This document shows, in pieces, positions 1 through 45,610 of a DNA stretch of 45,610 nucleotides. Origin of the DNA: Atractiella rhizophila (lineage: Eukaryota); NCBI GenBank assembly GCA_021432655.1, contig MU271331.1:4902-50511 (forward strand). The letters are read 5' to 3'. A program made the translations under genes and the position numbers. The first letter of the stretch is position 1; every line of letters begins with the position of its first letter. The notes under the pieces were generated by a model. That model saw only the letters and a program-made list of their open reading frames with translations. It did not search any database and had not been told where the DNA came from.

Positions 1-2
1 TC

Positions 3-347
3 ACCGTTGTCAGCAGCTCGCCAGGTCAAGGTTCTCCAGCCCTCAAATCCACCTTCAGTTCGACGTCACAAGCTTCTCCCAACTATTCCTCTAAGCTTTC
101 CAAACCCAACCGTAGCTCGGCACTCACAGCAACGAAACAGTCATCCCTCCCCCTCCCTTCACCTACAGTCTCAACGAGATCTACAAACGATATTCGTATG
201 CCTCCTCCGCAAACATCCGTCGCGTACCCCACGATGGCTGCATACCCTGGAGGAAAGAACAGCACATCACGCCAACCAAAGCGGAATGTTCCAGAACTAC
301 AGGAGCAGAATACAGACTTCGCTTTCTATCCAATCAATGGAAGATAG
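3..347 (+). CDS. 3' end of a gene entering the window; Ser/Thr/Pro-rich low-complexity C-terminus
   Basis: Frame open from base 3 to TAG at 345-347 (TVVSSSPGQGSPALKSTFSS...TDFAFYPINGR*), with disordered-protein composition and a T-rich 3'UTR-like stretch after it. No family motif recognised. Confidence 0.5.
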   Translation, partial: TVVSSSPGQGSPALKSTFSSTSQASPNYSSKLSKPNRSSALTATKQSSLPLPSPTVSTRSTNDIRMPPPQTSVAYPTMAAYPGGKNSTSRQPKRNVPELQEQNTDFAFYPINGR

Positions 348-471
348 ATTGACCTTCCGGCGGGTATCTGGCCTTTCTTTCGGTTGTGCTTTTGTATTGT
401 ACGTTCTTTGTCCAGTTAGTATACCATGGAATGGTTCCAATCATTTTCCGACTCGCTTTGAGAGTTCTATT

Positions 472-2196
472 TCACGAAACTGTCGAGGATAACAGCAGCT
501 CGAAAGCTTTTGACCGCTCCTCCTCAGGTTCCCATTCCCAAATCCAGGACATCCTGGTCTCAAGCTCAGCCCGCATCTTTTCCGTGTCTCTTTCGATTCC
601 AGGTTCCACCATCTCGTACACTCTCCCTATCGGGGAGGATGAGCCTGAGGGTCTGTCACTCGAAAGATTCGCTTACCCGCTTTTTCACTGGTCCAGTGCA
701 CCTTTTGGGCCCTGGGAAGTCGTATCTCTGAGTAAACTGCTAGAGCTTTACCCAACGTTTCCCGCTTGGTAAGTTCATGTGCTAGAATGTTGGCGAGGAG
801 GTAAGCGTCCTGAAAGACCATCAGCGAGTTATGGGATATAGTTAAAATCTTGCCTCGATGGCTTGACCTGCGCCAGCCCCTTGATGCGGAAGCATGGCAT
901 GAGCTGGAAGCTTCTTCAGAAATCAGTGAAGTCACAAATGGTCAACCCGTCACCTGAATCGCCTGGGCAATTGCTCGTTAATAAGCCTTAGATACTCAAA
1001 GAACTTACCCAGTAGAGCAACCTTGCCCATAGCGAAACTGGGAATAGGGGGGACGTCGTGAATAGCCCATCTACTTGGGTTTTCGATGAACTAATTACAG
1101 CTGAGCGCGATAGCTGGAGCAAAATAAGACAAACCTGAAGCAATCGCTGGACTCTCTCATCCCAACCTTCGAACTCTCCTAAAAACTCGTCTTTACTCAC
1201 AGTCTGGACCCACGGCCCGCTCTTCCACTCAGGAGTCGAAGTTGATCGATCAGAAGTAAAGGCAACTATGTTTACGAGCGTTTGGCGCCGAACAGGAAAA
1301 TGTAGGACATGCTGGACACAGTATTCAGATGGAAGCGCGGAACGCGAAACGAACCGACCTTATCAACACCAAGCCACATAACTGGCTTCGTAGCCCAATC
1401 ACCAAGTGCCTGTCTTGCTTTCTCCACCTCTATTAACCCTCGAAAAGCACAAGTTCCGGTGAATCTGGCCTTATATTCATCACCAAATAAACCCGCTCTC
1501 ACCACGCTCCGGACACCGTCACAACCAATCAGCAGATCAGTTTCGAATGTGTGGCCGTCTTCGAAATGGAGCGTTGTGACGGACGAATCGGATGGGGAAG
1601 TGTAGGATGTGAGACGCGATGAGAAATGCACAGTACAGGTCGGCGGAAGGCGAGAGAGCAGAAGAGAGAGGAAGTCAGCCCGGTGCACCGACGCTTTTTG
1701 ATAACCTGGTGCAATGGTCTGCCCCTTTATGAGCAGTTGGACATGCAAAGACATATTACGGACCCTCCCTATTGTTCCTTCGTTCTCACCGAAATTTCCG
1801 TCACCCTATTTGTCTCAATTTTATAAGCGACAAAGGTCAAGTAAATGCACGACGTACCCTTCTCCAGTTGAACCAGATATGATGCGGCTTCTCTTCCTCC
1901 TCTTTTAAACCTTCAGGCTTGAGATCCAAGCCATAAACCCCTCTCAAGTTCAACTTATCAAGAGTTTTAACACTGTTAGGTCCGAATCCAACACCCGCTC
2001 CAATTTCTTCGAACTTTTGCTGGTTATGCAAGTCAACTATGTATTTATTCTGCTTGGAGGTAAAACCTACAGCAGCTTCGAACAAGTGGATCTCATACTT
2101 TCCTTCTGGAGCTAGGGAAGACAAAGCCACACACAATGTGAGCCCTCCAATTCCACCCCCGATGATACTCAATTTGATGGCTCCGGATTCTGACAT
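472..2196 (-). CDS. FAD-dependent monooxygenase, salicylate hydroxylase-like (multi-exon)
   Basis: N-terminal GxGxxG (IIGGGIGGL), EIGAGVGFGPN, VHRADFL, DLLIGCDGVRSVVR, spliced GD motif LLGDSAHAMLPHQGAGAGQAIEDAY, RLPRAQKV and C-terminal MSWIWEW. ATG at 2196, stop at 472-474. Confidence 0.92.
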
Positions 2197-2966
2197 GACT
2201 GTCGACAAACTTGTGACTAGTCCTGATGCAGATTCGTTTGCTTAAGACAGATACTTATACCATCCCTTTGAGATCGGCCGTGCCCGTGCCCTTCGGCTCG
2301 CTGGCTGGGCAAATCGTTGTACCAATCTGCGGGGTAGAATCCGATGCACACATAGCTCAGATCCATCCAAAGAGAAACTGAAACCAAGGAGGTTCGTCTT
2401 TAGCTCTTTTATTTTATGAGCGCGTTTTCAAGGATTCCTGCGCAGTCGAAGTATGCCATCGCTTAACATTCCTTTGTTGTTTAAGGAGCAGCACTATTAT
2501 GCTGAGTGATGACCAGACGCAGCGACCAGTGTCATCACTAACATAGAAAACTAGCCCAAAAGATGTTTCCTCCAAAATTGGGAGAGTATTTTGTCCTGCT
2601 GACGCGGAATAGCACAGTAGAGCAGTTGGCCCATAGCTCTTGGCACAGCTTATTTTCCATACGTCGTGCTACATCTACTTCCCACGGAATAAAACGAAGA
2701 ATCGAAACAAAACCCGCACCAAAAGTACCACAGGACGCCATTCCCCAATATCATTAGGCAAAAAGGTACCACTCCACTCATTGCTAGTTTGTCAAGGCTG
2801 CACTCCACCCGCGACACTCTCCACCTTATCTCTACCTCACTTCCCAATCCCCAACAATTTAACAGATAGCATACCAACTACTCTAAGCCCAGCTAAGCTA
2901 CGCCTGACCAGACTCTCTCTCAAACGGAACTGGTCGTTTTGAGATGGTCACATGATCACGCGTTTC

Positions 2967-2980
2967 GAATGACGTCATTC
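2967..2980. promoter_or_regulatory. Perfect 14-bp palindrome containing a CRE (TGACGTCA) bZIP site, next to ACGCGT and CACATG motifs
   Basis: GAATGACGTCATTC lies in the divergent spacer between the monooxygenase and malic enzyme; ACGCGT at 2958-2963. Function is inferred from consensus only. Confidence 0.4.
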
Positions 2981-4009
2981 CACCAAACAGCAGTAACACA
3001 AAGATAGCTCATTATACGAAAGCGGTCGAGACACCGACAAGCCCTCGCCCTGTACTATCACTCGCTTCTGTGGCACCTTCAGCGCGCTTCTTCAGCCGCC
3101 AGGGTGAGTTAGGTTGTGCTTTGGAAAGTGAGTTTGGAGTGACCATAGGAAGGGCTTCTGCGACCTTGCGCTTTGGACAAGCTTATCGGTATGCACACTC
3201 TGCTCTTGTTGTTGGATGAGTCCGGTTCTTGTGGTAGTAGTGCCAACTAGAAGTACCAGTGTTTATGTTCGGCCAATCCCGAGGCAAAGACTTATTCGGG
3301 GACACAAGTTAAGAAGCACCACTGTGGCTTGCTCAGTGCTTATGTTTGTTCTTAAGTCGTTAAGGTGATAGAGCTGACACGCTGGGTGAGAAGCTGTACG
3401 TGAAGCGTGAATGCCTTCATAGCTACTTTGTTTAGACTCCGCAGCTGGTATCCAGATTAAACAACTTTAGTAGTAGAGCAATAAGCCTGTTAAAGGCGGC
3501 ATTACATAAACAGTTGACTGTCATTCAGCAGTACTGCACAATAGCCCAAGCTGATTTCACCTCGCTGTTGCTTTAATGAACCCTAGCATATATCTCTTAA
3601 TGAACGTTGAGCACTTCGAATCTCATTTACGCCATGGTTCAGCTGATTTCCTCTTCGCCGTATTGTTTTCCCCTTCATTGAGTACTAATCCTAGCATGAC
3701 ATTTGATGGATACATGTTGACTGTATCACTCCACGTTTGCAACCTGTGCATCCCCTTCCTCTACGATGGCTTGAATGCGATACTAGAATAAGCTGTCAAT
3801 AAATCCATGGACGGGACTGATTCCCTCTTCTGCTTGACAGGTTCAGTTACTGCACCGACCGTTTGCCGAGGCCGATAGCTTGCTTATCATAGGTAGCTCT
3901 TAATCCCTCTCAAAATAAACGTGCCCAACTTTCAATCGATCGGACCGTATTGCGGGCCAACAAGTCGACACTTCCTTCAACGCCGCTGCTTTATTTAAGC
4001 CTGACCAGC

Positions 4010-6758
4010 ATGGGCCTCTGCGTCCGAGCCTCTTCGTTACAACGAAGCATGAAAGTCTGGAACAGTCAGCACCCTCACTCCCACTTCCATCTACGCCAGA
4101 ACAGCTTGCTCCGTTGCCTTCACACAGAAAAAGGGACGAGTGATCCGAATGAGCATTTGATTCATGATAAGAATGCTGTGCCGATAAAGACGACCCTGAA
4201 GGGGAGGTTCGTCTTCTCTCTCAGCTGCCCCCTCTGAAGTTGAATGGACCAACTAACGAGTGCTGTGGGGGATAGAGCGCTGCTAAACAACAGTGTACTC
4301 AACAAAGGCACGGCTTTCACAAGAGAGGAGAGGAAGAGATTCGACCTTGAGGTCAGTTTCTACTGCTTGGTAAAAGGAGTGCCTGATGATTTGTTCGTTC
4401 ATTTTTAGAGCTTCCTTCCCTACGAAGTGCATGACCTTTCGACCCAACGTGCGAGAGCATGGGAGCAGCTAAATTCTCGACGTATGCTTTTCCGCCTGGA
4501 AAGTGTTTGTATGCGTTGTTGACTGGGATGGCGAACAGCAAGCAAGGTGCTTAAATTTTCGTTCCTTTCTTCGATGAGGGACCAAAATCAAGTTCTCTAC
4601 TACTCCCTCCTCCATTCCCATATCAAAGAACTTTTACCCATTATTTACACGCCAACCGGTGGGTGCTTCTCTTCGTTTTCTCATACTCCGAGTGACTGCG
4701 TGCTACGCTAGTTGGAGATGCGATTCAACAGTATTCGCATCTCTTCCGACGGCCGGTCGGTGCATACTTGACGATTAAGAACCAAGAGCGTATGGAAGAA
4801 GATTTGTTGCTCCATAAACCAGAGAACGAGGTGGATCTCATTGTTTGTACTGACGCCGAGGGCATATTGGGAATTGGCGACCAGGGAGTGGGAGGAACGT
4901 TAATCTGCATCGGAAAGAGCGCAGTGTACACTATTGGAGCGGGAATCGATCCGAGTCGAATACTACCTGTTGTTCTTGTGAGTCCTTTCTTGACCGGAAA
5001 GAACAGATAACTCATAGAGCTGGAGCATAGGATGTTGGTACGAACAATAGCGAGCTCCTCAACGACCCGCTTTATCTTGGCTGGAAGCATAAGCGCGTCT
5101 CGCCGCAAGAGTACGACGCATTCGTGAACAAGTTCTGCGATATTGTCAGGAAGAGGTTTCCCGATGCATTGTTACATTTTGAGGATTTTGGGGCATCGAA
5201 TGCTCAGCGCTTACTGGACACCTTCAGACCAAAACGTATGTTCCCTTACATCTGCAATCTCTTTGCGCTAACACAAAAACATAGAGAGTTGCTTTAATGG
5301 TATGTCGCTACCTATATTGTTGCAAGGTTAACTCTTCCACGTCCTGCTACCTTTAGATGACATTCAAGGTCCGTATGGTCGATAACATTGCATACATGCT
5401 GATAAAGAAATAGGAACGGCTGCTGTTGTTCTCTCTTCCCTGATGTCGGTGCGTCCGCTTCATAACTACGGGCAGCAGACAAACGGAGCCTGATTATTGG
5501 GTTTAGGCACTGCATGTGACAAAGCAAAGCCTGAAAGATCAGAAAATAGTAGTTTATGGGTTTGGTTCCGCTGGACTCGGAATTGCGAGCTTCATCAAGC
5601 AGTCAATGGTACTTGACGAAGGACTATCCGAAGACGAGGCAGCATCCAAAATATGGGGAATCGATCGGTTCGTACTTTTCTACTTAAAAACTCAAAACTG
5701 ATACCAGGGTGGTGAATTGTTGAAGCAATGGATTGTTAACCACAGACCAGGAGTTGAGACACGGACAAGATCTGTTTGCGAAAGATAAAAACAACCTTTC
5801 TGAGTGGAGTGAACCGTCATTTGGAGAAGGAAATGAGAAGAATTGGGGATTACTCGATGTAATCAAGAATGTGAAGCCGACCATCTTGATTGGCTGTTCA
5901 ACCCATGCCGGGTCTTTCAATGAGGAGGTAAGCTCCCCTGCCCTCTCATCAATACTCATGCGAAGTTGGAGGAACAGGTCGTGAAGGAGATGTGCAAGCA
6001 TGTTGAAAGACCTGTCATCTTCCCTCTTTCGAATCCAACGTCCAAGACAGAGGCGGATCCGTGTAATCTTGTCATTAATCATCTAAATCAATGATTTGAC
6101 CTTCATTCTAGCTGACTTGTACCATTGGAGCAATGGCAAAGCGCTCATTACAACTGGGTAAGCTACTCTCATTACCTCTCCGTCGCTGACCATTTGTATC
6201 AGCACACCGTTCCCACCAGTATGCTCCCTTTCTCTGTCCGCAATCTTTAGCTTCATGCTTCCATTTTCCACAGATCAAAACGGATGATGGGAAAACGGTC
6301 GTGATTGGCGAATGCAACGTAGGTTATCCAGCAAGCCTCCTAAGAGCTAAGGTCATTCATTTCCTCAGAACGCACTAATCTATCCCGGTCTTGCACTCGG
6401 GACAATAATCAGCAGAGCGACATCATTAACAGATAAAATGATTACTGCAGGCGCAAGAGAGCTAGCTGCGCTCTCTCCCGCCTTAAAGGATCCCGAGCGA
6501 CCTCTCCTCCCCGACCTAGCAAACGTTCGTGAAGTCAGTTGCAAAGTTGCAACTGCTGTTGCCAACGCAGCCATCGAGGAGAGAACGGAAACAGAGGGAG
6601 CGAAAGAGGAAAGGAAACGAGATCAAGATCATGGAAAGGATGGAAGATGGACTGAGGAAATGGTCAGAAAGAGGATGTGGGATCCGGTTTATAGGCCCCT
6701 AGAGTATTCCCAGGATCGCGGGCCTCTTGACGATCAGCTGTTGACTGGGACTTGGTAA
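4010..6758 (+). CDS. MAE1: Malic enzyme, probably mitochondrial (multi-exon)
   Basis: Spliced motifs [94 protein letters not shown] and MWDPVY. The N-terminus is basic and presequence-like. Confidence 0.95.
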
Positions 6759-7032
6759 AAGTGTGAAGGTTCATAGCAAACAAAAATTGACGAGTAGGCA
6801 ACTCAAAGTCCCCGCTCGCCAATTCTCCAGTGTTACAGCTAATTTGATTGCATTTCCTCGCTATCTGAGTCTTCAACCTTGCAATCCAATGCATCATAAC
6901 AAACTGTCATATTGTTCTGACCAATCGGCACCTTAATAACAAAGTTGAGCCTGTCCCAAAACAATTTACCCGCTCATTTATAAGCCCAGCTCAGCATCAA
7001 GCTAACGCCTCCAAGCACAACGTCAAATCAGA

Positions 7033-8776
<1,744 letters not shown>

Positions 8777-9177
8777 TGTTCGACCTTTTCAAATTCAAAA
8801 TTGTACAATGTGCTGTCCTGGAACATCGGGAAGCAGGATTGAAAATGGTGGATAGGACTCTTGACAATTCAAGGTGTAAAACTCCCGAGGCTAAATGAAA
8901 TCAGTGTACCATGTCGCTCAATGTTCGAGCTTGCGTCATCCCTACCCAGTCTGCACTGGACCTCAAATACCAACAATGAACCAATACTAACAATGCAATT
9001 CCTTAAGATTAACTCGGGTCCGAACTTAAGCATGGAGTTAACCTAGTTCTACAGAGAATGAATGCATATTCATTGACCAACAAGACAGTGTCCGCCACCA
9101 GATTGACAGCCAGCAACAAAGCCACGTAAATTTTATCGAAGTTATAATTTTTCGCAGCATCTCCGCCTCTCCTCAGC

Positions 9178-10678
9178 ATGCAGCCAACATTCCACAAATT
9201 GCCCATTAAATTCTACGCATGGAAGGCTCACAACACGCCACAACAAGTAGAGAATAGTCAATCCTGCGGTCGTTGGGATGCAATTCTCACGGACGATCCT
9301 GATACCAACAAGGCGACCCTTGATCTTATCGACCGCGTCAAGGAGAAGAGGGTTTTTGATGCTATCGTTCCAAAAAGTATTAAAGAGGTAGAATACCCAA
9401 GCGATAGCCGGTTTTTGGCTGGATTGCCTTGCTTAATAGCTATTCAATGGTTTGAGGGTCCTACAACGGATTCTGCAAGCCATGTAAGGGAAACAAGGAC
9501 GTCGGTCAGGATTAGCTACATGTTCATGCAGATTGAAAGCGAGAAGATGGACGTCAGCTTATTGAAAACTTTTAGGAAGGCGCGTCTACTCTTCTCTATT
9601 TTCTTCGTCGCAAACTCACTATTTGTTTAGGTATTGGATAAATGGCACGTTCATCATGGCTTTGAGATGAGAGGAATACTGCAAGTAACTTTTCAGTGTC
9701 TCAGCGCGTTCTGACAACTTCTTCTACAAAAGAGAGGGCCACGGGCTGCCTCCTAGTTTCGTTCAACTCACAGGCATCACTGAGCCTCAATCATCCAATA
9801 CCAGATCCTTGACGCCCGGAAAATCTTCTCTGCCTCAAGTTGCCAAAGCTGGCGCGAAACCAAAGGAGCTCAAACGAAAGCGGTCAACCATCAATCCAGT
9901 TGAGCCCGAAGGACTTCCCAGTACCGCTACACGGAAACGATTCATTTTGGTCCCAAAATCAAGAAGAAAGACCGACACCGCCACCTCTCCAGTGAGACAG
10001 AGGTCGCTCTCACGATCTGACAGCGCGCCAGACGAACCAACTCCAGCTCTACAGCGCGGTCAGGGCGCGAAAGCAGTTCCTAACCCAGAATCCTCAGGGG
10101 AACGTCCTCCTAAGAAGAGCAAACGTAATTCAAAATCCACCACGAAGAAGAAGAAGCCAAGGATGACACAAGAGTATTTACGTCAGGTACTGGCCGAGAT
10201 GGCGAGTACGGATGAGGAGGTTTCACCTGTACCTGTCGAAGCTGGGACGAACGAAGTCACACCAGATCGCTATTCGGAGTTCCAGGTTGCAGCTTTGCGC
10301 CAACGGCTCCTTGAGAGCGAAATGGAAATCAAAGCTCTCAAACGCACCACTCCCCATGCTACAACGACTTCTCCTTCCAAGTCTAAGTCTGACTATGGAA
10401 CGGTCAAGCCTACGGTGACAGAGCAGTACCTTCTTGATCACATGAAAGAGTTAAAACGATCAATCGAGGAGAAAGATTTACGAATCAAGGAACTGGAGGA
10501 GCAGCTTAGACACAGGGGAACGTCAAACGCTCACGAGACTAAGCGTAATGATGTCGCATCTGTGTCTGAAAGCAAGAGGGAGAAGGAGGCGATGGTCCCT
10601 GTTGCTGACGTGTGGGAGAGACTTGCACCACTAGTCTCCTTGCTCCAACATGGTTCAGGAAGCAACAGCGAAGATTGA
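9178..10678 (+). CDS. Hypothetical protein with a basic disordered middle region and C-terminal coiled coil (likely nuclear)
   Basis: A 289-codon terminal ORF with NLS-like KRKR/KKKK and heptad-like LKRSIEEKDLRIKELEEQL, joined to an ATG ORF at 9178 through plausible short introns. No family recognised. Confidence 0.6.
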
Positions 10679-10797
10679 TGGTGTGCAAAGGTATGCTTTC
10701 ACAATACTTCGGACTAACACGTTATGCATTGCTGACTGAGCTGTCACAGAGTTGATTGTCTAGCTTTCCTATTTTGATTATTAGTATTATGTTTAAT

Positions 10798-11491
10798 CTA
10801 TATCTTACTTGCCTTATTACTAGCAAGTTCCTGTCTAGGCTCCGCTTTCCACCTCTCTCCTTCTTCGAACAAACCTTCCAGCCACTTCGCCTCCTTCAGC
10901 ATTTCCTCCTTCGACCTTGGCTTTGCCCATTGCGTCGGATCCAAGACAAGTGGTTTACCCTCCACGCTCCCATCATACCTACTCTTCAAATCCTTCTCAG
11001 TTGTTTCTAACGCATCATACACCTTATCCATGGGCTCAAAATCCTTCGGATGCCTGGGAAGGATGTGAACGTGGACATGAGGAACTGTTTGGCCAGCTAA
11101 TGGTCCGTCTTGAATCGCAATCGTCAAAGATCCGGCAGAGTACGCTCGTTCGACGACGGAGGATATTCGATGGACTGAAAGCTGCCATTCATGTCGTTAG
11201 TTCGACGAAGGAAATTGTTGGAAGCGAACCCATAGATCTGCAACTTCATCTTTCGACAGACCCCCAAAACGTGGCTCGACCCGCTTAGGAATCACGAGCA
11301 CGTCTAGTAACAAGCAGTTATACTGAGATCTTGTTGTGCAGAGGGGGAATAAGGAGAAAGCACTCACGTCCAGGCACAATAGGCATGAGATTTACGATAC
11401 CGAGTGTTAAAGGGGAAGCAAAAAATATCTGCCCATCTATCGGAAAGGTGGAGAATGTGGGAGCAGAGCTTGCTGGTGCTGAGGTTTGCAT
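10798..11491 (-). CDS. HNT2: HIT-family dinucleoside triphosphate hydrolase (Fhit/Hnt2 type)
   Basis: VNLMPIVPGHVLVIPKR, IAIQDGPLAGQTVPHVHVHILPR (histidine triad) and C-terminal PRSKEEMLKEA; two GT-AG introns. Confidence 0.93.
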
Positions 11492-11770
11492 GATTCTAGC
11501 TACAATTCGTGCAGAATGTCGAAAGGGCAGCAATCGAGGGAGAAGTGTGCTCGCCAGTTTGAAGAACTAGGCGATAGTCCAAGGTTATATAATTCGATTG
11601 TATAGCAGGATCTTGCTACCCGGTAACCGGCAAGGTCTTCCTGTAAGCCCTTGAAGAAAAAGCAAAAGGTGAAGGTCATCTCGTTCGGCATCGCCGGACC
11701 CGAGGTGGGACAAGACACGTGCGAGTACTTTGCACTTTCACTCCAACTTTGACGGTTCTTCTGCCTGACA

Positions 11771-12738
11771 ATGTCCCTCTCGCGACCCTTCTCCCTCGTC
11801 CCTCCTACGCCTACGCTCGAGCGCCTCATTCGCGTGCTGTCGACATGGGGAGGAACCGACCGCTTCTTCATGGTTATCCAGTATTCGACGACCCTCCTGC
11901 TATGGGTGCTGAAGAACTCTCTTAAGGTGCAAAGCGGTCCGAAGCTCGTCAACTTGGAGAAGTTGTTGGGCGAGATTAGTCAAGCGAGAATGCTGTATGA
12001 CTGTCTGTTGGAAGTTCCACCACGCTGATGTCGGCGTTGTGGAATAGTTACCGAATTTGGGGTGTCTTGCCCATTTTGACGTGGTTGCAAGCCCTGGAGA
12101 AGCCTGGATATAAACCCACGAGTAAACTGAATCACTGGATCGAGCGCGCTCAAGGGTATTCTATGCTAGCTTACTATCCGCTTGAGCATACTTGTACGAC
12201 CTCCGTTTCTTAACTCGACCTTCCTCAATGTTGGGATCACAGACTTCCTCGGCTCTAAAGGCCTCATATCTCTCACTCCTGCACAGCAAGGGCGGGCTGG
12301 AATATGGTCCGTCCGTTTCTGGGCACTTTACGTCTTCCTCCAATTCGCGCACCTGTACGAAGACCTGCGTCTGCTCAAGCTGAGAAAACGAGCTGTGGAT
12401 GCGTTGGACTCCCCCGCTCTGTCTGCGGATGAAAGGGAAGGGAAAGAGTATCTTGAAGTCGCGAGGACGGAGAAAGGGGACAAGAGGAAGAAGATTGCGG
12501 CTATCGAGCAGCAAGAAAGGGGCTTATGGGACGATTTTATCGTCAATGTTGGCTATGCTCCGCTGACGGTTCACTGGTTCGATACCTCAGTTCTGTCTAC
12601 GATATGTATCGGATATTGACGAGAGTGCATAGGTCCCTCGAAAGTGGCCTTTTCCAGCCTGGTAGCCCATGGGTTGCAATATTCGGAACAATCGCTGGGC
12701 TCTATTCCTGGAAGCAAGCTTGGGCTAAGGCTGCTTGA
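11771..12738 (+). CDS. PEX11: Peroxisomal biogenesis factor 11 family protein (Pex11C-like)
   Basis: LIRVLSTWGGTDRFFMVIQY, ARMLYRIWGVLPI, YYPLEH, IWSVRFWALYV and NVGYAPLTVHWSLE resemble fungal Pex11-family proteins; three GT-AG introns. Confidence 0.75.
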
Positions 12739-13055
12739 TGTTCTACGAAATCTGAAATGGTGCTCTCTATTCGTGACTGCTTGCGCTTGATCTAACAAAA
12801 AAGCTGAAATTCATGTTTCCCGTAAAATGTTAGAGCGGCAGCAGAAAGGACACAATAAAGCTTTCCCGCGCAGATGCTCTCACAGCTTACGGACCTGTTG
12901 TGCTGCAGGGACTCAGCACTCAAATGCTCCGGAGAATAGCTCCAGCTCCAGTGCTCCAGCACCTCCTCGCTCCTTGGGCGAGGGGACAAATAACGCCAAA
13001 CTAAGTAGTGAGTCCAAGTCAAGTCATAGTTTCTAGCAAGCGCTTTACCTCCAAC

Positions 13056-14798
13056 ATGTCTACTCCTCCACCCAGTGCTTCCACTTCTGCCCATCCACCT
13101 CCGACTCCTGAGCAAGTCCGTCAAATCGAGCGCAACCGACATCTCGCCAAAGCACGGGTACAACAGCAAGCGAAGGGACGCGGGAGTTTACCAAGTGTAG
13201 AGGAGGTGAACGCGAACGGGAAACGACTCAGAGTTGAGAGAGATGGGGAGGAGCCAGGGGGATTTGATAAAGCGGGAAAAGACAGTAAGGGAGACGGGAG
13301 TGGGAGTGGCGAGATGAAGAAGCTGAAGAGGGATTCGAGATTGTATGTCCTTTCCTTTTAGATGTCGGCGAATAGATTGCATTCTCTCATTTTGCAAGTT
13401 GTTTTTGATGGGATGTGAGATTTCGTCAGTCGTCCCTGTGCCAGTGTTTTGGACCCTGACACGACTGCCAGTACTGGCAGCACTTCATGTTTTGCCAATC
13501 AATTTCAATGTTCATCGGACGATATAGCAATCTACGAAACCCATTATTGTTACCCCAAGGCGAGAGGTCCAAATAACATATGAGGTGCTGTCTCACCTGG
13601 ATCCATATATCCAAGGTCTCTCTGTGCATATTTGAGAGCGCAATGATTGAAGGAAGGCCTGAGCAAATATACACATCCAGTTAAACCTCTTTATCGGTCA
13701 GAGTATTGTCAAACAGATTCTGACGAGCGAGTGGAGGGTGACATCGGTTTGACTTGTCTCGGCCTGATCAGGAATATAACTCACATAATCTTTATCTATT
13801 TTGCCTTCTAATTCTTCTTCGCCAGCCTGATTTGGAATAAATTGCATCTGCCTTTTCTTCCGCGTCCCGTGTTTCGCACTTTAATATTCGTAAGGGGTAT
13901 CACACCATCGTCACGGCGAGTTGTGTTTCCAAAGCTGTTTATACCCCCATTCCTTCTCTCAGCCTAAAGCGGTTTGGAGCATAGAAGTTTGGCAACCATG
14001 ACAGATTTGCTCACAATGGCTTAGGGGTAAATACTACGACTACAATCTTTCGACCCTCAAGGACTCTAAGGGTGGCTTCTTGGTTTTGGAGGAAGAGGAG
14101 GACCCACGTCGCTTGCGGGAACTTCAACAAATCGAAGAGTTACGCCTACAGCGCGAGAGAGCACAAGAGAAAGCAGGTCTCGGAAAAGGTGGACGTCTAC
14201 TCGACCCCGTCGTACCTACCGACCCCACGCAACGACCGAAATGTACCCATTGTGGCGCTTTTGACCTTGATGTGCAATTCCAGAAGGTTTTCGATGTGCA
14301 GGTGTGCGCGAATTGCAAGAATGAGAATCCAGAGAAGTATAGTCTTCTGACGAAGACAGAATGTAAGGACGATTATTTGCTAACTGATCGTGAGTCACGT
14401 TTCTGCTCTGAACGTCACAATGATGTTGATGGTAATTTCGCTCGACAGCTGAGCTGAAGGACAATGAGGTCCTCCCTCATCTTTTACGGCCAAACCCACA
14501 TCGTTCCACATACAGCAACATGATGCTGTACCTTCGGTGTCAGGTGGAAGAGTTCGCGATCAAGAAGTGGGGTTCTCTTGAGAAGTTGGACGAAGAATAC
14601 GAGCGAAGGGAAGGGGTGAAGAAGAAGAAGAAAAATAAGAAGTTTGAGGAGCGGTTGAGGGAATTGCGAAAGAGGACAAGTAGGAAAGGAGGGGAGCAGG
14701 AGAGGATAGAGAAACAGCATAAACATGAGTTTCGGGAGGAGGGAGAGGGGAAGAGGAGGTGCAATTGTGGTGTTGTTGTGGAAGAAGAGGTGTTTTGA
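13056..14798 (+). CDS. RAD14: Nucleotide excision repair damage-recognition protein XPA/Rad14
   Basis: [28 protein letters not shown]4 zinc finger (CTHC...VCANC), [21 protein letters not shown]...[19 protein letters not shown] and LRKRT; introns 13343-14024 and about 14390-14447. Confidence 0.96.
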
Positions 14799-15052
14799 TT
14801 CCTTTCTTCGTTGATGTAATTATTATGGAGCGTGTGTATAATCATCCTCGCATATGGAGCTCAGTGATGGAAGTATATCACATCTCTTGAGTGTCAATGA
14901 ACAAAGATATCTCTGAGGAGGGAGGAAATGATCTCGCCATTCGAGGATTTCTGCTTCTCCATCTCAATTGTGTGACATTGTGGACTCTCGGAGATTATCA
15001 CTCGCTGAGCAATGAAATGTTGAGTGGTGCGGAGCTCCTCTAGCCCCATTCT

Positions 15053-15913
15053 TCATCGATACGGCAGAATGGCAGCCGCGACTCTCCTCCCTACAACTAC
15101 CGTAAGTTACTAGTATGCGACAGGCACCGTATAGACATACCTTCTTCTGCGAGGAGATTATAGGTCGAGCACGCGTTTTTCTACCAGCCACATTGATTCA
15201 TCTGTGAGAATGAGAACGAGATTGGCGCACGGAGTCTTCCACCTGCAATTGGATGCCGAGCCTCGAGACTTGTTGATAGAAAGAAGGAGGGACGAGGCAG
15301 GTTGTCTTTCCCGTCCCGAACACGACGATCTCTAACAATGCATCCCAAAAAATTTCGGTATCAGATTCTCTGGTTCTAGTATCGCACAAGTATGAGTGAG
15401 GAGCGCACCAGGTCGTTCGTCCATCACCTCAAATATCCTCCAACAGCTCTCATCCCATCCCTTCCAGTCGAAACCATCCTCACTCAACACAGGCGGCTCG
15501 ACGTTCCAAAGAAACAAGGAGCCGTTTAGCAGCACGCAAGCATCTTTGATTAACAGATTGGAGGTGAGCAGGATGCCTTCCGAAGAGACGTGAGAGACTG
15601 TGAGTTGGTCGGAAAGCGGAGAGAGCATGTTGTGGATGCTGACTGATGGACGATGTTCGAACGAGTCGTCATTTGGCTCAACTTCGTCATTTGGAGTCCG
15701 TGAAGCTTGATTGCGCAGAGGAGAGAAGTTGGTTATGCGTCGAATTACGTAGATGGACGGTCGTGGGACCGTATAGGGACAAGTTGGTGCGCAACCAAGA
15801 AGCATTCTTGGTGATGGCAAGGTAGGACGGCACGAAAGCACTTTAGAGCGAGTGTGCCAGGTTCTCGACGGGGCAAGCCTTGAGGAGAGGGTGGAGACGC
15901 CTTTGACCACCAT
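15053..15913 (-). CDS. NDUFAF3: Complex I assembly factor NDUFAF3 / Mth938-domain protein
   Basis: Presequence-like N-terminus, then spliced LLNGSLFLW, RPEIVVFGTG, LGIQLQVEDS and NACSTYNLLAEEGRRVAAAILP. Confidence 0.9.
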
Positions 15914-17536
15914 CTAAAGTACAGAAGTGCCGACACGAAGATTTTAGTAGGGAAGTGAATGCCAGTGCAGACAATACCATGTTTGCAGTCAGACCGCGAG
16001 TTTGAGCTCAAACTTTGCTGTAATACGTTTTCTGGTCAAGTCGCTAGGACACATACACAGAGGTACCTTACCTATCGCGTATGCTGAACTAGTCTGCAGC
16101 CGTCGAGTGCTTGATCCTGTATATTTTTGTTTTGTGAAGGTGTTGGTTAGCACGTGACCAGATTCGAGGCTTTCCTCTTTTGGAACGGAAATGGTCTGTT
16201 GCTCGTCAACAGCTGGCATGTGGCATGTGGTGGCACCCGGCCGTGTCCACCTATCTCCATCCAACCATAGTCGAATCCCTAATCCCTCTTAACTTGAACG
16301 TGTGCTTCTTCAGTCACGTCAAATTGGGCGAGTTCCCGCTGCAACGTTCGAACGGTGGATTCTTGGAAACATCTCAGAATATTCGCTCACCGCTCCTGGC
16401 TACAGGTGGCTCGGCTCGTTCGGGCTGTTCGAGTCTTGGTTGACCTTGCGATTCTGAAGCGATTTGAGCTGATTTTGGCTGATTTCATGAACCATTGACA
16501 ACAACGGCACGGTGGCTATTTCGTATTTATAGGTGTACTAGTTCTTGGCGAGGCAGTTAGACCATCCCTACCTTGTGCAGCATCACAGATATTCATTCGT
16601 CGGCGTCGTTGACGTGGTTGTACTATAAAAGCATTGTGCGCCGCGAAACTTCAACCCAGTGTGGCGAATCCTAACTTATAGCTCTACGATTGGCTAGAAT
16701 TCGACTGTACCTGCGAAACGAAAGAAAGAGCCTTACTCATAGAAGTGTCAGTCAAAGCACTAGATTCATTAATTCAACAGTGAGTGCTTTCTTGAGGTGC
16801 ATTGCTTATCCATTTCCCTTGGTTGTTGCAGAGCCGGTTGGCAGTTAATGGAGAGAAAGCGAGGTAGCAGATGCCCAAGAGGGTGAAAGACCCACATGGA
16901 ATCAGTGGCTGCATCTCGTCTTCTGCTTCCTGACAAATTTGAAAGAGGTTGTCCTTGTTTTGCAATTCCCTGAAACAAGTAGAGGCTTATTCACATAATT
17001 CACGAAGAGGGCGAGGGAGTGAGATTGTAGCGGAGAGTTATTTCTTGCCCGCAGAAATAGCAGGTTTCTTTTTCGAGGCAATTCAGGGTGGAAGATGATT
17101 CACTTGCCTCTTGAATTCCTCCATTTCGTTTCAGCAAGGTGATAAGATGAGCCATAAGGTTGATTGGAAGGTAACAGCTTGCTGCCATGAGAAGCGCAGG
17201 ATTGACAGTCGTTTATTTCAGCCATTCGTTTCTTGAAACATAATTCAAGCTACATTGTGAACGATTGTGCACATTGAGATGTTGAGACCCACAGCATGTG
17301 GATCACCAGTGATTAAAGAGTGATTGTATGCCCAATTTTAAAGCCGAAGTCATACTGGCATCCGTCGCTACGGGGCGGCCCAGCTCAAAATGTTCTGGGC
17401 ATTGCCTTTGGACGACCACACGCCCCCTTGCATTTTATATCGGGTTTGAGGGTGGCAAGTCGTAGTCATAGCTCAACAACTCATATTCCTCTTTATAATC
17501 CCTTTGTTACTGGTTTTGACTGACAAACAGATTCAG

Positions 17537-18220
17537 ATGTCGAATCAACCTCCGTCCCGCAACTCCTCCACCGACTCTCTCACCTCCCTTCCCTCGTACC
17601 GTTCTGCCCCATCTCCACGCAACGCTCCCGGCTCTCTCCCTCGTGCCGCTCCAGATCCTCTCCGTCGAACGTATGTTCAAAGTGTGCGCTCCTCTGTGCG
17701 CTCCCGAAGCGAATCCATCGTCTCACTCGCTCCCAACGCTGCCGATCCCGACGGGAGCACGCACTCCTCAGAACTGTTGCGAGACACAGTAGCCAACCCT
17801 CATTCGCCCTTTTATTCCCCCAACGCCGGAACCATACCCCAAAGGTCCTTCTCCCAAGCTTTGGAGATCTTGCGGCCTACCCGCGATGGGGACGGGGATG
17901 GGGGAGGAGAAACTGAGCGAGAGCGTAGTCGTTCGGGATCGAGAATGGGCAAGAGGCTTAAGAAAGTCGCTAGGAGCTTGAGGGACGCCATCACCGTCCC
18001 AGAAGAGGGGGATGAGAGGCGTTTAGGCGATGAGGCTCGCGTGAAAGTGGATAGGGTTGGGCGGGTATATAGGCCGGAGATGAGGGAGGAGAGTGATGTC
18101 GTGGAACCCGACGAGAGGAAGACAAGGGTAGATTGGGGAGTGAAGAAGTTTAGGTGGAGCGCAACTAGCATGGAGCAACTTGAGGAGCGCATAGATGAAG
18201 TACCATCATTGAACAGGTGA
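17537..18220 (+). CDS. Hypothetical Ser/Pro/Arg-rich protein (single exon)
   Basis: 227-codon ORF from ATG 17537, pyrimidine-rich in the 5' half and purine-rich in the 3' half as in other genes here. No domain recognised. Confidence 0.65.
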   Translation: MSNQPPSRNSSTDSLTSLPSYRSAPSPRNAPGSLPRAAPDPLRRTYVQSVRSSVRSRSESIVSLAPNAADPDGSTHSSELLRDTVANPHSPFYSPNAGTIPQRSFSQALEILRPTRDGDGDGGGETERERSRSGSRMGKRLKKVARSLRDAITVPEEGDERRLGDEARVKVDRVGRVYRPEMREESDVVEPDERKTRVDWGVKKFRWSATSMEQLEERIDEVPSLNR

Positions 18221-19082
18221 GCTGTCGTTGTATAGCTCAACCTGTTATTTTTGCTTTCCCCCGTCCGCCTCCATCGGAGTTGAATTGGTCATGGTATGGA
18301 CCCAGACGGACCTGCTGTCTGTTTCCATAGTGTTTGATCTCCTTTCGGATTTTTTATTGCTTCATTCGTTTGTGCGGCTCCAGACAATTTATGCATTGTG
18401 CTGGCTGCCGAGAGGATCCTGCATAAGATCCGACAGGATCCAGTGGCTGATGTCAGTGACTGTAGACTGCTGAATTGAGAAGATGAGAATGACGCTTCTG
18501 TTCAGAATGCGCTCTTCAGTTATATTACAGCTTGCACCAATTTGTTTGAAGACTGAGAGAACGTCATCCCCCAATTTCCTCCTTCTCAAGTCCAGAAATG
18601 CTGATTACAAACGTTTGAATGAATTCAGGTCACAAACCACATCTGAAGCAGTTCAAGTCAATGTACAGATATCTCGATCAATTCACTGAATGCAGCAACT
18701 ACATCAATACACTAGCATCTCCATTCGTACCCACTTTTAAATCCAGTCGCCTCCTGCACCTCGTCCAGGCGGATCCAGCTCTCCACAGCTTACAGTGATT
18801 TACACATGTACAATTAACTGCAGGACATTCCGCTGATATGGTTGAGCGGGATGGTGGGAAAGTGGGATTCCTGAAAGTGGGATTCCTAAGAGCAAGTCCC
18901 GTGATGAGACGCGTCGCTCCCGCCAACTCTGGAGCCGTCGTATCCCGCGCTTCCTTTGCCACCACTCCTCGAATCTACTTGTATCGCTCCTTCTCTGTCT
19001 TTGGACACCGTCAGGTCAGCCATACTGCTGTAGGTGGCTGCTGTACTGCGTTCATCTGAGGTTTTGCCCGGGCCTTCCCATC

Positions 19083-20735
19083 ATGGCCCCTGATTTGCAA
19101 GATGGGAAGTACGCCTTGGATCCAAAGGTCGATACTATGACAATGATCAGAATCGACATTATGATTTCTTCTCTCGTACATTTCCCTCGGTATCTAGAAA
19201 TGGGACGCTAAATGGGCAGTAGAGCCTGGCAGGCTCAGGGTTCATGATTCTTTCTTTCTTGGTCAACAGCCACCATCGCTCCAGACGACAACTCATCTTC
19301 GGGCTTGCAGTCGCGGATTTCTGCCAAGCTAACTCTGTCCTTGTTCGTGTCTTTCATCCCTCATACAGAACACCAGAACAATAAGCAGGAACAATGGTAG
19401 ATCCCCAGCGCTTACACCTTGGCGATCAATAAATATTACTTCCCAGCCGGAAAAGCGTGTAACGTTTCTGGTTACCTCTACCCCATCTTCACATTTGCTT
19501 CAACTCTCTGGATACTTTTGTGCGATTCTACTTTGAGCGACTGGCAGATAGCAGATGACTTCTTTAGGTTGGCGATTTCGACAGCTTTCCTGCTCATGAA
19601 ACCCGTGTCCCGTCACCACGAAGCTCTGAATCAAGTGAAATGGTTAATACCTTCCTACTGGGTTGGGATCTACGGAACTTCGATCTTGTATGTAACAATT
19701 TGGTGGTCTATCTTGGGGTATGCATCGTCCTGCTTCCTCTCGAGAAATTCACTCAAATCGACATGTAGGCGCATTGAGCCTCTTGGAGGCGGGATGTGTG
19801 ATCTTCGATCCAGCTCGAATACGGGGCTCCCAGGCTCGCTCATTCTCTTCCTTCCTCGGTATTCTCCCTCCCACATCTCAATATGACGTTCCTTAAGTGG
19901 ACTCGGATGTAGAGCAATTACTTTTCTTGTGATCAGTTTTGTTTACGCGTTGATCCTCAATTTCCTGCGACGACGTTCCATCGATTCCAATGCGGGCGAC
20001 TGTGCATCGTCAAAATCAACTTTGTGTTGTTCTCCCCCACCTTTCGAATGTCCTTTTGTTGGTCTGGGTGGACGAACGACTGTACGACGATTAGAGAGCG
20101 GTTGGCCAGGTGATATACCTGATGACGTTTTCTGCAGCGGTATGGATCGATTGAGAGGAGTGGACACGATAGAAAGCGATGGTACATTGGTTGGGGAGAG
20201 CACGGAAGAACTGAGGAAGATGGTTCAGGATGACAGAGAGAAAGGACGTGAAACCACTCTTTGTTCAGATGGCAGCCTGCGATCCGATTCTTTGCCTTCT
20301 GTCGAGCCCCCCATCCGCTCATCAGTGCAAGATGAACATCGGGACGCAGATTTCGCACGCAACTCTCAGGTTGGACAAACATCACAGAAGAGGAAACATA
20401 GCCCAGCTGAGATGAGCCGGAACGTGCCTCAGCTCATGATGTTGTACCCAATTGCCGTTTGTCTGCCATCTTACCCTGAATTGTGAGACTGACAAGAGGA
20501 CAGTATCTGCTCCTAATTCCCCTTAGCCTGATACGAGAAGCCTATCAACTTGCAGAGCATGAACGAATCCCTTACCTGTCAGCAATAGGAAGGTTCCTGA
20601 TATTTAGTCAAGGCTTTGTCCATGCTGTATGCTGTTCTCATCTCATGTCGTCCAGTGCTCATCAAGGCCTGCGCGCAGATCATCTACGCTCTTGTCGAGT
20701 ACGGCTTTAGGAACTCTTCTGGGAGTGTAACATGA
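19083..20735 (+). CDS. Seven-transmembrane GPCR-like protein (Git3 / cAMP-receptor-like class)
   Basis: The spliced model gives 7 hydrophobic segments: SLSLAGSGFMILSF, RQLIFGLAVADFCQA, ACNVSGYLYPIFTFASTLWILLLAI, WVGIYGTSILYVTIWW, FLPRAITFLVISFVYALILNFLRRR, then after a long third loop MMLYPIAYLLLIPLSLI and LIFSQGFVHAIIYA. Confidence 0.78.
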
Positions 20736-20877
20736 GAGATTTCTGATTATTTGTCTTGATGCTTTGATGTGTGCAAGAATCCGGTTGTAGAGATGAAGAA
20801 CGGTGTTTTGTATCGATGATTGCAATTGAAGAGATACCACATTTTATCATCAAACACGCCTCAGACTTGAACTGCTG

Positions 20878-21376
20878 TCACCTTACAAAGTACCACTCCT
20901 GCCACCACCCCACCGCCAACCAAGCCAAAGTGAGCACATCGACAGTCATAGCCATCTTAAGAGCAGGGCTTCTCCAATTAGTCGTCCTATAGAATCTCCA
21001 CTCAAGGGTCCAAAAGACGACAGCGACGACCAAAGTGAAAGTAGCGATCTCATACACCTGTTGATTCCCCAAATGATACGCCGCATACATTCTCGCGAAA
21101 CCAGAAATCATAGTCCATCCGCCGAATTGGCGGGCTGAAAGTCCGGTCACTTGTCCAGGAACAAGGGGGAACATTTCGAGTGAGGATGGCGGAGGTGCGA
21201 CGGGGGAGGTGCCGGAGAAGTAGGAGAGGTAGGTGTTGAGAAAGCATAGGAAGGCAATCTGGTTTTATAGATGGATAGGTTCGGTGAATTGAGGGGTTTG
21301 GAAGCGTGAGGAGAGTCTCGAAACTTACGAAAAGAAACCAATAAGGCAACAGCCCGTTTTCTGTTGAGGGAAGCAT
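20878..21376 (-). CDS. ERG28: Ergosterol biosynthesis scaffold protein Erg28
   Basis: GLLPYWFLF, QVTGLSARQFGGWTMISGFARMYAAYH, VYEIATFT and LEWRFYRT; small membrane protein with one intron. Confidence 0.9.
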
Positions 21377-21490
21377 GTCTTTGCTAGCACTTTGTCCCAA
21401 AATGTCCAAGAGAATGCGGTATACAAGTAGTGGATATCCAAAGGTCGTTCAAACTGATGACAGGAATTATAAACAGCCAGCTGGCCCGTG

Positions 21491-22545
21491 TCTGCTGAGT
21501 GCCCGCATGTACGAGTACTAGTAGACTGGTCGGTTTTCATGTTGGCCACTAGAGTCATTAGCCGAAGGGCCTGAATTTCCCTGAACTTCAAAAATCTATC
21601 CGTAAGTCTATTCGTCCCTAGGTGGTGGCCCTGCTGTGGCGCACAGTGATTGCCAGCCGATCAGTACTAATCTCATTGGTTCTTTCAATAAATAGTAGCG
21701 GCACAATATTTTTCTCGAGTCCAACAAGCAAATTGGACGGGAAACGGCATGAGGCATCCACACAGCATAGGGCATATCAAATGGTGCATGTAGGCTGATC
21801 CTGGACGACATCACGCCTACTTTCACGTAAACTATCACGGCCACGAGGTCCGAGTCAGCTTTTTAGGGTGACAAAGCACAAAATAGGAAGCTAGAAGCTT
21901 ATTCCATTGAAGATCAATGCATGATTCTGCGTGAACTGAACAACGAACAGGTTCGCAGTCTCATTCACCAATGAAGAGGGTTTGCAATTTTCTTTTTGTT
22001 TCAGATTCGGATGCATAGGCTGATCTTCTCTACTTGTTCCGTTACTCTTGCAAACATTACGCTCATAGTACCTTTATGAAATATCAAGAAAACTCATACT
22101 CATTGTCCATTCCTTGATGTTATCTGCTGAGTGCCCGCATGTACGAGTACTAGTAAACTAGTCGGTTTTAATGTTGGCCACTAGAGTCATTAGCCGAAGG
22201 GCCTGAATTTCCCTGAACTTCAAAAATCTATCCGTAAGTCTATCCGTTCTTATAGGTGGTGGCCCAGAGGTCCCGAATCAGCTTTTTAGGGTGACAAAAG
22301 CACAGATAGGAAGCTAGAAGCTTATTCTATTGAAGATTAATGCATGATTCTGCGTGAGCTGAACAACGAACAGGTTCGCAGTCTCATTCACCAATGAAGA
22401 GGGTTTGCAATTTTCTTTTTGTTTCAGATTCGGTTGCATAGGCTGATCCTCTCTGCTTGTTCCGTTACTCTTGCAAACATTACGCTCATAGTACCTTTTA
22501 TGAAATATCAAGAAAACTCATACTGATTGCCCATTTCTTGATGTT
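21491..22545. repeat. Diverged non-coding tandem duplication (copy 1 21491-22121, copy 2 22123-22545)
   Basis: Both copies begin TCTGCTGAGTGCCCGCATGTACGAGTACTAGTA and end ...AAAACTCATACT...TTGATGTT. Copy 1 has an extra ~213-bp internal segment (21632-21844). Confidence 0.95.
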
Positions 22546-23125
22546 CTTGATTTCCTCATCGTTCTTTTGTACAAAAGTGACACGAAGACGAGCGCGGAAT
22601 CTTGGAGAAAAGAATTTATGATTTGTTTATGAAACCGTTATGCAAGGCTCATTTGCTCCTCTGCAGCAGCATAAGTTATGTGCATGGGCGGAAGGGATCC
22701 CTTGAGCCACATTGACACAATCAACGTGGTTACGCTCCTACTTTTATACAACACAAGCGACTTCCAACAACAGGAGATAGCACACCTCTACCTCACACCT
22801 TTCTTAGGCCGTTTGAACTCATAACCCTGCCCTGCCGCCAGTAGTGACGCGGTCAATATAAGAATCCCTGCCGAATCCATCCATGCGGCACCCTGTATAT
22901 TCCTCTCCGCCACTTTCCTGTACACATAAGATCGTAAGAGGCCTCCCTCTACTCTTTTCCAACTCTAGCATCTAGCATCGTTCTTCCTTCGTCGTTCGAT
23001 TGGATGACCTCAGCCTTCTAACCAACCACACAACTTCTCCACTTCAGCTTGACAACATTTTCACAAAGCAACACTTCTGCACTGCTGGACTGAACTTAGC
23101 CCAACTACTTTCCCTCGCCAGCACG

Positions 23126-26031
<2,906 letters not shown>

Positions 26032-26304
26032 AGTTCGGGCTGTCAGGTTAGATAATCTATTATCAAAAGTGGATATTTACTATCTTAGAGAGTCATAATA
26101 TACATGTCCGCTGTCACATTACTTGATTGGGTTGGAATATCAATGGCACCAAGGCCGGTCAGGTTACTGAAACAATGCTTAAGTGAAATCAATGAAAGAA
26201 GACCGAATTAACGACGAAGGAGCTGAACTGAACAGGGAGCAGTCATAAGCCTGCTCCTCGACCTCTGGACTCCACCACCCACTCTCCATTGAGGTCTGGA
26301 TCGA

Positions 26305-29300
26305 CTACTGCATCATAGAGGAATCTCCGTTCCCATTCAGAGGTCGAAAGGTCAATCCTCTCTGTTGGACATCTGCCCTTGGAGCAGAAGGTGTCGCAGT
26401 GCCAGACGGTGAGGGATCAATGACGATCATTTCTCCTGATCGTTGAGGCGATAAATTTGCGTTCAGCGACCCGAATACCTCCTCTGTCTTGACGGGGATA
26501 TCGAGGCCTTCTTGTAGATAGAAAGTTTCCTCTTCAGGGCGAACATGGGTATCTAGAGGTCGAGCGTTGGGCTCATCAGATGGTAGCGCAACTGGGATGT
26601 CATCTTCGCCCGAACCCTCAATGGCGGAAGCATTTTGTAATGCTCGAGTGATAGTGGACTGAGAGACTTCAACTGCGACGTCTACTGGGATATCAGGTTG
26701 TCCGTCTTGCTCTTGAAACTGCAATCCAGGCCCTGTCTCCGTTGAGGACTGATCCATTTGATCTGCCTCCTGCGCTGTCGATGCTGGCTGCATTCGGCCC
26801 TCTTGTTGCTGCATGACCTCTAGTTCAAGGGGATGAAGTTCCAAAGGCCTGTCACCATCGACACTTTCAGAATAATTTTGAAGAGAGGGAGGGGTGGAAC
26901 GAACCTTCGGATCCATTTGCCGTCCTCCGCTTGAACAAACGAACTTTTGGCTTGTCCAAACCACTGTCTGACCTGGCCAGCACTGACACCTATCCTCAGG
27001 GCGAGCGACTCTCTCTCCGACGGTGAAGCAAAGCCATGATCCCTGACCCATTCCTCCAGCGATCGTTGAGCTAGAATGCAAAGCGAACCATCAGGCCGCT
27101 CAGATTAGATGGGAAAGGGAAGGACGGACCATCGGCTGACATTGGGAGTTTCCTCCTCGTCTGCTTCCCTTGCGGCTTGCACGGTTTGTCTCTCCCGGTC
27201 CCCCAACGATTCAACCTAGCCAACCCAAGACGTCAGCTTGAGCGGGACGGTGTTGAATGACGCACGCGGCTGGAACGTAGGGTCCGCTGCCACTCCTCTT
27301 TCGCGCTCCATTAAACCAACTCTGCACCTGCAGCTTTGTCAAGCCAGTTTTTTGAACCAGTTCTGCAACTTCTTGAGGTGTGGGCTTCAGGGTGCGTACT
27401 GCTGTGGCCTCGAGCTCATTCAAAACTACATGTTCAGGCCGGAATTGGTTAGATATCGCGAAACAAGAAAAGAAAGGAATAACGAACTGGCTTCTGAGAA
27501 ATGTGAACCTCTGGTTTGCATGACTGGCATAGCAGGAAGCTGCATCTCTCCTGCTGCATCCTTCTCTCCCGATACACCCGAGCCTTCTCCCTCTTCCGTC
27601 TCACCGACCACAGCATCTCCATCTCCGCTTCTGAGCACTTGCACATTCACCGGTTGACCCTTGATGCTATCCCATATGCCAATTTTGCGTTAGCCAGCCA
27701 TTTTCTCCACATGGGAAGAGAGCAAGGGAGATGGATACCTGAGCACGCCACGGGACTTGAGGGAACGCCTCAGATGACAAAACCAGGCGTCTACCTGTCT
27801 GAGGGACAGTTGGGTCATTTGGCTCAACTGCTTCTTGCTCTCCTTCAACGGGTACGCGCCGTTCATTTCCACCCACGACGAAAGGACCTGGATCACTGTC
27901 ATTCCGCGACGCGCTCATAAGCCCTTCGCTCATCGGGGTAGCAGGATAGAAAACATAAAAGGGAAGACGTGGACACACCCTCCGCGGGATAAGGCTTTCT
28001 ATGCACTTCTCCTAGTAACCTCGGCTCCTCTCCGCCTCCAGCTCCAACGGTTTCCCGCTTCCCTGCACCACCACCATTACCATCAAGAGAGAACCCATTC
28101 TCCGCTGCGAGAGGGAAGGTTGGACCGGAAGGAGGGACGAAATCGCTCTGGTCGTTGAGAAAACTTGTTGATGCGACGGGGTTTGTCTCCTCCATCGAAT
28201 CGGAGGGTTGTGGTGATTGGTCAAGTGAATGTTGTTGCACAGGAGGAGGAGCAGGGGGAGGTTGTGCTGGAGGGAGAGGTGCCACCCTCCTCGCCCATGC
28301 GAACCAGGCCTCTAGGTCTTCAATGTCGATGTTGGCTTGTGCGCAAAGGTCCTCTTTCACGTCAATTGAGGGATAAGGGAAAGAGATATGGTCTTCTATC
28401 CAATCTCTCAAGATCGAAGCAGCTGCCGCCATACCAACCGTAGGTTAACGTTGTAAAGATAAGAAGTAACTATGGAACGAACAGGAAGTTGGAAGTGGCG
28501 GTGGAAGTGGATGGGTCGGGATGAACCTGTCCCCTGCAGCGCGGAAGAGCCATTCATGAATGCGTTCTAGCGAGATCTCCAAAGTCGCACAGAAGTGCGC
28601 TTTCTCGTCCGGAAACAGGTATGGAAAGGCAAGATGAGAGGCATGCCACGACATCAGTTCCGTGAGAGCTGTTAGAAATAGACCAACGTTAGAACGTTTG
28701 CTAGAAGGAGAGGAAAGGCACTCACCTGCAGTAGGTAGGAGATGACGGGTGAACCAGTCCCGAACTTTTGTGATTGACCATCCCGTTTTACTACTTAGCT
28801 CTTCAAGTTGTTCGTTCGATGGTGTCCACTCTTCTCCTCCCCAATTACGCTCTCTAAAGCTGCACAGTATCTCCTCCACCTCTCTCGAGTCCTCAACCGC
28901 CTCTACCCGTGACGCGTTTTCCACATCTATATCCGCCAAATTGAAACGACCTTCATCCCAGGCAGTTTCGAAAGCAGGTTGGTAAGAAACCGAATGATGG
29001 ACCACTCCACTTTTCTCCAAAAACCAATCTCGAATACTCTCCCCGTTCAACGCCGTCTTCCTCCTCAAAGACTCCATCTCTTCTCCTGCGGGCACACCAA
29101 CGTCCAGATGCGCCTCCCTCCATTCTTCTAGTATCCTTTTCGCGGTCGCAGGGATTGAACGCGGATTCTTCCTCTTCATCTTCGACGGCCCTTCGCCTGT
29201 GTCTTGGTCTGGATTGTCCCGCGACGCTTCCGACGCCACCGCTTGGGTGCGACGACGCTTGGGACGCCGGGGAATGGCAGTCGGCGCTGGTCCAGGGGGT

Positions 29301-29414
29301 CGATCGACGGGTCGAGGTATAGTCATTGTTATGGCGGTTTGTGTGCTGGAGCAAGTTAGCATTTCACCCCTACAAAAGGCTGTGAGGAAGTGCTTACGTC
29401 CGAGCCAAGTGCAT
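26305..29414 (-). CDS. Multi-homeodomain protein: seven tandem degenerate homeodomains plus acidic/Pro-rich C-terminal tail (about 850 aa, about 10 exons)
   Basis: Phase-consistent GT-AG splicing yields seven L..W.....P.....L...(TG)L....V..WF repeats (see findings). The start may be ATG 29414 (through one intron) or ATG 29326. Confidence 0.85.
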
Positions 29415-30288
29415 ACGATGCTGGCTCAGATGATATCGCTGTAGAAGTTTCTTTATTATTTAACAAGATGGTCGATTATATTCCAAGTTCTAACCTTATT
29501 GAACGGTCAAATTTTATCTTTTCTTCCGCCCGCAACTACTGCTGCGGTCGCAATGTTATTGGGATCAAGATGTCTTCTTTCTTTGGATATCATACATGTC
29601 ATATATCATGCGTTGATGCTACACCTCTGATTTCCCAGTCTCCTCTGGGTGGAGGAGTATGAAAACTCGCACCCTGTCCGCACCCATAGATACAGCTGCC
29701 CTTGTGTCCTCGAAAGCTTGGCTGCCAGTGCTTCTCTTTGCACTATTTGGTCTCTTCAAGCAACGGTGATTTATGCACAAAGCGTCAAACAGCCTAGCTT
29801 GAAGTTATATGGGCTCAGAAATGGGTTTTACTTCGCCGTGGCTCCTTGTTCTACCTCATTCCATTTCTCGGATTGTGGCAGCAAGCTTGCATCTATTTCT
29901 GCTCATCCAAAGGACAAAGGAACGGATAGGATGTCAGCTCACCCGTCAGGGATTATTGGAGAGCACGAGAGCCGCTCTAGTGCTCAAGGAGATCAGTTGC
30001 TAATTTCCTCAGAAAAGATGCATCACGTCTTGAGTAGCCGACAACCCTTCTTTGCTTTAATATCCAGGACATGAAATCGACGTGATGTCATGATCCAGAA
30101 TCAATAGACACGTACCTATGATGTAGAAGACCCACCTATGTTGTAGACTCTAAGTGATCCTTTGCAAGAAATGTCGCTTCATGGCCAGAAGAGAACTCAA
30201 CTCATGCTATTTGTGCTATGCCAACTGTAAATAACTGAGCTGAGAGAGACGGACACCATCAGTCCCGTCATACGGAGCGACATCTCAT

Positions 30289-30480
30289 CTCTCAGAACAG
30301 CATCAGCTGCGCAACATTTTGACCACAAACTAGTAGCTGTTGGGAACTCGGATCACAATAAAAGCCCAGAGACCAGGCTTCGTTCCCGTATGTTAGCACG
30401 AGACGCTTTCTCAGAACAACACCAGCTGCGCCACATTTCTGACCATGAACTAGTAACTGGTTGGGAACTCGGATCACAAC
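30289..30480. repeat. Diverged ~70-bp direct repeat (about 30289-30359 and 30407-30480)
   Basis: TCTCAGAACA..CAGCTGCGC.ACATTT.TGACCA..AACTAGTA.CTG.TTGGGAACTCGGATCACAA occurs twice about 120 bp apart. Confidence 0.85.
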
Positions 30481-31136
30481 AATGTGCGGCACGTCACAGT
30501 CTAGGCTGCAAATTCTCGCCAATCATTAATCATTCATCGTAGAGTCCCTAGGCTCCCAACGAAACGAAACGAACCTCGCTGTACCCCGCGCGGTGCATCT
30601 CATCCATGGATAGGTTTTTAGGAGTATGACATAATGGATAATGAAATTCGGAAATCGAAGCCTGATCCCATCGCCTTCGCTAACCATTGCGTAACATTTT
30701 TGGAGTCGACTTTGTCAAGTCAAGAGGCAGACTCCCTTGCACAACCTGAAAGGAGCACAGAGTAAGTACAAGGTGTTGCTTTGTACTGTGCCTTTGTCAA
30801 CTTGTGTCAATTAAGTACTACAATCTCTTGAGCATGACAATCCCACTACTGGAATCCGCAACCATGCAACGACAGTGTGAATAAATAAGTGACAAGCAAG
30901 GAAAACGTTTCGAAATGCGGCCAAGTGCCCAGGTCCTTTGCGACCTTTTTTTAGCGCAGCGCACATTTCAATCGGCCCCTTGCCATTTTGCCGCCCTGGC
31001 TTTTTAAAACCACCAACAAAAAGGGGCACTCGTTCGCTCAGTCCGACACTCGTCCTTGTCTTTACTTGCAGGCTACAAAGCCACGACCCTCCCTTATCCA
31101 GCTACACGCTCTTTATCCACCTAACCAGCTATCAAC

Positions 31137-33251
31137 ATGCTTCTCGTTCCCCTCCTTGCTCTGGGCTCCACCGCCTTAGCGCACATGGGCCATCATCATG
31201 CTCACCATCACAACATCGCAAAGAGGGCAACAGCTGCTCCTACCGACGAGGCTTCTGAGGCCAAAATCAGCGGCGCAACGGACGAGTGTACCGCTTACAA
31301 TGATCCCATCGTCTCCTCCTTGGTGAGTCTTTTCTTGGGATTTGGGGTTGCACGTCCTGGTGGGTTCGGTGCGTTCCGACAACCCGAAGAAGAGTCCAGC
31401 AAAAAAATAAGTCAAATAGAGGAAGACTCTTCTATCTTTCTTTTGCAATAATGCGAATCTGGTCCCGATTCTAGTTCTGGACATATCACCTTAGCGTAAC
31501 GGCTGACTGACTGAGGACATGTTGACAGGCGAAGAGTTACCCTGCCAACTGGGAAATCGCCTCCATTCCCGACAGCGACACGGACGCCCAGGCGCTCTTC
31601 AAGGCTCTCCAACCCAATATTCCCAACATCAAAGTGAAGGGAACTCCCCAAGGAGACTTCTCCGCTTTCACTCCCACCTACGACTCTTCTGACCCTGGTG
31701 CGTCCTATCCATCCTCCTCTTCCATGGAGAAAATAAAATTGATGGTGTGACGATTGTAGATTGTTGGTGGACTTACAAGCAGTGCACGTCTGGAAAGACC
31801 AAGGGCGTCATTGGTGATCTTACCACTTGTAACGAGGTGAATCTTTCGTCTCTGTGCTCGAAGGACGACAGCTGAGAAAAGTGATGGATGTAGCCGAACA
31901 CTTGGGGCATTGACCTATGACGATGGACCAAACTGCTCCCACAATGCTTTCTACGACTACTTGCGGGAACAAAACCAGAAGGCGACTATGGTTCGTTCAC
32001 TTCTTTTCTTTTAAAGACATTGTTTTCATTCTGACCTTGATACAGTTCTTCATCGGGTGAGGAGACAATATGTCCCTGCTTGAGAGCTGACGTTGGTCAA
32101 GGTCTAATGTCATGAACTGGCCTTATCAGGCTCAGCGAGCCTTGGTTGATGGTCACGAAATCTGTGTGCACACGTAAGTCGCACTTTTCTTTTAAAAAAT
32201 TGCAGAATGCTGACTTTGGAGCATAGCTGGTCGCACCGGTATGCCTCGCATTCCTGCTGCAATAGTTGAGACGAATTGACGATGTGCAACAGATACATGA
32301 CAGGATTGACGAACGAGCAAGCCTTCGCTGAGCTCTATTACACCCAGAAGATCATCAAGGAAGTCATCGGCGTCACTCCCAAGTGCTGGCGACCGGCCTT
32401 CGGAGACGTCGATGACAGGATCAGGTTCATTGCTCAGTCTCTCGGACTGCAGACTATCACTTGGGTCAGGGACATCTTGTAAGCCTTTCTTTCCATCATT
32501 TGTCAAGTCCCAGCGTTGATACCGTGCCACAGCGATTGGAACTGGCCCGTCCTCGGACTCAAACAGATTGATGCCAACTACCAAGGCCTCATTGACGCAG
32601 CTGCGAATGGAACATTCAGCACTTACGGGTATGCTTCCCATCCTCTATGAGAGGAGTATCGTTTATTGAAGACTTTGGTAGACCCATCGTCCTGACCCAC
32701 GAGATTGATGGAGAGACGATGGAGAAGGCGATCACCTGGTTGCCCCAAGGTCCAGTCCGCCTTCAAGGCCGTCGTGCCTGTCGGTGTCTGTCACAACGTG
32801 ACGCACCCCTACATGGAGGACGAGTACGAGTACCCCGACTTCAAAGCCTACGGTTCGTTCCTCCCCTCCTCTTCATTCCATCTCTCTGACCAATTGATTT
32901 TTGGATGCAGTTGCTGGAACAACGCAACTCAGCCTTCCAGGCGTAACCGAGACCCCAGTCGCCAAGCTCGACCTGCCCCTCTCAGCAGGCAACTCCAATC
33001 CGATCACGAACGCGCTCTACACTCCCGACTCGGGAGCCGCCACCGGAGCCGCCTCGTCCCCACAGCAGACGTCGTCTAGCAGCTCCTCCTCCACGTCGTC
33101 CTCGAAGACGACTGGAGCTCAAAGCGCGGCGAAGAGCGGAAGCAACTCAGCTGCTGCTGACCATTCGTCTGCTCAAGCTTTTGGTCCTATGATGTTGGGA
33201 TCGCTCGCGGCTGCTTTCGTCGCTGTTGGAGCCGCTATCGTGGCTATTTAA
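31137..33251 (+). CDS. Secreted, GPI-anchor-type chitin deacetylase (CE4), with two apparent +1 frameshifts as assembled
   Basis: Signal peptide, Kex2-like KR, DPDCWWTY, LTYDDGPNCSH, ATMFFIGSNV, GHEICVHTWSH, CWRPAFGDVDDRIR, PIVLTHE, a Ser/Thr-rich stalk and a hydrophobic C-terminal tail. Extra G at 31904-31907 and extra C at 32743-32746. Confidence 0.9.
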
Positions 33252-33648
33252 TTGACATTTCGGTTAGCTTTCTTTGGTTTGGATGAGCTTGAAATGCTGT
33301 CGCTGTCGCTGTTTGAGGTTGGAAGCGTTGATGTTAATGTTATTATTCGTTTCGAGATATATTTAGGCTGGTCGCACAGAAACAATGCAAAAAGTCCAAG
33401 ACTTTTAATCAATGACAGAGTACATAACAGGACAGGACCAAGCAGCAAGTTCAGTAATAGCAAATCACAGCTGCAGTCAATGTTAAATGCGAAGTCAGGA
33501 GAGGGTTTCAATGGCCGTCCGGATGTTTGTAGCCTTCCAGCCAACAAATCTTACGCGTCCGCCAAAAACGACAAGTCGTCAGTTCTAGCCTCTCTTCCAG
33601 TCGTCTCTCCTACCCAACATTTATAGAGCTCTAAGGCGTATTACAGCG

Positions 33649-35487
33649 ATGTCTCAAGACCCCATCTCCTTCCTCGAGACGCTGTCTTCTTCTCCCGACT
33701 TCCCACCATCACTCCAGACTTACATTGGACAATTCGGGACTTTGTACTCCAAAAAGTGACATATCTTCTTTCCTGTACCGTATAGATTTTGCACATACTG
33801 ATGCCTGTTGTGTGGTTGAATAGATTATGGTACCCTCTGACACTTTCCCTCCTCCAATTTCAAGCCCAGAAAGAGTCCTCTCCGATCCTCATCCCCCTCT
33901 TCGAACATTTCATCCTTCATTTCGCCAAGAACTTGAACAGTCTCAAACTGGTAGAACTAGGTGTGGCAACGGCAAGGGAGTTTGCAGGTCTGTCCTCTCC
34001 CTTTCTTGCGTCCCCTGTCCTTCTTTGTCATTGTTCACCCCATCTGATCCAGAGAGTGAGATTGAACTGATGATACTGATGAATACAGACCCTTCAACAT
34101 CTCTCCCTTTCCTACAGACCCTCGTCCCACTCCTCCCTACTCCGCCTCAAGAGAAGGCACCTGAGGCTTATGTCCTCTTGACCATCTCAGGAGCTCACTA
34201 TTCTTTACTTCTCGGTACATCTTCATTCGCTCATCTCCCTCGCCCAGTTGCTACGAGGAATAGGATATACAGTGCTGATGCGTGGGTCGATAGGTGACTT
34301 GGATGCGACAAAAAAGCAGATCGACGAGTGTATGACCATATTGGATGGTTTGAGTGGCGGGAAAGAAGGTGCGGATGTAGGCGTTAGAGGAGCGGTTTAC
34401 AGAGTCGCTGGAGACTATTACAAGGTGCTTTCTCTCTCTTGTGCCTCCCACTTCCCGCTTTGTTGCGTCCATTCCCAACGCGTCTTTGTCCCTTCCTTTC
34501 TGTGACAGAGCAAGAGATACTGAACAATCCTGTTGGGGGAACAGGCCAAATCCGACTATGTCCTCTACTACCGCACCTCCCTCCTCTTCCTCTCCTGTCT
34601 CCCCAAACCGCTCTCATCTTCTCCTATTCCTCGTGAAGAACTCGTCGGACGGGCTCACGATTTAAGCATCTCCGCCTTACTTGGGGAGAGTGTCTATAAT
34701 TTCGGAGAACTCGTATGTCCACACCTTCTCCGTGCCATCTCCCCTCGTATGATCCACTGAAATCATTTTGGAAATGAAATAGTTGCTTCATCCTATACTG
34801 AGTTATCTGGAGGGCACAAATCACGATTGGCTACGACAGTTATTGTTTGCGTTCAATGAGGGGAGCATTGGGAAATTTGAGACGTTGGCACCGTATTTGG
34901 AGAGAGAGGTATGTTTCTACTTTTTACCTTCGCTTCCTCCTTTCGTTCGACTGTGTCTTTGGTCAATATTCTCTGTCGCCCTTCCTGACTCCGATTGTTC
35001 GCAAATGCCGTTGCTGATCAATCGACGCTGTTGTCATGAACAGCCGATCCTCCAAGAATCGTATTCCTTCCTTCGGCAAAAAATCTGCCTCATGTCCCTC
35101 CTTGAGTCAGTCTTCAACCGTTCCTCTTCTCAACGGTCCAACATGAGTTTCATGGACATTGCGAGCGAGACTGGGCTACCGGGGGATGAAGTGGAGCATT
35201 TAGTCATGAAATCCTTGTCGTGAGCCTACTCTCTATCCCGCCCCCCTTCTGAGTAGAAAGACACGTTATTGATGAGTGTGTGAATGGATAGGCTCGGTTT
35301 GATAAAAGGCACCATCGACCAAGTGGACATGAAGGTCAAAGTGTCCTGGCTGCAGCCGAGAGTGTTAGGGAAGAGAGAGATAGGGGAAATTAAGAGAAGA
35401 CTAGGGGAGTGGGAGGAAGGCATAGGAAGGGTGGAGAAGTCCCTGCAGAGTGGAAAGGAAGGCCAGGTGGCAGAGGTGGGTGCATAA
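33649..35487 (+). CDS. RPN9: 26S proteasome lid subunit Rpn9 (PSMD13)
   Basis: YSKKLWYPLT, LNSLKLV, YRVAGDYYK, YYRTSLLFL, AHDLSISALLGESVYNFGELLLHPIL, LRQKICLMSL, EVEHLVMKSLSLGLIKGTIDQV and WLQPRVL (PCI domain). Confidence 0.96.
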
Positions 35488-35652
35488 AGAATTATAACTG
35501 GTGGAATGAAAGCTTTATGAAGTTCAGAAAAGACGCATGAAAGGTCCCAAAGATTTTGCCTTGCGTACTGGTGAGTAATTTGGAATAATAATTGGGTATT
35601 GGCAACAGTACTTTTTCTACCCTTGCTTTCTCTCTTGAGTTGAACTCAATCT

Positions 35653-36329
35653 CTACCTACAGCAAGGGACAAGCTGCAGCTGAGAATTTACTGCATGCTT
35701 GAAGACATTATTTGCGGAGCTCAGCCACGTACGAGAGACACAACAAGACGTCAGGTCGACGAAGCAAATGACCCTTTCTACTCGAACGTTTATTGTAATC
35801 GGATCTTCCTCGCGATGAGGGTGGACATGGACCATCTTTGAACCCTCTTCAATATGGGTCCTGAAGCTTGATGACCCATGTTCAGCATCCGTGTCGCGAT
35901 AATAGGCCGGTTTGTCCAGCCCTGAGTCTACTCCTCTTGTATCCATGTTGGCTTTGAAATCGGAACAATGAATTTCGAGATATGCACGTTCCGACCCGTC
36001 CGCCTTCCACTGTTCGAGATTGAATGTGATTAAACCGTGATTGATCACTTGTCGCGGCAGTGGGGGCCAGTCGAAGTACTTGCCAAAGGCATTCCGAGGA
36101 GGAATTGCAATATTGGTGATGACGGATTTGAGGACGGACTGATACTCCCCCAAGTAAAGTGAGATCCCGTGCTTGATAAACGAACTTCGTACCTACATTT
36201 GAAGCAGCAAATTTCCACCACCAGCCACTGTGACGAGGGGGTAAACAGCCGACATTCATCCAGGGGATGGCGGAAGGAGGAAGTTTGGTCAAGCTCCGCA
36301 ACCCCTCCTCTCCCTGCATCTACAGCCAA
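35653..36329 (-). other. Possible small orphan gene or gene remnant divergent from the P450
   Basis: A 166-codon open frame (35653-36153) plus overlapping upstream ORFs. Its 5' part is duplicated at 37934-38245, where the copy has a TGG-to-TAG stop. No homology recognised. Confidence 0.3.
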
Positions 36330-39300
36330 GGATTAGAGAGGATATGAAATTCTGCGAGGTAGATCGACTATTCATAGGCAGAGGAGATAGCATGAGAGAG
36401 AGATAAAAGCCTAAGATACTGTAGGCAGCCTTCCCACTGTTCACCTTGAACTCGGAAATGGCTACCGAAATCCACGCCTTTCTTCTTCAATTTGATCCTC
36501 TCGTCGTGCTCACTTCGGTTGGCATGTCGTGGGTCTTTGCCAACCTCATCTACGCGTTTGCAACATCACGCTTGCATCCTCCAAGCAAGAAGCAGAATAT
36601 TCCTCCTGTCTCCCCTCATCGTTGGCCGCTCATAGGATCCCTTCAATTCCTAATAAGCCCATGGCACTTCGCACAAGACTCTGTGAAAAGCTTGGACTCG
36701 ACGATCTTCTCCTTCAACCTGACAGATCGACTGTTCATCACGATGGTAGGAGAAAACCTCAGAAAGTGGATGTTCGAAGCAGGAAAACAGTTTGACCTCG
36801 AAGCGGGTACGAGTTTCTGTTGAGACTCGCTCCCTCGGTAACTAGTTTGTGACAGGTCACAGAGCGTTGGTAGGAATACCCGATCCTGATAAAGGAATAG
36901 CGAACGAAACTCTAGACAATGCAGAAGCAAAAATACCAATCAAGAGACTCGTGGCAATGATTAGGTTGACATTCTACTAAATAGATAGAAGTCTCTGACT
37001 TCAAAGCTGAGATAGGCCAGATAAGCTTGAGGCTGCCCTTCCACAATTTCTGGAAGACATCGACAAGTACTTCCAAGCATTGCCAGATGAGGGCATTATG
37101 GATCCGTACGCCCATTTACCAATACATGGTTCAAGGTCTAAAATCACTGCCAACAGCTTCGATACTCTATATTTTATCATCTTCAAACTGATAGTTCGTA
37201 TCATCGGCTGCAGAGAAATATCAGAAAACGAACCACGACTACGGAAAGTCGCACGCCTCTTCCTTCAGCTGGAATCTCCAGTTGGGTAAGGGTATCCCTT
37301 TTAAGTTTATCAGAGAAATAGTAACCGTCATCTTGCAGTGCCTCGGGTATTCTTTTTCCTTGGATCCCTTCGCCAGCAAAGATTATGAGGACGATAGCTG
37401 GAGCTCGACTCTACTTCATTTTTAAGGGCATCATTAGTAACCGCCGTAAGACCGGTGTGGTAGAAGACGGTTCGTGAACGCATATATCTTCAGCAAGATT
37501 TAATCAAGAAGTAGATCCTTTACAATATCTCCTTAGTTGTGGAGACGACGAAATGACCATTGTGAAGACGGTTCTGGGGACGTTGTTTGCAGGTCAAACC
37601 AATTCAGGTATGAATTCACTTCTGGATGATAAATCAAAGTAATGCGACTCTAGGCATCCTTATTGGCTACACGACAGTCCTGATGCTTCAAAACCCATCT
37701 GTCTTGGCTCAAGCTCGTAAGGAGGTCATCGATTTGAGTCTACCCTACAGGGATGCATCGAACTCAACTGTTGACGCCTTAAAATGTGTACCATTGAGGG
37801 AATGGGAAGATGGTCTGGAGACAATCGATTTAGTGCGTCATTTTGCCACGTCAAGATAACAAAGTCAAAATGGTCCAGGCACTGAAAGAAGGCATCCGTC
37901 TGTTCTTGACCGGTCACGCATATCGTCAAAATAATTGAACGTGATTAAACCGTGATTGATCACTTGTCGCGGCAGTGGGGGCTAGTCGAAGTACTTGCCA
38001 AAGGCATTCCGAGGAGGAATTGCAATATTGGTGATGACGGATTTGAGGACGGACTGATACCCCCCCCAGGTAAAGTGAGATCCCATGCTTGATAAACGAA
38101 CTTCGTACCTACATTTGAAGCAGCAAATTTCCACCATCAGCCACTGTGACGAGGGGGTAAACAGCCGACATTCATCCAGGGGATGGCGGAAGGAGGAAGT
38201 TTGGTCAAGCTCCGCAACCCCTCCTCTCCCTGCATCTACAGCCAAGGATTAGAGAGGATATGAAATTCTGCGAGGTAGATCGACTATTCATAGGCAGAGG
38301 AGATAGCATGAGAGAGAGATAAAAGCCTAAGATACTGTAGGCAGCGTTCCCACTATTCACCTTGAACTCGGAAATGGCTACCGAAATCCACGCCTTTCTT
38401 CTTCAATTTGATCCTCTCGTCGTGCTCACTTCGGTCGGCATGTCGTGGGTCTTTGCCAACCTCATCTACGCTTTTGCAACATCACGCTTGCATCCTCCAA
38501 GCAAGAAGCAGAATATTCCTCCTGTCTCCCCTCATCGTTGGCCGCTCATAGGATCCCTTCAATTCCTAATAAGCCCATGGCTCTTCGCACAAGATTCTGT
38601 GAAAAGCTTGGACTCGACGATCTTCTCCTTCAACCTGACAGATCGACTGTTCATCACGATGGTAGGAGAAAACCTCAGAAAGTGGATGTTCGAAGCAGGA
38701 AAACAGTTTGACCTCGAAGCGGGTACGAGTTTCTGTTGAGACTCGCTCACTCGGTAACTAGTTTGTGACAGGTCACAGAGCGTTGGTAGGAATACCCGAT
38801 CCTGATAAAGGAATAGCGAACGAAACTCTAGACAATGCAGAAGCAAAAATACCAATCAAGAGACTCGTGGCAATGATTAGGTTGACATTCTACTAAATAG
38901 ATAGAAGTCTCTGACTTCAAAGCTGAGATAGGCCAGATAAGCTTGAGGCTGCCCTTCCACAATTTCTGGAAGACATCGACAAGTACTTCCAAGCATTGCC
39001 AGATGAGGGTATTATGGATCCGTAAGCCCATTTTACTAGTACATGGTTCAAGATCTAAATGCCAACAGCTTCGATACTCTATATTTTATTATCTTCAAAC
39101 TCATTGTCCGTATCATCGGATGCAGAGAAATATCAGAAAACGAACCACGACTACGGAAAGTCGCGCGCCTCTTCCTTCAGCTGGAATCTCCAGTTGGGTA
39201 AGGGTATCCTTGATACGTTTATCAGAGAAATAGTAACCGTCGCTCGTCTTGCAGTGCCTCGGGTATTCTTTTTCCTTGGATCCCTTCGCCAGCAAAGATT

Positions 39301-39850
39301 ATGAGGACGATAGCTGGAGCTCGACTCTACTTCATTTTTAAAGGCATCATTAGTAACCGGCGTAAGACTGGTGTGGTAGAAGAAGGTTCGTCAAAAGCAT
39401 TTATCGTCAGCAAGATTTAATCACAAAGCAGATCCTTTACAATTTCTCCTTAGCTGTGGAGACGACGAAATGACCATTGTGAAGACGGTTCTGGGGACGT
39501 TATTTGCAGGTCAAACCAATTCAGGTATGAATTCAATTCTGGATGATAAATCAAAGTAATGCGAGAGTAGGCATCCTTATTGGCTACACGACAGTCCTGA
39601 TGCTTCAAAACCCATCTGTTTTGGCTCAAGCTCGTAAGGAGATCATCGATTTGAGTCTACCCTACAGAGATGTATCGAACTCAACTGTTGACGCCTTAAA
39701 GGGTGTACCATTGAGGGAATGGGAAGATGGTCTGGAGACAATCGATTTAGTGAGTCATTTTCCCAGGTCAAGATAACAAAGTCAAAATGGTCCAGGCACT
39801 GAAAGAAGGCATCCGTCTGTTCTTGACCGGTCACGCATATCGTCAAAATA
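36019..39850. repeat. ~1.9-kb head-to-tail tandem duplication (36019-37933 and 37934-39850)
   Basis: Both units start ATTGAAYGTGATTAAACCGTGATTGATCAC and end GGTCACGCATATCGTCAAAATA; they are colinear throughout with scattered substitutions and small indels. Confidence 0.97.
36458..37938 (+). pseudogene. Truncated cytochrome P450 copy lacking the heme-binding C-terminus
   Basis: Same exons as the downstream copy through ExxR (KEGIRL), then ...HAYRQNN* with TGA at 37936-37938 created at the duplication junction. No heme Cys. Confidence 0.85.
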
Positions 39851-40375
39851 TCGGGTCAGACTGTCCTCTTCAAGTCGAGGACAAACTGTACACTTTACCG
39901 CACAAAGCCATCCTCGTATGTGTTTCCTTCAGTTTCTGTGAGCCAGAACAAAATCTAATACGGCATGACCCAGGCATACCCGCTCGCTGACGTTCACATG
40001 GACCCGAACATCTATCCCAACCCAATGGATTTCGACATATCGCGATATTCACGTGGCGAAGGGTCGTCCATCCCTTACGGCTATTTGGGATGGGGAATGG
40101 GACGACATCCATGTCTGGGTGAGAGATTTCTGTTGCGTTTCATCTCATCTGAAGAGTAGCTAAGAGTTATACGGTCAGGGATGAGGCTTGCGAAGTTGCT
40201 CGAGAAACTCGTCACCGCTTTCTTCATCGCCAACTTCGACCTCGAAGTGGTGACCAAGACTGGCGAACCCAGCGACTTCGTGCCTCGTCCTGACGTTCGA
40301 GTGCAGGGGACGAGGCCGCCTAACGCACAGGAAAGGGCGAAATGCCATATCAAGTACAGAAAAGTTAAATCTTGA
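38374..40375 (+). CDS. Cytochrome P450 (CYP51/CYP7-like, GWGxGRHPC heme motif)
   Basis: N-terminal TM anchor and Pro-rich hinge, I-helix LFAGQTNSG, ExxR KEGIRL, HMDPNIYPNPMDFDISRY and heme motif YLGWGMGRHPCLGMRLAKL. Confidence 0.93.
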
Positions 40376-42392
40376 TCGTGTACTCCAAATTAACTCACTT
40401 GTTACGAATATGTACCACTGGACAGTGGGTGAAGGTGACTAACTGTACATACTTTGCTCTGATTATTCGATAGTCTCATCGGGCAGAATTGAAACAAAGA
40501 TAGCAAGTAGATAAGATGAGAAGCTGAAAATACAGAATGACGGCTCAATTTTTAACTTGCTGCACTGACTGCAGCTGTCTAAGGTGTAAGCTTGCCGTGG
40601 TGATGCGACCTTTTTTTTTTATGTATTGCCTATCACCCGTTTCAGGTTGCCGCTTCACATTCATTTGCTTGACATTTTAGACAATCATGTGAGGAAAAGC
40701 GAACTACAGGTCCACCATCAGTACGTGGCAGGGCAACAGTATTTCGACCGCCCAAGCTAGGGGGGATACACGGTATCCATCAGTTGTAAATACTTGCTCT
40801 CTCATCCTATCCTTGAGTCGGTGTTTTGCCAAGCCACACAACAAGGTGGTTTGACCACTAAAGGATTTTAAAAAAACATCACCGCAGACAATTGAAGACT
40901 TTTGAAAGGCGAGACGCACAGGCATAACGCAGAACAAGACCTTCAGTCTATCCATGGAAGAGGGAGAGAGAAATCCTCTCCTGCATATACCGCTCCTCCG
41001 CATTCAGAACAGGCTTCCGCCAAAAGAGCTCAAGCGCTCAAGCATTCGCAATCGTTGACCCGTCGCCGATGCACTTATTTTGTCCGTCAAGGCGACAAGG
41101 TCGGGAGTAAGGTTGTGGAGCGACGTGGATCGTCAGCTAGTGTTTTGAGGGCAATGCTACGCTGGAAGAGCTACCAATAGTCCCGACTAGGGCACATTTC
41201 ACCGCTCCTCGAGCTTTCACGGTTCATCAACTTCGATCCATACGTCGTATTCAAGGTATTAACAAACGTAAGCACCCCGTGATCAATCCCAGGCCAGATA
41301 GAGAGAGGGCTCTTTCACGGGTCGATGAGAGCGATTGGCGCCAATTGGGGCTCGGTTCACGAGCGTGGTAAGATGGAATTTAAGACGAAAAGAAGTATGA
41401 AGACGACGATGAGATTTGGTTTTTGTGGATGACTCTCATTGTGATCAGGTGCCATTGCATCGATTAAAGAGACGTGTGACGAGAGCAGACCGAGTATGTA
41501 GAAGGACGGGTGCCCATCTCGCCATGGTCTCCATAGCTCCTGTTCTAACTCTTAAGCGAGCCGAACGGCACTTGCAGCAAGTAAAATCAGTTGGAACGGC
41601 AATAAAAGTCGCCTCGCTCGTCAGCACAAGCAGACAGGAATACACAGTCCAGCGAACCAGAAGGATTGTTGAAGATAAACAATCCACTAACTTAACTCAA
41701 ATATTTCTCCATCTTAATGAAGGGATCCATCTGAATGTGAGCGAGTTGCAGAAGACGAATTCTGGAACCATGCTTCCTCCTCTCGCCATTGCTTCGGCTT
41801 CTCGAGAACATTAACTGAACAAAAGACTCACTTTCGAACGCTACATTCACTGAGTTCAAACCACCAAACAGCCATAAATCCCCGTATTGTACCCACGCCC
41901 GGTGATCCGACTCCGCCGCCTTTGAACGATTTAGCGCAAGTGCGATGCGATAGAGTACTTCCATCTAATCAGTTTCATCACCATCCTGATCCCAGCTCAG
42001 CGTCCCCGCCTCCCATCGACTATCATACGGCAGCGAGCGATACCATAGATTCTTCACAGGTTCTTCGTTCATCTTCGTGGTTGTTGTTCTCAACGTGAAA
42101 TCGCGTTCGCATCGGCCGACCGGTTGGCTGAGTTTTCAAATCCTTCCCAACTCAACCCAGCCTCCTGCAAAACACGACCGACTTCTCTCGCCTGCATACG
42201 CTCATATTTAGATTATTGCTGCTATGTTCGCTAGGCTGTAGGCTGGTTGGATGGCAAGATATCTGTGCAGTGTCAGCTGCTGAGGTCATATACAAGCAGC
42301 ATCTCAGGTCCGTCTGTCTCTTTTCCGCTTTGCGGGTGGAAGGTGACGACTACGCATGCGTATCTATCAAAGACAGGAGACAGGAGAGCATA

Positions 42393-45300
42393 ATGTCGCC
42401 CCCACCGCTCTCTCCCTTTCAATCTCCGTCCCAACTTCCCCCATCACGCGAATCCTCACGTTCGACCGCCACTTCCTCTTCCATCAAAGAACGACGCAGG
42501 CTCTCCCTCTCCCTATCGACCGTCTTCAGCCCACACTCACGTCCAGGATCCGTCTCCAGCTCTGTGGAAGGCGCAAAAGACGGCGAGAGGAAGTTCAACA
42601 CCGTTTCTTCCATATCCACCAACAGCTCTGGATCTGGGTCTGGTCTTGGAGAAGTTGTGGGAGTCGCGAGAGGGCGAAGGACGGTGTTGGGGATGGGAAG
42701 AGGGGAGAGGAGCATGAGCGACCCATGGGGCTGGGAGATCGAGCACAGCCAACTCAAACCGAACACTCAACCCCAACCGTCTAACGTTGTCAACGACAAC
42801 TTGAACGTCAGCGCCGAGGCGGCTTCAAACGGCATAGCCAACGGCGAAACAAGGGATGACGAGAAAGAAGCAGGTTCCCAACTGGGTCTGATGGGAAGGA
42901 TGCGAGCTAAAGTCGGAGGCAAACCACCGAGCTCCTACAAGGTGCCGTATCTCGTACTCTCCATCGACGCCGGGAATAGAAGTAGGACTACCTCCACAAC
43001 CTTGGCTTCATTGTCGGGCTCCAGGTCAAATACCCCCACCATGCTCACGAAGAGATCCTCAATACAGACCGTCCCTTCCCCTCTGACCAGTTCTGCTTCC
43101 TCATCAGTCGACATCAAACGTTTCTCCTCTTCTCCCTCGCCTCCTTTCGCCCCCCTCACGCTCTCTCCTCCTCCTTCGCTGATGTCCAGATCGACCTCTC
43201 CAACATTCCAACCTTCTCCCATCACCTCATCCGCTCCAGGTCGAATTCCCTCTCCACTGCCCTCCCCTCTCCACCTGTCTCCCCCAAGTCACCACTCTTC
43301 CCTGTCAACCCCCGCTGCCTCTCCCGCCCTCTCAAACCGAGTCTCCATGCTCTCTTCTACCTCTGGCCTTTCAGGTACATCTTCCCTCCTCGCAGATCCA
43401 CCAGCAGAAGCAGTCATCACAACTGCCCGCACGACGTTCGTCCGCAGGGCGACAGCACCGACATCTGTTCCTACTGTCAATCTAGGGACTGGGACTGGAA
43501 GTGGAGTTGGAGGTGGAAGATCGACTTCGGAGCAGGTGAAGGGAAAGAAGGATTTGGAGAAGGAGGGCGAGGATTGGCTCCCTCAACGGTTACGGAACGT
43601 TCCCATCCCTCCACTAAGCGCCAACACCTCAAGTCCGACCACATCCTCACACAATTATACCTCGATTTCCGCTGCGAATTCTCCCGTCAATCAGTCCTTC
43701 CCTGCCCACACCTCTCATCCCAACTCTAAGGGAAAGGAGAAGGAGAAGGAGAAGGAGAAGGAGAAAGAAAAAGGGAAAGAAAAGGATCAGAAAAAGCCAC
43801 CAACCTCGTTTGGGCTTTCACGACCGAATGGAAACGGAAATGGAATGCCGATCGTTGGGAAGGGACGGACGACGCGGAGTGGAAGCGCTGATGCTGGGAC
43901 GAGAGGAACGGGGGAGGAGAAGAAGGGATTTTGGAAACGAACGAGGGGAGGATCTATTGGACAACTAGCTTTTCTTGGATACTCTTCCTCGAAAACTTCA
44001 GCTTCTACATCCTCAAATGCTAGCGGGAATGCGAATGCGAATGCGAATGTGCTACCGTTCGGAAATAAGCCAAAGTCGTCAATCTCCTCTTCGGTGGAAG
44101 GGAAGGTGAGGGGACAGAGCAACAATTCTTCGTTTACTTCGCTCCATGCTAGTATAGAGAAAGAGGTAGGAGGGAGAGGGAAGATGAAGCGACTTTTTGG
44201 AGGGGGAGGCAGGGAAGGAGGGATATTCAAACGTCGGTCTCCTGCAGTCGGTGCGAATGAGAATGGGATGGGTATGGGGGAGACGTCGACGAACGGAGAT
44301 GATGACGAGATGGAAATCATGGACTCTTATCCCGATCTTGCAGCCGAGTCTGTTCAGTCGCATTCGCATTCGCATTCCATCTCCCTTTCCATCTCCCAGT
44401 CATCCGACGGCCATCCTCGCTACAGTTATGACATGGAGCCCGATTCACCTCATCCTTCCCTCGATGGAGTCGTTGTGGGAGGAGGAGGAAAAGTTCTCGC
44501 ACAGGAACCCATCGTCTCTGTCGACGTCCTCCGCTCTCTCGATTTGGATATTGAGCAGGAACAAGGGGAGGGCGAAATGGGAGCAGGGGTGAAGCGCACT
44601 TTGTCCACCCAAAGCCAAGGCCTGGAGAATGGCCTCTCCGCGCCGCCGAGGAGGAAGAGGACAGGGGAAAGGATCGGCGTTAGACCTGGTTGGTCGAGGG
44701 AGGAGAGGGAGAAGGACAGAACGGTGATTACGTACGCTTTACCGCCTCACTCTCTTTTCTTTCTGACTTAAATCATTGATATGCTCTTGGTAGAACGGAT
44801 AAGTGGCGAGACATTTCTATCACTATCAATCAAAGACGGGAGGCTCAGGCTGAAGGGAAACGACGTGGAAAAGACGTCGGAGAGGAAAGTAGAGGAGGGA
44901 TTCGGTTGAAGGCTTCTGACAGTGGGATTGGGGGAATGGAAGAGGTGGAATTTGGGAAGAAGGCTTCGATCGGGTCTCTTAACTCTAGTGGGACTGTCGA
45001 AGAGGACGAATTCGATAGGACCATTCCCTCGAGAAAGAATAATTTTAATCACTTCCCGACTGGCATGGACGAGTACGAAGGGGTGGGGTTGGGCATACAG
45101 CTCACTCCTCCACAGAAGAGACCGACTGTCGTGACCCGAGATTTGGGGAGGAAGGAGAAGGCGGGATTCCATAATTCGAACCCTGAGCTTCCGAGAAGCT
45201 TGACTCCCACCCTCAGAAGGCGGAGAGGAAGCAGCGTCCACGAAGAAGAGGAGGATGACTCGTTTTCGCTCTTGGAGCGAGAAGATGAGGACACGGCGAG

Positions 45301-45475
45301 CGAGGTTAGTGAGAGCGATTATTCTATCTATGGATATGCGAGTCACGGCGGAAGTCCTTGGAGCGAAAAGGGTCTTCCAATCGGTGGGCGTTGGTGGGGT
45401 GGTGGTGGTGGAAGGCGAAGGGATAGCGAGGAACAAGAACGGGAGGAACTGGAGGTCCTTCGACGTCACCGATAG
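42393..45475 (+). CDS. Large intrinsically disordered Ser/Pro/Gly-rich hypothetical protein (about 1000 aa, 2 exons)
   Basis: A ~780-codon first exon from ATG 42393; GT-AG intron 44732-44793 joins it in frame to the ORF ending at 45475. Contains (EK)n, (NA)n and (HS)n runs. No domain recognised. Confidence 0.8.
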
Positions 45476-45610
45476 TCTACTCACCTCGTGGAAGAGATTT
45501 TCTTGGTATTAGTTTGGAACGGCAACGTTTGCTTGGTTAGGATTTGATATCTTCAATTAATTTGGCTAGACCGTTTCTCTTTCAGTCCTCGTCTTGTCTG
45601 TACCCAAAAC

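What the first reader, a model, noticed from the sequence alone, without database searches (positions are those of the whole stretch)
26305..29414. One gene encoding seven tandem homeodomains, mixing TALE-like and typical types
Seen: splicing at phase-consistent GT-AG sites gives seven homeodomain-like repeats. HD1 (~29012-29176) KRKNPRSIPATAKRILEEWREAHLDVGVPAGEEMESLRRKTALNGESIRDWFLEK. HD2 (~28742-28885) EVEEILCSF...TPSNEQLEELSSKTGWSITKVRDWFTRH. HD3 (~28536-28669) LMSWHASHLAFPYLFPDEKAHFCATLEISLERIHEWLFRA. HD4 (~28290-28423) ILRDWIEDHISFPYPSIDVKEDLCAQANIDIEDLEAWFAWARR. HD5 (~27760-27998) RKPYPAEVIQVLSSWVEMNGAYPLKESKKQLSQMTQLSLRQVDAWFCHLRR. HD6 (~27295-27512) RGSHFSEAILNELEATAVRTLKPTPQEVAELVQKTGLTKLQVQSWFNGARKR. 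HD7 (~26945-27165, absent from the ORF track and only visible after splicing) RRKLPMSADAQRSLEEWVRDHGFASPSERESLALRIGVSAGQVRQWFGQAK. Known: fungal homeobox proteins, including HD1/HD2 mating-type factors, usually carry one homeodomain; long arrays are better known from animals (ZHX, ZFHX, nematode multi-homeobox genes). HD3 and HD4 have the TALE PY(P) loop while HD6 has typical spacing. Inference: this may be a poorly described lineage-specific poly-homeodomain regulator or chromatin protein built by internal duplication.
Basis: partly seen in the sequence, partly recalled or inferred. Interest (0 to 1): 0.85.

Follow-up and report, generated by a model that had tools for sequence, protein, structure and literature searches.

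The report
Fungal gene with seven homeodomains
A root-associated basidiomycete fungus carries one real, spliced gene for a protein with seven very divergent homeodomain folds in a row, a layout known from animals, plants and protists but not found described for fungi, and its function is untested.

Summary
Window 26305-29414 (minus strand) is one gene of 10 exons and 9 GT-AG introns. Its spliced product is letter for letter the 852-aa NCBI 'hypothetical protein BT69DRAFT_1319714' of Atractiella rhizophila. Contigs of one public run skip all nine introns.

The protein carries seven homeodomain-like units. Three (HD4-6) pass Pfam's threshold on their own. Four (HD1, 2, 3, 7) do not, but match a profile built from other proteins' homeodomains. 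AlphaFold2 gives confident three-helix bundles for HD1, 2, 4, 6 and 7, a partial one for HD5 and a poor one for HD3.

Loop lengths are mixed: TALE-like in HD1, 3 and 4; intermediate or typical in HD5-7. None of the seven keeps Asn51. HD2-4 are acidic; HD1 and HD5-7 are basic.

Five units share a phase-1 intron at the same homeodomain position, which points to old exon-unit duplication.

No orthologue turned up among 1.84 billion representative proteins. The nearest hits are unrelated multi-homeodomain proteins of protists and animals.

Most likely it is a lineage-specific, multivalent nuclear regulator. This is a new variant of a known kind, of moderate interest.

The parts
26305..29414 (-). 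Whole coding region: 10 exons, 9 GT-AG introns, 852 codons plus stop. It is the NCBI hypothetical protein BT69DRAFT_1319714 (P0001).
   Evidence: the rebuilt CDS is identical to P0001. (all nine introns skipped in contigs of run X2).
29243..29275 (-). Basic Pro/Arg/Lys-rich stretch (aa 30-40) inside a basic N-terminus (aa 1-65, net +8). A nuclear-import signal is inferred from composition only.
   Evidence: sequence; charge. The function is an inference.
28988..29176 (-). HD1 (aa 63-125). Basic N-terminal arm, TALE-length loop, W113-F, position 51 = Glu, net +2.
   Evidence: Own profile 1.4e-9. Pfam alone 12.4 bits, below the cut-off. AF2 helices 72-84/94-103/107-118 at pLDDT 93-97.
28726..28912 (-). 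HD2 (aa 151-213; its last residues run into HD3). Loop about 5 residues longer than typical, position 51 = Arg, net -5.
   Evidence: Own profile 1.6e-9, helices 2-3 only. Pfam alone 20.1 bits, below the cut-off. AF2 helices 157-173/183-193/197-208 at pLDDT 71-90.
28514..28735 (-). HD3 (aa 210-264, spans intron 28725-28669). It abuts HD2 with no arm of its own. FPYLFP loop, W252-L, position 51 = Arg, net -3. This is the weakest unit.
   Evidence: Own profile 4.8e-8. Pfam alone 15.8 bits. AF2 gives only two helices at pLDDT 38-52.
28268..28516 (-). HD4 (aa 264-326, spans intron 28482-28423). Best TALE-like unit: FPYPS loop, position 51 = Trp, Arg53 kept, net -6.
   Evidence: Pfam Homeobox_KN 1.1e-10, 41.6 bits. 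Own profile 1.9e-15. PDB sequence hits to PKNOX1, MEIS and Exd/PBX. AF2 pLDDT 91-97.
27747..28012 (-). HD5 (aa 412-472, spans intron 27978-27896). Loop +1, position 51 = His, Arg53 kept, net +5.
   Evidence: Pfam KN 3.2e-8 and PF00046 8.5e-6. Own profile 1.2e-11. PDB hits to TGIF1 and TGIF2LX. AF2 helix 421-434 plus one long helix 439-470.
27280..27521 (-). HD6 (aa 524-583, spans intron 27487-27426). Typical loop length, WFNGARKR (Asn at position 50, Gly at 51), Arg53 kept, net +3.
   Evidence: Pfam KN 2.6e-9; PF00046 2.5e-6 aligned without net indel. PDB hit to Paired 1fjl, 3.5e-3. AF2 helices 530-547/551-561/565-579.
26925..27163 (-). HD7 (aa 606-665, spans intron 27129-27071). Basic arm, typical loop length, position 51 = Gln, Lys53, net +2. 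A small hairpin and helix follow it (aa 661-688).
   Evidence: Own profile 1.9e-9. Pfam alone 16.3 bits, below the cut-off, on a piece lacking the arm. AF2 helices 615-628/633-643/647-660 at pLDDT 94-97.
28669..28725 (-). Intron 2 (57 nt), phase 1, in the codon 39 residues before W48 of HD3, which is homeodomain position 12.
28423..28482 (-). Intron 3 (60 nt), phase 1, same homeodomain position in HD4.
27896..27978 (-). Intron 4 (83 nt), phase 1, same homeodomain position in HD5.
27426..27487 (-). Intron 6 (62 nt), phase 1, same homeodomain position in HD6. A variant contig skips 64 nt with two other letters between.
27071..27129 (-). Intron 8 (59 nt), phase 1, same homeodomain position in HD7.
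29346..29397 (-). Intron 1 (52 nt), phase 2, after codon 6.
27667..27738 (-). Intron 5 (72 nt), phase 2, in the linker after HD5. The shorter side of the joint in the contig is 29 letters.
27216..27265 (-). Intron 7 (50 nt), phase 2, in the linker after HD6.
26849..26904 (-). Intron 9 (56 nt), phase 2, after HD7.
   Evidence: One search used a cut one base off, which gives the same protein.
26308..26796 (-). C-terminal tail (aa 690-852). Predicted disordered, acidic (net -18), rich in Pro, Ser, Gln, Glu and Asp. Inferred to be an activation or interaction region.
   Evidence: pLDDT below 50; composition. The function is an inference.

Best explanation
Shown: this is one transcribed, correctly spliced gene of Atractiella rhizophila. 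It encodes an 852-residue protein with seven divergent homeodomain-type three-helix modules, joined by disordered linkers.

Inferred: the protein is a lineage-specific, multivalent nuclear transcription regulator.
- The basic N-terminus directs nuclear import.
- The basic units are the ones able to touch DNA. These are HD1 and especially HD5-HD7, which have basic arms and Arg or Lys at position 53.
- All seven lack Asn51, so any DNA contact must be non-canonical, of low or unusual specificity, and strengthened by multivalency.
- The acidic TALE-length units HD2-HD4 act as protein-docking modules.
- The acidic, Gln/Pro/Ser-rich tail recruits the transcription machinery.

Origin (inferred): the array arose by old tandem duplication of an exon unit bounded by phase-1 introns, followed by strong divergence.

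The confidence given is for the whole statement, mechanism included. That it is one real gene encoding seven homeodomain-like units I hold at about 0.9.
For: Identity and expression:
- The CDS is identical to P0001.
- All nine introns are skipped in contigs of run X2.
- Of 35 coding differences seen in those contigs, 21 are synonymous and 14 are not. This count covers 40 of the 48 differences that one search shows; 5 lie in the 3' UTR. The excess of silent changes fits a frame under constraint.

Seven homeodomains:
- Pfam on the whole protein gives 5.7e-40 and 1e-20.
- A profile built from other proteins finds seven hits.
- No other hit appears in the six frames of the window.
- The AF2 bundles are described.
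- Foldseek's top rows are all homeodomains, for example Exd 4cyc_B (TM by target 0.85, rmsd 0.7 over 51 columns), MEIS1 5ego_A (0.90) and the DUX4 double homeodomain.
- PDB sequence hits go to PKNOX1, TGIF, MEIS, PBX and Paired.

Division of labour:
- Net charge is HD1 +2, HD2 -5, HD3 -3, HD4 -6, HD5 +5, HD6 +3, HD7 +2. The N-terminus is +8 and the tail is -18.
- The median for 484 homeodomain windows of the relatives is +4.
- Arg53 is kept in HD4-6 and is Lys in HD7.

Duplication:
- Five phase-1 introns lie 39, 39, 37, 36 and 36 codons before W48. Once loop length is allowed for, that is the same homeodomain position.

Precedent:
- ZHX proteins are nuclear regulators with four or five homeodomains (abstracts listed).
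- Part of the ZHX homeodomains serve protein-protein contact (passages of PMC2893186).
Against: - No function was tested. Nuclear import, DNA contact and activation are read from composition only.
- Position 51 is E, R, R, W, H, G, Q. By established knowledge (recalled, not from a call), Asn51 is the key base contact, so the protein may not bind DNA at all.
- Four units fail Pfam's threshold on their own, and HD3 is not folded with confidence.
- My profile was built from proteins that had been selected by likeness to P0001, so it leans towards it.
- The kind of run X2 is not on record, so 'transcript' is inferred from the intron-less joints.
- No orthologue is known, so conservation cannot vouch for function.
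- The shared intron position could instead be an ancestral homeodomain intron.
Confidence: 0.5

Rival explanations
1. A scaffold or co-regulator that does not bind DNA. All seven homeodomains have become protein-protein modules, as in HOPX or parts of ZHX and Homez. The protein would bridge or sequester other transcription factors, possibly other homeodomain proteins.
For: - Asn51 is absent in 7 of 7 units, and Arg53 is present in only 3 of 7.
- HD2-4 are acidic, pI 4.4-5.9.
- Among 479 homeodomains of the multi-homeodomain relatives, only 230 of the 462 with a residue at that column have Asn51. Loss therefore goes with array architecture.
- ZHX2 HD2 has a disrupted DNA site but dimerises (passage of PMC2893186).
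Against: - HD5-7 and HD1 keep basic arms and a net positive charge, and HD4-6 keep Arg53.
- No partner is known.
- HOPX is recalled from memory, not from a call.
Confidence: 0.28
2. A natural single-chain equivalent of the basidiomycete HD1/HD2 heterodimer. TALE-length and typical-length homeodomains are fused in one polypeptide, so the protein would be active without a partner of another mating type.
For: - TALE-length units (HD1, 3, 4) and typical-length units (HD6, 7) sit in one protein.
- Some X2 contigs are only 90-95% alike (6 of the 20 laid), so a diverged second allele exists.
- That artificial and natural HD1-HD2 fusions are active in Ustilago and Coprinopsis is recalled knowledge, not from a call.
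Against: - There is no second, divergently transcribed homeodomain gene anywhere in the 45.6-kb window.
- The neighbours are LETM1 and Erg28.
- No Pfam family other than homeobox types matches.
- The nearest relatives of each unit are not fungal: 0 of 13 organism-named relatives.
- Allele divergence was not compared with the rest of the genome.
Confidence: 0.05
3. A young or decaying lineage-specific gene. It is transcribed and spliced, but its homeodomains are degenerating and it has no conserved function.
For: - No orthologue or close paralogue.
- Degenerate key residues in every unit.
- Four units fall below Pfam's threshold.
- Long disordered linkers: 446 of 852 residues have pLDDT below 50.
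Against: - An intact 852-codon frame runs across nine introns.
- Five units are still predicted as confident bundles.
- Synonymous differences outnumber the others, 21 to 14, between the assembly and the variant contigs.
Confidence: 0.1
4. The locus is really several adjacent small homeobox genes that were merged by the annotation.
For: One in-frame ATG stands just before HD4, at the end of intron 3.
Against: - Every one of the nine exon-exon joints is present in contigs.
- Single contigs link exons 7 to 10 and exons 2 to 4.
- The frame is open across all joints.
Confidence: 0.02

Closest known systems
Vertebrate ZHX1-3 and Homez (zinc fingers and homeoboxes)
   Same: Four or five homeodomains in one chain, separated by low-complexity linkers. 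Most units lack Asn51: ZHX-type hits P0035, P0076 and P0129 read T/D/E/D/K-like at that position. They are nuclear regulators, and some of their homeodomains serve dimerisation (abstracts; passages).
   Different: ZHX proteins have two N-terminal C2H2 fingers (PF18387); this protein has none. There is no collinear or specific similarity, and hits are at the general homeodomain level only. ZHX is restricted to chordates according to the abstract of PMC7144352.
Multi-TALE-homeodomain proteins of unicellular holozoans and other protists (Chromosphaera perkinsii, Creolimax fragrantissima, Choanoeca flexa, Cyclotella meneghiniana; unnamed metagenome proteins with 7 to 15 units)
   Same: These are the best sequence hits. 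P0002 scores 9.4e-24 and has 7 units. P0004 has 9-10, P0007 has 7, and P0005, P0009, P0012 and P0014 have 4-5. They are arrays of Homeobox_KN-type units, many without Asn51.
   Different: Identity is only 28-36% over single units, and there is no unit-by-unit correspondence. These are therefore independent arrays, not orthologues. None is fungal, and none has a described function that I saw.
Marchantia polymorpha MpBELL2/3/4
   Same: TALE-class proteins with more than one homeodomain, labelled a, b and c (passages of PMC8476127).
   Different: They have two or three units rather than seven, they are plant BELL-class proteins, and they have a known role in the haploid-to-diploid transition.
Basidiomycete mating-type HD1/HD2 proteins
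   Same: Same phylum. One TALE-type and one typical-type homeodomain work together (recalled knowledge; general statement in the abstract of PMC8305134).
   Different: Those proteins carry one homeodomain each and are encoded as a divergent gene pair. Here there are seven in one chain and no partner gene in the window.
DUX4 double homeodomain and nematode multi-homeobox proteins (HOCHOB type, e.g. the Caenorhabditis nigoni protein P0043)
   Same: Tandem homeodomains in one chain. The DUX4 HD1-HD2 structures are the top Foldseek rows. P0043 has 7-8 units, none with Asn51.
   Different: They are animal-specific typical-class units. DUX4 keeps canonical DNA contacts (recalled). There is no specific sequence relation.

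Membership tests
Homeodomain superfamily (Pfam PF00046 / PF05920) | Match to the family profile above the curated cut-off | tested here: met
   Whole protein: PF05920 135.3 bits and PF00046 73.7 bits, against cut-offs of 24 and 22.9. Per unit, only HD4, HD5 and HD6 pass; HD1, 2, 3 and 7 score 12-20 bits.
Homeodomain superfamily (Pfam PF00046 / PF05920) | Three-helix bundle fold | tested here: met
   AF2 gives HD1, 2, 4, 6 and 7 as three helices at pLDDT 71-97. HD5 has two helices and HD3 is poor. The Foldseek top rows are homeodomains, with TM by target up to 0.90, but all E-values are 0.018 or higher.
Homeodomain superfamily (Pfam PF00046 / PF05920) | Trp48-Phe49 in helix 3 | tested here: met
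   WF in six units and WL in HD3.
Homeodomain superfamily (Pfam PF00046 / PF05920) | Asn51, the base-contacting residue (feature recalled from general knowledge) | tested here: not met
   Position 51 is E, R, R, W, H, G, Q in HD1-7. HD6 has Asn at position 50.
TALE superclass | [quoted passage not shown] | tested here: inconclusive
   Met in HD1, HD3 and HD4, which align without gaps to the TALE-based profile (39 codons from intron to W48 in HD3 and HD4). Not met in HD5 (+1), HD6 and HD7 (0), or HD2 (about +5, my own count).
TALE superclass | Isoleucine at position 54 (as stated in PMC3360767) | tested here: not met
   Position 54 is G, L, G, R, R, K, S (read).
ZHX family | Two N-terminal C2H2 zinc fingers of ZHX type (PF18387) ahead of the homeodomains | tested here: not met
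   No zinc-finger family appears in the Pfam scan of P0001 at E up to 1. The ZHX-type hit P0035 does carry PF18387.
Basidiomycete mating-type HD locus | Divergently transcribed pair of HD1 and HD2 genes | tested here: not met
   The six-frame profile scan of the whole window finds homeodomains only in this gene. The large ORFs upstream match no Pfam family.
Basidiomycete mating-type HD locus | Multi-allelic, highly diverged N-terminal dimerisation region; linkage to mating type | not testable with these tools
   Variant contigs exist, but no genome-wide baseline and no second strain could be examined.

The most novel reading that the evidence does not exclude
The protein is a natural single-chain fusion of TALE-length and typical-length homeodomains that does the job of the basidiomycete HD1/HD2 heterodimer by itself. 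It would be a built-in 'self-compatible' developmental switch in an early-diverging Pucciniomycotina lineage, and the diverged second allele seen in the run reflects mating-type-like balancing selection.
Probability: 0.05. Interest if true: 0.8.

Novelty: new variant of a known kind. Interest (0 to 1): 0.42.

Why it matters
Fungal homeobox proteins are normally treated as single-homeodomain factors. An expressed seven-unit array in a basidiomycete shows that poly-homeodomain proteins arise independently in fungi too, as they have in chordates (ZHX), nematodes, liverworts and protists.

The array splits into an acidic TALE-length block and a basic typical-length block, and it has lost Asn51 completely. 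That makes it a compact natural test case for two questions: what homeodomains do once they stop reading DNA in the canonical way, and how exon-unit duplication builds such arrays.

Practical weight is limited. It is one orphan gene in one species, without a phenotype.

Tried and rejected
- Whole genome of the window: none is held. Paralogues, a canonical HD1/HD2 pair elsewhere and genome-wide heterozygosity could therefore not be examined.
- The look-up of sequencing runs: no RNA holder listed. Run X1 laid one 196-letter contig on 26417-26612, a small share that I do not use as evidence.
- Word-index protein searches returned only the protein itself.
- Protein atlas: feature scores were 0.76-0.82 and structure TM was 0.19 or lower. 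These are leads only (ZHX, oomycete and chlorophyte homeobox clusters).
- Complex prediction, HD5-7 block against HD2-4 block: no verdict, score 0.00. This says nothing either way about an intramolecular contact.
- Collinearity with other arrays: unit-by-unit score matrices against 8 multi-homeodomain hits show no diagonal. I rejected orthology of whole arrays.
- Recent internal duplication: rejected. The units are 22-38% identical, and only three families of 19-24-nt chance-like DNA repeats were found. One search was a strand slip, which one search corrected.
- Each unit scores better against foreign homeodomains than against its sister units. I do not read this as evidence against internal duplication, because the foreign set was picked from 1.8 billion proteins for likeness to this one.
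- Earlier findings of the scan: nothing by sequence, by place, or by five combined words.
- Literature: six searches listed no paper on a fungal protein with several homeodomains. The listings were read as titles and abstract starts only. The library lacks most subscription journals, so this does not prove that nothing is in print.
- Several-genes reading: rejected.
Full report
**What is there**

The stretch lies in a eukaryotic, intron-bearing window of about 44-55% G+C. Translating the largest exon (window 28727-29326, minus strand) gave a 100% match to one database protein. This is the 852-residue 'hypothetical protein BT69DRAFT_1319714 [Atractiella rhizophila]', stored as P0001.

I rebuilt the coding sequence from the window. 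The ATG is at 29414 and the stop ends at 26305. There are ten exons and nine introns, and the introns have GT..AG ends. The product is identical to P0001 over all 852 residues.

**Splicing and expression**

No listed run is on record as RNA. When the two listed runs were laid on 26200-29600, contigs of run X2 (kind not on record, year 2013) skipped exactly the nine annotated introns. The skips were 52, 57, 60, 83, 72, 62, 50, 59 and 56 bases, each with CT..AC ends on the plus strand.

Eight joints have 34 or more letters on the shorter side, and one (27666/27739) has 29. Single contigs link exons 7-10 and exons 2-4. Depth is present in 29 of 30 bins. An intron-less joined form at all nine GT-AG sites is what cDNA gives, and I read it so, but the run's kind is not documented.

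Six of the 20 contigs laid are only 90-95% alike, so a second allele or haplotype is present. One search shows 40 of 48 differences. Five of these are in the 3' UTR. Of the 35 coding ones, 21 are synonymous and 14 are not: 8 to 4 inside the homeodomain helices and 13 to 10 elsewhere. This is weak support for a frame under constraint. The several-genes alternative is close to excluded.

**Are there seven homeodomains?**

All seven peptide strings of the finding occur in P0001. The helix-3 W[FL] pair sits at residues 113, 203, 252, 314, 460, 571 and 653.

- Pfam, whole protein: Homeobox_KN at 5.7e-40 (4 stretches) and Homeodomain at 1e-20 (3 stretches).
- Pfam, one unit at a time: only HD4 (41.6 bits), HD5 (33.7) and HD6 (37.2) exceed the 24-bit cut-off. 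HD2 (20.1), HD7 (16.3 on PF00046), HD3 (15.8) and HD1 (12.4) do not. The pieces for HD5-7 lacked the first ~11 residues because of the introns.
- Own profile: built from 479 homeodomains of the other 155 fetched proteins, with P0001 excluded. It finds exactly seven domains, with independent E-values from 1.9e-15 (HD4) to 4.8e-8 (HD3). This profile leans towards P0001, because its members were retrieved by likeness to it.
- Control: run over all six frames of the 45.6-kb window, the profile hits only these seven. The next best hit is E 0.41.
- AlphaFold2 (147-row alignment; mean pLDDT 60.7; pTM 0.38): three-helix units at pLDDT 71-97 for HD1, HD2, HD4, HD6 and HD7. HD5 comes out as a first helix plus one long helix. 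HD3 has only two low-confidence helices (pLDDT 38-52). The linkers and the last 160 residues are below 50.
- Foldseek against the PDB: no row at E 0.001 or better for this long, mostly disordered query. The top rows are all homeodomains: DUX4 double homeodomain, Exd, MEIS1/2 and TGIF1, with TM by target up to 0.90 and rmsd 0.5-0.7 Å over about 51 columns.
- PDB by sequence: HD4 matches PKNOX1, MEIS and PBX/Exd. HD5 matches TGIF1 and TGIF2LX. HD6 matches Paired.

Taken together there are seven units by sequence, five confident by fold with HD5 partial, and three by Pfam's per-domain threshold. HD3 is the weakest.

**Anatomy**

*Loop length between helices 1 and 2*
- HD1, HD3 and HD4 align to the TALE-type profile without gaps. 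HD3 carries FPYLFP and HD4 carries FPYPS.
- HD5 is two residues shorter than TALE (+1). HD7 is three shorter, which is the typical length.
- HD6 aligns to PF00046 without net indel, so it is typical.
- HD2 has about five extra residues by my own count.

*Key residues*
- Position 51 is E, R, R, W, H, G, Q. No unit has the Asn that normally contacts the base. The role of Asn51 is recalled general knowledge, not from a call.
- Position 54 is never the Ile that PMC3360767 names as TALE-typical.
- Arg53 survives in HD4-6 and is Lys in HD7.

*Charge*

| Region | Net charge | pI |
|---|---|---|
| HD1 | +2 | 9.4 |
| HD2 | -5 | within 4.4-5.9 |
| HD3 | -3 | within 4.4-5.9 |
| HD4 | -6 | within 4.4-5.9 |
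| HD5 | +5 | 9.9-10 |
| HD6 | +3 | 9.9-10 |
| HD7 | +2 | 9.9-10 |
| N-terminal 65 residues | +8 | not quoted |
| C-terminal 163 residues | -18 | not quoted |

The median for 484 homeodomain windows of the relatives is +4. The N-terminus contains a Pro/Arg/Lys run. The C-terminal tail is rich in Pro, Ser, Gln, Glu and Asp. HD2 runs straight into HD3, which has no N-terminal arm of its own.

**Origin of the array**

HD3, HD4, HD5, HD6 and HD7 each have an intron in phase 1. These introns lie 39, 39, 37, 36 and 36 codons before Trp48. After allowing for the loop lengths (+3, +3, +1, 0, 0), that is the codon of homeodomain position 12 every time. Exons 3 and 4 are symmetric phase 1-1 exons that hold one unit each.

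This is the footprint expected from tandem duplication of an intron-bounded unit. HD1 and HD2 share one exon and lack this intron.

The duplication must be old. The units are only 22-38% identical to each other, and the DNA holds only three families of 19-24-nt chance-like repeats. An ancestral homeodomain intron at that position is an alternative that I could not test.

**Relatives**

HMMER read 1.84 billion representative proteins. It found 150 with E at or below 1e-3, 14 at or below 1e-10, and only the protein itself at or below 1e-30. The best foreign hit (P0002) scores 9.4e-24 at 28% identity. The word-index searches found only the protein itself.

The strongest hits score well because they too have many homeodomains. 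By my profile, 13 of the 156 proteins held have seven or more units. That count includes P0001 and three near-identical cluster members, and the range goes up to 15 (P0113) (Pfam counts).

I looked up 30 hits. Fifteen clusters carry a name and 13 name an organism:
- Chromosphaera perkinsii (4)
- Choanoeca flexa (2)
- Creolimax fragrantissima
- Cyclotella meneghiniana
- Caenorhabditis nigoni
- Acrasis kona
- Mucochytrium quahogii
- Cochlearia groenlandica
- Brachionus calyciflorus

None of them is fungal.

Unit-by-unit score matrices against eight arrays show no diagonal, so the arrays are not collinear orthologues. Across these relatives, Asn51 is present in only 230 of 462 homeodomains, so its loss is common in arrays. 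Losing it in all units also occurs elsewhere, for example in the ZHX-type hits and in P0043.

**Surroundings**

There is no other homeodomain anywhere in the window. Downstream and convergent lies a LETM1-type gene (LETM1_RBD plus EF-hand pieces, 24390-26031, plus strand). Further on are an Erg28-like gene (minus strand, about 20881-21264) and a zinc-type dehydrogenase (7709-8515). The large ORFs upstream match no Pfam family. Nothing in the window looks like a divergent HD1/HD2 mating-type pair.

**How it most likely works**

*Shown:* one spliced gene; seven homeodomain-like modules on disordered linkers; an acidic block (HD2-4) and a basic block (HD5-7, plus HD1).

*Inferred:* a nuclear, multivalent regulator.
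- The basic units, with their arms and Arg/Lys53, touch DNA in a non-canonical and probably low-specificity way that multivalency reinforces.
- The acidic TALE-length units dock proteins.
- The acidic tail recruits co-factors.

ZHX proteins are the working precedent. They have four or five homeodomains, are nuclear, form homo- and heterodimers, and in some units the DNA site is disrupted while protein contact remains (abstracts listed; passages of PMC2893186).

The main rival is a pure scaffold with no DNA binding, which the complete loss of Asn51 favours. Less likely rivals are a decaying orphan and a single-chain HD1/HD2 equivalent.

**Novelty**

The protein is in NCBI as a hypothetical protein with precomputed homeobox domains, so the sequence is not new.

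Six literature searches listed only animal cases (ZHX, ZFHX, DUX4, nematode), plant cases (MpBELL2/3/4, passages) and an oomycete paper for multi-homeodomain proteins. They listed no fungal case. I read titles and abstract starts only, and the library lacks most subscription journals.

Two earlier notes of this scan describe a Naegleria double-TALE protein and a giant-virus TALE homeodomain without Asn51. They add context only, and I did not test them.

I file the gene as a new variant of a known kind: an independently arisen, fungal poly-homeodomain protein. It is not a member of the ZHX family, because the zinc fingers were tested and are absent. It is not a mating-type HD pair, because a partner gene was tested for and is absent.

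**Verdict**

Interest is moderate, because the gene is a single orphan without a tested function, in an architecture that has several precedents outside fungi.

Noticed in passing
window 26200-29505 (run X2 laid): Six of the 20 contigs laid are only 90-95% alike, and 48 single-base differences were reported. A second, fairly diverged allele or haplotype of this gene is therefore present in that run. Whether this is ordinary heterozygosity or special to the locus is unknown.
   Followed up: partly
window 22976-26031 (+), convergent with the gene's 3' end: LETM1-like gene: LETM1_RBD at 2e-23 in ORF 24390-24860 and an EF-hand pair in ORF 25516-26028. Its end lies about 270 bases from the stop of the homeobox gene.
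   Followed up: no
window 20881-21264 (-) and 7709-8515 (+): Erg28-like protein (2.8e-20) and a zinc-binding dehydrogenase domain (8.1e-24). These are ordinary housekeeping neighbours.
   Followed up: no
window 42132-44771 (+): An uninterrupted 879-codon open frame with no Pfam family at E 0.001 or better.
   Followed up: no
proteins P0113, P0087, P0004, P0037, P0091, P0058, P0067: Unnamed metagenome proteins with 6 to 17 homeodomains, encoded as single uninterrupted frames. Examples are 1666 aa on a 5.3-kb contig, and a 374-aa six-unit protein on a 90-kb contig that one source labels 'XRE-family HTH'. The organisms are unknown. These are long intron-less homeodomain arrays outside animals.
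   Followed up: no
window 27423-27488 (tables 5 and 5c): One variant contig joins intron 6 two bases further on and has two other letters at the joint. This is probably the second allele rather than alternative splicing.
   Followed up: no
P0001 aa 661-688 (window about 26802-26937, across intron 9): Directly after HD7 the model shows a small beta hairpin and a helix at pLDDT about 70-94, with no family match.
   Followed up: no
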